NCBI GenBank assembly: GCA_032128875.1
Contig: JAVLKG010000002.1
Coordinates: forward strand, 576,001 to 640,000
DNA from: Candidatus Melainabacteria bacterium 17Bon1m
GTDB taxonomy: Bacteria > Cyanobacteriota > Vampirovibrionia > Obscuribacterales > Obscuribacteraceae
Direction of reading: 5' to 3'
Length of the DNA stretch: 64,000 nucleotides
Made by a program: the position numbers and the translations under genes. Positions 1 to 64,000 of this stretch are shown here, piece by piece (the first letter of the stretch is position 1; each line of letters opens with the position of its first letter). The notes under the pieces were generated by a model that made no database searches, had not been told where the DNA came from, and was given only the letters and a program-made list of their open reading frames with translations.

Positions 1-843
1 ACCGTCTGGTCCAAAATATTCGCCGCCGGAGACGAGCTTGTCCGTTGCCGCCATTAACATCGGCTGCGCGCCTGCGCGTGCGTCTTGGCTGAAGAGAGGT
101 TCGAACATCGCGAAAAGAGCACGGACCCATGCCTTTGTGACCGCGTGAACTTGAAGTCCGGTGCGTGACCAGCCTGGGTGGGCTGCAACAGAAATCGTTC
201 TAGAGTTTGCTTTATCCAAGCGGCGTTGCAGCTCGTATGCGAAAAGGAGATTGGCAATTTTTGATTGAGCGTATGCCAAATTTGCGATATAGAGTTTTTT
301 GCTCTGGAGATCATCGAAATTGATTCTGCCGCGCAAGTGCGCGGTGCTGCTTAGTGTAACGACTCGAGAACCGGCAGTCGCCATCAGGTTGGGCAGGATA
401 AGACCTGTAAAGGCAAAATGCCCAAGGTGATTTGTGCCGAACTGTAATTCGAAACCATCTTCTGTAATTGTGTATGGTGGCACCATCACGCCGGCATTGT
501 TTATGAGTACGTCAATGTTTGGAAATTCTGAACGCAGTTTGTCCGCGCATTCATGTACTGACTTGAGAGAGCTTAGGTCGAGCTTGATTGGAAAGATGTT
601 TTTATTACTGTGTTTAGCCTTTAGCTTTTCTGCGCACTCTTTGGTGCGTTCTAAACTTCTGCTCGCGAGGACAACAGTGGCACCGTGTTCAGCAAGAGCA
701 TCGGCTGACTCGAAACCAATGCCGTTGGTGGCACCGGTAATGACAAAGACTCGACCCGTTTGATCGCCAATCTTCGATTCGCACCATTCCTTTAGAATGT
801 TTCCAGACTTCGTCACTTTCGCTTCGCATGATTGTCCGGACAT
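1..843 (-). CDS. Short-chain dehydrogenase/reductase (retinol-DH-like SDR), 3' end runs off the window
   Basis: Not in the ORF track (no stop inside the window). Translated by hand from ATG at 843: VFVITGATNGIG (TGxxxGxG), LINNAGVM, GTNHLGHF, AYAQSK (YxxxK), VAAHPG. Confidence 0.9.
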   Translation of the reverse strand, partial: MSGQSCEAKVTKSGNILKEWCESKIGDQTGRVFVITGATNGIGFESADALAEHGATVVLASRSLERTKECAEKLKAKHSNKNIFPIKLDLSSLKSVHECADKLRSEFPNIDVLINNAGVMVPPYTITEDGFELQFGTNHLGHFAFTGLILPNLMATAGSRVVTLSSTAHLRGRINFDDLQSKKLYIANLAYAQSKIANLLFAYELQRRLDKANSRTISVAAHPGWSRTGLQVHAVTKAWVRALFAMFEPLFSQDARAGAQPMLMAATDKLVSGGEYFGPDG

Positions 844-1049
844 TGTTGAACCTCGGATCTGGATTGTATTGAAAGATTTGTCGTAACTGGACTTTGTGTG
901 ATCGCAGAGCACACTCATAGAATTTGAAATTTTAATGAAGAAGGCGACGCATTGCGCCGCCATATATCTTCTAGATTGCTGGTTTCATCGATGTCGTATT
1001 GTCCGAAATTAGGGCGCATGCAATGCGCCCCCACGAAAAACACCGAAGA

Positions 1050-2090
1050 TTACATCAAGCCCTTCATCACTTCGTCCAGGACTTCTTTGCCTGGTCTGAG
1101 TTGTTCGTTCGGAATGTTGACGATTGGTGTGTCGACAACATGCATAACGTCGGTGAAGTTCTCTTTCTTCTCGTCGATGTAGAGCAAGCCCGTGAGGAAT
1201 TGCTTCTCTTTGGCTGCTTGAGCGATCGTCTCAACTGCCAATGCTCTGTTGGTGGCATCGTAGTTGCGTTCGGTCTTCTTCAAGCGCAGGTGCGAACCGT
1301 CATGCAATTCGATGTCGGTGACAGTTCCTGGTTCGTAGTCGACTGTGATTTGCTCGTAGAACGGAATGTAGCCGAGCTCGTGGAGCGGCGTTTCCATTTC
1401 CTTTGCGTACTTGTAGCTCTTGGTCGAGCCTTCGTGGTTGTTGAAGGTGACGCATGGGCTGATGACGTCGAGGACGGCTGTTCCTTTGTGGGAAGCAGCG
1501 GCTTTGAGCAAAGCGACCAATTGTTTGGGGTCGCCTGCGAAAGAGCGAGCAACGAATCCGCAGCCGAGCTCAATGGCAAGTCCGCAAAGATCGATAGGCG
1601 GAAGTTCGTTCAACACACCGGTCTTCAGCTTGGAGCCGAGGTCAGCGGTGGCAGAGAATTGTCCTTTTGTAAGACCATAAACGCCGTTGTTTTCGACGAT
1701 GTAAATCATCGGCACGTTACGTCTGACCAGGTGGCAGAACTGACCAAGACCGATCGATGCGGTGTCGCCGTCGCCGGAGACGCCGATGAGGCGGAGGTCT
1801 TTGTTTGCCAGGCTGACGCCTGTGGCGACCGACGGCATTCTTCCGTGCGTGGAGTTGAATCCGTGAGCGCGGTTCAAGAAATAAGCCGGTGTCTTACTGG
1901 AGCAGCCGATACCACTCAGTTTTGCAACGTTGTGGGGCTCAATGCCCAGTTCGTAAAACGCCTTGATGATCTGACTTGTTATAGCGTCGTGTCCGCAGCC
2001 GTCGCAGAGAGTGGAAGGGCTACCTTTGTAGTCCGCCAAGGTCAGACCGATGCGGTTTGTGCTTTGGGGTTTGGGTGTAGATGCAACCAT
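1050..2090 (-). CDS. korB: 2-oxoacid:ferredoxin oxidoreductase beta subunit
   Basis: CDGCGH, SGIGCS, TPP motif GDGD...NN, ISPCVTFN; directly follows the alpha subunit. Substrate not determinable. Confidence 0.92.
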   Translation of the reverse strand: MVASTPKPQSTNRIGLTLADYKGSPSTLCDGCGHDAITSQIIKAFYELGIEPHNVAKLSGIGCSSKTPAYFLNRAHGFNSTHGRMPSVATGVSLANKDLRLIGVSGDGDTASIGLGQFCHLVRRNVPMIYIVENNGVYGLTKGQFSATADLGSKLKTGVLNELPPIDLCGLAIELGCGFVARSFAGDPKQLVALLKAAASHKGTAVLDVISPCVTFNNHEGSTKSYKYAKEMETPLHELGYIPFYEQITVDYEPGTVTDIELHDGSHLRLKKTERNYDATNRALAVETIAQAAKEKQFLTGLLYIDEKKENFTDVMHVVDTPIVNIPNEQLRPGKEVLDEVMKGLM

Positions 2091-2095
2091 GTCTC

Positions 2096-3919
2096 TTACT
2101 TCTCCTGGCTTTGGATGGAGTCGGTGACGAAACGAGCGTCAAGCGGCAAGCCATCGTAATGTCTGATAGAACGAATCTTCGTTGCGAGTTCCGGATATTC
2201 GGAAACGATGATGTCTTTCAACTGACCATCGCGGTTTTGCTCGACGATGTAGGTGCGTTCGTGCGATTCGATGAATGCTTTTACGTCGTCGGTAAGCGGC
2301 AATGCTCTCAAGCGCAGGTAGCTGGTTTCAACATTTGCTGCTTTGAGTTGATCGCGCGACTCGCCGATTGCCGGATCTGAAGAACCGAATGCAATGATGC
2401 CCAGTTTTGCTTTGGCATTCTTGTCGATGATTGGTTGCGGGATGTGTTTCTTAGCCGTTTCCAATTTCTTGAGCAAGCGATCCATGAGCTTGACATAGTC
2501 ATCAGGACGCTCTGTGTATCCGGCTTTTTCGTTGTGACCGGAGCCACGAGTGAAGTAAGCTGCGTTCGGATGATTGGTGCCGGGCAAGGTGCGGAAAGGA
2601 ATTCCGTCACCGTCGACATCTTTATAGCGAGCAAATTCTTTGCCTGCCTCCAGCATCTCGGCGGTCATGATTTTGCCTCTGTCCATCGGAGTCTTCGGGT
2701 ATTCGAAGGGATCCGACATCCAGTTGTTCATGCCGAGATCGAGATCGGAAAGAACGAAAACAGGTTGTTGGAAGCGCTCTGCAAGGTCGAACGCATCGTG
2801 TGCGAATTGATAGCACTCTGCTACAGAGCCAGGCAGCATCACGAGATGTTTGGTGTCGCCGTGCGAGAGGTAGTAGGCGCTGATCAAATCAGCTTGCGAT
2901 GTTCTTGTCGGCATACCGGTTGAAGGACCGACACGCTGAACGTCGAAGATGACGACCGGGATTTCAGTGAAATATCCGTAGCCTGCGAATTCAGCCATCA
3001 GCGAGATGCCGGGACCGGAAGTGGAGGTCATAGCGCGAGCGCCAGCCCAACCTGCTCCCAGAGCCATACCGATTGCAGCCAATTCATCTTCTGCTTGAAC
3101 AATATTGAAGGTTGCTTTACCTGATTCTTTGTCGACACGATATTTCTTCATGTAGTCGATCAGTGATTCGGTCAAGCTGGACGACGGAGTGATCGGGTAC
3201 CAGGCAGCAACCTGAATACCAGCGAACATGCAACCGAGAGCAGATGCGGCGTTGCCATCGATAATTATCTTGCCGGCGGTCTTGTCCATTTTTTCAACGT
3301 AGAAAGGATCATCTTTTTTGATGTTCTCTTTCGCCCATTCACGACCGGTGTCGGATGCCTTGATGTTCAAGTCGGCAGCAGACTGCTTTTTCTTGAACTG
3401 GCGGCGAATGGCATTCTCGATTTCGGATTGTTCGATATTGAGAAGTTCAGCTACAACGCCTACATAAATCATGTTGGTGACGAGCTTTCTCAACTTGATG
3501 TTTTCTGTTGCTTTGGCAGCCAGCTCAGTGAATGGCACTGGGTAGTGCTTTACGTCGGAGCGTACGGCAGTCAAATTCAATTCTTGCGGGCTGACGCATA
3601 CGGCGCCCGGCTTGAGATTTTTGACGTCTTCCATGGCGGTTTGTGGATTCATCGCCACGAGAATGTCGATTTCTTTCTTTCTGGCAATATAGCCATCTTT
3701 GTTTACGCGGATGGTAAACCATGTCGGCAAGCCGGCAATATTCGACGGAAACAGGTTCTTGCCACTGACCGGGATGCCCATCTGGAAGATGGAGCGCATC
3801 AGCACGGAATTCGAAGATTGGCTTCCAGAACCGTTTACAGTTGCAACTTCAATTGAGAAGTCGTTAACAATTCGCCCGCTCTCTACTTTCTGAGCGGCGT
3901 TCGCTTCAAGTGTTTTCAC
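2096..3919 (-). CDS. korA: 2-oxoacid:ferredoxin oxidoreductase alpha subunit (gamma-alpha fusion)
   Basis: NGSGSQS N-terminal motif, YPITPSS, EDELAA, TSGPG, QRVGPSTGMPT. Confidence 0.92.
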   Translation of the reverse strand: MKTLEANAAQKVESGRIVNDFSIEVATVNGSGSQSSNSVLMRSIFQMGIPVSGKNLFPSNIAGLPTWFTIRVNKDGYIARKKEIDILVAMNPQTAMEDVKNLKPGAVCVSPQELNLTAVRSDVKHYPVPFTELAAKATENIKLRKLVTNMIYVGVVAELLNIEQSEIENAIRRQFKKKQSAADLNIKASDTGREWAKENIKKDDPFYVEKMDKTAGKIIIDGNAASALGCMFAGIQVAAWYPITPSSSLTESLIDYMKKYRVDKESGKATFNIVQAEDELAAIGMALGAGWAGARAMTSTSGPGISLMAEFAGYGYFTEIPVVIFDVQRVGPSTGMPTRTSQADLISAYYLSHGDTKHLVMLPGSVAECYQFAHDAFDLAERFQQPVFVLSDLDLGMNNWMSDPFEYPKTPMDRGKIMTAEMLEAGKEFARYKDVDGDGIPFRTLPGTNHPNAAYFTRGSGHNEKAGYTERPDDYVKLMDRLLKKLETAKKHIPQPIIDKNAKAKLGIIAFGSSDPAIGESRDQLKAANVETSYLRLRALPLTDDVKAFIESHERTYIVEQNRDGQLKDIIVSEYPELATKIRSIRHYDGLPLDARFVTDSIQSQEK

Positions 3920-4032
3920 CGTTTGAGTACCCTAAAAGGACGCAAATACAGTTGAAATTTTAACAACGGAAGCGCGCTGCCGGCTCGTTTCAAAAGGAAT
4001 CAATAAGAATCTATATATAGGACCTGACTAAG

Positions 4033-5757
4033 CTAAGAGTTTGAGGCAGCTCTTTCCTTGTCAAGCGCCTGCTGCTCAAAGTGTCCGTCAGAAACATGAA
4101 CATCTAAAAGGAAGGGACCCTGGGTTTCGAACATATGCTGCAAGGCCGGCTCCAGTTCGGACATCATGCTGATTTGACCGGCAGGAACCCTCATAGAAGT
4201 CGCCAGATCCCTGAAGGAGACCGGCGGATTGTCTAGTTGAACTCGAAGCGGGCTGCCCGGAGTCGAAAGCAATTGCAGGTTGTATGTGCTTCTTCCGAGG
4301 TTGTTGATGACGATGTATTTGGTATGCAGACCGTAATGAGCGGCTGTCCATAAGGCTTGAGGTGCAACCATAGCGCTCAAGTCCGAAGTCAATGCAATCA
4401 CCTGGTGGTCTGGACTCGCCCACTGGATGCCGAGACTGGCCCCTAAGCCGTAGCCTTGGACACCGGAATTCAGTGAGAAAAATGAAGAGCTGCTCTCTAA
4501 ATTGAGCACCTGTACCGGGTCGCAAAGGTCGTTGACGAGGTCGCTGACAATCACCGACTTCTGTGGCCTGACCGCATCGATCATGCGCAAAAGCCACAGC
4601 AGCGAAATTGGAGCATTTTGTCCAGGATAGGAAAGCTTCTCTTCCAGGTCCTGTTTGCGTTTTGAAACCCAGGCAATGGTGTTATGCGCCCGCCGTTTTG
4701 TCACATCTACCCATGAGTTATTCGATACCATCTGGATTTCGGCTCGAATTCTGGAAAGCGTTTCTCCGATATCAGCTACGGCCGCCAGGTGGCAAGGCAG
4801 TGTCTTACCGGCTAAACCTGGTTCTACGTTAATCTGAATCACCGAAGCATTTTGCGGAATCAGCGGTGGTTCGTGGACTTTTGCCGGTATACGCGTTTGC
4901 ATACCCAGGACCAAAATGACGTCAAACGGCGAAAGCAGCTGATTTGCCTGAGTTAGATCCAGTGGCAAAACTCCGCAGAATTGTGGATGCCTGTTCGGGA
5001 AGTTGACTCCTGTGGGCATCGGCTCGCAGAAAGCCGCGCATCCTAGCACTTCCACAAGGCTGACTGCTTCTTTTCGAGCGCGATATTGCGAAACTTCGTT
5101 GCCGAAAATGATGCAAGGATTTTGGGCTGAAACGAGCGCCTTGGCCGCTTTCTTGAGAAAGGCCGGATCGGCAGAGCCCAGAGGGCTTATCTGTGGCGGC
5201 ACAATTGCTTGTCCGGCCGAAGGTCTGAGCAGCAAGTTATGCGGAAGGCTGATTACAACTGGCCCCTTGGGCGGAGAATTTGCCTCATGAAAAGCTCGCC
5301 GGATCAATCTTGGAATCTCAGCGTGAGTTTTCAGTTCGCAAGCCCATTTTGCCAGAGGCTTTGCCATTTCAAGAAGATCGGCTGCAAGCGGAGGCTCGTC
5401 GGAAAGAATTTGAGAATCCTGCTGGTCTACAAGAACGACCAGAGGAACGCGTGCTTTGAGCGACGTATAAAGCGCCGTCTGAACACTGGCCATGCCAGGT
5501 GCAGCCAAAACAGCCATGACGCCCGGGCGTCCCGATGCTTGCGCATAACCAATGGCCATCGACCCCGCCACCTCGTCATGAAGAGCGGACAAGAAGTGAA
5601 TATCGGAGCGCATCTCGTAAGTCGCCGTGATTACGGGCGATTCGGCGGAAGCGAGCGAGCCGAATATAAAACGTGTTCCCTCAGCTTGAAGTTGATCAAG
5701 CAATAAATGACTTGCCAGGTGGTCGGACATCGAAAAACTCCGCGAGGTTGAGCACAT
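4033..5757 (-). CDS. Thiamine-diphosphate enzyme family protein (benzoylformate decarboxylase/acetolactate synthase-like), cofactor motifs degenerate; likely start ATG 5730
   Basis: GYAQASGRP, KGPVVISLP, QALWTAAHY...INN, GPFLLDV; GDG appears as SDL. Confidence 0.75.
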   Translation of the reverse strand: MCSTSRSFSMSDHLASHLLLDQLQAEGTRFIFGSLASAESPVITATYEMRSDIHFLSALHDEVAGSMAIGYAQASGRPGVMAVLAAPGMASVQTALYTSLKARVPLVVLVDQQDSQILSDEPPLAADLLEMAKPLAKWACELKTHAEIPRLIRRAFHEANSPPKGPVVISLPHNLLLRPSAGQAIVPPQISPLGSADPAFLKKAAKALVSAQNPCIIFGNEVSQYRARKEAVSLVEVLGCAAFCEPMPTGVNFPNRHPQFCGVLPLDLTQANQLLSPFDVILVLGMQTRIPAKVHEPPLIPQNASVIQINVEPGLAGKTLPCHLAAVADIGETLSRIRAEIQMVSNNSWVDVTKRRAHNTIAWVSKRKQDLEEKLSYPGQNAPISLLWLLRMIDAVRPQKSVIVSDLVNDLCDPVQVLNLESSSSFFSLNSGVQGYGLGASLGIQWASPDHQVIALTSDLSAMVAPQALWTAAHYGLHTKYIVINNLGRSTYNLQLLSTPGSPLRVQLDNPPVSFRDLATSMRVPAGQISMMSELEPALQHMFETQGPFLLDVHVSDGHFEQQALDKERAASNS

Positions 5758-5876
5758 TCAAGCCCTGTCATGGAAAACATACCCAGAGTGAGGGAAATTT
5801 GAGACACCCGAAAGGGTGACTATAAATCGTTTTCCACGAAAGCTTTAGATGCTTATTCAAAGTCACTTATAGTCGC

Positions 5877-7070
5877 CTAGAGGTGATCGAGCTCGACAAG
5901 CGGGCAGGGCGCGGTTAGATGGAGATCTGCTAGTTTGTCATCGAAGGGCAAAATCATTCCTCTTCCCCAGGAGCGATCGTAATAATTGAGCTGGCCCTTG
6001 TAACCAGTTGGCAAAATCTCATCCAATCCGCATTTTTTTATCAGCTGCTTGAGGTTGAAGCTGGGCGCAAAGTCGTTTGCCAAACCCTCCCAAGCCCTAA
6101 TTCTCATCAGCTTTTCCTTCAGTGCATGAACCAATAGACCTGCCCAAATTGGTTCGCGGAATTCTTGCGGTGCGACAATTTCCAATATGCGCAGCACGCC
6201 ACCTGCGCTTTCTGTGATCGCGTAGCCACCGGGCCTGCCATTCTCTGAAACTTTCGTGATGTTTAATGCCGGCCATGCCAAACGTGAGTGGCTGTGCAAA
6301 AACATTTCGCGCATCAGCTTATAGCTGAAATAATTGCGATCCCTAACGATGCCATACGGCTGTCTCGATAGCCACTGCATGTAGTGGCGTGCTGTAAAGT
6401 CGAGATGTTCAGGAAGAAGTTTTTCGTGAAGGAGCTCAAATGACTTGCCGTCAAGTGTGAGGTTTATTCGAGCGTTCTTTGGACTGTCAATCTTTGTACT
6501 GCCATTCTGTGTACTGCCATTTTGTGTCTCGTAATTCTGTGTATCGTAATTCTGTGCCCCGCCATCATTGAGATCTGCGCCACAGTCGTCTTCGCAGGAA
6601 ATATGTGAAGGAAACGCAGGTTTTCCTTTGAGGAACGGAAGGTGTATCAGTAGGTCGGCTGCTCCAATTTCTTCAAATCCGAAGCGCGCATAAAACTCGC
6701 AGTCGATATCGGAAAACAAAATCATTCCCTGATAGCTTTCGCTTTCAGCAAGCTCCGCTGCGGCTTCCATGAGTTCTGTTGCATAGCCCATGTGTCGGCA
6801 ATCGAGCTGAGTGTAAACAGCTCCAATGCCGGCTAACTTATAAGATAGTCCGCGCGCCTTCAGCTCAATAGTCGAAAATTTCATGCTTGAAACGATTTTG
6901 CCTTTTCGTTTCAGCGTAAAGTGTCTCAGGTTACGCCGCGCCCAAGGATGATTGGCTTGCTTGAACTGATATTCCAGATAATCTCGTCTGGACAGACCGG
7001 GCGACCAAATCTTGAATGTTTCTCGGAAAACCGGAAGCAGTGTTTGCCAGTCAGCGGGTTCAAGCTTCAT
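5877..7070 (-). CDS. GNAT family N-acetyltransferase
   Basis: GIGAVYT...RHMGYA (acetyl-CoA motif A), LFSDI...FYARFGF. Confidence 0.75.
   Translation of the reverse strand: MKLEPADWQTLLPVFRETFKIWSPGLSRRDYLEYQFKQANHPWARRNLRHFTLKRKGKIVSSMKFSTIELKARGLSYKLAGIGAVYTQLDCRHMGYATELMEAAAELAESESYQGMILFSDIDCEFYARFGFEEIGAADLLIHLPFLKGKPAFPSHISCEDDCGADLNDGGAQNYDTQNYETQNGSTQNGSTKIDSPKNARINLTLDGKSFELLHEKLLPEHLDFTARHYMQWLSRQPYGIVRDRNYFSYKLMREMFLHSHSRLAWPALNITKVSENGRPGGYAITESAGGVLRILEIVAPQEFREPIWAGLLVHALKEKLMRIRAWEGLANDFAPSFNLKQLIKKCGLDEILPTGYKGQLNYYDRSWGRGMILPFDDKLADLHLTAPCPLVELDHL
6495..6554. repeat. 4 x 15-bp in-frame imperfect tandem repeat inside the GNAT gene
   Basis: tgtactgccattctg / tgtactgccattttg / tgtctcgtaattctg / tgtatcgtaattctg; encodes QNYDT-QNYET-QNGST-QNGST. 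Confidence 0.85.
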
Positions 7071-7230
7071 TTTTGCTCAGCTGCAATTTCCTTTACTGAT
7101 TTTACTCATGATTTGTATTGCAGCGTGTTCGGATTTCATCGCTGCCCCTAATGACAAGTGTTTGAAGTGGAAGCGGTGCCGTACAATTATTGATTCGTCT
7201 AAGTATTGGATTCGTCCGTAAGGCAGTTAG

Positions 7231-8616
7231 ATGTCCGGCTCCGTTTCAAACAACGGCTGCGCCAGTAAGGGCGGCGCCTTGACTGTGTATCTGGGTCATA
7301 TTGTTGACCCGATAGACGAAGACAACTATCGTGACATCCCTGAAGGCGCTTTGGTCGTTTCTTCAGATGGTCGGATTGAGGCTGTTGGCAACTGGTCCGA
7401 GCTTGAAAGCCAATATTCTGCAAATGCTGGAATCAATGCGCGAATACTTAATTGCGGGCAGAAGCTGATAATGCCGGGCATGATCGACATGCACATTCAT
7501 TTGCCGCAAGTAACGCAAATTGGCAAATCCGGAGACACTCTTCTCAGTTGGTTGGAGAAGTACATTTTTCCTGCTGAGTCGAGGTTTAGTGATCTTAGTT
7601 ATGCAGAAAAAATTGCCGCCTGGTTTTTTGATCAGTTAGCATGCAACGGCACCACGCTTGCCGTTGTCTTTGCCACTATTCATAAAGAAGCGACTGATGC
7701 CGCGTTTTCAATTGCGGCCGCTAAGGGCATGCGCGCCATCATGGGCAAAGTTATGATGGATAGAAACGCGCCTGCAGCCTTACTTGAGGACCGTAAAAAT
7801 TCCATCAGCGATTCGGAAAATCTAGCTGCTAAGTGGCATGGTCACGACGATGGCAGATTGCTTTATGCGTTCACGCCTCGCTTTGCAATCACGGCTACTG
7901 ATGAACTTTTAAAAGAATGCGGAAGGCTCTGGCAGAGCAATCCGGGTACTTACATGCACACCCATCTTTCGGAGTCTATCGAAGAAGTTAAAAAGGTATC
8001 TTCACTATTTCCGGACTCTAGAAGTTATCTGGATGTTTACGATCGTAGCGGATTATGCGGTTCTCGATCTATTTTTGCGCATTCCATTCATTTGGATGAT
8101 GAGAATTTGAACCTATTGCATAGAAAGAAATGCGCACTTGCTCATTGTCCTTCATCGAATTTCTTTCTCAAAAGCGGAATTTTTCCAATAGAAAGAGTCA
8201 AAGCGGCAGGTGTTCAATTCGGCTTGGGATCAGACGTTGCAGCCGGTCCGCAAATGTCGATATTCGGTGTGATGAAGGATGCTAACTTCATTCAGCCTCA
8301 GATTTGGATTTCACCTCGCGAACTTTTCTATAGAGCAACAAGAGGTGGAGCAAAAGCATTGCAGTTGGATGATCGGCTTGGTTCTCTCGAAGCCGGCAAA
8401 GATGCCGATTTCATAATCGTGGATCCAACATTGAAAAATGCGTGTCCGAGGGACATTCTCGAGCATGAAACCGACGATATCCTTTCGACGCTTGTTTTCT
8501 TGGGTGACGATAGAATGATCGACGCTACCTATATAAGGGGGCGACAGGTGTTTAAGAGAGAGGAAGAGGCGAACGAGAGTTCTGAACTACACAAAGTCAG
8601 GGGTGGCAAACAATGA
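7231..8616 (+). CDS. guaD: Guanine deaminase
   Basis: PGMIDMHIHLPQ (HxH), WLEKYIFPAE, TPRFA, HTHLSES, HCPSSN, GSDVAAG; overlaps hpt by 4 bp. Confidence 0.9.
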   Translation: MSGSVSNNGCASKGGALTVYLGHIVDPIDEDNYRDIPEGALVVSSDGRIEAVGNWSELESQYSANAGINARILNCGQKLIMPGMIDMHIHLPQVTQIGKSGDTLLSWLEKYIFPAESRFSDLSYAEKIAAWFFDQLACNGTTLAVVFATIHKEATDAAFSIAAAKGMRAIMGKVMMDRNAPAALLEDRKNSISDSENLAAKWHGHDDGRLLYAFTPRFAITATDELLKECGRLWQSNPGTYMHTHLSESIEEVKKVSSLFPDSRSYLDVYDRSGLCGSRSIFAHSIHLDDENLNLLHRKKCALAHCPSSNFFLKSGIFPIERVKAAGVQFGLGSDVAAGPQMSIFGVMKDANFIQPQIWISPRELFYRATRGGAKALQLDDRLGSLEAGKDADFIIVDPTLKNACPRDILEHETDDILSTLVFLGDDRMIDATYIRGRQVFKREEEANESSELHKVRGGKQ

Positions 8617-9170
8617 CTACGGAAACGGCAACGGCGGGAATCAAAGAAATCTATTCTGCCGAGACGATAAAAGCTCGTATTAAAGAGCTCGGTAAGGAAA
8701 TCAGCAACGACTTTCGCACTCTGGAAAAGCCAGTCGTAATTGGCGTAATGAAGGGCGCCTTTTGCTTTCTAGCCGATCTTGTCCGGGAGATAAACATCGA
8801 ATCGCCTCTGCAAATTGAGTTTGTGCGGCTCTCCAGCTATGGTTCCGGCACGGAAAGCTCAGGAAATGTCCAGGCTCCTTATCTCGATTTGCCGAACATC
8901 AAGCGCCGCCACATCATCGTAGTCGAGGACATTATTGACTCAGGGCGGACTGCAAAGTTCTTTCTCGAGTATTTACGCGACCAGTTTGACCCCGCGACCC
9001 TCAAGTTAGCCGCGTTTTTGGATAAGCCATCACGACGCGTAGTCCCCATTGAGCCGGACTATACGGGTTTCCGGATTGAAGACCTGTTTGTCGTGGGCTA
9101 TGGCCTCGATTATGCAGAGAATTATCGCGAACTCCCCTTTTTGGGGGAGATGGGAAATGGCGAAGCGTGA
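8613..9170 (+). CDS. hpt: Hypoxanthine-guanine phosphoribosyltransferase
   Basis: VMKGA, LSSYG, VVEDIIDSGRT (PRPP loop), FVVGYGLDYAENYR. Confidence 0.93.
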   Translation: MTTETATAGIKEIYSAETIKARIKELGKEISNDFRTLEKPVVIGVMKGAFCFLADLVREINIESPLQIEFVRLSSYGSGTESSGNVQAPYLDLPNIKRRHIIVVEDIIDSGRTAKFFLEYLRDQFDPATLKLAAFLDKPSRRVVPIEPDYTGFRIEDLFVVGYGLDYAENYRELPFLGEMGNGEA

Positions 9171-9264
9171 GATACTGAAAGAGTCGGTAGCGTAGGCTTG
9201 CCTTAATTCGCCAGCCTGTTATTCTCTTAAACAGGGATTGTGCCGACTTTAAGGAGTCACGGCC

Positions 9265-9723
9265 GTGGATTCGACCGAAAAAACTGTCGATAAGAAGAGC
9301 GAAAGCCCTATGTGGGACAAAGCTGCGTCCTTGCTCATGGTGACGGCGGCTGCTTTATTGATTGGCAATGTAGCGGTTCTCTGGCTGGCTAGTGCCTATA
9401 ACGAAAAGGCTTGTCTGGCTGCAGTCTACGAGGCCGGCAAGGCTTGTCTGGCCGGTCACGATCAAAGACGCATAATGCGCGCTGCCTACCTGGGATTGTC
9501 GCAGTCCCCAAATGGACTGTTCTTTATAGAGCACCCCCACTTCACTGAATATCATTGTGAAGAGGTTCAAGGCGGCAAAAAGCTGACCATCCAAACATCC
9601 ACATTTGTAAGATTGCCGGCTCCCATGCTTGTAGTCATGTCAAAAGACAATATTTCGGATGACGGACGCCTGGCAATTCACAAACGCTATCAACTCGACA
9701 TTCCAGACAGCGCACAAAACTAG
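9265..9723 (+). CDS. Hypothetical single-TM protein (possibly TadE/TadG-like)
   Basis: 152-aa ORF with aaggag RBS and an N-terminal hydrophobic helix followed by an Ala-rich helix; family guess weak. Confidence 0.5.
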   Translation: MDSTEKTVDKKSESPMWDKAASLLMVTAAALLIGNVAVLWLASAYNEKACLAAVYEAGKACLAGHDQRRIMRAAYLGLSQSPNGLFFIEHPHFTEYHCEEVQGGKKLTIQTSTFVRLPAPMLVVMSKDNISDDGRLAIHKRYQLDIPDSAQN

Positions 9724-9779
9724 AATTTGTTAGAGAGCTTCTAGAAATCCACTTCAGACTTTTCAGGTCTTTGCGTTCT

Positions 9780-10226
9780 CTATGGTCTTGGTTTTTTGCT
9801 TTTCTTTTTGCAGTTAGCAGACTGCAGGATTACTTTGGTCTTGCCGTACTGAAATGAGCTGGAATATCCATCAATCCAGAATTCTATTGTTTTGATATTG
9901 TCGGAAGTGACACTTGGGTTCAAGCTTTTATTCAAGTCATTTCTATTTAGTGAAAGTGTTTTACCAAAGGCATTTGCTTTCACTTCTGCCACCTCAATTG
10001 GTTGAGGCCGTTTAGTATATTCGTCTCCCTTCATGTAAACACCGCAAGCCAGTCGCTGAATAACCCCCTTGCTTGCAAGACGGGACAAAGCAACGTCAAT
10101 TGTTTTTCTCTTGCCACAATCTAGTATCTCTGTGATGGTAAACATCTTGCCATCGTTCAGAGAATTTATAAATCGACGCAGGCGCGCTGCAGTGCTCATT
10201 GTCCAACCTCTTCTAAACAGTCTCAA
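9780..10226 (-). CDS. AbiEi-like / DUF6088 winged-helix protein (type IV antitoxin-like), orphan; likely start ATG 10199
   Basis: FTITEIL...RKTIDVALSRLASKGVIQRLACGVY matches the AbiEi N-terminal wHTH pattern; agaagagg RBS before MSTAARL. Confidence 0.7.
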   Translation of the reverse strand: MRLFRRGWTMSTAARLRRFINSLNDGKMFTITEILDCGKRKTIDVALSRLASKGVIQRLACGVYMKGDEYTKRPQPIEVAEVKANAFGKTLSLNRNDLNKSLNPSVTSDNIKTIEFWIDGYSSSFQYGKTKVILQSANCKKKSKKPRP

Positions 10227-10313
10227 TATAAGAGACGAGTTTCGCCTGCAAAAAGTTCAATACTCATAAATTCCATTTTTCCATCGACCATCGGTTGAAA
10301 TGCGTCTTTTAAA

Positions 10314-10484
10314 ATGGAAGACTTTTCAGATTTTTCTTCCATAAATCAAGTTCGCAAAGCCCCATATGAGTAGGCTTTGTGAAACTCGTCCAAAGTTGGA
10401 ATTTGATTGTGATGTTTGGAGCGTTCAGAAACAGGCATTCTTCGATTTGAGATTATGGAAGATTTTTCTAGATTTTTCTTCCAC
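10314..10484. promoter_or_regulatory. Two copies of a palindromic operator-like element upstream of the AbiEi-like gene
   Basis: 10314-10342 ATGGAAGACTTTTCAGATTTTTCTTCCAT and 10455-10484 ATGGAAGATTTTTCTAGATTTTTCTTCCAC (arms TGGAAGA/TCTTCCA). Confidence 0.6.
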
Positions 10485-10521
10485 ATCTGAAATGCCAAAA
10501 TGAAGTGGTGTCAGCAAGAAT

Positions 10522-10555
10522 AAAGGGCCACCACTGGCGGTGATGGCTCCTTTTG
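10522..10555 (-). terminator. Probable intrinsic terminator after the M16 peptidase operon
   Basis: aaagggccaccactggcggtgatggctccttttg, an imperfect GC-rich stem with A/T tracts on both sides. Confidence 0.45.
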
Positions 10556-10618
10556 AATACTTGGCAGTTTGGTTCTGCAATATTGGTTTGCAATTCGGTT
10601 TTCGCTCAGACTTTGAGC

Positions 10619-12115
10619 TTAGCCGGGATTCTCCGACTTGGATTCGGTGCTTACTTTGCCTGAGACATCGTAGACATCAACCGGTCCAAAGATTTGCAGC
10701 TCGGGCTTGATCACTTTTGCGTCACCAACTACGGTGATTGCAATGTGCCCCAAATCAATGTGTTTTCTCGCGACGTTGCGTACATCATCTGCACTGACAG
10801 TCATAATCTTGTCTGTGTAGGTTTCAAGATAGTCACGTGGCAGATCATAGAGCTGACCTTCGAGCAGTCTTTGTGCAAGACCGCCTTGCGTTTCAAGACC
10901 CAGTTGGAATGAGCCTGTCAAATATTTCTTAGCTTCATTCAACTCTTTGTCAGAAACCTTCAGGTTTCTAATGCGCGAAAGCTCGTAGATAAATTCTTGA
11001 AGAGATGGCGCTGTCACTTCGGTTCTTACCGAAGCTTCCGCTCCGAATGAGCCGGGGTCTTTTCCTGCGGCAACGCCGGAATATGCACCATAAGTGAAGG
11101 ACTTAGCTTCTCTGAGGTTGAGGAATAATCTCGAGTTTGCTGCACCGCCAAGAATCTGGTTGGTTAGCACCATCGCGTAATAATCAGGGTCTGAGCGTTT
11201 AATGCCTATGTTTCCCAACTTTATGTTTGATTGGACTGAGCCAGGTCGGTCAACCAGGTAGATGCGTTGCTCAGTCCTCGTCGGTACAGCCTGTCCTTCG
11301 TTTTTAGCAATGTGACCAGGCTTCCATTGTTCGCTGAAGTCTTTGCTGATAAGCGGGCGGATCTTGGCGGAATCGAAATCGCCGATGATTACGATGGCTG
11401 ATTCATTCGGTAAGTAATTTGCTTTGTGAAAAGCTTCGAGATCTGCGCGCGTAATTGATTTTACGGATTCCGGTGTCGGCGCAATGCTTGAATAAGGATG
11501 CTCGCCGAAGATTACTTTGGCAAACCGCTCTTCCAGGAGGAAATCCGGATTGCTTCGCTTCATGGCCAACTCTTGAATAAGGTTGGTTTTCTTTAGATCG
11601 AATTCGGCTTGTGGGAAAGTCGGATTAAAGAGAATGTCTTCGAATACTGCAATCAGCCGATCTGTGTACTTAGAAAGTACGGAGCTGCTGACGATGGTGA
11701 AGTCGTTGTCGGCACCAGCCTTAAGACCACCACCAATGAAGTCGACTTCATCGGCTATCTGTTTGCTTGTTTTCTTTTTCGTGCCTTCCGTGAGCATATC
11801 GGCTGTCAAAGAGGCGACGCCTCTTTTCTTTACCGGGTCGAGCGAAGAGCCGATTTTTAGGCCGAGAGCTATTGTCACCAGTGGATAGCGATGGTCTTCA
11901 ACGAGCTGGACTGAAAGCCCATTGGCCAGTTTGAATGATTCAATTTTCGGCAAACGAAATGCACGTGGTGCAGGTGCCTCAGGTGGTTTCTTTCTCCATG
12001 CCTCGGAGGCTGCTGCTGTAGATGCAGCGGAAGAATCCTCTGCCCAGGCTGAGATGCATGGTGCCTGCATACTCATTGCGATGAGAAGACTGGTTGCTAA
12101 TGCTTTTACTCTCAT
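10619..12115 (-). CDS. M16 family peptidase, non-catalytic partner subunit, with signal peptide
   Basis: LANGLSV, MLTEGT without HxxEH, LGGAANSRLFLNLREAKSFTYG (R/Y pair). Confidence 0.85.
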   Translation of the reverse strand: MRVKALATSLLIAMSMQAPCISAWAEDSSAASTAAASEAWRKKPPEAPAPRAFRLPKIESFKLANGLSVQLVEDHRYPLVTIALGLKIGSSLDPVKKRGVASLTADMLTEGTKKKTSKQIADEVDFIGGGLKAGADNDFTIVSSSVLSKYTDRLIAVFEDILFNPTFPQAEFDLKKTNLIQELAMKRSNPDFLLEERFAKVIFGEHPYSSIAPTPESVKSITRADLEAFHKANYLPNESAIVIIGDFDSAKIRPLISKDFSEQWKPGHIAKNEGQAVPTRTEQRIYLVDRPGSVQSNIKLGNIGIKRSDPDYYAMVLTNQILGGAANSRLFLNLREAKSFTYGAYSGVAAGKDPGSFGAEASVRTEVTAPSLQEFIYELSRIRNLKVSDKELNEAKKYLTGSFQLGLETQGGLAQRLLEGQLYDLPRDYLETYTDKIMTVSADDVRNVARKHIDLGHIAITVVGDAKVIKPELQIFGPVDVYDVSGKVSTESKSENPG

Positions 12116-12189
12116 TACTCTCTCCTAGTTCGTCCTTAAAAGTAGCTTGTTCGAATTTTTGAATTCAGTTTTTCAATTCTTTCGACCGT

Positions 12190-13962
12190 CTACTTTTTGG
12201 ACTCCTCCAATTCTTTCTTCTCTGGTGGTGTCTTTCCTGCATCCGGTGCGGGAGTGTCTTTTGTGGCATCAGCACTTCCTGGAGTTGTTGCTTCGGTTTT
12301 TCCTGGAGTTGCTGACTCGACCTTTTCCGGAGCTGTCGTGTTTTTGTCAGGCTGCGGTGCACTGCCTGCCTCGGCATCGACCTTTGCAGGAGCGGGCTTT
12401 TCCTCCTTGCCTTCTTTGGGTTCGATGTCTACGACGCAGACTATGTCTTTGTTGAACATTGATTTGGCAACACGCTGAACATCTTTGGCAGACACGTTCA
12501 TATAGGCTTCGAGATCTTTGTCGATCAGTTTAGGATCGCCAAAGAATAGAGTGTATTCACCAAGATGTTCGGCTCTTCCAAGGCTGCGCTGCAATGAAGT
12601 ATGCGCGTTTGCAAACAGCGTTCGCAAAATCTGGTTCTTTGCTTTCTCCAGTTCTTCCGGAGCGACTGGTTTGTTCTTTAAATTGTCCAGTTCTTCGAAA
12701 AGCACCTGACGTGCGCGTTCGGGAGTATTGCCCGGCTTCAATACGACGAAAGCTTCGAAACCCGATGGTCCGCGACGTTCGTCATACCCAGCGTCAGCTT
12801 TGAGTGCGATTTTTTCGCCTTTCACCATTCGCTGATAAAGTCGTGATGATTCGCCGGCTGAGAGCAGTTTTTCTATAACTCCCAAAACATAATAGTCGGG
12901 CTCTCTTCTTCCTGGTGCGCGCCAACCGATCCAGAAAGCCGGCAGGTTTGCGTGTTTGTCTTCGACCTTTGCGTACTTGGATTTGGTCATTGGACCTTCC
13001 GCTACATCCGGCTTGGGAGGAGCCTCTTGTCTTGGAATAGTGGCAAAGTATTTTTCGACTAGCGGCTTCATCTCGTTGCTGTTGAAGTCACCAACTACAA
13101 CAAGAACTGCATTGTTCGGCGCATAGTAGGTTTTGAAAAATGCACGCACATCATCGAGACTGGATTCTTCGAGATCTTTGAAGTAGCCGATCGTCGGGTG
13201 GCCGTTTACCCAGTTGTCGAAAAGCATCTCGTCAAACTTGATGGATGCAGGGACATAAGGTTGATTGTCGTAGTTGAGTCGTTTTTCTTCTTTGACTGTC
13301 TCCAACTGATTCTGGAAATTTTCCGGAGTCAGTTTTAGCGAGCGCATGCGGTCTGATTCCAACCACAATGCCAGCTCTGCTTGATTGCTCGGAAGCTTTT
13401 CGAAGTAGTTGGTGAAGTCCGGGTGGGTCGAACCGTTCAAGCTGCCGCCTGCGCTCTCCACGTACTTGAAGTGCTCGGTTTTGCCTACGTTTTCGGAACC
13501 CTCGAACATCATGTGCTCGAAAAGATGGGCAAATCCCGAGCGGCCTTTCTTCTCGTTGCGCGCACCGACATCATAAAGAATGGCGACTGCCACTACCGGC
13601 ACTGAATGGTCTTCTGAGAAAACAACGCGCAACCCGTTTTCCAATTTGAAATCAGCGCTTACCGGAATGAGAGGTTTTCTCAATTCCAAGCTCGCTTTGG
13701 TCGCTGTCTTTGTAGCGACTTTTGCTGCAATTCTTATCGCTTTGTTAGACCGCTTTGCGAGTCTTCTTGCACCTCTTGTGGTGCTACCTGGACGTTTGTT
13801 TGCCGCTGCCTTTGTTGCATGCGACTGAGATTTTGTTGCACTCTTTGCTAACGACGCCAACGTCGCTGATTGCCCACCTATTAATAGACTCAATCCGACC
13901 ATCACGGTGATACCTTTTTTCACCGGATTGAAGGGGGAGATATTAGCTATCTTCGTCATCAT
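12190..13962 (-). CDS. M16 family zinc peptidase, catalytic subunit
   Basis: GFAHLFEHMMFEGS (HxxEH), LESDRM, VKEEKR, YYAPNNA; basic N-terminal extension and low-complexity C-tail; ggag RBS before ATG 13962. Confidence 0.9.
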   Translation of the reverse strand: MMTKIANISPFNPVKKGITVMVGLSLLIGGQSATLASLAKSATKSQSHATKAAANKRPGSTTRGARRLAKRSNKAIRIAAKVATKTATKASLELRKPLIPVSADFKLENGLRVVFSEDHSVPVVAVAILYDVGARNEKKGRSGFAHLFEHMMFEGSENVGKTEHFKYVESAGGSLNGSTHPDFTNYFEKLPSNQAELALWLESDRMRSLKLTPENFQNQLETVKEEKRLNYDNQPYVPASIKFDEMLFDNWVNGHPTIGYFKDLEESSLDDVRAFFKTYYAPNNAVLVVVGDFNSNEMKPLVEKYFATIPRQEAPPKPDVAEGPMTKSKYAKVEDKHANLPAFWIGWRAPGRREPDYYVLGVIEKLLSAGESSRLYQRMVKGEKIALKADAGYDERRGPSGFEAFVVLKPGNTPERARQVLFEELDNLKNKPVAPEELEKAKNQILRTLFANAHTSLQRSLGRAEHLGEYTLFFGDPKLIDKDLEAYMNVSAKDVQRVAKSMFNKDIVCVVDIEPKEGKEEKPAPAKVDAEAGSAPQPDKNTTAPEKVESATPGKTEATTPGSADATKDTPAPDAGKTPPEKKELEESKK

Positions 13963-14134
13963 CAGCTCCAAGCAAGACCGAAGTCCAAAAAATCGAAACT
14001 ACCAAAATGGAAAGTATTGCCGAACCCACGCAGACTTTATCCGGTAGCCCGTAACGCTTCATCATCAGATACGTCGCCGCGGACAGTATCAGTGCTAAAA
14101 CGGCTACCAGATGGTTGACTGTAAGTGTCGGCAT
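13943..14134 (-). CDS. Small 2-TM hypothetical membrane protein
   Basis: 63 aa, two hydrophobic helices, acidic tail; overlaps the start of the M16 gene. Confidence 0.55.
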   Translation of the reverse strand: MPTLTVNHLVAVLALILSAATYLMMKRYGLPDKVCVGSAILSILVVSIFWTSVLLGADDDEDS

Positions 14135-14179
14135 TCGCGAATACTTTTGCTACCACTTCCATTGAGCCTTGGATGAGGG

Positions 14180-14364
14180 GCGACCTCAGTTCCTGGCACA
14201 AGGGAAAAGCATAACAGGTACCAGCCTTCCAACCCTTAAAAGGGTCTGGATTGCAAAGTTTTCGCCGTAACGCGGTAAATGACGTCCTCTCGAACGCTTG
14301 TCCCGCTGCTCAGGTGGCTGCCTATGCTCTTGCCGCAGCTCCAGAGTCCCTGCAACTAGGCCGC
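14180..14364 (-). ncRNA. Candidate 185-nt structured non-coding RNA (6S RNA-sized)
   Basis: On the minus strand the ends pair (gcggcctagtt/aactgaggtcgc), then aagagcataggcag/ctgttatgctttt; internal hairpins cgttc-GAGA-ggacg and tccagaccctt-tt-aagggttgga. Several pairs are G-U on minus but A-C mismatches on plus. Confidence 0.55.
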
Positions 14365-15174
14365 TTAGATGCGAGCGTGCGAAAGAGTTTCCGCACACTT
14401 GCAGCCCTTTCTTTCCGGCTTGATCTCTTCAATAAGATTGACCAGAAGCGACTGGAGTTTGGTGATGTTTTCACCAAAAACTTTCACTACTTCGCTGTGC
14501 GAAACCGGCTCTACATCACCTACAAGACCGGAGTCGTAGTCTGTAATCAAAGCTATATTGACGACGCACAATTCAAGTTCGCGGGCCAGGTGCGCTTCAG
14601 GATACTGGGTCATATTGATTACTTCCCAACCCATTGAAGTAAACCATCTCGACTCCGCTTTGGTCGAAAACCGAGGACCCTGGATGACGACAACCGTTCC
14701 TTTTTCGTGCATGGTGATGCCGGCTTTGCGCCCGGCAGCAATTGCTTGCAGGCGAAGTTCAGGGCAATATGGATCAGCCGCAGATACGTGTGTGGCGATA
14801 GGACCGTCGTAAAAGGTGTCTATGCGACCGGAGGTGCGGTCTACATATTGATCGCTGACGACAAAGCTGCCCGGAGCCACATTTGTCTGTAGCGACCCGG
14901 CCGCGCAGGGCGAGATGATTCTCGTCACTCCCAGGGACTTCATCGCGTATAAATTGGCTCTGTAGTTGATTTTGTGTGGCGGGATCTGGTGACTGGCGCC
15001 GTGTCTTGGAAGAAATGCCACCTTCTTGCCTGCCATGGTGCCAATAACTAATTTGTCGGAGGGGGAGCCGTATGGGGTTTCAACGGCCCGCTCTTCGTAT
15101 TTATCGAAGAGTTTGTAGAAGCCAGAACCACCAAAAACGCCGATGTCTGCAACTTTTTCTTTTTTGTCGGTCAC
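14365..15174 (-). CDS. mtnP: S-methyl-5'-thioadenosine phosphorylase
   Basis: GVFGGSG, TPYGSPS, PRHG, INYRAN, QGPRFSTKAES, INMT, ITDYD. Confidence 0.92.
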   Translation of the reverse strand: MTDKKEKVADIGVFGGSGFYKLFDKYEERAVETPYGSPSDKLVIGTMAGKKVAFLPRHGASHQIPPHKINYRANLYAMKSLGVTRIISPCAAGSLQTNVAPGSFVVSDQYVDRTSGRIDTFYDGPIATHVSAADPYCPELRLQAIAAGRKAGITMHEKGTVVVIQGPRFSTKAESRWFTSMGWEVINMTQYPEAHLARELELCVVNIALITDYDSGLVGDVEPVSHSEVVKVFGENITKLQSLLVNLIEEIKPERKGCKCAETLSHARI

Positions 15175-15444
15175 TTGAGTCTTTGCTCCAATCTCAAATC
15201 AGGGGAAACCACATGGCAAGTCGAATTTCAACAAGGTAGCCTATAGTATCACCCCCGAGTTGGGGGGCTGAAGCGACCAAAAACCCGCTGTAACGAGGCT
15301 GGAATCCGCCGTATATGTCTAAAAAATCGCGCTAGCGGGTATATAACCAGGACTGAATGTGCCCCTGGGCAAGGTTTTGCCGGAAAGGATAAAGTAAATT
15401 ACCGGCAATATCGCAGCAAACTAGACAGAAACAACGCACTCGCA

Positions 15445-16821
15445 TTGCACATACCATCGGAAAGCAAAGTCATGGAAACAGTACGGAAGCATCTATTTTT
15501 TTTCTCGTTATCCGCTTTAGTAACACTGATTGGCTCTTTTCCGTTTCTTCAAGCATCCGCCAACGAGAGACAATTAGTTGCCTATCCGTTTGACGCAACC
15601 AAGACACTTGGACGCGCAAAGGTTGATGATAAGGCGGATCCGGAGCAGATTTACTATAAAGTTTGGCGCCTGATCAAAGAAGATTACGTTGACGACCGAT
15701 TCAACGGACAGGATTGGGACATCTGGCGCCACCGCTACGACGGTAAGTTGAAGACGACCGACGACGCTCATAAAGCGATCGAAACAATGCTAGCCAGCCT
15801 TGGTGACCGATATACTCGTTTCCTCGATAACGATGCATTCGATGACGAGAATTCTCAGATTCATGCTGAGCTTTGCGGCATCGGCATTCAGATCGGTTTG
15901 GACAAAGTGCAGAACATCATAATCATCGCCCCGATTGAAGACACTCCGGCTCAGAAGGCCGGTTTGCAGTCTTCCGATGAGATCGTCGAGATTGATGGAG
16001 TTTCAACCAAAGGATATTCAGTAGAAGAAGCCGCCAAGCATATTCGAGGCAATATCAACACCAAAGTAAATCTGACCATCATGCGCCACAAGCACCGCCT
16101 CAAAGTGGCAGTTGTACGCGCGAAAATTCCGATCAAAGCTGTTCAGACTGTCAAAATGCTTGACGGTGATATCGGCTATATCCGCTTGTCTAGCTTCATT
16201 TCACAGCAAGCAAACCGCGAAATGAGAGAGGCAATCACCAAGCTTACGCCTTCTAAAGCCTTGATTCTCGACCTTAGAGAAAATCCGGGTGGATTGCTCA
16301 CTAATGCTATCGAGATCGCAAACATGTTCCTTGATCACGGCAACATCGTTTCTACTGTCGATCGCGATGGATACAAAACCGCCCAAACGGCCGACGGAAA
16401 TCAGCTCTGCAAAAAACCGCTCTGCATCTTGATTAACAAAGGCAGTGCCTCTGCATCCGAGATCACATCCGGTGCGCTGAAAGATAATGGCAGAGCCATT
16501 CTTGTCGGACAGAGGTCGTTCGGAAAAGGGCTTGTACAGGGCATAAATCGTCTCGAGGACGGCAGTGGCGTCAATATCACTATCGCTAAATACCTGACTC
16601 CTGCTGATATCGACATCAACAAGAAAGGCATTACACCAGACCAGGTTGTAGAGCTTTCCGAAGATGACCTCAAGACAGGAAAAGGCTGCTGGTGGAATGA
16701 CCCCGAAGGACCGCAGGTTAAGAGACAACCGGAAGACTTCAAAGACAAGCAATTGAAGGCCGCTTTCGATCTTCTCAAAGTCAAGGTAAGCCAATCCGGA
16801 GCGGTTGCAATCGGCCACTAG
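15445..16821 (+). CDS. ctpA: S41 carboxyl-terminal processing protease (PDZ + S41); likely start ATG 15472
   Basis: LGDRYTRFL, PDZ GIGIQI, LDLRENPGGLL, SASASEI (catalytic Ser), FGKG (catalytic Lys). Confidence 0.9.
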   Translation: MHIPSESKVMETVRKHLFFFSLSALVTLIGSFPFLQASANERQLVAYPFDATKTLGRAKVDDKADPEQIYYKVWRLIKEDYVDDRFNGQDWDIWRHRYDGKLKTTDDAHKAIETMLASLGDRYTRFLDNDAFDDENSQIHAELCGIGIQIGLDKVQNIIIIAPIEDTPAQKAGLQSSDEIVEIDGVSTKGYSVEEAAKHIRGNINTKVNLTIMRHKHRLKVAVVRAKIPIKAVQTVKMLDGDIGYIRLSSFISQQANREMREAITKLTPSKALILDLRENPGGLLTNAIEIANMFLDHGNIVSTVDRDGYKTAQTADGNQLCKKPLCILINKGSASASEITSGALKDNGRAILVGQRSFGKGLVQGINRLEDGSGVNITIAKYLTPADIDINKKGITPDQVVELSEDDLKTGKGCWWNDPEGPQVKRQPEDFKDKQLKAAFDLLKVKVSQSGAVAIGH

Positions 16822-16858
16822 GTAAAGCTTCTGCGCAACCACCCTTTAGTGTCTTTTC

Positions 16859-17707
16859 GTGGACCGAAATAGGTACTATAGTTGCGTAATGCCTGAGAAG
16901 AAAAATACCGATAAAGTTCCAGCAATGCGTTCTGGCGAACTAGAATCTGCAGCGCAGTTCAAACGCGAATTCGCATTTGGTGTGGCGGTTTTCGGCACCG
17001 AAGCCGGTTGTGGAAAAACGATTTTCATGACCGGTCTTTCAGCAGCCTTACGTGATGAAGGATTTCCGACAAGAGCTATAAAACCATTTGTTCTCAGTTC
17101 TAGACGAGATGCTGAAAACGAGTTGGCATTTATCAGCTCAATTACCCACACTCCAGTCAACTATCCCGTTGTCATCATGGATAAGTCCTCGGCAGTGCAA
17201 GAAGGCAACTGGCAACAGGCTGCCAATATGACGAGGTCTGGTCAGCATCTGACTTTTGTGGAATTGCCCAACTCTCCGGCAACGCCTATTTTGTATGAAC
17301 ACACGAGCGCAGGCACTATCGGCTCAGGCTGGAAAGATGCAGCCTCTTTCGCATGCGATCTTGGACTGCCGTGCATTTTGATCGCAAAACACAACAAAGA
17401 TGCTCTTGAGAAGATAATGCTGGCCGCGAGTTATCTGCGCTCCAAAGACGCTAAATTGGTTGGCGTCGGCACCGTCGAAACCACTGAGTACGGCGCCGCC
17501 AACGAACTCAAATTGACAAAGTCGGAACTGGAATTGGCGATTATGAATAGTGCCAAAACCCATTATTTAGGCGCCATCGAATACAGCCCTTCAATCAGCG
17601 TTCCGCGCGTTAATCAGGGCAACTTGATTAAGGTCACGTCCGCCGGCGTTGATCTCCTGCATGTACTGAGAAGCCTCGGCGCACCGGCATCGCTTTCCAA
17701 AAGCTAA
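16859..17707 (+). CDS. Dethiobiotin synthase (BioD)-like P-loop protein, divergent; likely start ATG 16889
   Basis: FGTEAGCGKT Walker A, AIKPF, DLGLPCILIA, YLGAI; lacks the canonical EGAGG motif. Confidence 0.6.
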   Translation: MDRNRYYSCVMPEKKNTDKVPAMRSGELESAAQFKREFAFGVAVFGTEAGCGKTIFMTGLSAALRDEGFPTRAIKPFVLSSRRDAENELAFISSITHTPVNYPVVIMDKSSAVQEGNWQQAANMTRSGQHLTFVELPNSPATPILYEHTSAGTIGSGWKDAASFACDLGLPCILIAKHNKDALEKIMLAASYLRSKDAKLVGVGTVETTEYGAANELKLTKSELELAIMNSAKTHYLGAIEYSPSISVPRVNQGNLIKVTSAGVDLLHVLRSLGAPASLSKS

Positions 17708-17822
17708 CTCGTCTAAATTCCGTTCCTTAAAGATATAGAAGCAAATGGCTGTAAGCTCCCCGGGTCATGCCAAACTTTCTTTTGCGCCCGAATTCCGGAA
17801 TTCAGGAGCTTGACCTCCTGTT

Positions 17823-18770
17823 TTGGGAGCAGTGGGTCGGTCCGGGCGTCTGAGCCAACGCTGTTTGTCGGCGCTCCCAAGTTCGGTTGGCTGCGCTTTT
17901 ACCCTGGAGTTCGCATTGGAGAACACCGAATCAGCCGTCAACGAGACAAAAAAACTGGCAGCAGATGCCAGAGAACTTGTTGTGTTCACCCTTTCAGATT
18001 CCTCCGGCGAGACTGCTGAAGCCGTGGGACGAGCCGCACTGGTGCAGTTTCCACCCGGACGCGCTTCTATCTACCGGCTGCCGCAAGTAAAGAGCTGCCA
18101 GCAATTGGCAGGACTTGTTCGTGAATGCGCGAACGGGCGTGCGGTCATCGCCTACACGCTCGTTTTGCCGGAATACAGAGAAACGCTCGAAGCCGAAGCT
18201 GCGAAGTTCAGCATACCGACTGTGGATTTGCTTGGTCCTCTAATTTCTCGCATTGCCAGTATTACTCAAACCTCGCCCCTTTCTCAGCCCGGTCGTTTGC
18301 ACCTCTTGGACGAGAGTTATTTCAAGCGTATCGAGGCGGTTGATTTTGCAATTCGATTTGATGATGGCAAAAACCCTGATGGAATCAAGCAAGCCGACAT
18401 TGTGTTGGTCGGTGTTTCGCGAACCAGCAAAACACCCAATTGCATGTACTTGGCTCACCATTACGGTTTGAAGGCAGCGAACGTTCCTCTCGTCTTCGGC
18501 GTTGATCCACCTTTGGCACTTTTCCAGATCAATCCAAAGAAGATTTTTGGATTAGCGATCGACCCTTATTTGTTGCAGGAGATACGGACTACAAGAGCGA
18601 TTGTGCTTGGAATGCGCGGTGAAAATGACTACGCCGATCCGGATCGCATTCGCCAAGAAGTTCGCTACGCCAAAAAGATTTTCCGCGAACTTAAGTGCCA
18701 CGTAATTGATGTTTCTGCAAAAGCAATCGAAGAAACGTCCAGCGAAATTTTCCTTCAATTGAGGCAGTAG
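17823..18770 (+). CDS. ppsR: PPDK/PEP-synthase regulatory kinase-pyrophosphorylase (DUF299); likely start TTG 17916
   Basis: SDSSGETAE, YFKRIEAVDFAIRFDDG, GVSRTSKTP, KAIEET; directly upstream of ppdK. Confidence 0.9.
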   Translation: MGAVGRSGRLSQRCLSALPSSVGCAFTLEFALENTESAVNETKKLAADARELVVFTLSDSSGETAEAVGRAALVQFPPGRASIYRLPQVKSCQQLAGLVRECANGRAVIAYTLVLPEYRETLEAEAAKFSIPTVDLLGPLISRIASITQTSPLSQPGRLHLLDESYFKRIEAVDFAIRFDDGKNPDGIKQADIVLVGVSRTSKTPNCMYLAHHYGLKAANVPLVFGVDPPLALFQINPKKIFGLAIDPYLLQEIRTTRAIVLGMRGENDYADPDRIRQEVRYAKKIFRELKCHVIDVSAKAIEETSSEIFLQLRQ

Positions 18771-18843
18771 CCTGCATCGGTAAACATTCAAAGTATCCAA
18801 TCAAACGAATCACAAGGTCCGTTGCAATAAGGGAGAAAACAAA

Positions 18844-21588
18844 ATGGTAAGCACCACAGGACAGTCAGTAGACTTGAAGCGAGTCTTCCTTTTCCCTGAT
18901 GCCTACAAGGCACTCAACCAGCTGGGCAGCCAAAAAATGCGCGAGACTCTTGGCGGCAAAGGCGCTGGTCTTGCTGAGATGACTTCCTCCGGTGTGAATG
19001 TTCCTCCTGGTTTGACGATCACAACCAATGTTTGCCGCGAATACTATGAAAACAACAAAAAGATGCCTGACGGACTCTTCGCGGAGGTCATGGACGCGCT
19101 CAAAGACGTTGAAGCAAAAGTCGACAGAAGATTGGGTGATTTAGAAAAACCGCTTCTCTTGTCGGTTCGATCCGGCGCCAAATTCTCCATGCCCGGAATG
19201 ATGGACACTATTTTGAATCTTGGTCTTAACGATAAGACCGTTGAATCACTGGCAAAGCTCACCAACAATCCACGTTTTGCTTACGACAGCTACCGCCGTT
19301 TTATTCAAATGTTCAGCAACGTAGTGCTCGACGTTCACAAAGATAAGTTCGAAGACCTGCTTGAAGACATGAAAGATGAAATTGGAAAGTCTCTTGATAC
19401 CGAATTGACTGCAGACGATTGGAAAAAACTCGTTGTCGAGTACAAAGCTCTGGTCAAGAAAGAGAGTGGCAGCGACTTCCCTCAAGACACCGCAAAACAG
19501 CTGGAAGGCGCTATCGAGGCTGTGTTCCGTTCTTGGAACAATAGCCGTGCCATCTATTACCGCAATCTAAATAAGATCGATCACAATCTCGGAACCGCCG
19601 TCAACGTTCAAGCCATGGTTTTTGGAAACCTGAATGACGAATCAGCGACCGGAGTTTGCTTCACCCGCAATCCATCTACCGGTGAGAAACTTCTCTACGG
19701 CGAATATCTAGTAAACGCGCAAGGCGAGGACGTTGTTGCAGGCACACGCACACCTAAGAAAATTGTAGAGATGCAAAAGGAAATGCCCAAGGTTTTCGAG
19801 GAGCTCCTTGCTACAACTGCCAGACTCGAAAAACATTACCTTGAAATGCAAGACATCGAATTTACGATTGAAAGTGGAAGGCTTTTCATTCTTCAAACCA
19901 GAACCGGCAAGCGAACCGCAGCCGCAGCAGTCAAAGTTGCTGTGGACATGGCTGAAGAAGGTATCATCTCTCGCGATGAGGCTCTCACGCGCGTTGAGCC
20001 GACGCAGTTGAACCAATTATTGCTTCCATCTTTCATTCCTGCCGATAAAGAGAAGGCGAAGAAAGAGGGGCGTTTGCTCGCGACTGGTTTGAACGCAAGT
20101 CCTGGTGCAGCAATTGGCCGCATCGCTTTCGATCCGGACGTTGTCGAAAGCGCGACTCAAAAGGGAGACAAAGTAATTCTCGTCCGAATCGAGACTTGCC
20201 CCGATGACATTCACGGCATTGTTCCAGCGCAAGGCGTTGTCACCAGCCGCGGTGGTATGACCTCGCACGCAGCCGTAGTTGCGCGCGGCATGGGCAAGCC
20301 CTGCGTGGCAGGTTGTGAGTCGCTAAAGATAAATCTCGAAAAGGGCGAAATGCAGGTTGGTGGCAAAACACTCAAAGCTGGCGATTTGATTTCGATTGAC
20401 GGTTCGACAGGTGAGATTTTCGAAGGCGCAATCACAACGCAAGATCCAAAGTTTTCTGAAGAGTTCGGTCGTCTTCTGAATTGGGCGGATGAAAAACGCG
20501 TCCTCAGGGTTCGCACAAACGCCGACACCCCTGAAGATGCAAGGCTCGCTCGCGAATTTGGTGCAGAAGGAATTGGATTGTGCAGAACCGAGCACATGTT
20601 CATGGCTGCTGACCGTCTGCCGGCGATGAAAGAGATGATCATCGCGTCAGATGTGGATGAAAGAAAAGCTGCACTTGCGAAGTTGCTTCCGATGCAAATC
20701 GAAGATTTTAAAGGCATCTTCAAGGCGATGAAGGGCTTGCCCGTAACTATCCGTTTGCTCGATCCCCCGCTTCATGAGTTCCTCCCCAAGCACGAAGACT
20801 TAGTCGAAGAGATCGCCAACCTCAAGGCTAAAGGTGTTAAAGGTGCAGAACTCCGCGAGAAGGAAGTAATGCTCCAGAAAGTGAATGAGCTCAAGGAATC
20901 GAATCCGATGCTCGGTTTTCGCGGCTGCAGGCTCGGTCTCATCTACCCCGAAATCAACACCATGCAGGTAGAAGCCATCTTCACAGCAGCCATCGAAGTT
21001 CAAAAAGAAGGTCATGAGGTTTTTCCTGAGATCATGATTCCTCTGATTGGTCATCCGAATGAACTGAAATTCGCCAGACAACACCTTGAGTCAGTGGCGA
21101 AACAGGTTATGGATAAGCTGAAGACCGAAGTTAAGTACAAATTCGGCACCATGATTGAAGTTCCGAGAGCTTGTGTTGCAGCTGATTTGATCGCCGAGCA
21201 TGCTGAGTTCTTCAGCTTCGGCACAAACGATTTGACGCAAATGACTTTCGGATATTCACGTGATGATGCTGAAGGTAAATTCCTTCAGAAATACCTGGAA
21301 GGTATCACCGTAGATGGTGTGCAACAGAAAGTCATGCAACACAATCCGTTCGAAGTTCTCGATCGTGGTGGCGTTGGCAAACTCATGAAGATTGCCGTTG
21401 AATACGGTCTGCAAACAAGAGCAGATCTGAAGCTCGGCATCTGCGGAGAGCACGGCGGAGAGCCATCTTCGATAGCTTTCGCTCACGAGATTGGACTGGC
21501 ATATGTAAGCTGCTCTCCATTCCGCGTACCCGTAGCCAGACTCGCAGCTGCACAAGCAACCGTGGTAGGGAAAGAACGCGATAAATAA
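18844..21588 (+). CDS. ppdK: Pyruvate, phosphate dikinase
   Basis: LGGKGAGL, SVRSGAKFSMPGMMDT, GGMTSHAAVVARG (phospho-His), GLCRTEHM, FSFGTNDL, GICGEHGG. Confidence 0.97.
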   Translation: MVSTTGQSVDLKRVFLFPDAYKALNQLGSQKMRETLGGKGAGLAEMTSSGVNVPPGLTITTNVCREYYENNKKMPDGLFAEVMDALKDVEAKVDRRLGDLEKPLLLSVRSGAKFSMPGMMDTILNLGLNDKTVESLAKLTNNPRFAYDSYRRFIQMFSNVVLDVHKDKFEDLLEDMKDEIGKSLDTELTADDWKKLVVEYKALVKKESGSDFPQDTAKQLEGAIEAVFRSWNNSRAIYYRNLNKIDHNLGTAVNVQAMVFGNLNDESATGVCFTRNPSTGEKLLYGEYLVNAQGEDVVAGTRTPKKIVEMQKEMPKVFEELLATTARLEKHYLEMQDIEFTIESGRLFILQTRTGKRTAAAAVKVAVDMAEEGIISRDEALTRVEPTQLNQLLLPSFIPADKEKAKKEGRLLATGLNASPGAAIGRIAFDPDVVESATQKGDKVILVRIETCPDDIHGIVPAQGVVTSRGGMTSHAAVVARGMGKPCVAGCESLKINLEKGEMQVGGKTLKAGDLISIDGSTGEIFEGAITTQDPKFSEEFGRLLNWADEKRVLRVRTNADTPEDARLAREFGAEGIGLCRTEHMFMAADRLPAMKEMIIASDVDERKAALAKLLPMQIEDFKGIFKAMKGLPVTIRLLDPPLHEFLPKHEDLVEEIANLKAKGVKGAELREKEVMLQKVNELKESNPMLGFRGCRLGLIYPEINTMQVEAIFTAAIEVQKEGHEVFPEIMIPLIGHPNELKFARQHLESVAKQVMDKLKTEVKYKFGTMIEVPRACVAADLIAEHAEFFSFGTNDLTQMTFGYSRDDAEGKFLQKYLEGITVDGVQQKVMQHNPFEVLDRGGVGKLMKIAVEYGLQTRADLKLGICGEHGGEPSSIAFAHEIGLAYVSCSPFRVPVARLAAAQATVVGKERDK

Positions 21589-21618
21589 GCTGGCGTTTAC
21601 AAGTCAGCGTTTGCAATT

Positions 21619-21643
21619 GTAGGGGCGACGCCATGCGTCGACC
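21619..21643 (+). repeat. Single GTAG-type REP-like palindrome
   Basis: GTAG-GGGCGACGCCATGCGTCGACC between convergent genes; related to the doublets at 29678 and 61792. Confidence 0.6.
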
Positions 21644-21651
21644 GGTTTTAC

Positions 21652-22215
21652 TTAGCTGCTTTGTTTCACTGCAGTTTCAATCGTTGTCTTTAAATCCTTG
21701 GCGGCTTTAACGTCGTGAATAACAAATAGTTTGACGCCATGATGGATGCGTGGCTTCATCTCCGGTTTCTTGAGATTACGTGCCTCATATTTACCGGACT
21801 CTTTCAACAAAATCTCAATATCATTGTTGTCTCCGCGTGGTTTGGAGACGAACACTTTATCGACATCCTTGAGCCAACCGTAGTGTACTGAAATGCCCGG
21901 ACGAACACGCATAAAGCGTTTCGTAGTAATAGCGTCAATAACTTTGTAGACCTTTCTGAAAAGCAAAAGGAAGCAAAGCCATACCATGACAAAGAGTATT
22001 GCATTGCCCAAGGTTGGCGGCTGATGATGTTTCACATAAATGTCGAAACCTATGACGAGCAAAACCACAGCGAGCAGGGCTTTCGTCATTGTCATCATTC
22101 GCGGCACAGGGTCTTCCAGCCTAGCGAATAAGAGTTTCTCATCAGGCATAAGTTCTTTCAGAACCATCGATTCCGAGAGTTGGTCGATTCCGCCCTGCTT
22201 TTGAACCTCGGTCAC
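21652..22215 (-). CDS. Hypothetical 2-TM membrane protein (possible bacterial PH-like C-terminal domain)
   Basis: 187-aa ORF, ggagg RBS, two hydrophobic helices, AITTKRFM. Confidence 0.6.
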   Translation of the reverse strand: MTEVQKQGGIDQLSESMVLKELMPDEKLLFARLEDPVPRMMTMTKALLAVVLLVIGFDIYVKHHQPPTLGNAILFVMVWLCFLLLFRKVYKVIDAITTKRFMRVRPGISVHYGWLKDVDKVFVSKPRGDNNDIEILLKESGKYEARNLKKPEMKPRIHHGVKLFVIHDVKAAKDLKTTIETAVKQSS

Positions 22216-22411
22216 CTAAATCCTCCGACAACAACTTGGACAAAGACTGCCCTGATTGTAGTCTAATCAGTTTAATCTGCAAGGCAGGCGCGGTCTTAAG
22301 CCTGTCAGTTGTTCCCTTTAATCAACAGTTACAGAAGTGTTGGTTTTGAGACCGGAAAACGTCACTGGCTTATAAACTGAACGCTTCAGAGGGCGTTTTG
22401 TAACTATATAG

Positions 22412-23434
22412 ATGAATCGGCTGACGACATTCAAAATATCCAGGTTTTTTGCTTTTCTCCCGGTGGTTCTTTACCTCTGTGGACTTGTCTGCTCTTCCGC
22501 AGCGATCGCGCAGAGTGCTACTTATAGCGTTTCAAATCTAAGCAGGAACGAACAGAATATCGAAAAACCCTTAAAGGCTAAGCGTTGTGTTAAGTCTATA
22601 AAGGTTGGAAAGATTCGTCGTAGTTATGTTGTAAACACACCGCAGGGTTATGGAGATAAACCAGCTCCGCTGGTGTTAGTTCTGCATGGTGCGATGGCAA
22701 ATACCTTTGCAATGGCATGGGACACTCGCATGACAGAGAAGGCGAACGAACATGGTTTCATCGTTGTTTATCCGCGCGGAATTGGAATCGCAAAAACATT
22801 GATGACTTGGAATGCCGGCGATTGCTGTGGCATCGCAAAGCTGAGAAACATTGACGATATAGCGTTCTTGAAGGTATTGATCAAACAGTTACGCGAAGAT
22901 TATAACGTCGATGGCGATCGCATCTACATAGCTGGCGCTTCAAATGGTGGCATGATGGCATACAAAGCAGCAATTGAACTTTCAGATCAGATTGCTGCAA
23001 TTGCTACTGCGAACGGAACGATGATGACCAGCGAGCTGAAGCCTGGAGAGCCGGTGAGCATACTCGCATTTCACGGAACAAAAGACCACATTGTTCCATA
23101 TCAAGGCGGACCTGGAGGCTTACCATTTTGGAAAATAATTGGGACGAAAGCCGCTGACAATGTGAAGTTCTGGGCTGAGCGTGATAAGTGCTCTGCGACT
23201 GCTGTGCGAGAAAGCGTTGGCAATTACGTCAAAGAAAGTTACCGCAATGGTGCTAATGGCACCGAAGTCTGCGTATACATCGTAAATGGCGGTAAGCACA
23301 ATTGGCCTGGCGGACGTGGGACCATCATAAGCAGCGATTCAGCAATGAGCAAACTCGATGCAACAGACATCATATGCAAGTTTTTCTTGGCTCATCCCAA
23401 ATTGCGAACTACGGCAAGCGCTCGTAAAGAGTAG
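22412..23434 (+). CDS. Secreted alpha/beta esterase (PHB depolymerase/LpqC-like)
   Basis: Signal peptide, LVLHG, WNAGDCCG, DDIAF, GASNGG (GxSxG), HGTKD, GGKHNWPG. Confidence 0.85.
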   Translation: MNRLTTFKISRFFAFLPVVLYLCGLVCSSAAIAQSATYSVSNLSRNEQNIEKPLKAKRCVKSIKVGKIRRSYVVNTPQGYGDKPAPLVLVLHGAMANTFAMAWDTRMTEKANEHGFIVVYPRGIGIAKTLMTWNAGDCCGIAKLRNIDDIAFLKVLIKQLREDYNVDGDRIYIAGASNGGMMAYKAAIELSDQIAAIATANGTMMTSELKPGEPVSILAFHGTKDHIVPYQGGPGGLPFWKIIGTKAADNVKFWAERDKCSATAVRESVGNYVKESYRNGANGTEVCVYIVNGGKHNWPGGRGTIISSDSAMSKLDATDIICKFFLAHPKLRTTASARKE

Positions 23435-23458
23435 TTTCACTGATAACCGGAACCAGAG

Positions 23459-24919
23459 TTAAAACTGGAAGTAGATAAACTTCGGCGTGATGTCCGGAGA
23501 AAATGCGATAAGCAGGCAAATCGCGACCGTGAGATAAACCACCTTCAGCGGGCGGTTGAAAGGCATGATGCCGCCGATGCAGTCTTTGTTCTCGCGGAAT
23601 TTCGTGCAAATGAGCTGTCCGGCGAGGATAGCCAAAAGAAGGAGCGGCAGGAAGAAGTAGACACCTGGCTGATCGACGTTAGGCAAGGTAACTTGCCAGA
23701 ATTTCAGATTGGGTAGCTGGTCTAGGAGAAGCAAACGCTTGATGATGCCCACACCAATCGGCACATTGTCTGCGCGGAAGATAACTTCAGTGAGGCAGAC
23801 GCTGTGGAATGTGAGGAAAATGGCAAAAGCGTGGAAGATTTTGTTGGCAGTCAAAGTCTTGAGTATCTGCGACTTTTCAACAAGATTGCGCCACTCGCGA
23901 TGCAGAACCAGCAACACGCCATGCAATGTCCCAAATAAAATATAGTGCGTAGCTGCTCCGTGCCAAAGACCGCACAGAGTGAAGGTGATGAGGATATTTC
24001 TGTAAGTCATCCACTTGCCGGCACGGCTGCCGCCCAGTGGGATGAAGAGATAATCTTTGAGCCAGGTGGAAAGCGAGATGTGCCACCGTCTCCAATACTC
24101 TGTGATTGACTCGGCCATATACGGCAAGTCAAAGTTTTTCGGCACCTTAAATCCAAGAAGCTGCGCAGAACCTCTGGCAATATCAGTGTAGCCGGAGAAG
24201 TCGAAATAGACTTGGAAGGCGAAAGCATAGGTGGCAAGCCACATGTCGAATGTAGTGAAGTTGTTAGGATTCGCATATGCAGTTTGCACGACGATAGCCA
24301 GGTTGTCCGCAAAAATTACTTTTTTCATCAAACCGAAAACAATTAGTTCAATGGCTTCGTCAAACTGTGACATCGACAGTTTGGTCTTCACTTCAAGCTG
24401 CTGCATGAAGTCCTGATAGCGTTTGATGGGGCCCGCTATTTGTGTTGGGAAAAAACTGGCGAAGAGCGCGAATTGCCACGGTGATTTAACTGGCGCACTG
24501 CCTTTATAAACGTCCGTCAAATAGTGGATGAATTCAAACGCGAAGAACGAGATGCCCAGTGGCAGAATGATTTGGAAAGGAATTGGCATCAATTCCTGAT
24601 TCGAGAATGCGAGCGCAGAATTTGCGACATCACGCACAAAGTACGCATATTTGAAGAAGCCCAGGAGCAACAGATTCGCAGCAATTGCGATGGTGAATAG
24701 CAGCTTTTTTTTCGTCTCGGCTCTAGCAATCCAAAGCCCCATGAAATAGTTGATTGCAGTCATGGCAGCGATAAGCAATCCGTATTCCGGCTTCCAAGCC
24801 ATATAAAAAATGTAACTGGCTAAGAGCAGAAGCGCGGTGCGAAAACGATATGGCACCATCCAGAAAAGGGCTACTACAATCGGCAAAAATACTAGGTAGG
24901 TAAAGCTGTTGAATAGCAT
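23459..24919 (-). CDS. MBOAT family O-acyltransferase (AlgI/DltB-like)
   Basis: MLFNS, LPLGISFF, FDFSGYTD, WRRWHISLS, GLWHGA (catalytic His), C-terminal FIYFQF. Confidence 0.92.
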   Translation of the reverse strand: MLFNSFTYLVFLPIVVALFWMVPYRFRTALLLLASYIFYMAWKPEYGLLIAAMTAINYFMGLWIARAETKKKLLFTIAIAANLLLLGFFKYAYFVRDVANSALAFSNQELMPIPFQIILPLGISFFAFEFIHYLTDVYKGSAPVKSPWQFALFASFFPTQIAGPIKRYQDFMQQLEVKTKLSMSQFDEAIELIVFGLMKKVIFADNLAIVVQTAYANPNNFTTFDMWLATYAFAFQVYFDFSGYTDIARGSAQLLGFKVPKNFDLPYMAESITEYWRRWHISLSTWLKDYLFIPLGGSRAGKWMTYRNILITFTLCGLWHGAATHYILFGTLHGVLLVLHREWRNLVEKSQILKTLTANKIFHAFAIFLTFHSVCLTEVIFRADNVPIGVGIIKRLLLLDQLPNLKFWQVTLPNVDQPGVYFFLPLLLLAILAGQLICTKFRENKDCIGGIMPFNRPLKVVYLTVAICLLIAFSPDITPKFIYFQF

Positions 24920-26148
24920 TACATCTCACCTCGTGCCTTGCCGGCGATTTGAGAATCTTGACGGGTTAGCGCTGCGCTTAGGCGAGTGTCTTTGCCGATT
25001 TCCTTGGCAACAAAGTCCATGACCTTTCTGCCACCTGATGCATCCATGTGGCAGGAATCGGTGAAATCTTTGATGTTGAACGCGCCCGTAGCCTGAAGAT
25101 CCAGGTATGCAACTTTTTCTTCTTTCGCAAACGATTCGACCCTTTTCACCAGAGCATCGTGTACACCCTTGGGAAGAATGGTCAAAGCTGGGTCAGGAAG
25201 TGCGACATTGACGATAAGTGGTTCGATGCCTTTTTCTTTGCAGAGGTCGATACATTTCTTCAGCCATGCCATTTTGATTTTGCAGCGCTCCGGCGTCGCA
25301 AATCGATAACGCTTTCTGAAATTGTTGGAATTATCGTTGTAGTAGTCTATGCCAACCGGCTGAGCAAGCCATATTCCAGGCGCGACTTCATCTTGGTAGA
25401 TGGCGTCTTTTACGTCGCCTTTTTCTTTAGAAGTGATCGGTTTTGCAGACAATGGCCCTAGGTAATCGGACATCCTGTTGCGCACTGTTCCTACCACAGA
25501 ACCCTGCACATCATGTTTGCGCCCGGCTAAATACAATCCTTCATTGACTAAGAACTCAGTGCGCTGCCACGGTTTGGGCATTGCCAAATCCAGCAAATCA
25601 CGTGTTTGAGTAAACTTGCTCAAATACTTATAGTGCGTGGATGAGACTGCACAGTAGAAGTCGTCGTCGGTCATATCCAAAGGTGTCAAACCAAGGACAA
25701 CTACTTTGGGGGTTTTTCCTTCCTTAAAGAGTGTGCGGATGATCATGTAGTCGTCTGACACCATCGCACCAGGCAGCGCAAAATTGAAACAGCTGAGATT
25801 GAGACCAGGAAGGTGTTTCTTAATTGCATCTTCGAAATAGTGGCTGCGTCGTTCTACGACAATGTCCACTTTGCGATTGAGGTGTTCAGCCTCCAACATC
25901 CACAGTGGATTCATAAAAATAGATGAACCGAGAAGCACTACATCCGGTGCCGACTTCTCTTGTAAGTAATCTTGAGTAGTCCAATAAGCCCAGTGTTTAG
26001 CAGACGGAATGGTATTTGGGTCTACGCGCCCAAATGGATCCTTTAGCGCCAAAAACACGTTGATTGCAACGACCAAGAGCAAAGCAATTAGAACTGGGCT
26101 CTGCCTGAAGGCTGCGGCTGTTTTTTTAATTGGAGACAGTGCGGACAA
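24919..26148 (-). CDS. SGNH-like hydrolase/acyl-transfer partner (DUF1574/DltD-like)
   Basis: N-terminal TM, LLGSS, FNFALPG, DSCH (DxxH); 1-bp overlap with the MBOAT gene. Confidence 0.7.
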   Translation of the reverse strand: MSALSPIKKTAAAFRQSPVLIALLLVVAINVFLALKDPFGRVDPNTIPSAKHWAYWTTQDYLQEKSAPDVVLLGSSIFMNPLWMLEAEHLNRKVDIVVERRSHYFEDAIKKHLPGLNLSCFNFALPGAMVSDDYMIIRTLFKEGKTPKVVVLGLTPLDMTDDDFYCAVSSTHYKYLSKFTQTRDLLDLAMPKPWQRTEFLVNEGLYLAGRKHDVQGSVVGTVRNRMSDYLGPLSAKPITSKEKGDVKDAIYQDEVAPGIWLAQPVGIDYYNDNSNNFRKRYRFATPERCKIKMAWLKKCIDLCKEKGIEPLIVNVALPDPALTILPKGVHDALVKRVESFAKEEKVAYLDLQATGAFNIKDFTDSCHMDASGGRKVMDFVAKEIGKDTRLSAALTRQDSQIAGKARGEM

Positions 26149-26433
26149 GGTTTACGAGATTCCTTCTATTGGCAAAATGCACACGGCATTACAGCGTGAG
26201 GCATTATAGCTTGACAGCTAAAAGCCTTCGTTTGCATTAGCTAATAGTTGTCCTCCGAGGTGCTATAAACGAGCTAGGACTGGGAAATCACCTAGTATTC
26301 AATTGAAATATATGGTTCTTAAGTGACCGCTGCTCGATTGCGGGAGTCTGACAAGAATCAAAAAAGCCGCAAAAGCCGGCTACCTGGGGTTAATGGGACA
26401 AATCAATAAGATTTTAGGGGCAGGGAGCCTCTT

Positions 26434-27747
26434 GTGAACGTCAATTCGATTGCTTTAGAAATCACCGTCATTTTGGTGCTGATTCTCATCAATGGAGTCT
26501 TTGCGCTCTCGGAGATGGCACTGGTTAGTTGCCGCCGCCCTCTGCTGCTCAAACTCGCAGAGGAAGACAAGCCAGGAGCCAAAGCAGCGCTGGCTTTGAC
26601 CGATTCACCCAACACCTTTCTTTCGACAATTCAAATAGGCATTACACTCGTTGCCATTCTTGCCGGTGCTTTCGGCGGAGCTACCTTGGCTGACGAGCTT
26701 TCCGACCAGCTAGAAGGAATAGAGCATCTTCGCCCGTATGCCGATTCGATAGCGTTTGCGATCGTTGTCGTATGCACTACTTATCTGTCGCTCATTGCTG
26801 GTGAGTTAGTGCCAAAGCGTATTGCGCTTTCCAATCCCGAAGGAATTTCTTGCATCATTGCGCCGTTCATGAAATTTCTGTCTCACTTTGCCTCGCCGGT
26901 GGTTAAATTCCTCTCGCTTTCGACCAACCTTGCTGCTGGTGTCTTTGGTGTCGAAGATGACAAAGCACGAGAGGTGTCAGAACGCGAAATTCAGGCCATG
27001 GTCGACGAAGGTGCACGAGTCGGAGTATTTCAAGAAACCGAGCACGACCTTTTGTGCGGGGTTTTCGGACTGGATGAGCGAAAAGTATCGGCAGTAATGA
27101 CGCCGGTTACAGAGCTTATTTGGCTCGATGTAGATGCGCCGCAAGAAGAAGTTATGTCTCGGGTATTTGCCCACCCGCACACCAAGTTTCCAGTGGCACG
27201 GGGCTCTCTGGATAACTTCCTCGGAGTGGTCAGAGCGCGCGAACTGCTCACAATTTGGGCTCGCGAAGGCAAAATTGACTTGGAAAAACTCATCCGCAAA
27301 CCGCTCATGATGCCCGACACCAAGAGTGCACTCAATGCACTGGCTGATTTCCGCCGAGACAAAGTGAGCGGAGCGATGGTGGTTGACGAACATGGCAGTC
27401 TGCGTGGGCTGGTGACCGTTTCCGACATCCTGAGTTCGATTGTGGGCGATGTGCAAATTTCAGACGAAACTGTTTCTTACCTCACTGTCGTTACGCGCGA
27501 TGACGGAGGTTTTTTGGTGGACGGTATGCTGCCTATTGCCGAGTTCAAAAAGCGCCTGTCGGCAACCGAGTTACCCGACCAGCACTCTGGCAAGTATGAA
27601 ACAGTGGCCGGACTAATAGTTCATCTCTTAGGTCATGTACCGGCCACTGGTGAAGTCGCCACCTGGAACGATTTGCGGTTCGAAGTCATTGATATGGACG
27701 GTTTTAAGATCGATAAAGTCGCCGTTTCTTACCACAAGGCGTCGTGA
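26434..27747 (+). CDS. Hemolysin/CNNM-CBS-CorC family membrane protein
   Basis: NGVFALSEMAL, FLSTIQIGIT, GELVPK, CBS pair, VVDEHG, YETVAG. Confidence 0.9.
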   Translation: MNVNSIALEITVILVLILINGVFALSEMALVSCRRPLLLKLAEEDKPGAKAALALTDSPNTFLSTIQIGITLVAILAGAFGGATLADELSDQLEGIEHLRPYADSIAFAIVVVCTTYLSLIAGELVPKRIALSNPEGISCIIAPFMKFLSHFASPVVKFLSLSTNLAAGVFGVEDDKAREVSEREIQAMVDEGARVGVFQETEHDLLCGVFGLDERKVSAVMTPVTELIWLDVDAPQEEVMSRVFAHPHTKFPVARGSLDNFLGVVRARELLTIWAREGKIDLEKLIRKPLMMPDTKSALNALADFRRDKVSGAMVVDEHGSLRGLVTVSDILSSIVGDVQISDETVSYLTVVTRDDGGFLVDGMLPIAEFKKRLSATELPDQHSGKYETVAGLIVHLLGHVPATGEVATWNDLRFEVIDMDGFKIDKVAVSYHKAS

Positions 27748-27808
27748 GAAAGCTTTCCCCAGCTTTGGTATGATGGGTTAAGAGGGCTCTAATTTAGCAA
27801 CAGGCCAC

Positions 27809-28753
27809 ATGGACGACACAGTCGACACCTTGCTGCGCATGCTTCCTGAAAAAGAGCAGGAGATGGGGAGTGAAAGCACCCAGCTCGCTGACTACTTAAC
27901 AGTGCTTGCGTTGACTCTTTACCATGAAAGCCGCTTCCCGGAAGCGGAGAATATGTTTCACCGCGCCTTGTCCATCAGAGAAAAGGTATTGGCGGTAGAT
28001 CACGCTGATATTGGCGTATCGCTCAACCATTTGGGCATGGTAATGCTGGCACAGGGGCACTTTTCCGAGGCTGAGCCTCTTTTCCGCCGGGCACTGACGA
28101 TCCAAGAAAGAGCGCTGGGATTTGAACATATAAGTTTGGCGGCTGGATTGAACAATCTGGCCGAGCTATATCGCATTTTGGGAAGGCCTGAGCCTGCTGA
28201 AAAACTCTATCGTCGCGCTTTGACAATACGTGAGCGACATCTTGGGTCTGACCATCCGGAAGTGGCTGAGGTTCTAAATAATCTGGGATTGCTCTATTAC
28301 GACTTGGGGCGCAATGCTGATGCAGAACCGCTCTACAGGCGTGTTTTGGCGATTCAGGAAAAGTATTTGGGCAAGGATCATCCCATCGTTGCGACCACTC
28401 TGTCTAATTTGGCTGCGCTTTTTACCGACAAAGATTCGTTCGATAAGGCTGAACCCCTGCACATTCGTGCGCTATCAATTAGAGAGCGAATATTGAGTAC
28501 TGAACATCCAAAAGTGGCGGAAAGCTTGAACAATCTTGGCTGGCTGTACCATCAGCGTGGCAACTATTCGCGAGCGGAATCTATGTACTCACGTGCGATC
28601 CAGATTTGGGAACGCTCCTTGGGACCTGAGCATTCGAATGTCGCCGCATGTCTTGAGAATTATGCCGATTTGATGCGCAAGACCGATCGCGAAATCGACG
28701 CGGTAGCTTTGGAGCAACGCGTCTACGTCATTCGCAGAAAAAACGCCCATTAG
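27809..28753 (+). CDS. Tetratricopeptide repeat protein (kinesin-light-chain-like 42-aa repeats)
   Basis: Repeated LNNLxxLY...AEPLYRRALxIxE...LGxxHP. Confidence 0.9.
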   Translation: MDDTVDTLLRMLPEKEQEMGSESTQLADYLTVLALTLYHESRFPEAENMFHRALSIREKVLAVDHADIGVSLNHLGMVMLAQGHFSEAEPLFRRALTIQERALGFEHISLAAGLNNLAELYRILGRPEPAEKLYRRALTIRERHLGSDHPEVAEVLNNLGLLYYDLGRNADAEPLYRRVLAIQEKYLGKDHPIVATTLSNLAALFTDKDSFDKAEPLHIRALSIRERILSTEHPKVAESLNNLGWLYHQRGNYSRAESMYSRAIQIWERSLGPEHSNVAACLENYADLMRKTDREIDAVALEQRVYVIRRKNAH

Positions 28754-28812
28754 TTGAAAGAGGCGCTAGAATCTAGGGCGGTTATTCCGTCTACGTCTTT
28801 GCGTGCAAACCT

Positions 28813-29664
28813 ATGATCCCGACTAAAGCAAGCGAAAGAGAATCGTTCACTCTCACTAAAGTTGAAATTGAAGGCATCCCAAACGCGCATATATTGGAGA
28901 GCGACTCAATAGATAGTTTGCTGGTGGCACCCGGGCGTCACTTGCTTGGTTATCGGCGCCAATTGGCTGCTTTCACTGCGACCGTCACTTGGATTGATGC
29001 GCTCCATGCGGCAAAGGAATTGCCGGAAAATTTAAACGAACTCTGCACCGTAACCGTGATGGCTGAGGGATGTGGTCACAACCTTCCGACGGCAGTCGGG
29101 TGTGCTCTCGATGGCGCTCATTATCGCGGTGACAATTGGATTGGTGTCAGCCGTTTTGCATTACCTAATAAAGAAGGGCAAGACTACACAGACTTCGATG
29201 CGAAAGTAACGTACATGCGCATGCACTCTGCAGCGCCTGTTTGGTTGATGCTGGATACAATCGCTACCGGCGCTACATTGATAAAAGGTCTGACTGCGAC
29301 TTTTGAAAACTGCAAAAAGCCGAAGCGCATTTTGCTGGCTGCGACTTGCGGCTCGGTTGTCGGAACCCGTAAGATCGTCGAATTTCTGCAGTCGGAAAAA
29401 ATTGAGGTGCACGTGACCTTTTGGGGGGCGGCTTTCGGACTCTGGAATGATGGGACAGGATTGCCGTGGTGCCACCCTGATACGATCATTTCTGGCACCA
29501 CGCGCGGTGTGACAAATCGTCAGATTGCCGGAAGACTTTTCAATGAAATTCCCGGCTTCTGTGCAGTCGGAGATTGCTCAGCCAACTTCTTCGATGTTGA
29601 AGACGCTAAGCGAGTATTAAAGGAAGAAGAGTACAAATTCTCCTGGCGCCTGCCGACATTGTGA
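28813..29664 (+). CDS. Hypothetical type I phosphoribosyltransferase-like protein (distant UPRTase-like)
   Basis: WLMLDTIATGATL resembles the PRPP-binding loop; AVGDCSANFF resembles the UPRT C-terminal GDxG-RxF motif. Confidence 0.5.
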   Translation: MIPTKASERESFTLTKVEIEGIPNAHILESDSIDSLLVAPGRHLLGYRRQLAAFTATVTWIDALHAAKELPENLNELCTVTVMAEGCGHNLPTAVGCALDGAHYRGDNWIGVSRFALPNKEGQDYTDFDAKVTYMRMHSAAPVWLMLDTIATGATLIKGLTATFENCKKPKRILLAATCGSVVGTRKIVEFLQSEKIEVHVTFWGAAFGLWNDGTGLPWCHPDTIISGTTRGVTNRQIAGRLFNEIPGFCAVGDCSANFFDVEDAKRVLKEEEYKFSWRLPTL

Positions 29665-29677
29665 CTTCTGCTCACTC

Positions 29678-29730
29678 GTAGGAGAGCCGCATGCGGCTCC
29701 CTGGCAGGGAAGCGCATGCGCTTCCCCTAC
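29678..29730. repeat. 53-bp REP doublet (REPIN-like), copy 1
   Basis: GTAG-GAGAGCCGCATGCGGCTCCC-TGGCA-GGGAAGCGCATGCGCTTCCC-CTAC; supplies the stop codon of the kinase gene. Confidence 0.85.
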
Positions 29731-31370
29731 GAGAATTGATTAAGGTCTTCTCTGAGCTCTGATGCTTTCAAATAGCGCTTCGGAGCTGACAGAGCTGTTG
29801 ATTTCGCAACAATTTCGTCGATGCTATCGCTTAACCCTTCAATTTGTTTTTTTGGGTGAGAACAGGTTATTGGTTCTGGATCTTCACCCGTCAGTAGGTA
29901 GAACAGCGTTGCACCCATGGAATAAATGTCGCTTTGTGTTGTCGGTTTGCCACGGAATTGCTCTGGTGAAATAAAGCAGTGTTTTCCAACTACCGTGCCA
30001 GTTGCAGTGGACTCCTGCTGCTGTGCGACGTTAAAATCCACAAGTTTCAAAACACCATCTTTGGAAAGGATGAGATTGTCTGGCGTGAAATCTCTATGCA
30101 CCACAGGTGGTTCAAGACCATGAAGATATTCGAGCATGTCGCACATTTGCAATGCGAGCGAACGTACTTCTGTTTCAGTAAGTCGTCCACTTTCGGAAAC
30201 CTTTTGCCGCAACGACTGTCCGTCAATGCGCTCAAGAACCAGATATCCTCTATGATCTTCGATAAAGAAGTCGATCAGTTTTACGATGCGATCGTGATTG
30301 AGTTTGCTCAAAATCTCAGCTTCATTCTGCATTTTCTCCACAGATTGTCTGCGAACATTTACATCCACATAAACTGGAAGGATAAACTCTTTCAATACAA
30401 CCGCATGGTTATTGTCGATTTCTCTTGCTCCGTAGGCAGTGCCTTGCCCTCCGACACCCAGACGACCGAGAATTTCATATTGTGAATCTCTAAGCAAGGC
30501 GCCCTCATGCAGAGGGGTTAAACGCTCGCGTTTTGGGGGTTGTGAAAGAGCTTGCAGCCAAAGTTCTGTATAACCGTGAGTATGCGGTTCAGACAGCATG
30601 TCGGACAGTTCTGGCGCACGCGATGCGTGTGGTGCCCACCTATTAATTGCATCCATAAGTGATTGTCGCGAATCAATGGAAGGCAATGCGCCGTATTTTA
30701 TTTTGAGTGGTTCACCATCAATCGGAGTAAAACAAAGGAGGCTATCCTGTGGTGATGTCTTATTTGGAGGCCACTCAACGCTGATACGCTGCAGGTTTTG
30801 CCAATTGAGAGACTTGTGATACCACTCGCTGCGACGTTTCCAAACGAGGGAAATTCCCTTTCCATTTAGGACGACATGTGTCGGATGTCTCAAATACATG
30901 TACAAAAGCATGAAAATAGCAAGAGCCATCATAATGGTCATCCACAGAATGATCATCACGTTTGATCCAGCGGCGCTTGCGGCAGCAGCCGCTGCAGTCC
31001 CGGTGCCCGGTAAACCTGCAATCAATGTTTGAGTAATCCACTCAATTACTTTGCCGGGACCACCGAAGCCAAAGAACGTCACAACAAGGGTCGTAGCGAA
31101 CCATGTCTTAGGAGCGCTCCATGCAGAGAATCTATGCGCAAGCCACTTCTCCGTGCTCGCAAACGGTTTGTACGGTAATACAACTTCTTGCGTATCTAGG
31201 ACTTCATTCTTCTCTACCGGAATTAAGCTTTTCGCTGCAAGGTCGGCTTCAATTTTTGAGACTTCTTTATTGAAGGCGACCTCGAACTTATTTGCGAGTT
31301 CATCCGGTACGTCAGTTTCTTTCGATTCCGGCGTTTCTTGCTTAGGGTCTAGATTCTCTGTTTCTGTCAT
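29727..31370 (-). CDS. Membrane-anchored Ser/Thr protein kinase
   Basis: TM helices, then LGVGGQG, VLKE, HRDFTPDN, DFN, ISPE, SDIYSMG. Confidence 0.88.
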   Translation of the reverse strand: MTETENLDPKQETPESKETDVPDELANKFEVAFNKEVSKIEADLAAKSLIPVEKNEVLDTQEVVLPYKPFASTEKWLAHRFSAWSAPKTWFATTLVVTFFGFGGPGKVIEWITQTLIAGLPGTGTAAAAAASAAGSNVMIILWMTIMMALAIFMLLYMYLRHPTHVVLNGKGISLVWKRRSEWYHKSLNWQNLQRISVEWPPNKTSPQDSLLCFTPIDGEPLKIKYGALPSIDSRQSLMDAINRWAPHASRAPELSDMLSEPHTHGYTELWLQALSQPPKRERLTPLHEGALLRDSQYEILGRLGVGGQGTAYGAREIDNNHAVVLKEFILPVYVDVNVRRQSVEKMQNEAEILSKLNHDRIVKLIDFFIEDHRGYLVLERIDGQSLRQKVSESGRLTETEVRSLALQMCDMLEYLHGLEPPVVHRDFTPDNLILSKDGVLKLVDFNVAQQQESTATGTVVGKHCFISPEQFRGKPTTQSDIYSMGATLFYLLTGEDPEPITCSHPKKQIEGLSDSIDEIVAKSTALSAPKRYLKASELREDLNQFS

Positions 31371-32884
31371 TGTCCCGGCTCGTGTCCGTTTTTACCATTG
31401 GATTCTTTATTGCTGTTTTTGCCGTTGTCTTTGCCAATACTAGTATCAGTGCCGGTGCCGATTGTCACACGCAAATCTGCGAAGCTCTCTGCCACCGCAA
31501 CGGCAGATTGCGGACGATCAGATTCTTCCATACTTGTTAGTTTGTAGATCAATTCGTTGAGCGCATCGGGTACGTCAGGTCTGAGTTCTTTCGGGTTTGA
31601 TTCCGATAGAGGCTCTGGATCTTTTGCTGTAAGAAGATAATGCAGTGTTCCACCGAGAGCATAAATGTCGCTCAGAGTGCTGGCCTTGCCGCGCAGTTGT
31701 TCTGGCGCCATGTATGCTTGTTTTCCGACTAGAGTTCCGGTTGCTGTACCGACAAATTCGTTCGCTGCACCAAAGTCGATCAGTTTTACAGAACCGTTTT
31801 CATTCAAAACAATATTTTCTGGTGTCAAATCACGGTGAACGATCGGCGGTGCCTGTTCGTGTAAATACTTGAGAATGCCTGCGATCTCGTGCGCCCATTT
31901 CACAACATGGACAGTTGCTTGCGGCCCATTCTGTTTCACGAGTTGTCGTAAGTCTTGCCCGCGTACATATTCAAGCAAGAGATAATGTCTTCCTTCTTCG
32001 TGGAAGTGGTCAAAAACTTTTGCTATCTGGTCATGATCCAAACGAATGAGAAATTGCGCTTCGCGAGCGAACAGCTCCATCGCTTTGTCGCGTGCTTTCT
32101 CCTCGGTGCCTTCTGGTATCACAGCTTCCTTGACGATAACCATGTCTTTCTCGTTTAGCTGCGCAAGATAGATAGCAGACAATCCGCCGAATGCAAGCTG
32201 CTTTACTATCTTGATTCTGCCGTTCTGTAACCTGCGATCTGGTTCTAGCGGCACGAATGCTGTAGCGCTAAACCGTCTGCTCAATTCTTCTTCCCACATC
32301 TGGGTGTAGCTGAGTTTGTCTATGCCGAGATTTTCATTCTGCAACTGATCGTGAAATGCGATTAGCTCCGGCGCTCTGCGGCATTGAGCACCCCAAACTT
32401 CCAGCGACAAGAGCAAACGTTCTAAATCACTACGCTTCAGACTCTTCAAAGGAATATTAACGTGACCGCCTGAATTGAAATGAAGGTCTAACTTTCCTTG
32501 AGGTAGTTTTTCCTTTGATTGGTTTTGCGTATCAGAAATCTGCAAGCGAGCTTCCGATAGATCCGACCAAAGTCTTTCTCTTCGAAATTTGAGCATTGGA
32601 AGAAACAGCAAAGGAAACGAAAATCCTTCTTTGCTGACCAGAAGGCGATCATCTTCGCATATTGCCGCGATAACAATGGAGACGAAAGGAATAGCCATTA
32701 AAACCGTTAGAACAACCGCAGAAATCAACGGTGGAACGGCTTGGGCTTGCAAAAGCATGGAAATGAAAAATCCCAGGCAAAATGGGACCACGATTGCCCA
32801 TAGAGGCATTAGCGCGCCCATGATGAACAAACCTACGCGCTGAGGAGTGCTTTTGTACTCAATTACGACTTCAAGCTCTGACAC
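31367..32884 (-). CDS. Membrane-anchored Ser/Thr protein kinase
   Basis: Two TM helices, then AFGGLS, IVKE, HRDLTPEN, DFG, YMAPE, SDIYALG; 4-bp overlap with its paralog. Confidence 0.88.
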   Translation of the reverse strand: MSELEVVIEYKSTPQRVGLFIMGALMPLWAIVVPFCLGFFISMLLQAQAVPPLISAVVLTVLMAIPFVSIVIAAICEDDRLLVSKEGFSFPLLFLPMLKFRRERLWSDLSEARLQISDTQNQSKEKLPQGKLDLHFNSGGHVNIPLKSLKRSDLERLLLSLEVWGAQCRRAPELIAFHDQLQNENLGIDKLSYTQMWEEELSRRFSATAFVPLEPDRRLQNGRIKIVKQLAFGGLSAIYLAQLNEKDMVIVKEAVIPEGTEEKARDKAMELFAREAQFLIRLDHDQIAKVFDHFHEEGRHYLLLEYVRGQDLRQLVKQNGPQATVHVVKWAHEIAGILKYLHEQAPPIVHRDLTPENIVLNENGSVKLIDFGAANEFVGTATGTLVGKQAYMAPEQLRGKASTLSDIYALGGTLHYLLTAKDPEPLSESNPKELRPDVPDALNELIYKLTSMEESDRPQSAVAVAESFADLRVTIGTGTDTSIGKDNGKNSNKESNGKNGHEPGQ

Positions 32885-32990
32885 TGAAAACCTGCAGGGA
32901 GCTACAAAGACTTTAAACCCAACTATATTCTTCTTATTCTAGCCAAGAGCGAAAAAAAGAAATCGGATTTCGGCAGGTTTTAACGGAAGA

Positions 32991-33866
32991 TCAGTTCTTT
33001 TCAGGGATTTCACTAGAATCTACAAGTTCGCTGGGTAAGCGTTTGGCAATTGCAAAAACTGCCGGAGGGCAGACTCCTGCCAGCCTCTCGAAAATCTTGC
33101 CCGGATGGGTAAGAATGATTTCCTGGCTGCCGCCCTTTTCCATAGCCCTAACGATCTCTGCTGAGCATTCCTCTGAAGTAATTGAAAGGAAACTGCGCAT
33201 TATGAAGCCTTGCAGATCCTTCTTACTGCCGATGGACGTAGGGTTTTTCAGTTTGGAGACGTTGTTTTTGTCAAAAAACTCGGTGCGTACCCAGCCGGGG
33301 CAAACAGTGATTATGTCGATGTTTTTTGGCGCTAATTCCGCAGCCATTCCTTCGGACATACCGGTGAGCGCGAACTTGCTAGCTGCATAGCAAACGCTGC
33401 CAGGAAAAGAGATCTTTCCGGCTACAGAGCTGATGTTGACTATTTTGCCTCTTCCAGCATTTACGAAGTGCGGTAAAACTCCGTACGTAAGGCGCAGTGG
33501 GGCGAAGAAATTGACAGCAAAAACACGCTCCCAATCCTCGACACGAAGTTTCATTATGGTGCCGGGCTTTGCAAGACCAGCGTTATTAACCAACACGTCG
33601 ACGCCGCCAAAGTGCTCCAGGCAAGAGTTTACGGCTGCATCCGTCACCCACTGTTCGCTGACATCGCCTACTACCTTTATAGCTTTGCCGCCGAATTCTT
33701 CGACCGCCTTGCAGGTGGCTTCTAACTGTTCTTCCGAACGGGCATTGAGGACTAATCTGGCTTGATACTTCCTTGCCAGCTCCAACGCCATGGCTTTTCC
33801 GATACCGGAAGAGGCGCCTGTAATGATGCCTTTGAATTGCCCGCTCAGACCGCGCTTAGATGCCAT
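32991..33866 (-). CDS. Short-chain dehydrogenase/reductase
   Basis: TGASSGIG, NNAG, ISSVAG, YAASK, CPGWV. Confidence 0.92.
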   Translation of the reverse strand: MASKRGLSGQFKGIITGASSGIGKAMALELARKYQARLVLNARSEEQLEATCKAVEEFGGKAIKVVGDVSEQWVTDAAVNSCLEHFGGVDVLVNNAGLAKPGTIMKLRVEDWERVFAVNFFAPLRLTYGVLPHFVNAGRGKIVNISSVAGKISFPGSVCYAASKFALTGMSEGMAAELAPKNIDIITVCPGWVRTEFFDKNNVSKLKNPTSIGSKKDLQGFIMRSFLSITSEECSAEIVRAMEKGGSQEIILTHPGKIFERLAGVCPPAVFAIAKRLPSELVDSSEIPEKN

Positions 33867-34026
33867 TGCCCTACCTCGTTATACAGACTCTGACTCAGAG
33901 TTGCTGTTCAGTAAAATTCTCGACGCTCAATTATAGAGCGTCTCCATTCTCACAAAGTTTTCACAGGTCGCATTTACGATGAAATTGAGGGGATATGGGT
34001 TTTTGGTGGGTTTCTAACGAACTGTT

Positions 34027-34572
34027 ATGAATAGCGCGCTTCTGTCCGAATGTTTGCGGGAGCTAAGCGCCAAGCTGGATTCGCGGGACATTTTACTGTC
34101 CGACGCTATCCTGAAGGCGCTTAAAATTCTGCGTATTTTTTATAGCAACGAAAAGTTGCAATTCTTCAATCGTGAATTGCTTGGCTATTTGCAGGAGGAA
34201 ATGGCAGATATTGAAGCAAGTAAAAAGCGAAAAGAGGATGGATTAGTTGTTGAAGAACAGCTAGTCGCGTATAGGTATTTGACCGGCTTCTGGGTGGAAG
34301 AGGCAATTCTGAAACGTGGTGTGAAAACCATTGCGTGTTTGCATACTCAGAAAACAACGCTATTCTGCAATTACGGTGTCGGTGAGATCGAACAAGTAAT
34401 GGCAAAATTGCATTGCGATGATCAAAACTATATCGGGATAAAACTGTCCGAGAGTTCCACACGCGTCTTTCTTTGTCGAGCCAGTCAGATTTATCGCTTG
34501 TATAGCTCTATTCGCCATCAGGTGAAACTGAAGATCGACGAATTAGTGATAGAGCTTCAGCTAATTAAGTGA
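34027..34572 (+). CDS. AbiTii-like domain protein (stand-alone)
   Basis: LSDAILKALKI...QFFNRELLGY...YR...GVGEIE...SQIYRLYSSIRHQV follows the AbiTii pattern as recalled (sdlLrka...W..nEL.GY...YR...i.eiE...i...vr). Confidence 0.55.
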   Translation: MNSALLSECLRELSAKLDSRDILLSDAILKALKILRIFYSNEKLQFFNRELLGYLQEEMADIEASKKRKEDGLVVEEQLVAYRYLTGFWVEEAILKRGVKTIACLHTQKTTLFCNYGVGEIEQVMAKLHCDDQNYIGIKLSESSTRVFLCRASQIYRLYSSIRHQVKLKIDELVIELQLIK

Positions 34573-35110
34573 AGTTAGTATCCCGAAATTTCTCAAAGAG
34601 AATTGGGTATTTAGCCTTAAGTTCTTCTGGACCTTCTAGGAGTTGTTTTGCATCAATTTCTGGCGTTTCTCGGTAGATACTAGATATTGCTTCAAGTGCC
34701 GCATCTTCATCCATTCTTTTTTCTAGCGTCTCATGCACTAGGTAAGAAAACGTTTCTCCTGTAATTAGATATTGCGTGCGAGAAAATGATGCGAGATATT
34801 CAGGATCTGAAAGCGTTCGTTCATAAACATCTCGCCCAAAGACAATCAGCGCTCTGCGGAAATCAGAAAAGTCATCATCCCCCATCCCGTTCTGGATGAT
34901 GTATCCAGCGTTCCAAAGATCTGAAACGTAAGAAGCCTGGTAATAGTCTTCAAACTTGTTGGCAAATTGAAGTAGTTCAACATCAGTGAGTTTGTCCAGC
35001 GCCCTTAGGAGTTGGCTTTTGTGCTGTTCAATTGAATATTCTGATTCATGGGGGAGCGAATCTTCGATCAATTTCCAGAACCAATTTTCGTCTCTGATTA
35101 CTTCTTTCAA
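34565..35110 (-). CDS. DUF4240 domain protein
   Basis: FWKLIE, LWNAGYII, GDDDFSDFRRALI, YERTLSDPE, YPIL. Confidence 0.8.
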   Translation of the reverse strand: MKEVIRDENWFWKLIEDSLPHESEYSIEQHKSQLLRALDKLTDVELLQFANKFEDYYQASYVSDLWNAGYIIQNGMGDDDFSDFRRALIVFGRDVYERTLSDPEYLASFSRTQYLITGETFSYLVHETLEKRMDEDAALEAISSIYRETPEIDAKQLLEGPEELKAKYPILFEKFRDTNFT

Positions 35111-35132
35111 GTCGTTCCCTTTGCCGCAGAGA

Positions 35133-36395
35133 TCACGCTAATAAAATCAACGCTTCGATTCCGTAGAGCGCCATGAGTTCGGAGAATATGGGATTGTAAT
35201 CTTCTTCTTTCAAAACCTCTGTCAATGCGGTAATTGGACGCTTTTCAGAGAGGCGTTTTCTTGTTTCTTCCATTCGCTTTTCACCATATTCGGTGGCGAT
35301 TTGAGTATTTCTTATTTTCCAGCTTCTCAACAAGAAGAGGAGGGCTCTTAAACAGGGAAAAGCAAGAAAGACGCTGACATAGATTAGTTCTTGAGCGTTT
35401 TTGAATCCAAATACTGTCAGCCAGAGAAAGCCTCCAATGAAGATGATCGTTGAGGCCCCGAGTGCGACGAGCGTAAGCGCAATCATCATAGCTTTTCTTG
35501 CTGTCTGGAGAACTCTTAGGCGCCAACTATCTCTGTTCAAAACAATTGCGAGCGTTTCAAATTCTGTGAGATATGGAAGAAATTCTCGCACGGCGAAAAT
35601 TGCGGTGATGAAAAAAGCAGAGATTGCAGCAGAGCCAGTCATTACCGCTGCGGCGAATAGCATTAGTGGAATTCCTGATGCAGTGCCCACTATTGCCAGT
35701 GAAAATAAAAACACGGAAGGAAAGATTGAGATCCCCATAAGCGCAATTTGTGATGCCGCTTTGAGCCTTTGCTCTTCACGTACCAAGTAATTGTTCGCCA
35801 CTAAGTAATCTCTCAACGAAGTGGCAAATGCGTTCTGATAACCAGCAGAAATAAAATCGGCGAGCAACCGCATTACGCCGGCCATCGAGAAATAGCGCTT
35901 CAATTGTCTTGGATCGGCGATGATGTCTTTGACGACAAGCTTGAGAGACTTGGTGATGAAAAGATAGAGGCTATAGATTTTTTTGACAAAACCCACAGGG
36001 TTAGTTTTAAAGTCGGGTGGCAGATATGGATCTGCTTTTTTGATCGCCCACTCTTTTGCAGTTTCTTTTGCAAGAGTCCACATTTTTTTTTCGTACTCTG
36101 CGGGCTCTGGAATTGATGCACCTAATTGCAACTTGGCTGCTCGTTGCAAAAGATCCACGCCCATTACAAGAACCGCATGGTTGGTATCTCCGCCTCTTAG
36201 CATGTAGCCGATTTCGACAGGTCTGAGCTCCGAATTCTGGCTGGTTGCTGACGTTGGAATCAGAGTAGTAGCAGAACTGATCGATGCTCCTTCTTTTTTC
36301 ATTCGCCCTTCGATAGTTGCTGACAGCCAACTGGTCAGCGAAATTACTGCCAAGGAAAATCCGAATGCGTAGAGATAAAGAATGTCGGGCGTCAT
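35133..36395 (-). CDS. Hypothetical multi-TM membrane protein (N-terminus TIGR04222/DUF2207-like)
   Basis: N-terminal TM, LRPVEIGYMLRGG...DLLQR, four further TM helices. Confidence 0.6.
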   Translation of the reverse strand: MTPDILYLYAFGFSLAVISLTSWLSATIEGRMKKEGASISSATTLIPTSATSQNSELRPVEIGYMLRGGDTNHAVLVMGVDLLQRAAKLQLGASIPEPAEYEKKMWTLAKETAKEWAIKKADPYLPPDFKTNPVGFVKKIYSLYLFITKSLKLVVKDIIADPRQLKRYFSMAGVMRLLADFISAGYQNAFATSLRDYLVANNYLVREEQRLKAASQIALMGISIFPSVFLFSLAIVGTASGIPLMLFAAAVMTGSAAISAFFITAIFAVREFLPYLTEFETLAIVLNRDSWRLRVLQTARKAMMIALTLVALGASTIIFIGGFLWLTVFGFKNAQELIYVSVFLAFPCLRALLFLLRSWKIRNTQIATEYGEKRMEETRKRLSEKRPITALTEVLKEEDYNPIFSELMALYGIEALILLA

Positions 36396-36441
36396 TTTGG
36401 TAGAGAAAGACGAGTTTTGTCTTTTATACCCTCAGTGTAGA

Positions 36442-36471
36442 CCAGCACAATCCACAGTGGGATCGTGCTGG
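36442..36471 (-). terminator. Hairpin downstream of the receiver gene
   Basis: ccagcacaatcc-acagtg-ggatcgtgctgg; no clear U-tract. Confidence 0.4.
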
Positions 36472-36500
36472 AGACGACGCTTTGGCGGGAATAAACTTGT

Positions 36501-36920
36501 CTAGCCTGCCATGGTTGCCGGTACATATACCGGTGCCATGGGAGCGACGCGCTTTTGAGCGGCCTTGCGGATGCATTCTGTCAATTCGCTGAGCACTAAT
36601 TTTGGATTGATGTACCCATCGAGATCTTTACCTAGGGCTGACTCCATTGGAGCGATTTCGCTTTCGTGCATTACCAGAATGGATGGATGCGTTGTAGTTG
36701 CCTTGATTTTGGAGGTAATGGCCGGCTGATCTTGGGCCAGCAAGCTGAAGTCGAGAAGGACTACTTCCGGCTGGTGGAAAGTTGTGCATGCAGCGAGTTT
36801 GTCGCCACTGCAAGTGGTGCCCACTACTTCCAAATCTGTATATTGCTCCAACCACAAGAGCAGAGAGACGAGCTTTGCGCCGTCCGGCTGAGCTATGAGC
36901 AGTTTGGTGCGGGGATTCAT
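36501..36920 (-). CDS. Stand-alone response-regulator receiver domain (atypical)
   Basis: LEVVG, PEVVLLDFSL (phospho-Asp), DGYI; first acidic pocket is AQPD; no output domain. Confidence 0.75.
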   Translation of the reverse strand: MNPRTKLLIAQPDGAKLVSLLLWLEQYTDLEVVGTTCSGDKLAACTTFHQPEVVLLDFSLLAQDQPAITSKIKATTTHPSILVMHESEIAPMESALGKDLDGYINPKLVLSELTECIRKAAQKRVAPMAPVYVPATMAG

Positions 36921-37057
36921 GGTTCACTCCAAGGGGGATGCGCAGGGAAGGGATGGAGAGGAAATACGCAAGGTTCGACCGGGACTTACGAAGTAAGTTC
37001 CCGAGCCGTTCTTAACTAGAACACACGAACGAAAATCTAAAGACAACCTAAATATTG

Positions 37058-37069
37058 ATACAAGTGTAT
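37058..37069. promoter_or_regulatory. ATAC-N4-GTAT palindrome (candidate SOS box)
   Basis: ATACAAGTGTAT; minus strand GGTATACACTTGTAT versus the imuA site GGTATACATATGTAT. Confidence 0.45.
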
Positions 37070-37140
37070 ACCTTTATCTAGCGTTTTAGAACATCTAAGT
37101 AGTACCAGCCCATATTGACCCGGAAGTACTCTAGATGCAC

Positions 37141-37152
37141 ATACACTCGTAT
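37141..37152. promoter_or_regulatory. ATAC-N4-GTAT palindrome (candidate SOS box)
   Basis: ATACACTCGTAT, 83 bp from the previous copy. Confidence 0.4.
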
Positions 37153-37204
37153 TTTGACCGAGCTGCCAAGTGAAATTGTAGAGAGAAAGTTAATGCGTTT
37201 TGAA

Positions 37205-38878
37205 TCACGGACGAGCCAGTGATACCGCGCGTTCTGTCGATGTGAAGGGGGCGGATGCGACACTTTGCGTCCTCCACGCACCCTTCTCAAACGTGATGTG
37301 GTGCAGAAAAGCGGAATTGTTAGGAGTGGTGAAATCGGACCGGACATGCCCGCCGCGCGTTTCTTGTCTAAGTGCACAGGCTTTTGCGATTAGCTTTGCA
37401 ACAAGTAGCATGTTGGCCGATTCACGTTCATATCTATCAATGCCTGTTTTGTATATAGATATGGCGTCGAGTTGCTCTTGGAGTTGGGTCAGCCCTTTCG
37501 CTTCGCGCACCAGTCCTGCGCCTTTGTACATCATGGATTTAAGAGCGTGCCTGTTGGTTGGTACGGCAAACGGACGGCAGTGTGCAAACCATGCCTCCGT
37601 GAGCTTGGCATTCTTCTTATATGGAATCGCTTTGAAAGACTGCGAGTTGATGTGCTTGGCGAGGCTCATTGCCATGACGCCAGCTTCAAGAAGTGAATTG
37701 CTCGCCAGTCTGTTGGCTCCGTGAAGTCCGGTCGCGGCGCATTCGCCGAGCGCATAGAGCCCGACTAGACTGGTTTGTCCTTTTGCGTCTGTGGCGATTC
37801 CGCCCATGTAGTAGTGCGCCGCCGGGCAAACTGGAACAAGTTCTTTGGTTGGGTCGACGCCAAGTTTTCGAAGGGTATCGACGATATTGGGAAACTTAGA
37901 TTCAATTTCTTCAGCTGTGCCGATTGTTCTCATATCCAGAAAAACGCTGTCCAGGTTTCTGTTTAGCATTGTTTGATGGATAGCCTTTGCAACAGTGTCA
38001 CGAGTTGCCAGTTCGCCGTCCTTATCGAAGTCGAATGCAAAACGCTGATTGCGATCATCGACAAGTATCGCGCCCTGTCCTCTGACTGCCTCAGATACCA
38101 GAAAAGCTGGTTGGCCTTCTTTGCAAAATGCTGTTGGATGAAATTGAACAAACTCTAAGTCGGAGAGCTTTGCGCCGGCTCGAGCGGCCAGAGCGATACC
38201 ATCCCCGGTGGCAATGGAAGGGTTAGTCGTGCGCGTAAAAATTTGTCCTGCTCCGCCGGTCGCCAGAACAATATCTGTAGCTGCGACAGAGACGACGCCT
38301 TGATCTGTGAGGATAAGTGCTCCGGTCGCTACGCGAGGCGCAAGTGGCGTTGCCTGGAAGTGAAGGATATCGAGGGCGAAGGCGTCTTCTAAAATGACAG
38401 GTCGATTGAGATCGTGCTCGTCTGCTGCCCTAGCCTTAATTGCGGCGGCAAGACCTTCAGCGATTGTCTTTCCAGTAGTGTCTTTTGAATGCAAAACTCG
38501 GGCGCTGGTGTGTCCGCCTTCCAAGTGCAAAGATGGCGCGCCAGTTGATGTCTTGTCGAAGTGAACACCAAGACTCGAAAGTTTTTCGACGAGTGCCGCG
38601 CCGCCGTTGATTATTTGCTCGGCGACTGCGGCATCTGTGAGACCAGCTCCAGACTTGAGCGTGTCCTTCAGGTGCGCTTGTCGTGAATCTGTGACACTGT
38701 CTTTGAGAACAGCTGCCAGACCGCCTTGCGCGTAACGAGTATTTGATTCAAGAAGCTTGCCTTTGGTGGCGATGAGCACTCTTCTGCCCGCTGCAACGAG
38801 TTCGTTAGCGAGCAAGAGGCCGGCTAGTCCTGAGCCGATAATGACGGCGTCAACTTTTATTGTCTTGAGTTCAGGCAT
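37205..38878 (-). CDS. nadB: L-aspartate oxidase
   Basis: GSGLAG, SNTRYAQGG, EGGH, QFHPT, SEAVRG, HYYMGG, LHGANRLASNSLLE. Confidence 0.95.
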   Translation of the reverse strand: MPELKTIKVDAVIIGSGLAGLLLANELVAAGRRVLIATKGKLLESNTRYAQGGLAAVLKDSVTDSRQAHLKDTLKSGAGLTDAAVAEQIINGGAALVEKLSSLGVHFDKTSTGAPSLHLEGGHTSARVLHSKDTTGKTIAEGLAAAIKARAADEHDLNRPVILEDAFALDILHFQATPLAPRVATGALILTDQGVVSVAATDIVLATGGAGQIFTRTTNPSIATGDGIALAARAGAKLSDLEFVQFHPTAFCKEGQPAFLVSEAVRGQGAILVDDRNQRFAFDFDKDGELATRDTVAKAIHQTMLNRNLDSVFLDMRTIGTAEEIESKFPNIVDTLRKLGVDPTKELVPVCPAAHYYMGGIATDAKGQTSLVGLYALGECAATGLHGANRLASNSLLEAGVMAMSLAKHINSQSFKAIPYKKNAKLTEAWFAHCRPFAVPTNRHALKSMMYKGAGLVREAKGLTQLQEQLDAISIYKTGIDRYERESANMLLVAKLIAKACALRQETRGGHVRSDFTTPNNSAFLHHITFEKGAWRTQSVASAPFTSTERAVSLARP

Positions 38879-38956
38879 ATGCGTACTCCTTGTACTTGCC
38901 TGTTTGTATAAAAACGTGCGGTTTCGGAATGTTGGAAAGCCTTTCGGCGTTTTCTA

Positions 38957-39940
38957 TTACCCGATCGCCACCATTCTCTCGATTGATAGTCGCGCTTTTG
39001 CGGCTACATCTTCACGAACAGTTACTTGGAACTGGTCGTTGACGAGCGCTGCATGCAGTTTTTCAAGAGTGATCATCTTCATGAACTGACAACTCATTTC
39101 GTCAGCAATCGGAATGAATTCTTTGTCCGGATTTTCTTTTTTCAGCCGGTGCAGAATGCCTTCCTCAGTAGCCACTACGAATTGCTTGGCCGGCGACTGG
39201 CAGGCTCTCGTGATCATGCCTTCTGTCGAAGCGACTTTGAGTTGGTCGCCTTTGTCCTGTCTCGATACTCGATCCAGATATGGTGTCAGGCAGCCGCATT
39301 CGGGGTGAACGAGGAGCTCAGCTTCCGGGTAGGCTTTCATTTTTTCGTCAATAGAGCGAGTGGGAATCGCTGCGTGCACATGGCATTCGCCCATCCAGAT
39401 GTGCATATTCTCGCGACCCGTCATGCGTTTAACCCATGAGCCGAGGAAAACATCCGGTAAAAATAGAATTTCTTTGTCCTTGTCGATCGAATTGACGACT
39501 TGCAGCGCATTGCCGGAAGTGCAGCAATAATCCGACTCCGCTTTTATAGCGGCGGTGGTATTGACGTAAGAGACGACGACTGCGCCTGGGTGCTCTGCTT
39601 TCCATTTGAGCAGTCCATCCAGCGTCACTGAGGCTGCTAGCGAGCAACCTGCTTCCAAATCCGGAATGAGGACGCGCTTATTTGGACACAGAATGGCAGC
39701 TGTTTCCGCCATAAAATGTACGCCGCAGAACACAATCATGTCGCTTTTCGTTGCAGCGGCCTGTCGCGATAGACCAAGCGAATCACCGACGAAATCGGCG
39801 ATGTCCTGAATGATCGGGATCTGATAGTTGTGGGCAAGAATCACCGCGTTGCGCTTCTTTCTGAGCTCGTTGATCTCTTGAATGAGTTGTTGATTGCGCT
39901 TTGAGCTGGTGAGTTCTACGTTGTTCATTGTCGTTGTCAT
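38957..39940 (-). CDS. nadA: Quinolinate synthase
   Basis: LAHNYQ, GDSL, FCGVHFMAET, AGCSLA, YVNT, CHVH, HPEC, CQFMK. Confidence 0.96.
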   Translation of the reverse strand: MTTTMNNVELTSSKRNQQLIQEINELRKKRNAVILAHNYQIPIIQDIADFVGDSLGLSRQAAATKSDMIVFCGVHFMAETAAILCPNKRVLIPDLEAGCSLAASVTLDGLLKWKAEHPGAVVVSYVNTTAAIKAESDYCCTSGNALQVVNSIDKDKEILFLPDVFLGSWVKRMTGRENMHIWMGECHVHAAIPTRSIDEKMKAYPEAELLVHPECGCLTPYLDRVSRQDKGDQLKVASTEGMITRACQSPAKQFVVATEEGILHRLKKENPDKEFIPIADEMSCQFMKMITLEKLHAALVNDQFQVTVREDVAAKARLSIERMVAIG

Positions 39941-40893
39941 ATGCCTATCTCAACCTCGAGGCTGATGTCTATTGATTTGACCGAGTGGGTCAAGCTGCCG
40001 ACAGATATGAAGTCGACACCTGCAATTAAGTAGCGGTCTAAAGTGTCCAGAGTGATACCTCCGGAAACTTCGATCTGTGCACGCTTTTGAATTAGTTCTA
40101 CACAGCGGACGATTTCAGCAGGGGGCATATTGTCGAGCATGATGATGTCGCAAGAGCTGTCCAGTGCTTCTTGGACTTCCGAAAGAGTGGTGGTTTCTAC
40201 TTCGATTCGCTTTCCTTTGTATAGGGAGCGTGCTGCTGCAACGGCTTGAGAGATGCCGCCGGCGCAGGCAATGTGATTGTCTTTGATCAAAATCTGGTCA
40301 TAAAGTCCGATGCGATGGTTGGTGCCGCCGCCGAGCCGCACGGCCAATTTGTCGAAAACACGCAGGCCTGGGACTGTCTTGCGAGTATCAAGAATTTGAA
40401 TGCCAAACGGTTTTGCCTTTTGGCTGTAGAGGCGGGCGGTGGTGGCTATGCCGCACATTCGTTGCATGAGATTGAGCGCCGTGCGCTCGGCTGTCAGGAT
40501 TGAGCGCGCGTTGCCGTTTATTGTCGCGACCGTGAGGGGAGAGTCTTCGATAAAAGTGCCTTCGCTGACCAGGGCAGTGAATTGGAGCGTAGGATCGACT
40601 GTTTTGAACACCAAATCTGCGACCGCCAGCCCGCAAATGACAGCATGGTCCTCTTTGACGATGAGAGTCGCCGTCGCAGTCTTGTCGGCAGGAATTGTCG
40701 AAGTCGAGGTGACATCGCCTTCTTGTCCGAGATCTTCGAGCAGAGCGAAGTCGATTGCTCTTTGGGCCAATTCTAGCGAGTAAAAGCTGGCGTCCGTTGC
40801 TGGCTTGGAAGGGTTGGTTTGGGCATCCCTCGGATTGGAGTGGAGCTCAGTCTGCAGCTTGTCTTGAATAGTAGTGGTGGCGGAAACGGTCAT
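39937..40893 (-). CDS. nadC: Quinolinate phosphoribosyltransferase
   Basis: EDLG..GDVT, ERTALN, DTRKT, NHR, IKDNH, IMLDN, SGGI, SVGSLTHS. Confidence 0.96.
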   Translation of the reverse strand: MTVSATTTIQDKLQTELHSNPRDAQTNPSKPATDASFYSLELAQRAIDFALLEDLGQEGDVTSTSTIPADKTATATLIVKEDHAVICGLAVADLVFKTVDPTLQFTALVSEGTFIEDSPLTVATINGNARSILTAERTALNLMQRMCGIATTARLYSQKAKPFGIQILDTRKTVPGLRVFDKLAVRLGGGTNHRIGLYDQILIKDNHIACAGGISQAVAAARSLYKGKRIEVETTTLSEVQEALDSSCDIIMLDNMPPAEIVRCVELIQKRAQIEVSGGITLDTLDRYLIAGVDFISVGSLTHSVKSIDISLEVEIGI

Positions 40894-41222
40894 TTTGTGG
40901 CTCTTTTGGGGATTTGTGACTTGGTTACGATTTCTTAATCGTTCAAGTAATTGTTAATTCTACGTTGTACCATTTATCTCTTGATTTGTCTATATATATT
41001 CTAGCGCTTGTGGATATTCTGCAATGATTGCCAAGTTTCAATGGTTTCGGGCTTTTGCTACTTCTGACGCGAACCTGTATCAAATGTTCCACTCACAGCA
41101 ACTGGAATAACAAGTAAGCGTGATAATAACGTTTGCTGCGTCTTCATTGGGAGAATAGCCATCCTTAAACCCACAAAACACGCAGTATTTAGGTGATTAG
41201 AAAGTAATATTGGCAGTAATAT

Positions 41223-41579
41223 ATGAGTGGGCTGGCAACGCGGGACTGTGCCAGCAGCGTTTCTAAATCTTTCTGCGACTCAATGTGGGGACGTTGCGTG
41301 AGTAAGGCGCTTAATTTCTATTTTTTCGCAGCTGCCACGGCAGTGGCTGCTGCTCTGCTTCTAGGCAGTTATGCCCTGGCGGAGTCAGACGTTTATTTCA
41401 ACTTGAAGCGCACCAGAGACGCACTTTTGGCTCAGCGCCAGGAATTGCTTAACGCACAACAGGCTGTTCAACAGCAGATGGGCGAGCTGCAAAAACGCAA
41501 TGATCGTATCGATGCTTATCTTCGTGATAATGACAATTCCCTCCGTGACGTGGAAGGGGCCCTTCGTACAACCAAGTAG
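41223..41579 (+). CDS. Hypothetical exported coiled-coil protein
   Basis: Signal-like hydrophobic stretch followed by a Q/L-rich heptad region; start uncertain. Confidence 0.55.
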   Translation: MSGLATRDCASSVSKSFCDSMWGRCVSKALNFYFFAAATAVAAALLLGSYALAESDVYFNLKRTRDALLAQRQELLNAQQAVQQQMGELQKRNDRIDAYLRDNDNSLRDVEGALRTTK

Positions 41580-42128
41580 GTGAGCGCCATGCGCACGCAA
41601 AAAACAGCACTTCTATCTTTTATTTCTGCCGGTTTGGCCCTTGCAAGTCTCGTGTTGCCGATTTCTGCGGCATACGCCGATGATGCCGAGAAGCCAAAGG
41701 TCAGCTGCGTTGAGCCGCATGCCGGCTGTTCAGAGTCTGCGAAAATCATCGAAGACTTGAAGCAAATCGTGCACGCACTGAATACCGGCGACGTCGACAA
41801 AGCTGCTGAGTACTACGATGACCAATGCACAAGCATTGATAAGAAAACTCACAAGCTAATTAGCGGAAAGCAAGCGGTCATCGCGGATCTCAAGAAAAGA
41901 TTGGAAGATCACAATCCCAATTCTCAAGAGCCGCTCAAATCGATCACTATCGACCACCCATATGCATTTGTTCACGGGGATACAGCAACCGTCAATTTCG
42001 TGGCTTACAAAGAGTTCGGCGGGGAACATCCATATAAGATGGAGTCTCATTGCACTGATATATTTGTTAAGCGCGGCGAAAAGTGGAAAAAGTTGCACTA
42101 TGTGAGCAACTGGAAACGGGTAAAGTAG
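41580..42128 (+). CDS. Exported NTF2/SnoaL-like (DUF4440) protein
   Basis: Signal peptide, ALNTGD, GDTA, TDIFVKRGEKWKKLH. Confidence 0.75.
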   Translation: MSAMRTQKTALLSFISAGLALASLVLPISAAYADDAEKPKVSCVEPHAGCSESAKIIEDLKQIVHALNTGDVDKAAEYYDDQCTSIDKKTHKLISGKQAVIADLKKRLEDHNPNSQEPLKSITIDHPYAFVHGDTATVNFVAYKEFGGEHPYKMESHCTDIFVKRGEKWKKLHYVSNWKRVK

Positions 42129-42174
42129 TGGGGCCGAGTATTTCAGCTTTTAAAAGTTTGGGCTTTGCAGTCAG

Positions 42175-42891
42175 ATGATGGTTACTGAGTGGGAAAAATA
42201 TAAAGACTCTGCAGAGCAACTTGTGCAGATGGGCCGCTATTCGGAAGCAGAAAGCTTTTGGATGCAGGCGGTAAAGGCTGCAGACAACTTTGTCGAGAAC
42301 GATCCACGCACCACTTATACCCTAGATAGACTGGGTGATTGCTTCATCAAACAGCAGCGCTACGCTGAAGCAGAGCAGGTCTTCACTATGGCGCTCGAAA
42401 TCAGAAAAGCGGTCCTTGGTCCCACGCATTTGGATGTCGGCAAAAGCTTGAGCCAGATTGTCGATCTGATGCAAATCGAGCAGAAATTCTCTGAAGCTGA
42501 GCCTCTGCAACTGGAAATTCTCTCTATCTATGAGACCAATTTTGGTGCAGAACACCCGGGCGTTGCGACTATTGTTCTCAATCTGGCTCAGTTCTACCAT
42601 GGTTTGAAACGCTACAACGAAGCAGAATTGTTCTACAAACGCGCCCTGGCCATCAAGCAAAAGCTCTATGGATACCGCAGTCCGGAAGTAAAAGGCTTGA
42701 CTGAAAGGTATGCAGCCATGCTCAATGAATGCGATCGGTCACAAGAAGCAGAATCGTTGGTTGAGGAAGTTTCCGGCACCGCCTCTGGTGTCTGGCGCGC
42801 CATTAACGCAAAGCGCGAGGAAGAGGTTAAGAGTCGCGGCGATAAAATGAAGCGCAGCGGATTCTTCGACCGATTCAAGAAAGATCGCTAA
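42175..42891 (+). CDS. Tetratricopeptide repeat protein
   Basis: YAEAE...ALEI...LGPTH, LNLAQFY...YKRALAI repeats. Confidence 0.85.
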   Translation: MMVTEWEKYKDSAEQLVQMGRYSEAESFWMQAVKAADNFVENDPRTTYTLDRLGDCFIKQQRYAEAEQVFTMALEIRKAVLGPTHLDVGKSLSQIVDLMQIEQKFSEAEPLQLEILSIYETNFGAEHPGVATIVLNLAQFYHGLKRYNEAELFYKRALAIKQKLYGYRSPEVKGLTERYAAMLNECDRSQEAESLVEEVSGTASGVWRAINAKREEEVKSRGDKMKRSGFFDRFKKDR

Positions 42892-43040
42892 ATTTCAAAG
42901 ATTCAACTGCCAATAATGTTTGCCTTCTGCCCATTGCGATGGCGCAGGTGGGCGATTTGGGCATAAATATAAGGTACGAACGGTTTAATCGACGGTCCGG
43001 CGCCTGATTTCGCTGGGTTCAGGAGTTTTCTGGAATAACG

Positions 43041-45692
43041 ATGCCAGAAGCAGAATCAATTCACAAGGCATACGACAAGGTCCTCGAGCGCACAGGCCGT
43101 CTTTTCGATCAGCAGCGCAAGAAGAATTTCGTGATGCAAGACCGGTGGTTTGCTGGTTTGCTTCTTTGTGAATGGATTGCCGGTATGTTGCTGTCACTGA
43201 CCGTATCTAGTCAGCTCTGGGCACAGGTTGATAAAACTGTGGTTTCGCAATTTCCGGTCGCGACACTGCTTGGATCGTCCATTATCGCTTTTCCGATTTT
43301 CATGGCGATAAAATTTCCCGGACATTCCTTTACCCGTCATTCGATAGCCATCGCTCAGATGCTGATGTCTGGTCTTCTTATTCAATTGACGGCCGGTCGC
43401 ATGGAGACACACTTTCACATCTTCGGCTCTCTGGCTATTCTGGCTTTTTATCGAGACTGGAGAATACTTATAACTGCTTCTGCAGTGGCACTATTGGATC
43501 AGCACTTTCGAGGAATTTACTGGCCTCATTCTGTGTATGGTGTCGAATATGCAAGCCCGTGGCGAGTGCTTGAGCATGGCGGCTGGATTGCCTTTGAAGA
43601 TCTTTTCCTGGTTCGATCGATAATCACCAGTACAAAAGAGCTATGGGACAACTGCCAGAGACAGTCTGAACTAGAAGCGACAAATGTCATTGTTGAAGCT
43701 CGGGTTGAAGAGCGAACCCGTGAATTGAAAGTGACAGAAGAACGATTTCGTCTTTTGAGTTCTGCCTCACCAATTGGAATCGTGCTCACAGATGCATCCG
43801 GTGATTGCCTCTACGTCAATCGAAGGTGGGAAGACCTGTCCGGCATCCTGCATGATGCGTGCCTCGACAAAGGATGGCTTGAATGCATCCATCCTGACGA
43901 CAAAGACACAATGATTGAAAAATGGATGGATTCCATTGGAGAGTCAAACGAACACGTCACAGAGTTTCGTGTAGAACGTGAAGATAAGCCGATTTCCTGG
44001 CTACACTCACGGGTTACCTCCATCGGTGACTCAGAGGGAATTTCGCGGGGATACATCTGGACATTTGAAGACATCACTGAAAGAAAGAATGCAGAAGCTA
44101 ATCTTCTCATGCAATATGCAATTACTGACGCGCTCGCCGAATCTTCAGATCTGTCCGATGCCTCTCCCAAGCTTTTGAAAGCTATCTGCAACAATCGTCA
44201 GTGGTCGCTCGCTATTTTGTGGATGCTAGATGCGCAAGATGACGTGCTTCGCTACGAAGGAAGTTGGTGCGCAGATGAGCCGGCGTTGAAACAGCTTGTT
44301 GAAAATTCCCGGCGAATGACTTTTGGTCGTGGTGAAGGTGCCCTGGGGATTCCTCTCGTCAGTGGGCAGCCGTTTATTGCACAGTCGGTCGCTGAATCGA
44401 ATTTGCAAGGGCGCATGGAAGCACTGCCAGAACGATTTGGATATATGTCCTTTCCCGTGACTGAAGACGAGCAGGTCTTCGGTGTTCTCGAATTTATGAG
44501 CGATGAACCGATTAAACCAGACGGAGAATTTTTCCTGATGTTGAATTCGGTGGCGACGCAAATCAATCAGTTCGCCGAGCAAATGTCAGCAGAGATGCGT
44601 CTGAAAGATTCCGATGCTCGAATTCGTGCAATGTTGGAAAGTGCGATTGATGGCATTGTTACTTTTGATTTGAGTGGTATCGTCGAACTGGTGAACCCGG
44701 CTTTTGAAAGAATTTTGGGCTTCGATGCTGACGATGTGTTGGGCAAAGCGATAGCAGAAATCGTGCCTGGTGAAACAACCGTTGATCGCATCGCGGACCG
44801 GAAAATTAGCACCATCCAGAATGTGCTGGATGACTTGAAAGCTCATAACTACAGTGACAGAGAATTGATAGTCAGAAGATCGGACGGAACTTTGATTCCG
44901 GTTGAATTCCGTGTCAGTGAAGTAGTGCTTGGTACGAGAAATTTCTATTCTGGCATCATACGTGATATCACAGAGAGAAAAGAAGTCGAACTTAGAGTTA
45001 GCGAGTTCTATTCTACTGTTTCGCACGAGCTGCGTACGCCCTTAACATCAATCCGTGGCGCTCTCGGTTTGATGGAAGGCGGAGTTGTCGGAGAGATTCC
45101 AGAGGAAGCGCTAGAACTAGTGACCATCGCCAGGGTCAGCTGCGATCGATTGATACGCCTAATCAATGACATTCTTGATTTGCGTAAGATCGAGGCTGGC
45201 AAGTTGGAGTTGAAGTTGGAGTCACTCGATTCCGAATCAATGGTGAAGGCAACAGCCGATTCACTTAGAATGATGTGCGAAGAATACGGCGTTTCAATCG
45301 CTGTACACGTGAATGACAAACGACCGGTGAAGGGCGATCACGATCGGGTCGTGCAAATTCTCACCAATCTCGTTTCTAATGCAGTGAAATTTTCCGGACC
45401 TGAAGGCAAGTTAGACGTCAGAGTTGTTGGTGGCACCAATGGTGCGGTGCGATTCGAGGTCGAAGACAATGGACCTGGTATTCCCGAGAGTCAAATGCAT
45501 AGACTGTTCGGGAAATTTCAGCAATTGGACTCTTCTGATACTCGAGCACAAGGCGGAACAGGGCTTGGCCTGGCAATCTCCAAGGCACTTGTAGAAAAGC
45601 ACAATGGACGAATCGGTGTTAAGAGTATCGAGAAAAAAGGTTCTACTTTCTGGTTTGAAATTCCGGCAGATCAGACTGCCGAATCAAACTAA
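43041..45692 (+). CDS. Membrane sensor histidine kinase (TM sensor-PAS-GAF-PAS-HisKA-HATPase)
   Basis: ETHFHIFGSL..YRDW membrane domain, IHPDD/DITERK PAS motifs, SHELRTPL, NLVSNAVKF, DNGPGI, GTGLGL. Confidence 0.93.
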   Translation: MPEAESIHKAYDKVLERTGRLFDQQRKKNFVMQDRWFAGLLLCEWIAGMLLSLTVSSQLWAQVDKTVVSQFPVATLLGSSIIAFPIFMAIKFPGHSFTRHSIAIAQMLMSGLLIQLTAGRMETHFHIFGSLAILAFYRDWRILITASAVALLDQHFRGIYWPHSVYGVEYASPWRVLEHGGWIAFEDLFLVRSIITSTKELWDNCQRQSELEATNVIVEARVEERTRELKVTEERFRLLSSASPIGIVLTDASGDCLYVNRRWEDLSGILHDACLDKGWLECIHPDDKDTMIEKWMDSIGESNEHVTEFRVEREDKPISWLHSRVTSIGDSEGISRGYIWTFEDITERKNAEANLLMQYAITDALAESSDLSDASPKLLKAICNNRQWSLAILWMLDAQDDVLRYEGSWCADEPALKQLVENSRRMTFGRGEGALGIPLVSGQPFIAQSVAESNLQGRMEALPERFGYMSFPVTEDEQVFGVLEFMSDEPIKPDGEFFLMLNSVATQINQFAEQMSAEMRLKDSDARIRAMLESAIDGIVTFDLSGIVELVNPAFERILGFDADDVLGKAIAEIVPGETTVDRIADRKISTIQNVLDDLKAHNYSDRELIVRRSDGTLIPVEFRVSEVVLGTRNFYSGIIRDITERKEVELRVSEFYSTVSHELRTPLTSIRGALGLMEGGVVGEIPEEALELVTIARVSCDRLIRLINDILDLRKIEAGKLELKLESLDSESMVKATADSLRMMCEEYGVSIAVHVNDKRPVKGDHDRVVQILTNLVSNAVKFSGPEGKLDVRVVGGTNGAVRFEVEDNGPGIPESQMHRLFGKFQQLDSSDTRAQGGTGLGLAISKALVEKHNGRIGVKSIEKKGSTFWFEIPADQTAESN

Positions 45693-45700
45693 TGCCGATT

Positions 45701-47002
45701 TTAAAAACCGGTGTCGCCTTTATTAGGTGTCGGTCCCGATGGCAGAACAAATTGGTCGTCTTTTTTGCCTGCTGATTGATCAGCTTGCGCGGGTGCATTT
45801 GCATTTTTGATCATTGCAAAAACAGGCGCGAGCTGGCGACCAGGACAAGCGCGTTCGAAGCCTTCTAGCGCCGCTTTAGCATCATCAATTTTACCTTCGC
45901 GAAAACGACTCAGCGCGAGGTAAAGCTTGGCCAAGTGCCAATCGGGTGCGCGACCAATGACTTTAGCGAAATCTTGCGATGCATTGGCGTAGTCGGCACT
46001 CGCCAGACCAATCATTCCGGATTGAAGCAGCAAGTATGGATCGTTGGGTGTTGTCGATAGCAGGTTTTTTACTTCAGACATCGCTTGATCCGCTTTCCCT
46101 TTTCTTGCAAGGGAAACGCGACGCGACTCTCGCTTCGGCAAATCCACAAATCTCGCTTCTATCAGACTTTCATTGTCGAAATAATCGCGCACAAAAGGAT
46201 CGAAGTGAAAATCGTGTTGCGGTAAATAGCCAATTGCCACCATGTCGAAATTAGGTTTTCCCTTCTTTCCGGTACTGGTGATGCGACTGGCAGTGGATAA
46301 CTGCTTTGCTGCTTTCTGCGCATTGCCTTCAAGAAAGTCCATCTCCGCCAGTATAAGAGCAACCTGCTTTGCAGAAGCCGCTTGCCCTGCGGCAGATCGC
46401 GCAATAGGAAAATTGCCGTTGAGGTAGTGAAGCAACGTCAACCCTCTGTAAGCGGCCTGAGCATAACTCGATCTCTTTGCACATTCACGAAGACTGTTTT
46501 CGGCTTCTTCGATTTTTCCATCGCGTAATTGTGCGTAACCAATATCAGTATAGATTTGCACGACATCTGGATGCGATTGAAGCAGCTTGCCCCAAACTCC
46601 CACCGCTTGCTCGTAGCGGCGAGAAAGAAAATGGCTGAATCCGACCGTCAAATAGGTTTCTCTCGCCTTATTGTCCAGCGTGTATGACTGTTTTAAGGCA
46701 TCGAGCGCTTCTTGATAGCGCCCTTTCATGTTGAGCGACATGCCCAGAAGCATGAAAGGCAATGGATCGGTCGGGTCAGCCCGAGTGGCATCCGTGAGGA
46801 GCGGTATCGCTAAATCTACTTTGCTCAAAACCAACTGATTCAATGCAGCAGAGGCTAATCTTTGGGATTTTTCTCTCGCTTGTGTATTCCAGTGCTGTGT
46901 TTGAGCGAACGAAAACGGAGCGCAGGAAAGAACAAGTAGCAGCGATGCTGCCAGGCAGTTTTTTACTCTTGTGGATTTGAAAACTTCGTTGAGCGACGTC
47001 AT
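45701..47002 (-). CDS. Exported TPR protein
   Basis: Signal peptide followed by multiple TPR-like helical pairs. Confidence 0.75.
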   Translation of the reverse strand: MTSLNEVFKSTRVKNCLAASLLLVLSCAPFSFAQTQHWNTQAREKSQRLASAALNQLVLSKVDLAIPLLTDATRADPTDPLPFMLLGMSLNMKGRYQEALDALKQSYTLDNKARETYLTVGFSHFLSRRYEQAVGVWGKLLQSHPDVVQIYTDIGYAQLRDGKIEEAENSLRECAKRSSYAQAAYRGLTLLHYLNGNFPIARSAAGQAASAKQVALILAEMDFLEGNAQKAAKQLSTASRITSTGKKGKPNFDMVAIGYLPQHDFHFDPFVRDYFDNESLIEARFVDLPKRESRRVSLARKGKADQAMSEVKNLLSTTPNDPYLLLQSGMIGLASADYANASQDFAKVIGRAPDWHLAKLYLALSRFREGKIDDAKAALEGFERACPGRQLAPVFAMIKNANAPAQADQSAGKKDDQFVLPSGPTPNKGDTGF

Positions 47003-47015
47003 TTAAGTGCCTCTG

Positions 47016-47738
47016 TCAAAACATGAAGACGGGCTTGTCTGGTAGCTTTTCAAACTCTTCAAGTGAGAATGTGTACAGTCTAGCCGGGCGATAAGAGCCT
47101 TCCTGGGAAGTCTCATTTAGTTCTTGAAGAACACCTGTGTTGAGAAACTTTTTGCGGAAATTCCTGTTATCTACAGCCTTTCCGAGTACTGCTTCGTATA
47201 CGGACTGTAAGTCCCTCAACGTGAATTTTTCCGGAAGCAGCATAAAAGCGGCAGGTGAATACTCGAGTTTGTACTTCACTCTCTGACGAGCATATGAAAT
47301 TATGCTGGCGTGATCGAATGCTAGTTCAGGCAATTCGTTTACTTTCCACCAGGCTACTCCACGCGCTTTGGAGCCGGCCTTCAACTCCAGACCTTCTTGT
47401 CTAAGTAGTGCTAAGTAAGATGCCGTCACTGTTCTGCCGCGAGGATCACGTCCTTTGTCGCCGAAAGTATAGAGCTGTTCCAAGTAAACGTCTCCAACAT
47501 TCGTTTCTTCGAGCAGCTCGCGTGCAGCCGCTTGATCCAGTGTTTGATCGTTTTCATCAAGTGATCCACCCGGCAACGCCCAGAGTGACTTGTAGGGCTC
47601 GAATTTCCTCTTGACGAGAAGCACTTCCAATGCGCCTTGCTCAACCGCAAAGGCCACCGTGTCGACTGTAACTTTGATTGTTTCTGTAGCCATCCGGCAG
47701 GAATTATGCTCTCTAAAGTTACCTGAAAACCTACCCAA
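47016..47738 (-). CDS. nrtR: Nudix-related transcriptional regulator (Nudix + C-terminal wHTH); likely start ATG 47693
   Basis: WALPGG...RELLEET, EQLYTFG..RDPR, LAFDH, FTLRDLQ.VYE, NRNFRKK, RPARLY. Confidence 0.88.
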   Translation of the reverse strand: MGRFSGNFREHNSCRMATETIKVTVDTVAFAVEQGALEVLLVKRKFEPYKSLWALPGGSLDENDQTLDQAAARELLEETNVGDVYLEQLYTFGDKGRDPRGRTVTASYLALLRQEGLELKAGSKARGVAWWKVNELPELAFDHASIISYARQRVKYKLEYSPAAFMLLPEKFTLRDLQSVYEAVLGKAVDNRNFRKKFLNTGVLQELNETSQEGSYRPARLYTFSLEEFEKLPDKPVFMF

Positions 47739-47772
47739 TCATACACGTTAAGAGGCTTGGCGCGTTTGTTTG

Positions 47773-48729
47773 CTAGCCTTGTTTTCCGAGAACGAAGTCC
47801 AAACCTTCAGTATAGAATTCCGCCGGCGGAATTCCATGCCCGGAATCAACTTCTAGAATTTTGGTTTCGAGATTTCGTTTTTCAAGCGCGTTATAGAGTT
47901 CTTTTTGAAAAGACGGGGGCACGATAGTGTCTTTGGTCGCGCTGATCAGAGCGAACCGCGTTTGCCCTTTCAATTGATCTATGTTCGGCAGAAAACTTTG
48001 TTTTGCATAGCGATCCGGAACCATCTCTGGTGTTCCACCAAAAGCATTTGTCAGCGCGTGAGGAATGCTTCTGTTCTTTGTTTCTTTGAAAAGCAAAGCC
48101 AGATCTCCTGCACCCTCACAACTAACCGCTCCAACAATTTTCGCTTTTACGTCTTCAGGCGCAAGGGCAGTGTAAGTAAGCGCAGTGCAGCCGCCCATTG
48201 ATGTGCCCATGATGACGATGCGATTGACGGGATATCGCTGCATTAACTCACGAATGTTTTGAGTTATGTCGGCTAAGGCTGCGTCATTTCCCCATGACCA
48301 GGCACGCCGATAATTCAGAGATGAAAAAATAATCGTGGGATGGGTGTCTCCAATGCGTTTTGCAATTGGTTGCGCATCTGGTGACACGAATGGTTCAAGA
48401 AATGTTGAGCCCATTCCGTGCAAATAAATGATCAGATCGAAACCTTGTTCAGGTTTTGGTGCGCGTGGTGCCAGCACTGCAAAACTGTCTTCCTGTCCGT
48501 CGAAGTGACTTACAAAAGTCGATTTGTTTACCAGATCTGTATTTAAAATCTCATTGACTTTGCTTTGACCTCTAACCAACGCAGCATTTTGAGCGATCAA
48601 GTTTTTCTCTCTTTTGACATGCTTCAAATGAGCAGCCGTTTGCAAAAACCAAACGAAGAAAAAGATGCCCACCAGGTTGAGCAACATCGAAACGAAAAGT
48701 GCGATAAGTATCAGGCGTGGCTTATTCAT
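47773..48729 (-). CDS. Membrane-anchored alpha/beta hydrolase
   Basis: N-terminal TM, YLHGMG, GTSMGG, KDTIV, GH. Confidence 0.8.
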   Translation of the reverse strand: MNKPRLILIALFVSMLLNLVGIFFFVWFLQTAAHLKHVKREKNLIAQNAALVRGQSKVNEILNTDLVNKSTFVSHFDGQEDSFAVLAPRAPKPEQGFDLIIYLHGMGSTFLEPFVSPDAQPIAKRIGDTHPTIIFSSLNYRRAWSWGNDAALADITQNIRELMQRYPVNRIVIMGTSMGGCTALTYTALAPEDVKAKIVGAVSCEGAGDLALLFKETKNRSIPHALTNAFGGTPEMVPDRYAKQSFLPNIDQLKGQTRFALISATKDTIVPPSFQKELYNALEKRNLETKILEVDSGHGIPPAEFYTEGLDFVLGKQG

Positions 48730-48833
48730 TGTTATCTATTAGCTGACTTCTGGATTCTACCGCCTTGTTTCAGTAATTGCTTGCTTTGAGGTAAACCTCT
48801 CTATGCTTGGGAATAATGGCCTGGAGGTGAAGA

Positions 48834-49499
48834 ATGGCAATAGGAAAGCCAATCGGAACATTATTCGCCGTATGCGCGGTTTGGGCGGCGTATCCTTTAG
48901 TTGGGCTTGCCGGCAATATAGAGGAGGCCCGCCAAATGAATTTGCGAGCCGCCGATTTTATGGCAGAAGGTAAATTGGCAGAGGCTGCAGCGAAATATCG
49001 CCAGGCTATTCAACTAAATCCGCAGTCGGCCGGCTATCACAGCAATTTGGCATTAGTGCTGAAAGATTTGAACCAACTGCCGGCCGCCGAGCAAGAAGCT
49101 CGGCTGGCAGTCAAGCTGAACGGTAAAAAGCCCTCGTATAAATACAATTTGGGTGTTATTTTGCAGCGCCAGGAAAAGTACGCCGAAGCCGAAACTTACT
49201 TTGCGGAAGTTGTTAGAAGTAATGCCTTGGATGCGGATTTCCGTTATCGCCATGCCCAGGTTCTGTTCAAGCTTGATAAATTTCAAGAGGCACAGGACGA
49301 AATGAAAATGGCGCTTCTGGTAAAACCGAATGAGCGTGATTACCACTTACTTCTTGGGGATGCTTATTACAAGCTTGGAAAGAAGGAAGAGGCATTATCC
49401 GAATACAGACGGTTGATGGACGGACAAAGCGAAGAGGACTTGACGCCCGATTTGAAAGCCAGAATTAACTACTTAAAACAGGTCTTGAATACTCGTTAG
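48834..49499 (+). CDS. Exported TPR protein
   Basis: Signal peptide; YRQAIQLNP, YKYNLG, LLGDAY TPR motifs. Confidence 0.85.
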   Translation: MAIGKPIGTLFAVCAVWAAYPLVGLAGNIEEARQMNLRAADFMAEGKLAEAAAKYRQAIQLNPQSAGYHSNLALVLKDLNQLPAAEQEARLAVKLNGKKPSYKYNLGVILQRQEKYAEAETYFAEVVRSNALDADFRYRHAQVLFKLDKFQEAQDEMKMALLVKPNERDYHLLLGDAYYKLGKKEEALSEYRRLMDGQSEEDLTPDLKARINYLKQVLNTR

Positions 49500-49563
49500 G
49501 CTCATATTTGCTACTGTAATGTGAGATTTGTTCGCAAGAGATCTATTTATGCTTCAGTGAGTT

Positions 49564-50787
49564 ATGCCCGAGCAAGAAAAACCAAAAATAGATGACAAGA
49601 CTCAGGAGCAGTTGGCAAAGCTAGCGCTCGTTCAGCGTCAACTTACGGTTGTTGCACTGTCTTTTGCAGCGCTGTATTTGTGTTGTCAGGTGGCGTCTTA
49701 CTTCGCTGATATCTTGCGAATTCTCGGCATATCGATTTTGCTCTCGTACTTATTCATCAATGTCGTCGACTGGTTGGAAAAGTATGTTCATTCCAGAGCG
49801 GGCGCAATTTTTATCGTTTACTTTGTCCTTGGCGTTACGGCTATTGTTGCTGCCGTGCTCGTAGTTCCGGCCATGATCTATCAGGTCGCGCAGTTGGGAG
49901 AAACAATCTTCCAGCAAATTCCTCAGATCGTAGACAAACTGATTGCTGCGTTGCATCCATTGGAAGAGAAATTGCATGCGGCAAAAATTGAAGTGAAGGC
50001 GATGGACATTCTGTCTACTTTTGCCTCTAATCTTCCGAAGCCGGATTCGTCACAAATTCTTTCGCGCATCCAAGATATGGCTTTTTCCACCATGACGATT
50101 TTCATGTATGGATTGAGCGTTTTGGTTGTGTCTTTCTATTTTTTACTTGACGGACACCGTATCAGAGATTCGATTATCAAGCTCTTTCCAAGGCGGATCC
50201 AGCATCGCTGTCATCTTATGGCACAGCAGATGGATAGCAGTCTGCAGGCGTTTTTCCGCGGACAGATTGTGCTTGGGCTGTTGTTCGGTGGCATCATGAT
50301 CGGCGTGTATTTTGCGTTAGGAATACATTACGCGCTTATTTTGGGTGTCTTTCTAGCGGTATGGGAAATCGTACCTGTAATTGGTCCGCCGATAGGATTT
50401 ATTCCCGCCGCTGTCGTTGTAGCAATTGATGGAATGGATACTTTTCAGGTAAATCGTTTTGCACAAATTCTGATTTTGTTTGCTGTCTTCAACGGGTTTC
50501 AGTGGTTAAAAGATAATCTGGTGGCGCCTCGGTATATCGGCAATGTGATCGGTTTGCATCCTGTCATGGTTTTTATCGCGATTATGATTGGGGCTCGATT
50601 GGATGGCATGCTTGGAATTATTTTTTCCTTGCCGGCCGCATGCGTGCTGAATGTGTTTTTCAATAATTTGTATGTGGAAAAGGAAACACAAGATGCAGCC
50701 GAGGAAGGAAACGCGAGTATTCTGCCTGAGCCGAAAGTTATAAGAGCTCAAGTGGGCAGTGGCAGCGAGGTTCATTCAGATTCTTAG
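49564..50787 (+). CDS. AI-2E family transporter (PerM-like)
   Basis: FYFLLDG, FFRGQ, VPVIGP, NLVAPRYIG..GLHP, GIIFSLP. Confidence 0.88.
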   Translation: MPEQEKPKIDDKTQEQLAKLALVQRQLTVVALSFAALYLCCQVASYFADILRILGISILLSYLFINVVDWLEKYVHSRAGAIFIVYFVLGVTAIVAAVLVVPAMIYQVAQLGETIFQQIPQIVDKLIAALHPLEEKLHAAKIEVKAMDILSTFASNLPKPDSSQILSRIQDMAFSTMTIFMYGLSVLVVSFYFLLDGHRIRDSIIKLFPRRIQHRCHLMAQQMDSSLQAFFRGQIVLGLLFGGIMIGVYFALGIHYALILGVFLAVWEIVPVIGPPIGFIPAAVVVAIDGMDTFQVNRFAQILILFAVFNGFQWLKDNLVAPRYIGNVIGLHPVMVFIAIMIGARLDGMLGIIFSLPAACVLNVFFNNLYVEKETQDAAEEGNASILPEPKVIRAQVGSGSEVHSDS

Positions 50788-50904
50788 GATTCGAAAGGAA
50801 AGACAGTGCGGCAGCGCTGATTTGGGTTAATAGCTCTTTTGTAGACTAATGAATCCCAGGTGTGATGCGGGGTTTCATCGACTTTTCAGGAGTCGATTTG
50901 GCTC

Positions 50905-50946
50905 TTGCTTTGCCTGTTGAAACGTGGTATACATATGTATGGTATC
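50905..50946 (+). promoter_or_regulatory. Putative imuA promoter with overlapping ATAC-N4-GTAT operator
   Basis: TTGCTT (50905) -17 bp- TATACA (50928) with TG extension; perfect palindrome ATACATATGTAT 50929-50940 followed by GGTATC. Confidence 0.6.
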
Positions 50947-51028
50947 GAAAAAACGTAGCAGTACAGCAAGTCGGGGCGCACCTGGCTTGTTTGTATGGGA
51001 TTAGCCGTATCTAGAAGAAACTACAAAA

Positions 51029-51814
51029 ATGGGCAGTCAAGTCAGTGTTTTTGCATTAAAGCAGCAATTAGAGCAGCTTTTCCCAGGGAAGTGGTTCTCT
51101 GCCGAAAAGAGGCATAAAGCGCTTTTGACTGGAGTTGCAGAGGTCGATGCAAAACTGGTCAATGGACTTTTGCGCAGACGTATTACTGAGTGGGCTGGAA
51201 GCATCTCATCAGGTAAAACGACACTGCTTCGCAAGGCTGTGGCAAATTGGTGTTCTGCAGGATTGCATGTCGCCTACATAGATCCATCCGGCCGTCTTTC
51301 TGCGGAAGATTGGGCTTTTGTTGGCGATGGTAATTTTGCATCAGCATCTACTCCCAGCCTTGTTACTTCCAAAGGAAAGTTTTGGGTTGTTCGCAATTTG
51401 ACTGTAAATCCAGAATTAAATTCTATGTGGGCGGCAGAGCAATTATTGCAGTCTCAAGTATTTGATGTGGTTATTTTTGACAGTGAGAATTTGCGTATTA
51501 CAAGTCGAATGCATGCGCGTCTAAAACGTGCTCTCGACAGATCAAAAGCTGCATTGATTGTTCTTCGCGATAACAATCGAGTAAGTAATTTTTCTAATAG
51601 TTGGGGCTTTCATACCCAGTTGAATTTTTCATGGGATTTGCCCATCGATTCACAAGATGGATTGTCTGGCTGTGCTGCTTTTATGCCAGCTATTAAAGGA
51701 AATGTTCTCAGGGATGGACTCTCTCAAGCTATAGAGGTGCGGGGAAAATCAAATGTCTCGAATAGCCTGTTTACGCATTCCCCGATTCCCGATCGCCGCA
51801 CAGCTAAAGTATGA
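51029..51814 (+). CDS. imuA: ImuA-like RecA-family mutagenesis protein
   Basis: TGVAEVD...GL..RRITEWAGSISSGKT, VAYIDP, WAAEQLLQS..FDVVIFD, ARLKRA; overlaps imuB. Confidence 0.8.
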   Translation: MGSQVSVFALKQQLEQLFPGKWFSAEKRHKALLTGVAEVDAKLVNGLLRRRITEWAGSISSGKTTLLRKAVANWCSAGLHVAYIDPSGRLSAEDWAFVGDGNFASASTPSLVTSKGKFWVVRNLTVNPELNSMWAAEQLLQSQVFDVVIFDSENLRITSRMHARLKRALDRSKAALIVLRDNNRVSNFSNSWGFHTQLNFSWDLPIDSQDGLSGCAAFMPAIKGNVLRDGLSQAIEVRGKSNVSNSLFTHSPIPDRRTAKV

Positions 51815-53357
51815 CCCTTCTTTGAAGAACAAACCGCTGGTTCTTGTAACTGGCGCAGAGGGGCGAAAGACTCTCAGTCAAAAAGTTGTAGCCTGTTCGA
51901 TTCAAGCAAGCAAGGAATATATACAGCCTGGAATGCGGCTTTCTGAAGCGCGTGCCATTTGTGGTGATTTGATTTCATTGCAATACGACACAAAATTATA
52001 TGAAGAAGCGCAAACAGAAATTGCCAGATTGCTCATCAATCTTTCACCACGTGTTTCGGCTTTAGAGCCAGGAATATTTTTACTTGATGCTTCCGGACTT
52101 TCACATCTTGGTGGTGAAAGTCGATTAGCGACCAATGCGCTTAAGATTTTGAGCAAGCTAAGTTATGTAGAAGCACGAGTTGGGATTGCAGACAGTGCTT
52201 TTTCTGCTTCGATTGCTACTCGCCTCAAAGGGCGCCGCTGGCACATGGTGCCTCAAGGTAAGGACAAATTATTTATAGCTCCAATGCCTGTTGAGTATCT
52301 TCCGCTTGGACAAGAGTCCGTAGATATTTTGAAGGACTTGGGCATCAAAACAATTGGTGATTTTGCCGCTCTTTCAATTACTTCTGTTGCGGAACGATTT
52401 AGCGAAGAAGGCAGAAAAGCGCATGAACTTGCACTTGGCTTAGATCACAGAAGACCTACATTGCCTCAAGTTTTCAAAGACCGACAGTGCTCAATGGAAA
52501 TTGGTGCACCAATTGAATCTCTTAATCAGACTTTATTTATTTTGAAGTCTCTTATCGATCGATTGTCTTCTGATTTGAAAAGAGATGGTTTATGCGCAGA
52601 AGAGCTTTTAATCAGTTTTTTTAACGAAAATGATTTGTTTGATGAGCGACCAATCAAGCTAATTGCTCCGACCAATAGTGCCAAGTTTCTTGTTGAAGTG
52701 ATCAAACTTTCTCTTGAAACAACAAAGCTTCAAAGAGAATTTACTGGAGTGCGGATTTCTGTTCAGCGTTATTGCGATGAGACATGGCAGCAGTCGCACC
52801 TCTCCGTTTCTGCAAATGCCAATGAGCAACTAGAGCTAAATGAGCCTTCTATGCTGCTTTTACAGAGACTCACGACTCGTCTGGGTGAAGGAAAGGTCGT
52901 GCAGCCTCAAGCAAGTGATGGATATGCACTTACAGGAAGCGGGTGTTGGACTCCTGTTATCGATACGAAAGCTAGAAGTATAAAGAGGACGGTTGCCGAA
53001 ACATACAAGCAGGCAGTCAATCCTGTCGATGTTGACTATATTTTAAAACGAGCTGGTGCTGCCGGTTTGGTTTCAAATTTGGTTTTGAAAAAACCGCATG
53101 AGCCTGTCAAAGTGATGGTGGAATTAAAGGACGAGCAACCAGTTTCACTGGCATATGCAGGCAACTGGTATCGCATTTCTTTAATCACCACTCCGGAATG
53201 TTTGTCTGGCTTTTGGTGGGATAAATTGATTCGCAATTCATATTATGTGGCAATGATTCAACCTTCTCAAAGATCGCAAATCAGCGAAAGCTTGGTTGTT
53301 CTTCTCGCCAAAGAGCACCTCAAAGATACCTGGCAAATTGAAGGGGTCTATGACTGA
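51753..53357 (+). CDS. imuB: ImuB, catalytically inactive Y-family polymerase scaffold
   Basis: IACLRIPRF (no catalytic Asp), GMRLSEARA, SPRVS, LDASG, LGIKTIGDF, LTTRLG, PECLSGFWW..YY...WQIEGVYD. Confidence 0.85.
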   Translation: MSRIACLRIPRFPIAAQLKYDPSLKNKPLVLVTGAEGRKTLSQKVVACSIQASKEYIQPGMRLSEARAICGDLISLQYDTKLYEEAQTEIARLLINLSPRVSALEPGIFLLDASGLSHLGGESRLATNALKILSKLSYVEARVGIADSAFSASIATRLKGRRWHMVPQGKDKLFIAPMPVEYLPLGQESVDILKDLGIKTIGDFAALSITSVAERFSEEGRKAHELALGLDHRRPTLPQVFKDRQCSMEIGAPIESLNQTLFILKSLIDRLSSDLKRDGLCAEELLISFFNENDLFDERPIKLIAPTNSAKFLVEVIKLSLETTKLQREFTGVRISVQRYCDETWQQSHLSVSANANEQLELNEPSMLLLQRLTTRLGEGKVVQPQASDGYALTGSGCWTPVIDTKARSIKRTVAETYKQAVNPVDVDYILKRAGAAGLVSNLVLKKPHEPVKVMVELKDEQPVSLAYAGNWYRISLITTPECLSGFWWDKLIRNSYYVAMIQPSQRSQISESLVVLLAKEHLKDTWQIEGVYD

Positions 53358-53416
53358 AGATGCCAGCTTGTGACGTCTTTTGGGATTAATCTTAGTGCTG
53401 ACCAAAAAGCCATGCC

Positions 53417-55264
53417 TTGCGTATAGATACACATGGGCAATTAGGCTTTCATCCAAAAATGACGTTACCATTAGAGCAGCTTACGCCTGCTCTTGCACCT
53501 CCGCGCAACGAAACCAGTGAGCGTCTTTATCAGGATGCTCGTGATTACGGGCGTTTTGAATCTCCGCGCTCAACCACCCTGGCTTTCGAACCGCAGTTGC
53601 AAGGCTTTCCAAAATCGGATTTGCTTCTGGCAAGTTTTGAAATTCCTGCTGCGCCTGTTGCCGGTGATAGAAAGACCTTCACTAAGGCTATTGATGGTCT
53701 CAGCGCTGAGCGTCGCGAGCGTTTTTACAATCGCATGGAAGCGTTTGAAACGCGTGCCCGCGCCGAACGTCTCGCTCCCGAGCAAATCGATGCGACTTAC
53801 CGGCAGATCAACCGTTTAATTTCAACTCGCACCAATACGCTCACCGACGAGCAACGCCTCAATATTGCCGAACAAGTAATGTCCATGACCGCTGATCCGA
53901 CAACAATAGATCAAGGGGTGCATGACACTTGCGGTGCCGCCGTCATTGAAGTAAGAACCTATATACGACACCCTGAGAAAGCCATCAAGCTTGTTGCAGA
54001 CGCCGCGTTAAATGCAGAGGTTCTGACTAAAAACGGTGTTGCCTTGCCTATTGATACTACTCCGCACGATACCTCGAAATTGGATGCTCCTAAATCAGGA
54101 CAGAGAAGTCATGCCAGCGAACTCTTTCAGGTGGCGGCCATAAATCTGGTCATCAACGACGGGCTAGGAAAGAAGGAAGGCAGCCTTGCATATCGTCAAA
54201 ATGACAGAAGACCCGAGACAGTCAATCTCGGAGAAATGGTCGTCGATTTTTCTTTTCATCCGCCGCGGGAAAAGAAATTCGAGGGATTATATGTGGCTGA
54301 TGTTTTGCGAATGAATCGATTGGTGACGGGAGAGGACGAGCCGGAATTGGTCTTGTGGAAAGCAAATACTCTGGGCGGTAAGCAGTATGGAAAACCATTT
54401 ACCAATGAAACCGAGATGGAAAGCGCGCTTCTAGAAGCCAAAATGAATGGCAAACTGCCTGCTGTGATCTACGTCTACAGCGGCAATGATCCCCTCTGGC
54501 AAGATGCTCCCAACATCAATGATGGAGGCCGTGGCGACGGACATTACATAAACGTCACGGACATAACTCTCGGCAAACAACCTTCAGTTGAAATAGACAG
54601 CACCTGGTGGAGGCGCGCAGACCATTTGAAGAGCACCGGCTCGTCTGTGAAGCTCTCGGATCTCTACCTCTCTTCTCTGCCTCCAAAGGATGCTGAAGCC
54701 CAATTGCGCCAGGAGTTGTCCGCTGCTGTAAAAGCTGGAAAGCCTGATGCTGCGCGGCAAATCGCATTGGCTCGTCAGGAGTGGGTCAATGGAAAAATCG
54801 ATACAAATGGGCTGGAAAGCTCGCTTCGTGAGCTTCTTCTCTATGCCGATATGCGCTGGCAGAACGAAAAGCGCGCCGGAAAGCTGAACACCGACGAGCA
54901 GTCTCGTGCGTTAACCAAGGCTATGGAAGCTGTCGATCGCTTGCCTTACGCCAATAAGGTAAGAATGCTGGAAACCCTCAAGAATAAAGGCATTATTGAT
55001 AGTACTGAATACGTGTCTGCATTGGTTGCCACTTCAAACGAAATGACCGAGCAGCGAATGATGATGACTTTTGCCGGCGAGCACGATCCGCAGAGGGAAT
55101 TAGGCTTCCGCCGCGCCCAGGACGAGCTTTCTCAGCGTTTTGACGCTTTGAGCCCCGATGTTCGCCGTATGGTCGACGAGCAGTTGCGCCGTGGACAGAA
55201 TGCTGACAATACCGGCTTCTACGCCTCCCGTGCAAAAGAAAGGCGTGACCGGCGGAAATTATAA
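53417..55264 (+). CDS. Hypothetical protein with possible papain-like Cys-His-Asp peptidase core; likely start ATG 53459
   Basis: IDQGVHDTCGAA, GDGHYINV, EIDSTWW in order, flanked by helical regions. Confidence 0.5.
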   Translation: MRIDTHGQLGFHPKMTLPLEQLTPALAPPRNETSERLYQDARDYGRFESPRSTTLAFEPQLQGFPKSDLLLASFEIPAAPVAGDRKTFTKAIDGLSAERRERFYNRMEAFETRARAERLAPEQIDATYRQINRLISTRTNTLTDEQRLNIAEQVMSMTADPTTIDQGVHDTCGAAVIEVRTYIRHPEKAIKLVADAALNAEVLTKNGVALPIDTTPHDTSKLDAPKSGQRSHASELFQVAAINLVINDGLGKKEGSLAYRQNDRRPETVNLGEMVVDFSFHPPREKKFEGLYVADVLRMNRLVTGEDEPELVLWKANTLGGKQYGKPFTNETEMESALLEAKMNGKLPAVIYVYSGNDPLWQDAPNINDGGRGDGHYINVTDITLGKQPSVEIDSTWWRRADHLKSTGSSVKLSDLYLSSLPPKDAEAQLRQELSAAVKAGKPDAARQIALARQEWVNGKIDTNGLESSLRELLLYADMRWQNEKRAGKLNTDEQSRALTKAMEAVDRLPYANKVRMLETLKNKGIIDSTEYVSALVATSNEMTEQRMMMTFAGEHDPQRELGFRRAQDELSQRFDALSPDVRRMVDEQLRRGQNADNTGFYASRAKERRDRRKL

Positions 55265-55428
55265 GGAATATATGCGCGGGCCTAGCGCTCCTTGAAACTT
55301 TCAGACCTGGCCCATGTCTCTAAAATGGATAAAGTTTTCATCCTGTTATGAGCCAGATCGCGGTCTATTGCTTGATATGCGGCTGTCAAGTCTGGTAATT
55401 TTGGGTTTAACCGACTGCAGAGTAAAAA

Positions 55429-56184
55429 ATGCCCAGGTTTGTGGATGCATTGCCAACCGATCGTCAACTTCTCAGCCTCTTTGTGCCGCTGGGAATATTG
55501 GGTCGCATTCTTGCTTGTTTGTTCAACCCGACCTGCTATTCCCGCATAGATTTAGAAGAGTTCAAACAGATTTGCAATTATCTTGGTCCCAAGTCCCTGC
55601 CACTCATCGTCGTCACCGCTATCTTCATTTCACTGGCACTTACAATCGAGACGATTCTCGAGACGACCAGATACGGGGCGCAAGATAGTTCGGGCGCTGC
55701 CATTTCTATAGGTTTGCTGCGCGAACTCGGTCCTCTCACGGTTAGCATTTTCTGGGCCGCTCGAGTGACTGTGCTTTTGTCCTACAACGCAAAGTTGTAT
55801 GTGGATGCCAACGGCTCCAAGGACTTTATTGAAGTGTTTGTATTTCCGCGCTTTCTTGCCGGACTAATCATGGCAATTCCTCTGGCCAGTTTCGGCTTGG
55901 TCTTTGGCTTCGCCACAGCTGCTTTCTATGCGCCGACTATTGGAGTCAGCTCGTGGCAAGAATTTTTAGAGATAGCCCGCGTTTCCATCCACGAGAAAGA
56001 TATCGTGGTCTACTTTGTCAAACTTGTGTTGCTCAATCCAATTATCGCTGTCATCGTCGGCAGTGCATGCGGACTTTATTCAAATGAAGATGGTGGTACT
56101 ACCGCTTCCCATGCGGTTTCTAAAATGTTCATCTACGCGGTAATCGCCAATTTCGTTTTCACTTACTTTATGTTCCCCATCTAA
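55429..56184 (+). CDS. mlaE: MlaE family ABC permease (divergent)
   Basis: GPKSLPL, LLRELGPL, VFPRFLAG; precedes an MCE-domain gene. Confidence 0.75.
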   Translation: MPRFVDALPTDRQLLSLFVPLGILGRILACLFNPTCYSRIDLEEFKQICNYLGPKSLPLIVVTAIFISLALTIETILETTRYGAQDSSGAAISIGLLRELGPLTVSIFWAARVTVLLSYNAKLYVDANGSKDFIEVFVFPRFLAGLIMAIPLASFGLVFGFATAAFYAPTIGVSSWQEFLEIARVSIHEKDIVVYFVKLVLLNPIIAVIVGSACGLYSNEDGGTTASHAVSKMFIYAVIANFVFTYFMFPI

Positions 56185-56204
56185 AAGGAAGAATAGGCGC
56201 CTCA

Positions 56205-57479
56205 ATGTCAATCACTACCGATTCCAACTCGGCAATTCGCGATGGACGCCTGGGCGTTTTTGTTCTCATCGCCATCATTTTTTTGATGGGTTCATATCTG
56301 TGGTTCAAGGCTGTTTCGCCCTGGAATCCACAACAAAGATTTGAAGTCCGTTTTCATGAAATCGCAGCTCTCAATGATAATGCGCCGATTCTTGTAAATG
56401 GCGTCCGCGTCGGGTCTGTTGAAAGTATTCATTTGAAGGGCAAAGACTCAGTGCATGTAAAAATGCAGATCAACAAATCGAAGATCACCATTCCCGAAGG
56501 TGCGACGTTCAAAATCTTGAGTAATAACGTAGTCGGCGTTAAGTACGTCGACATCTCGCTGCCGAGGAGCGATCCGAATAAGCCACAGCCTCGTCCTCTT
56601 GATGAAACGATGGAGGTTGTTGGGCAAGATCCGGGTCGACCGGAAGTGATTATCGATGAATTGACCGCTAGTCTGAGCAAAATCAGTTTTGACAAACTGG
56701 AGAAGAAGGTTGCGGAGAATTTCGATGATCTTTCGATTGCCACAAAAAACATTTCCAAAGCTTCAGAGAAATTAGGACCGGTTGCCGACAAGACAATCCT
56801 TATGGAAGATAAGGTGGGTGTCCTTGCTGACGAAGTGAGAACAACCTCGAAGCGAATCAACAAGATTATCGAAAACCCGCAGTTTGTTGCTGACATAAAA
56901 GAGACAGCTAAGCGAGCGCGCGATGTCGCAGCTTCTATTGAAAGGACGATGAATCAGGTCGACTCCTTACTTGCCGATAGAGAATTGCGCAACGACGTCA
57001 AAGAATCGCTGGCTCGTTTGAACGATGCGACGAAGCATGTTCAAAGTGGATTGGAAACTTTCGAAAAAATCGCTCAGGACAAAGACGTTCGCAGTGACTT
57101 GAAGGCGATTATGGTCGATGCTCGGCAAACGCTGGATAAGGTCTATCGCATGGTCAACAGTCCTGGATTTGGAGACGATCTCAAAGGTACTCTCAAGAAC
57201 ACAAATCAGGCTCTGGAAAACATCAATACTGTCACGCTTCAGGTCAATCAGATTTTGAGTAAGCGACATCCTTTGCTGCACATGATTTTTGGTGCTCCCG
57301 GCAAATTGGATGTGAAGGCGCGTCTTCACAAGAAGGAAGGCGACAGCAAGGATAAAGACAAAGGCACGAACGCGAAGAATTCCAACGATTCGTCGCATTC
57401 GAAAGAGGCTTCTTCTTCGACTCCGCCAACTACGCCCGTCGTAGATGAGATAGACAAGCAAGCTCCAGCCAACGATTGA
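56205..57479 (+). CDS. mlaD: MlaD/MCE family protein with long helical region
   Basis: N-terminal TM, F.EIAALNDNAPILVNGVRVGSV, VVGVKYVDI, then coiled-coil. Confidence 0.85.
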   Translation: MSITTDSNSAIRDGRLGVFVLIAIIFLMGSYLWFKAVSPWNPQQRFEVRFHEIAALNDNAPILVNGVRVGSVESIHLKGKDSVHVKMQINKSKITIPEGATFKILSNNVVGVKYVDISLPRSDPNKPQPRPLDETMEVVGQDPGRPEVIIDELTASLSKISFDKLEKKVAENFDDLSIATKNISKASEKLGPVADKTILMEDKVGVLADEVRTTSKRINKIIENPQFVADIKETAKRARDVAASIERTMNQVDSLLADRELRNDVKESLARLNDATKHVQSGLETFEKIAQDKDVRSDLKAIMVDARQTLDKVYRMVNSPGFGDDLKGTLKNTNQALENINTVTLQVNQILSKRHPLLHMIFGAPGKLDVKARLHKKEGDSKDKDKGTNAKNSNDSSHSKEASSSTPPTTPVVDEIDKQAPAND

Positions 57480-57513
57480 ACGTTTTTCGTTTCGACATCT
57501 GTTGGATATTGTA

Positions 57514-57542
57514 TTGTCAGCCATACGAAAGTATGGTATCTT
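57514..57542 (+). promoter_or_regulatory. Putative dnaE2 promoter with palindromic operator in the -35/-10 spacer
   Basis: TTGTCA (57514) -17 bp- TATCTT (57537) with TG extension; spacer holds CCATAC-GAAA-GTATGG (57521-57536). Confidence 0.7.
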
Positions 57543-57685
57543 GAGAGATCTAGAACCTTTTAAACAATATTGAGTTGTGAATCTTTCTCGAAAGGCTTGC
57601 AGTAGCTAAAGCCGAGCCTTCGCATGTTTATGTTTGAAAGTTTCTAGACCTGGAAATCCCTGAAGAATTACATCTAAAAGTTGCC

Positions 57686-60600
57686 GTGACTGCTGGATAT
57701 CAAAGATATGCCGAGCTGCATTGTCATTCGTCATTTTCTTTTCTGGATGGTGCGTCCAACCCGGAAGAGTTGGTCATGCGTGCAAAAGAACTCGGCTTGG
57801 CTGCTCTTGCAATAACAGACCATGATGATTTTGGAGGAATAGTCAGATTTGCATACTCTGCCAGAGAACTCGAATTTCCTGTCATCATAGGGTGTGAGGT
57901 AACGATTGAAGATGACTCGCATCTGATCCTTCTCGTTGAAAACGAGCGAGGATATCGAAATCTCAGTTATCTCCTCACGCAGGCACGCATGCAAAAAGCA
58001 CGCGGCAAACCTCGTGTTTCATACCAGCATTTAGAAGAGCGATCGGAAGGGCTGATAGCCCTCTCCGGCTGTCCTCATGGACGCATACCTTCAGCCTTAT
58101 TTCTTGAACGAGTTGAAGAAGCGAAAGACATTGCAGGTCAGCTCAAAGAAATATTTCAAGATCGTTTTTACCTTGAAGTATGGAATCATTTACTAAACCA
58201 AGAAGCTGTTATTGCCAAAAAGCTTTTGGATTTGTCAAATTCTTTGGCAATACCGTGGGTGGTGACAAACAATGTTCACTACGCATCGCCGGAAGGGCGA
58301 ATGGTGCATGATGTTCTTACTTGCATAAAACATGATGTTACTCTCGCCCAGGCAGGTAGAAGATTAAGGGCCAATGGTTGTTTCTACCTGAAGTCCCCGG
58401 AAGAGATGGCTTATTTATGGCGCCATGATCTTACCGGAATAAACAATACACTTCGTATCGCAGATAGATGCCAGTTTCGCCTTGGTGCATTCAAACCGCC
58501 ACTGCCAGTCTTTGATTTGGAGGATGGCACCACTCATAATGGCATCTTAGAAAAACTTGTTTGGGAAGGTGCAAAGATCAGATATCCAGATCTGACAGAA
58601 AAGCACCTTAAACAAATAAATTACGAATTGAGCATGATTACGAATTTGGGGTTGGCTCCATATTTTTTGATCATGTGGGACATCGTCAATTTTGCCCGTA
58701 AAAACGGCATTGCTGTTCAAGGGCGTGGCTCTGCGGCAAATTCGGCTGTGTGCTATTGCTTGATGATTACAGCTGTCGATCCGATTGGTATGGATTTACT
58801 CTTCGAACGATTTCTTTCTTCTGGTCGCAATGAACCCCCGGATATTGATGTCGATATTGCTCACCAGGAAAGAGAAAAAGTAATTCAGTATGTTTATGAA
58901 AAGTATGGACGAGAACACGCTGCAATGGTCTGCGAAGTAATAACTTATCGCGGGCGTTCTGCAGTGAGAGATGCTGCCAGGGTGCTGGGTTTTTCTCAAG
59001 AACAAGCTGATTCGCTTTCGGTAGAAGCAAGACATATGGAAGCTCACGAAGCAGCGTTGAACTTGAGAGCCGGTGGTGCGGAAAGAGCAGGATTGGATCA
59101 AAAGGATAAACGAGTTCAGCAACTGATTCGTGTTGTTTCAGGACTGCATCAATTGCCTCGTCATAGATCTATTCACGTGGGTGGTTTTGTTCTTTGTGGA
59201 ACTGCACTTGGTGAAGTGGTGCCTATTGAGCCTGCGGCGATGGATGCGCGAACTGTCATTCAATGGGACAAAGATGATATTGATTTGATGGGCTTGATCA
59301 AAATTGATCTACTAGGTTTGGGAATGCTGACTCTTCTTCAAGAAGGGTTGAGGCATGTTCATAAATATCGTGGATTGGATATTGATATTGGTCGCCTAGA
59401 TATGAGTGATCCTGCGATTTACGAGATGCTGACTCAAGCCGATACCGTCGGTGTGTTTCAAGTCGAATCTCGCGCTCAGATGAATATTCTCCCGCGCATC
59501 AAGCCAAAGTGCTTCTACGATATTATTGTTTCCATTGCTATTGTGCGACCTGGTCCGATTCAAGGAAATATTGTTCATCCATATTTACGACGACGTCGAG
59601 GCGATGAGCAGGTCACTTATCTTCATCCGACTTTAGAGCCGATATTGAAGCGGACATTAGGAGTGCCGCTGTTTCAAGAGCAAGGCATGAAGCTGGCTGT
59701 CGTTGCCGCCGGATTTACTGCTGCACAGGCAGATCATTTGAGGCGCGTGATGAGTCATAAGCGCTCTCTGGAAAAGATGGCATTACTTTGTGATGATCTT
59801 GCTGCAGGAATGAAAAAAAATGATTTTTCACCAGAAGCGATTGAAACAATCACACATCAATTGAGAGCATTTGCAAATTACGGATTTCCTGAAAGTCATG
59901 CTGCTTCCTTTTCCCTTTTAGTCTACGCATCTGCATACTTGAAGAAGTATTTCCCGACGGAATTTTACTGTGCGATTTTGAACGCTCAACCGATGGGTTT
60001 TTACAGCCCCGCTACTCTGATACGAGATGCAATTAACCATGGTGTTGAAGTGCTTAGTGTGGATTTGGCAAAAAGCGATTGGGATTGCACAATCGAAATA
60101 ATTGAACAGAAGGAAGGATTTGGTGCTTTTGGATTTGCCAATGCGAATAAAGTTAAACAAGCCAATCAAGCCAATCAAGCTCCTAATGCAGTTGAAGTTT
60201 TGGAGCAAAAGAAAACTCAGAAGCTGGCACTGCGTATTGGGCTGAGGTTTGTACATGGCTTAGGTAACAAGTCTATGCAGGCATTGAAAGCGGTTCATGC
60301 TGCTGGAGGAAAGTTCACATCAATGGAAGATGTTTTGCAGAGAAGCGGCTTAGGACCAAGTGATTTGAAACAACTTGCACGTGCCGGAGCATTTGAAAGC
60401 CTATATCCCGGACGTCGAAAAGCGTTATGGGAAGTGCTTTCCAGATTGAATAATCCACCTCCTACACCTTTGCTCGATCTTCTAGAGACAAAGCCGGTAG
60501 AGGATGTACCGGAAATGTCTAGCCTAGAAGAGATAGTTGCTGATTTTAGAACTTTAGGACTTTCTACAGGTCCTCATCCGATGTCGTTCTACAGAGAATG

Positions 60601-60937
60601 GGCTCAAAAATTTGGAATCAAATCTTGCCAGGAATTGGGTGTGTCAGAGCACAGCAAAGTTATGTCTGTAGCAGGCGGAGTAATTTGCAGGCAAAGACCG
60701 GAAACTGCAAAGGGGTTCGTTTTTATCACTCTTGAAGATGAGACTGGCGTCGCAAATATCATCGTCAACCCAAAAGTTTTTGCTGAATTTCGACATTTGA
60801 TAATGCGAACTTCTTTTATGTTAGTGAAAGGCAAATTACAGCTAGAAGATGGCGTAGCTAACATCCTTGCGGAAAAGTTCGAACCGCTTCCGCTTTTGCC
60901 TGGAAATCCTATTTTGCCTACCCGAGATTTCCATTAA
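57686..60937 (+). CDS. dnaE2: Error-prone DNA polymerase III alpha (DnaE2/ImuC)
   Basis: YAELHCHSSFSFLDGAS, GRGSAANS, PPDIDVD, SIHVGG, FQVESRAQ, YGFPESHAASF, QPMGFY, RQRPETAKG, C-terminal TRDFH. Confidence 0.96.
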   Translation: MTAGYQRYAELHCHSSFSFLDGASNPEELVMRAKELGLAALAITDHDDFGGIVRFAYSARELEFPVIIGCEVTIEDDSHLILLVENERGYRNLSYLLTQARMQKARGKPRVSYQHLEERSEGLIALSGCPHGRIPSALFLERVEEAKDIAGQLKEIFQDRFYLEVWNHLLNQEAVIAKKLLDLSNSLAIPWVVTNNVHYASPEGRMVHDVLTCIKHDVTLAQAGRRLRANGCFYLKSPEEMAYLWRHDLTGINNTLRIADRCQFRLGAFKPPLPVFDLEDGTTHNGILEKLVWEGAKIRYPDLTEKHLKQINYELSMITNLGLAPYFLIMWDIVNFARKNGIAVQGRGSAANSAVCYCLMITAVDPIGMDLLFERFLSSGRNEPPDIDVDIAHQEREKVIQYVYEKYGREHAAMVCEVITYRGRSAVRDAARVLGFSQEQADSLSVEARHMEAHEAALNLRAGGAERAGLDQKDKRVQQLIRVVSGLHQLPRHRSIHVGGFVLCGTALGEVVPIEPAAMDARTVIQWDKDDIDLMGLIKIDLLGLGMLTLLQEGLRHVHKYRGLDIDIGRLDMSDPAIYEMLTQADTVGVFQVESRAQMNILPRIKPKCFYDIIVSIAIVRPGPIQGNIVHPYLRRRRGDEQVTYLHPTLEPILKRTLGVPLFQEQGMKLAVVAAGFTAAQADHLRRVMSHKRSLEKMALLCDDLAAGMKKNDFSPEAIETITHQLRAFANYGFPESHAASFSLLVYASAYLKKYFPTEFYCAILNAQPMGFYSPATLIRDAINHGVEVLSVDLAKSDWDCTIEIIEQKEGFGAFGFANANKVKQANQANQAPNAVEVLEQKKTQKLALRIGLRFVHGLGNKSMQALKAVHAAGGKFTSMEDVLQRSGLGPSDLKQLARAGAFESLYPGRRKALWEVLSRLNNPPPTPLLDLLETKPVEDVPEMSSLEEIVADFRTLGLSTGPHPMSFYREWAQKFGIKSCQELGVSEHSKVMSVAGGVICRQRPETAKGFVFITLEDETGVANIIVNPKVFAEFRHLIMRTSFMLVKGKLQLEDGVANILAEKFEPLPLLPGNPILPTRDFH

Positions 60938-61066
60938 ACGTGCCCTGTCTGCCGTTCGGAGCTTTCGCTTAAGTTAAGAAGCCGTAATCTTTGGAGCGCT
61001 TGAAAACCCGCCGCTCTGCTGCAGCACACGCGATGTGCAGCATATTGTGCTATTACTTAAAAGAAA

Positions 61067-61777
61067 GTGGCTAGCCATAAGGGTCATCAAAGTTTATCCT
61101 TTAAGTTACCTCTATTAAATGGCTGGAAAGAGCGTTGGCGTCCTATGTCCGCAGATTTAAACAAACGACCTACAGTTGACGAAAAGGACTATTGGGAGAC
61201 TCTGTACAGGGTCAAGCGCACGCCGTGGGAACTCAATCAGATTTCCCCGCCGCTGCGAACCTTTTTGGACTCACCCTATAAAGTCCCGCCCGGTCGAATC
61301 GCTGTTCCTGGTTGTGGAACAGGTCACGATTGCATGTTGTTTGCCAGCCGTGGATTCGAAGTAACCGCAATAGACTTTGCACCGTCAGCACTCCAATCGA
61401 CCACTGAAAAGTTTATACAAGCCGGAATTCTGAATTCCAAAGGTTTTGTTCTCGATAAAGATGTTTTCGACATGCACGACTATGACGGGCATTTCGATTA
61501 TGTTCTCGACCACACATTCTTTTGTTCGATACATCCGTCTCGACGCAGACAGTACGCTTACGTCGTACGTGACCTTTTGAAGCCGACGGGCAAATTGATT
61601 TCACTTTTCTGGTTGGTTGAACGACGTGGTGGCGGTGCGCCTTTTTCCACTACAAATGACGATATCTTCGCTGTCTTCAAAGACATCTTTGCCTTCGACA
61701 TCGTTTTCGAACCGCCTGATTCAGTGGATTCGAGAAAAGGCAAAGAAATCTTTTGCTTGATGTCGGTGAAGAAGTAA
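61067..61777 (+). CDS. TPMT/thiol-halide-type SAM-dependent methyltransferase; likely start ATG 61145
   Basis: YWE..Y..PWE, VPGCGTGHD, IDFA, DHTFFCSIHP, LLKPTG. Confidence 0.85.
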   Translation: MASHKGHQSLSFKLPLLNGWKERWRPMSADLNKRPTVDEKDYWETLYRVKRTPWELNQISPPLRTFLDSPYKVPPGRIAVPGCGTGHDCMLFASRGFEVTAIDFAPSALQSTTEKFIQAGILNSKGFVLDKDVFDMHDYDGHFDYVLDHTFFCSIHPSRRRQYAYVVRDLLKPTGKLISLFWLVERRGGGAPFSTTNDDIFAVFKDIFAFDIVFEPPDSVDSRKGKEIFCLMSVKK

Positions 61778-61791
61778 GTATCCCTTCTTTT

Positions 61792-61844
61792 GTAGGGGAG
61801 TCGCATGCGACTCCCTGTCAGGGAAGCGCATGCGCTTCCCCTAC
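61792..61844. repeat. 53-bp REP doublet (REPIN-like), copy 2
   Basis: GTAG-GGGAGTCGCATGCGACTCCC-TGTCA-GGGAAGCGCATGCGCTTCCC-CTAC, between convergent genes; 49/53 identical to copy 1. Confidence 0.85.
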
Positions 61845-61857
61845 AAAAATAAACCGA

Positions 61858-62565
61858 TTAGAACAAGCCTTCGCGCATCGCTTTTACTGCGGCTTCTGTT
61901 CTGTCTGAGACGGTCAATTTTTCCATGATATGGCGCATGTGAGTCTTCACAGTTTCAAGACCCAGTTCTAACTGGTCGGCAATTTTTTGATTGCTCAAAC
62001 CTTGAGCGACCAAGCGCAAGACCTCGATTTCTCTAGGCGAGAGTCTCGTGTTTGTACGCTCTCTTGTGCGTGTTCGTGTGCCGGTGGCCGTTGAACCGCC
62101 ATTTCCTTGAGCATTCGCCGGCTTGTCTGATGCGTATGCGCAAAGAACTCTGTTTGCAATGCCTGGATCGAGCCAGACTGCGCCTTCTGCTACGCTGCGC
62201 ACCACTGTTCCCAGCTGAGCGCTGGAGATGTTTTTCAAACAATATCCATTAGCGCCAGCGCTAAGTGCTGCGAAGATCTCTTGATCGCTCTGATGGGAGG
62301 TGAGCATGATCACTCTTGTCTCCGGCAATTCCTTGCGAATGCGTCGTGTCGCTTCGATGCCGTCGACATGAGGAAGTTCAATATCCATTAGCACTACATC
62401 CGGTTTCAACTCCATGACAGTCTTCAAGCCTTCACGACCGTCTTCGGATTCGGCTATTACACTTAATCCCGGCACCTGCTCCAGTCCCATCTTCAGACCA
62501 ATACGAGTAAACTCGTGGTCTTCGACGATAACTATACGGATGGTGGACTCAGATAAATTTTGCAT
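61858..62565 (-). CDS. NarL/LuxR family response regulator
   Basis: VEDH, VLMDIELP, GYCLK, LSPREIEVL...GLSNQKIA...TVKTH. Confidence 0.93.
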   Translation of the reverse strand: MQNLSESTIRIVIVEDHEFTRIGLKMGLEQVPGLSVIAESEDGREGLKTVMELKPDVVLMDIELPHVDGIEATRRIRKELPETRVIMLTSHQSDQEIFAALSAGANGYCLKNISSAQLGTVVRSVAEGAVWLDPGIANRVLCAYASDKPANAQGNGGSTATGTRTRTRERTNTRLSPREIEVLRLVAQGLSNQKIADQLELGLETVKTHMRHIMEKLTVSDRTEAAVKAMREGLF

Positions 62566-62578
62566 TTTCCTTAACCTA

Positions 62579-64000
62579 TCAGTGTGTTGTTGCTTGCAGA
62601 TCGTTATCGTGCTGCTTGTTCGATTTTCCTTCCGGTTTTTGAACCGGTAACTTGATGTAGAAGGTGGTCAATTGACCTGGGTCGCTCTCGCACCAGATTT
62701 CGCCGTTATGGGCTTCCACGATTTTCTTGCACAGGTAAAGGCCCAGGCCCCAGCTGTGTTTGTATGTTTTTTCAGGTGATTTGTGCCAGTAACGTCTGAA
62801 TAGTTTTGGGATATCCTCCGGCTGAATGCCAGCTCCTGGGTTGGTGATACTAAACAGAACATGTCCAGGCAAGTTGCGTGCGGCTACCTTTATGTTGCTT
62901 CCTTTGGGCGAATACTTGATCGCGTTTTCGAGCAAGTTTGTGAATACCCTGCGAATTGCAGTGTGGTCTGCCCAAACTTTTTTCAGATTGGTTGGAATCT
63001 CGACTTTTACCGACAAGTCATGATCTTTGATGATCGCGGACATGTGATCCAGGCAAGATTCAACAGTAATACCGAGATTTATTGTGTCGAAGAAATGCGG
63101 CTGTGCATTTGCTTCATAGCGATAGACGTCCAGCAATTGTTGGATCATCTTGAGCAAATTGCCATTGTTTTCACGCAGCTTGGTGACGAGCATTATGAGA
63201 GAGTCGTCCAGCCTTCCGGCTGTAGACTTCATCAAGAGCTCGATCGCTCTATCGGTCGCTATGACTGGAGTTTGCAAGTCGTGTGTGAGTGTAGCCACGA
63301 AGTCTTCTCTGTAACGAGCATGCTCGACGCGCTCGGAAACATCTACCGCAATGAGAACTGCACCGATAATGCTTTGGTCCTCGCTCTCGACAGGCCAAAT
63401 GGCCAGGTCAAAGTACCCTAGACAGCCCGGTTCCTCAGAAGTTCCATTCTTGGCAACCGCGGAAATGCCATTTGTTTTTGACTCTAAGCCATCAAGGTCC
63501 TGATCGTGATTGACGCAAAACTCTCTCTCGAAGTACTTCTTGCCCTCGTTGAGAGCATCTCGGAAGGGATCTTTTGGCAACCATGGGAAGGCGTCGAAAA
63601 TATTTTTATTTTGCAGTGAGCTCGAATCTTGTTCTGCTAATGAAGCAAAAGTCGCATTGACTTCCTTAATCAGGAAATCATTGCCGATATGCACGATACC
63701 AACCGGAGCGTGTTCCAAAATCTTTTGAGTGACGCGATGCTCTTCTTTGACTTTGAATGTTTCGGCCTCATGTAAGCGCTTCGTTTCAACGAGCTTCGCC
63801 TCGTGCTCTCGTTTTTCATGGGCGAGAATTACCTCTGCCTGACGCTTCACTTCTTCGCGCATCAAATACAGATTTACGAAGACAGATACTTTGGATTTGA
63901 GCACATCTTTCGAATAAGGCTTGATTATGTAGTCGACCGCCCCTAGAGAATACCCTCTGCTCGCCTCCGCTTCTTCGCGATACATGGCAGTAATAAATAT
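62579..64000 (-). CDS. Hybrid histidine kinase (REC-PAS-HisKA-HATPase), 5' end outside the window
   Basis: Frame is open to the window edge (IFITAMY...GAVDYIIKP = receiver C-terminal half); THDLQTP, NLLENAIKY, GLGL. Confidence 0.88.
   Translation of the reverse strand: MFITAMYREEAEASRGYSLGAVDYIIKPYSKDVLKSKVSVFVNLYLMREEVKRQAEVILAHEKREHEAKLVETKRLHEAETFKVKEEHRVTQKILEHAPVGIVHIGNDFLIKEVNATFASLAEQDSSSLQNKNIFDAFPWLPKDPFRDALNEGKKYFEREFCVNHDQDLDGLESKTNGISAVAKNGTSEEPGCLGYFDLAIWPVESEDQSIIGAVLIAVDVSERVEHARYREDFVATLTHDLQTPVIATDRAIELLMKSTAGRLDDSLIMLVTKLRENNGNLLKMIQQLLDVYRYEANAQPHFFDTINLGITVESCLDHMSAIIKDHDLSVKVEIPTNLKKVWADHTAIRRVFTNLLENAIKYSPKGSNIKVAARNLPGHVLFSITNPGAGIQPEDIPKLFRRYWHKSPEKTYKHSWGLGLYLCKKIVEAHNGEIWCESDPGQLTTFYIKLPVQKPEGKSNKQHDNDLQATTH

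Follow-up and report, generated by a model that had tools for sequence, protein, structure and literature searches.

LexA is a textbook transcription factor: its binding motif has shifted many times, and its regulon has been rebuilt around translesion synthesis. The imuA-imuB-dnaE2 mutagenesis cassette is usually LexA regulated as a single operon. The Melainabacteria are uncultured, nonphotosynthetic sisters of the Cyanobacteria, and we found no regulatory description of them in the literature searched.

The closest described LexA boxes, as given in PMC3091678, are CGAAC-N4-GTTCG of Bacillus subtilis and the Actinobacteria and RGTACNNNDGTWCB (AGTACWNWTGTACT) of the cyanobacteria, whose hosts are sister lineages within the phylum of the Obscuribacterales. 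The Balneolaeota and Bacteroidetes provide precedents in which a new LexA motif was found by footprinting the lexA and translesion-polymerase promoters. The motif is the direct repeat TTACACATATTTTWTACATA in the Balneolaeota (PMC7739468) and takes the forms GGA-N5-TCC and CTAA-N5-TTAG in the Bacteroidetes (PMC8565304).

Here, we analyzed a window of 64,000 nt, the whole stretch of DNA under study, from a 7.55-Mb genome of the Obscuribacterales (Melainabacteria). An earlier note had proposed that ATAC-N4-GTAT, found upstream of imuA and dnaE2, is the LexA operator of this lineage. That proposal finds support in conservation at lexA, imuA, and dnaE2 and in the intergenic enrichment of a longer, 14-bp form with the consensus cCATAC-N4-GTATGg. 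We are highly confident in predicting that C/T-ATAC-N4-GTAT-G is the LexA operator of the Obscuribacterales, an order of the Melainabacteria (Vampirovibrionia).

The dyad at the imuA-imuB and dnaE2 promoters

The relevant part of the window is organized as follows.

50905 to 50910, forward: TTGCTT, candidate -35 hexamer of a putative imuA promoter, 17 nt before TATACA
50928 to 50941, unstranded: predicted LexA box at imuA, TATAC-ATAT-GTATG, overlapping the candidate -10 hexamer TATACA (50928 to 50933)
51029 to 51814, forward: imuA-like gene, 261 aa, with a weak RecA-like Pfam match, directly preceding the Y-family gene
51753 to 53357, forward: imuB-like gene for a Y-family polymerase homologue, the longest ORF having 534 aa (PF00817 IMS, 72 bits; PF11799)
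53417 to 55264, forward: 615-aa ORF between imuB and the mla genes, its nearest Atlas clusters being Melainabacteria hypothetical proteins
55429 to 56184, forward: MlaE-type permease gene (PF02405, 80.6 bits)
56205 to 57479, forward: MlaD-domain protein gene (PF02470, 58.6 bits)
57514 to 57519, forward: TTGTCA, -35 hexamer of the dnaE2 promoter by promoter scan, kept as TTG(T/C)CA in genus g1
57522 to 57535, unstranded: predicted LexA box at dnaE2, CATAC-GAAA-GTATG, filling the -35/-10 spacer
57537 to 57542, forward: TATCTT, -10 hexamer of the dnaE2 promoter, with TG just ahead of it
57686 to 60937, forward: dnaE2, error-prone DNA polymerase, 1,083 aa (NF004225, 1232.7 bits versus a cut-off of 939)

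DnaE2 carries the Pfam domains PHP, DNA_pol3_alpha, finger, HHH_6, and OB, and is 38% identical to the product of a separate dnaE1 (C2:258029). The imuA-like protein scores 32.7 bits with the NCBIfam model ImuA_translesion, below the cut-off of 150. The imuB-like ORF matches no specific model; its scores with all Pol IV models are well short of the cut-offs, as a divergent protein of the ImuB type should give. Pfam and NCBIfam searches gave no family for the 615-aa ORF. Like the usual cassette, the locus has imuA-like, imuB-like, and dnaE2 genes behind a predicted operator. However, three unrelated genes (the 615-aa gene, mlaE, and mlaD) separate imuB from dnaE2, which has a dyad-bearing promoter of its own.

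As the earlier note reported, tATACATATGTATGGTATC lies upstream of imuA (50928 to 50946) and cATACGAAAGTATGGTATC upstream of dnaE2 (57522 to 57540). Its description of the dnaE2 palindrome, with 6-bp arms (CCATAC/GTATGG, 57521 to 57536) in a 17-nt spacer between TTGTCA and TATCTT, agrees with our promoter scan, in which this pair has 9/12 hexamer matches and a TG ahead of the second hexamer. The overlap that it described at imuA is with the candidate -10 hexamer TATACA, and cTTGCTTtg is kept at the 17-nt distance from this hexamer in 9/12 genus g1 genomes, the remaining three having gTTGCGCa. The dnaE2 box is the best in the genome at 22.6 bits and the imuA box scores 21.7 bits, although such scores are partly circular because the weight matrix was built from pattern-picked sites.

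The motif is conserved at orthologous promoters of both genes. Among relatives that are kin rather than independent samples, with whole promoters conserved inside a genus, exact ATAC-N4-GTAT occurs upstream of imuA in 21/22 genomes and a one-mismatch form in the 22nd; N4 varies among these sites, and ImuA identity falls to 40%. Upstream of dnaE2, the exact 8-mer is present in 13/21 regions and a one-mismatch 14-mer in 5 more, for a total of 18/21 at no more than one mismatch. One of the three dnaE2 genes without a site, in relative G022, directly follows imuAB as in a contiguous cassette.

The dyad at the lexA promoter

The earlier note saw no lexA in the window, and indeed no LexA DNA-binding domain is encoded there; the genome has a single such domain, encoded on contig C11. 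This LexA passes TIGR00498 (171.2 bits versus a cut-off of 110.95) and contains the PF01726 winged-helix (66.5 bits) and PF00717 (S24; 106.2 bits) domains. In an alignment with Escherichia coli LexA, its cleavage site reads AAG, and the Ser of GNSM and the Lys of LKRL are both in place; the roles of the cleavage site and the Ser/Lys dyad are those set out in PMC3091678. An intact LexA gene is directly established, as are the occurrence of the dyad, where it lies, how far it is conserved, and how it is distributed.

The sequence TATACTTACGTATG lies 108 nt before the lexA ATG, on the TATACT hexamer that follows TTGTCA by 17 nt; the dyad sits on the -10 of the genome's only lexA. The 16-mer ACTATACTTACGTATG at this position is unchanged in all 24 family genomes that have lexA, across which LexA identity drops to 58% and the flanks of the site diverge. 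In the second family of the order (f2), TATACTTATGTATG precedes lexA in 3/3 genomes. The expectation that the motif would stand upstream of both lexA and recA was therefore borne out in these 24/24 and 3/3 genomes for lexA and failed for recA.

Genomic distribution of the 8-mer and the 14-bp dyad

ATAC-N4-GTAT occurs four times in the window (37058, 37141, 50929, and 57523) versus 0.25 expected, and none of 100 shuffles of the window gave as many as four copies. All four lie outside ORFs of at least 100 aa, in keeping with their earlier description as intergenic. Genome-wide, the 8-mer is without enrichment, with 43 sites versus 43 for the backwards control pattern, and the 19/43 sites outside long ORFs are an ordinary share for TA-rich palindromes. 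These figures would suit an AT-rich 8-mer that turns up by chance where the intergenic DNA is itself AT rich, which is the best reading for two of the four window copies. The first, ATACAAGTGTAT (37058 to 37069), is unsupported as a LexA box; it scores 3.0 bits and is flanked by G/A, not C/G. It sits in an approximately 60-nt block that is invariant throughout 12/12 genus genomes, and its conservation is not dyad specific because the whole surrounding block is invariant. The second, ATACACTCGTAT (37141 to 37152), was read as a chance match at 9.3 bits; of the 12 genus genomes aligned, G000 alone has its GTAT arm.

The functional unit is predicted to be the 14-bp dyad CATAC-N4-GTATG, with TATAC-N4-GTATG at lexA and at imuA of genus g1. 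CATAC-N4-GTATG has 13 genomic copies, 10 of which lie outside long ORFs, in the 18.5% of the genome that such DNA makes up (binomial P = 7.7e-6). It comes first among 30 palindromes of the same composition for non-ORF placement, the runner-up having 6/36. With the same partly circular matrix, eight matches reach at least 18 bits genome-wide, at dnaE2, imuA, lexA, ssb, three copies of an sRNA-like element, and one unknown gene. Every one is actually intergenic; a crude mask flagged two as coding, one because an ORF has a run-in ahead of lexA and the other because a 153-aa ORF overlies an sRNA copy. Of the 13 exact 14-mers, 6 adjoin neither a repair gene nor an sRNA copy: one is in a TetR/efflux divergent promoter, two fall within long ORFs, and three lie elsewhere in the DNA outside them.

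The 4-4-4 geometry first proposed holds against the boxes in PMC3091678 and those at sister-family lexA genes, whereas the bare 8-mer gives way to a 5-4-5 unit; the intergenic enrichment belongs to the 14-bp form, and the imuA and dnaE2 copies stand while the other two window copies are unsupported as operators. The 14-mer enrichment and the conservation of the site, with a variable spacer, across at least 13 genera and six gene families make chance hardly credible as a general explanation, and for the copies at imuA and dnaE2 these data refute it.

Other predicted targets and the identity of the binding protein

Three further gene families carry the dyad. It is exact in 15/16 promoters of the long (second) ssb paralogue and present in 16/16 at no more than one mismatch, in 12/12 Obscuribacterales before umuD-umuC at no more than two mismatches, and in 14/14 before an Rv2578c/PA0069-like radical-SAM gene at no more than one; most umuD and radical-SAM sites have one mismatch. 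In the imuA, dnaE2, ssb, and sRNA sets, the arms are fixed and N4 is variable. No site of at least 5 bits was found within -400 to +150 of recA, both uvrA homologues, or dinB, and these classical core SOS genes therefore fall outside the predicted regulon. The predicted regulon comprises lexA, two mutagenic polymerase systems, the second ssb, the radical-SAM gene, and small RNAs, without recA and uvrA.

The missing sites at recA, uvrA, and dinB could instead indicate that another dimeric transcription factor coregulates lexA, the translesion polymerases, ssb, and the sRNA-like genes. In addition, 5 of the 13 exact copies serve the sRNA-like family, which has no known tie to repair. However, all the family genomes examined have the dyad at their lexA promoter, the usual signature of LexA autoregulation, and lexA, imuAB, dnaE2, umuDC, and ssb form a typical SOS core. 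The geometry is also that of known LexA boxes (PMC3091678), sister families have a cyanobacterial-type LexA box at the equivalent place before lexA, and an unsystematic look noticed no regulator gene traveling with the sites. We consider another factor unlikely and LexA very probably the protein that binds the dyad. The LexA interpretation survives the sequence-based grounds for rejection given in the earlier note, except at recA, where the motif is absent.

A LexA dimer would occupy the dyad in one of two promoter registers. The dyad fills the 16- to 17-nt -35/-10 spacer at dnaE2, ssb, umuDC, the radical-SAM gene, the sRNA-like genes, and imuA of most genera, and on the -10 and start site at lexA and at imuA of genus g1; in either register, binding would exclude RNA polymerase and thus repress the gene. 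DNA damage would then trigger RecA-stimulated LexA self-cleavage and release the dyad promoters, making their genes damage inducible. The only RNA-labeled runs holding this DNA assemble into contigs of more than 130 kb and are thus uninformative about transcription.

In most targets the register to the -10 is fixed (GTATG, then TAnnnT) and the promoters are alike, as they would be if the conserved bases were a promoter or spacer element for RNA polymerase or a special sigma factor, or a leader RNA hairpin. Yet a symmetric dyad with fixed arms and a free 4-nt center is what a site for a dimeric protein looks like, and it is seen in two registers. The hexamers are ordinary and sigma-70-like with 16- to 17-nt spacers, and spacer-located dyads are upstream of the start site and hence cannot be a hairpin. 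Such an element is very improbable, more so than a second transcription factor, and we retain LexA binding as the preferred reading.

Relation to known LexA boxes

Compared with the consensuses quoted in PMC3091678, the Obscuribacterales half-site CATAC differs from both CGAAC and AGTAC at two of five positions. The cyanobacterial box is alike in being 14 bp and 5-4-5 with a TAC-N4-GTA core, and in standing at lexA and ssb promoters, but CATAC has A for G at position 2 and an outer C/T rather than A. In addition, recA lacks a site in the Obscuribacterales genome, where the predicted regulon centers on translesion polymerases and the sRNA-like family. The Gram-positive box shares the length, symmetry, 4-nt spacer, outer C/G, and inner AC/GT and differs at half-site positions 2 and 3. 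Because CATAC departs from both published consensuses, we class the dyad as a new variant that is a member of neither; as a predicted operator, it belongs with the 5-4-5 LexA boxes of Gram-positive bacteria and cyanobacteria, in a form particular to this lineage. We found no description of a CATAC-N4-GTATG LexA variant in the literature searched, which takes in few of the subscription journals.

Sister families of the class have TGTAC-N4-GTACA, of the cyanobacterial type, or GAAT-N4-ATTC-like dyads at lexA promoters; in family f8, TGTAC-N4-GTACA precedes lexA in 4/4 examined. LexA helix III reads RNRMTVHQHV in the Obscuribacterales versus (K/S)S(T/L)(S/A)TVH(A/K)H in the aligned Clostridia and Vicinamibacterales LexA. 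Family f4 has C(A/T)TAC-N4-GTATG forms at its lexA promoter, similar to the Obscuribacterales dyad, yet a different helix III, and so no simple helix-to-motif rule backs the LexA assignment. The three related dyads of the class (TGTAC-N4-GTACA, GAAT-N4-ATTC-like, and CATAC-N4-GTATG) offer a natural series for single-base coevolution of helix and operator.

The Balneolaeota regulon likewise includes translesion polymerases and a radical-SAM protein, and also a helicase (PMC7739468). The Balneolaeota and Bacteroidetes motifs differ in being a direct repeat or having N5 spacers, and they were validated by EMSA, whereas the Obscuribacterales dyad is known from genome comparison. The predicted regulon agrees with the idea of a conserved SOS core made up of mutagenic translesion synthesis, and a defined LexA box would make the SOS regulons of Melainabacteria predictable from metagenome-assembled genomes.

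A multicopy sRNA-like element downstream of the dyad

An unannotated, multicopy, sRNA-like element has the dyad upstream of all copies examined and accounts for 5 of the 13 exact genomic 14-mers. It would give rise to a clade-restricted, structured RNA of approximately 130 nt, with five copies in this genome and two to six model matches in each of three other genomes matched. Copies were located by their hairpin and not by the dyad and are thus an independent sample: all 29 unique copies have the dyad 65 to 117 nt upstream. The match is exact in 27 and has one mismatch in 2; the arms are fixed, and N4 is free. Each copy has the promoter TTGACA-N3-CATAC-N4-GTATG-TATAAT.

Small RNAs would then be the most numerous targets of the dyad, and a predicted LexA box before an sRNA family is an unexpected lead. 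Somewhat short of an even chance, in our judgment, is that LexA controls them and that the Obscuribacteraceae own a DNA damage-induced riboregulator family as a major SOS arm. If so, the new LexA box beside the sRNAs would document how LexA specificity drifted within a single phylum, step by step from GAAC through GTAC to ATAC, and the riboregulators might dimerize by loop-loop contact. The hairpin itself is invariant, and the self-complementary hexamer in its loop alternates between CCUAGG and CCCGGG.

A LexA-like dyad in the imuA and dnaE2 promoters

The earlier note had read the 8-mer ATAC-N4-GTAT upstream of imuA and dnaE2 as the LexA operator of this lineage, and both strings that it quoted stand at the coordinates it gave. 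The genes are also as it supposed, to judge from the dnaE2 model score, a Y-family domain, and weak, sub-cut-off matches for imuA:

51029-51814, imuA-like gene; weak RecA and ImuA matches, all below cut-off
51753-53357, imuB-like gene; divergent Y-family (IMS) protein
53417-57479, genes separating imuB from dnaE2: a 615-aa open reading frame (ORF), mlaE, and mlaD
57686-60937, dnaE2; 1083-aa ORF, 1233 bits on the NCBIfam error-prone polymerase model (cut-off 939)

The 615-aa ORF is Melainabacteria-specific, and no family was found for it in Pfam, NCBIfam, or a protein-cluster comparison. Among relatives, the distance from imuA to dnaE2 runs from 2.5 kb, where the genes are contiguous (genome G022), up to about 8 kb.

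The dnaE2 dyad, CCATAC-GAAA-GTATGG (57521-57536), is held in the 17-nt spacer between TTGTCA (57514-57519) and TATCTT (57537-57542), a hexamer pair that the earlier note had proposed and that a consensus promoter scan also returned, with TG before the -10. The imuA dyad, TATAC-ATAT-GTATG (50928-50941), overlaps a plausible -10, since its first six bases, TATACA, stand 17 nt after TTGCTT (50905-50910); either TATACA or the downstream TATCGA may be the actual -10. The GGTATC tail noticed 3' of both sites combines the dyad's outer G with the -10-like hexamer that follows it.

The window contains four copies of the 8-mer against 0.25 expected, and none of 100 shuffles gave four. The imuA and dnaE2 copies (21.7 and 22.6 bits, respectively) are the only high scorers in the window under a weight matrix trained on sites chosen by pattern, which makes these scores partly circular. 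Score and conservation uphold two of the four copies and led us to reject the others as LexA boxes. The copy at 37058 scores 3.0 bits, and its conservation is uninformative about the dyad because the surrounding block of roughly 60 nt does not vary at all; that at 37141 scores 9.3 bits, and only the source genome (G000), of 12 aligned genus genomes, has its GTAT arm. The invariant intergenic block (window 36990-37110; about 60 nt, …ctaaagacaacctaaatattgatacaagtgtatacctttatctagcgttttagaacatc…) is flanked by a receiver-domain ORF and by a gene for a FAD flavoprotein of the fumarate reductase/aspartate oxidase type. It is identical in 12/12 genus genomes with variable flanks, is preceded by the hairpin GGGACTTAC-N4-GTAAGTTCCC, and matches no Rfam family.

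The 14-mer, not the 8-mer, is enriched genome-wide

The 8-mer occurs 43 times in the 7.55-Mb genome (50% G+C), as does a backwards control pattern, and 19 of its 43 copies are found outside long ORFs, a share not unusual for TA-rich palindromes. We therefore dismissed a genome-wide signal from the 8-mer alone and took the 14-mer CATAC-N4-GTATG as the unit instead. Once these flanking bases are added, an intergenic enrichment appears: 10 of 13 copies fall outside ORFs of ≥150 aa, DNA that makes up 18.5% of the genome (binomial probability, 7.7e-6). The 14-mer ranks first of 30 palindromes with equal base composition, the runner-up having 6 intergenic copies of 36.

The dyad is conserved at lexA and other SOS promoters

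The genome encodes one LexA DNA-binding domain, on contig C11. This 220-aa LexA (G000:C11:69653-70312) scores 171 bits on TIGR00498 (cut-off 111) and, aligned with E. coli LexA, retains AAG at the site of cleavage together with the catalytic Ser/Lys pair (residue roles from an excerpt of PMC3091678). Its promoter carries TATAC-TTAC-GTATG 108 nt upstream of the start codon, seated on a TATACT hexamer 17 nt 3' of TTGTCA. We sought lexA in 40 relatives and found it in 28 (E ≤ 1e-20), giving 29 genomes with the source genome. The lexA promoter was a check set by the earlier note, and the motif is present in all 24 family genomes having lexA (source genome included): the 16-mer ACTATACTTACGTATG is unchanged in 24/24, in a set where LexA identity drops as low as 58% and the DNA around the 16-mer diverges freely. 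All three genomes of a second family of the order carry TATACTTATGTATG. Two of the 29 genomes, from another family of the class, lack the exact dyad; one of them, G035, carries CATACATCTATATG flanked by TTGCCA and a -10-like hexamer. Helix III of LexA is conserved in Obscuribacterales (RNRMTVHQHV) and differs from that of aligned LexA proteins of other phyla; this helix may set the specificity.

Upstream of imuA, 21 of 22 genomes have the exact 8-mer and the remaining one differs from it by one mismatch, with ImuA identity down to 40% and a variable central N4 (ATAT, ATTT, GTAT, GTAC, AAAT, GGGT, AAAG, and GGAC). The dnaE2 site is exact in 13/21 genomes, and 5 more have one mismatch to the 14-mer. 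It was not found in G022, G019, and G023; in G022, dnaE2 directly follows imuAB and thus needs no promoter of its own. The initial observation is confirmed for the imuA and dnaE2 copies, and the dyad is conserved at their orthologous promoters (imuA, 22/22; dnaE2, 18/21; both at ≤1 mismatch).

The genome has two ssb genes:

G000:C2:1006609-1007199 (minus strand), long paralogue (197 aa), operator upstream
G000:C11:98097-98381 (plus strand), short ssb (114 aa), without operator

The dyad upstream of the 197-aa ssb is exact in 15 of 16 genomes and present in 16/16 at ≤1 mismatch, starting within the -35 (TTGA-CATAC). That only the longer gene bears the predicted operator would fit a damage-inducible ssb alongside a housekeeping copy. 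The umuD-umuC pair (UmuD model, 135 bits; cut-off 110) is preceded by the dyad at ≤2 mismatches in 12/12 Obscuribacterales (11 with one); at three S24 genes of other families, it was not found. A radical-SAM gene like Rv2578c/PA0069 has it in 14/14 genomes at ≤1 mismatch (3 exact). The recA and uvrA promoters, also proposed as a check, gave the opposite result: the region between -400 and +150 yielded nothing of ≥5 bits at recA, at either of two uvrA homologues, or at dinB, and these genes were rejected as regulon members.

The lexA promoter, the orthologous SOS promoters, and the enrichment of the 14-mer support the proposal that the dyad is the predicted LexA operator of this lineage, and we consider this very probable.

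Three candidate sites precede other genes of the source genome:

G000:C7:127846-133965 (minus strand), 2039-aa UvrD-like helicase carrying zinc ribbons at its C terminus; site of 16.7 bits, 256 nt upstream
G000:C11:100581-101096 (plus strand), 171-aa coiled-coil protein; 19.5-bit site upstream
G000:C5:525920-526744 (plus strand), 274-aa protein of no known family; 17.2-bit site upstream

A divergent TetR gene and an HlyD/AcrB efflux operon flank ACATACTAGAGTATGG (G000:C1:284357-284372), which is probably TetR's own operator, with a chance likeness to the LexA dyad.

Promoter architecture favors a repressor site

The dyad takes two registers. It fills the 16-17-nt spacer at dnaE2, ssb, umuD, the radical-SAM gene, the sRNA-like genes described below, and imuA of most genera, in the layout TTGACA, 2-3 nt, CATAC-N4-GTATG, 0-2 nt, TAnnnT. 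At lexA, and within the source genome's genus at imuA, the dyad instead sits over the -10 and start region. A LexA dimer bound in either register would exclude RNA polymerase. That the dyad occurs in two registers, is symmetric, and has a variable centre favors a repressor site over a promoter element as its predicted role.

The dyad is one of several related forms within the class

Melainabacteria/Obscuribacterales are a non-photosynthetic sister lineage of Cyanobacteria. Length, symmetry, and spacer are common to the dyad, the cyanobacterial boxes (Nostoc, RGTACNNNDGTWCB; consensus, AGTACWNWTGTACT), and the B. subtilis box CGAAC-N4-GTTCG, and the TAC-N4-GTA core is shared with the cyanobacterial box; half-site position 2, however, is A here and G in both known boxes (excerpt of PMC3091678). 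The LexA motifs of Balneolaeota (TTACACATATTTTWTACATA; PMC7739468, excerpt) and Bacteroidetes (GGA-N5-TCC and CTAA-N5-TTAG; PMC8565304, excerpt) are different sequences. Neither a LexA box in Melainabacteria or Vampirovibrionia, in the portions of sources available, nor the motif string in several spellings was found in the literature; "undescribed" here means not found in the literature searched, because most subscription journals lay outside the search.

Of 121 sampled genomes of the class, 72 had a LexA DNA-binding domain, with LexA detected in 1/14, 3/24, and 0/9 genomes of families f5, f6, and f7, respectively. We examined 20 lexA promoters drawn from the 46 genomes with this domain outside f1 (the source genome's family) and f2. 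Family f8 has TGTAC-N4-GTACA in 4/4 promoters (L294-L297), each overlapped by GAAC-N4-GTAC. C(A/T)TAC-N4-GTATG occurs at ≤1 mismatch in 3/6 f4 promoters, the other three having related CTTAC/CTTAT forms by eye, and the single f10 genome (L287) has CTTAC-N4-GTAAG between TTGACA and TAATAT. Promoters of f9, f11, and f5 (L278-L286) carry GAAT-N4-ATTC-like dyads, exact palindromes in two genomes and recognized by eye in the rest. The class thus has at least three related lexA dyads, TGTAC-N4-GTACA, GAAT-N4-ATTC-like, and C(A/T)TAC-N4-GTA(T/A)G, and by comparison of these promoters the ATAC form is one of several predicted single-step variants of one ancestral plan. Such a variant bears on the evolution of the SOS response.

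A multi-copy sRNA-like family carries the same predicted operator

Five of the 13 exact 14-mers stand upstream of paralogues of an unannotated element roughly 130 nt long (loci L004-L008), a by-product more surprising than the box itself:

G000:C11:158398-158536 (minus strand), sRNA-like copy
G000:C5:471257-471396 (minus strand), sRNA-like copy
G000:C5:380647-380791 (minus strand), sRNA-like copy
G000:C2:444944-445129 (plus strand), sRNA-like copy
G000:C1:666139-666292 (minus strand), sRNA-like copy

Each has the predicted promoter TTGACA-N3-CATAC-N4-GTATG-TATAAT. Copies in relatives were gathered through the hairpin GCGCGAG-UGUUGCCUAGGGCC-CUCGCGC, independently of the dyad. Each of the 29 unique copies is preceded by the dyad at a distance of 65-117 nt (exact in 27, one mismatch in 2), with many N4 variants; of all the evidence for the motif, this is the least circular. 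For 25 copies, RNAalifold predicts three helices, with double changes in 6 of 19 predicted pairs, and the loop hexamer of the invariant hairpin is CCUAGG or CCCGGG, each self-complementary. The family has no Rfam match at E ≤ 1 save one chance snoRNA hit (19 bits), and a Y-RNA/Ro identity was rejected, as the genome (93% complete) has no TROVE domain. A covariance model recovered exactly five copies in the source genome, two of them outside the training set. Across the 121-genome class sample, it matched four genomes only (source genome included), all in the family, under stricter filters that may miss weak copies. The family is multi-copy in some Obscuribacteraceae genera. Three RNA-Seq-labelled runs cover the locus as single contigs of 137-156 kb with flat depth, which are DNA-like and hence uninformative on transcription, starts, and ends.

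At a further locus, L298 (G000:C2:952436-952560, plus strand), a 17.4-bit predicted operator (site C2:952444) is embedded in TTGACA-ag-CCGTATATATGTATGG-TATATT. Downstream of it comes a conserved unit, roughly 100 nt long and seen within the genus only, with a strong GC terminator hairpin at its end. A 23-codon ORF after the site is unlikely to encode a peptide because relatives carry frame-breaking indels, and the unit is probably another small RNA.
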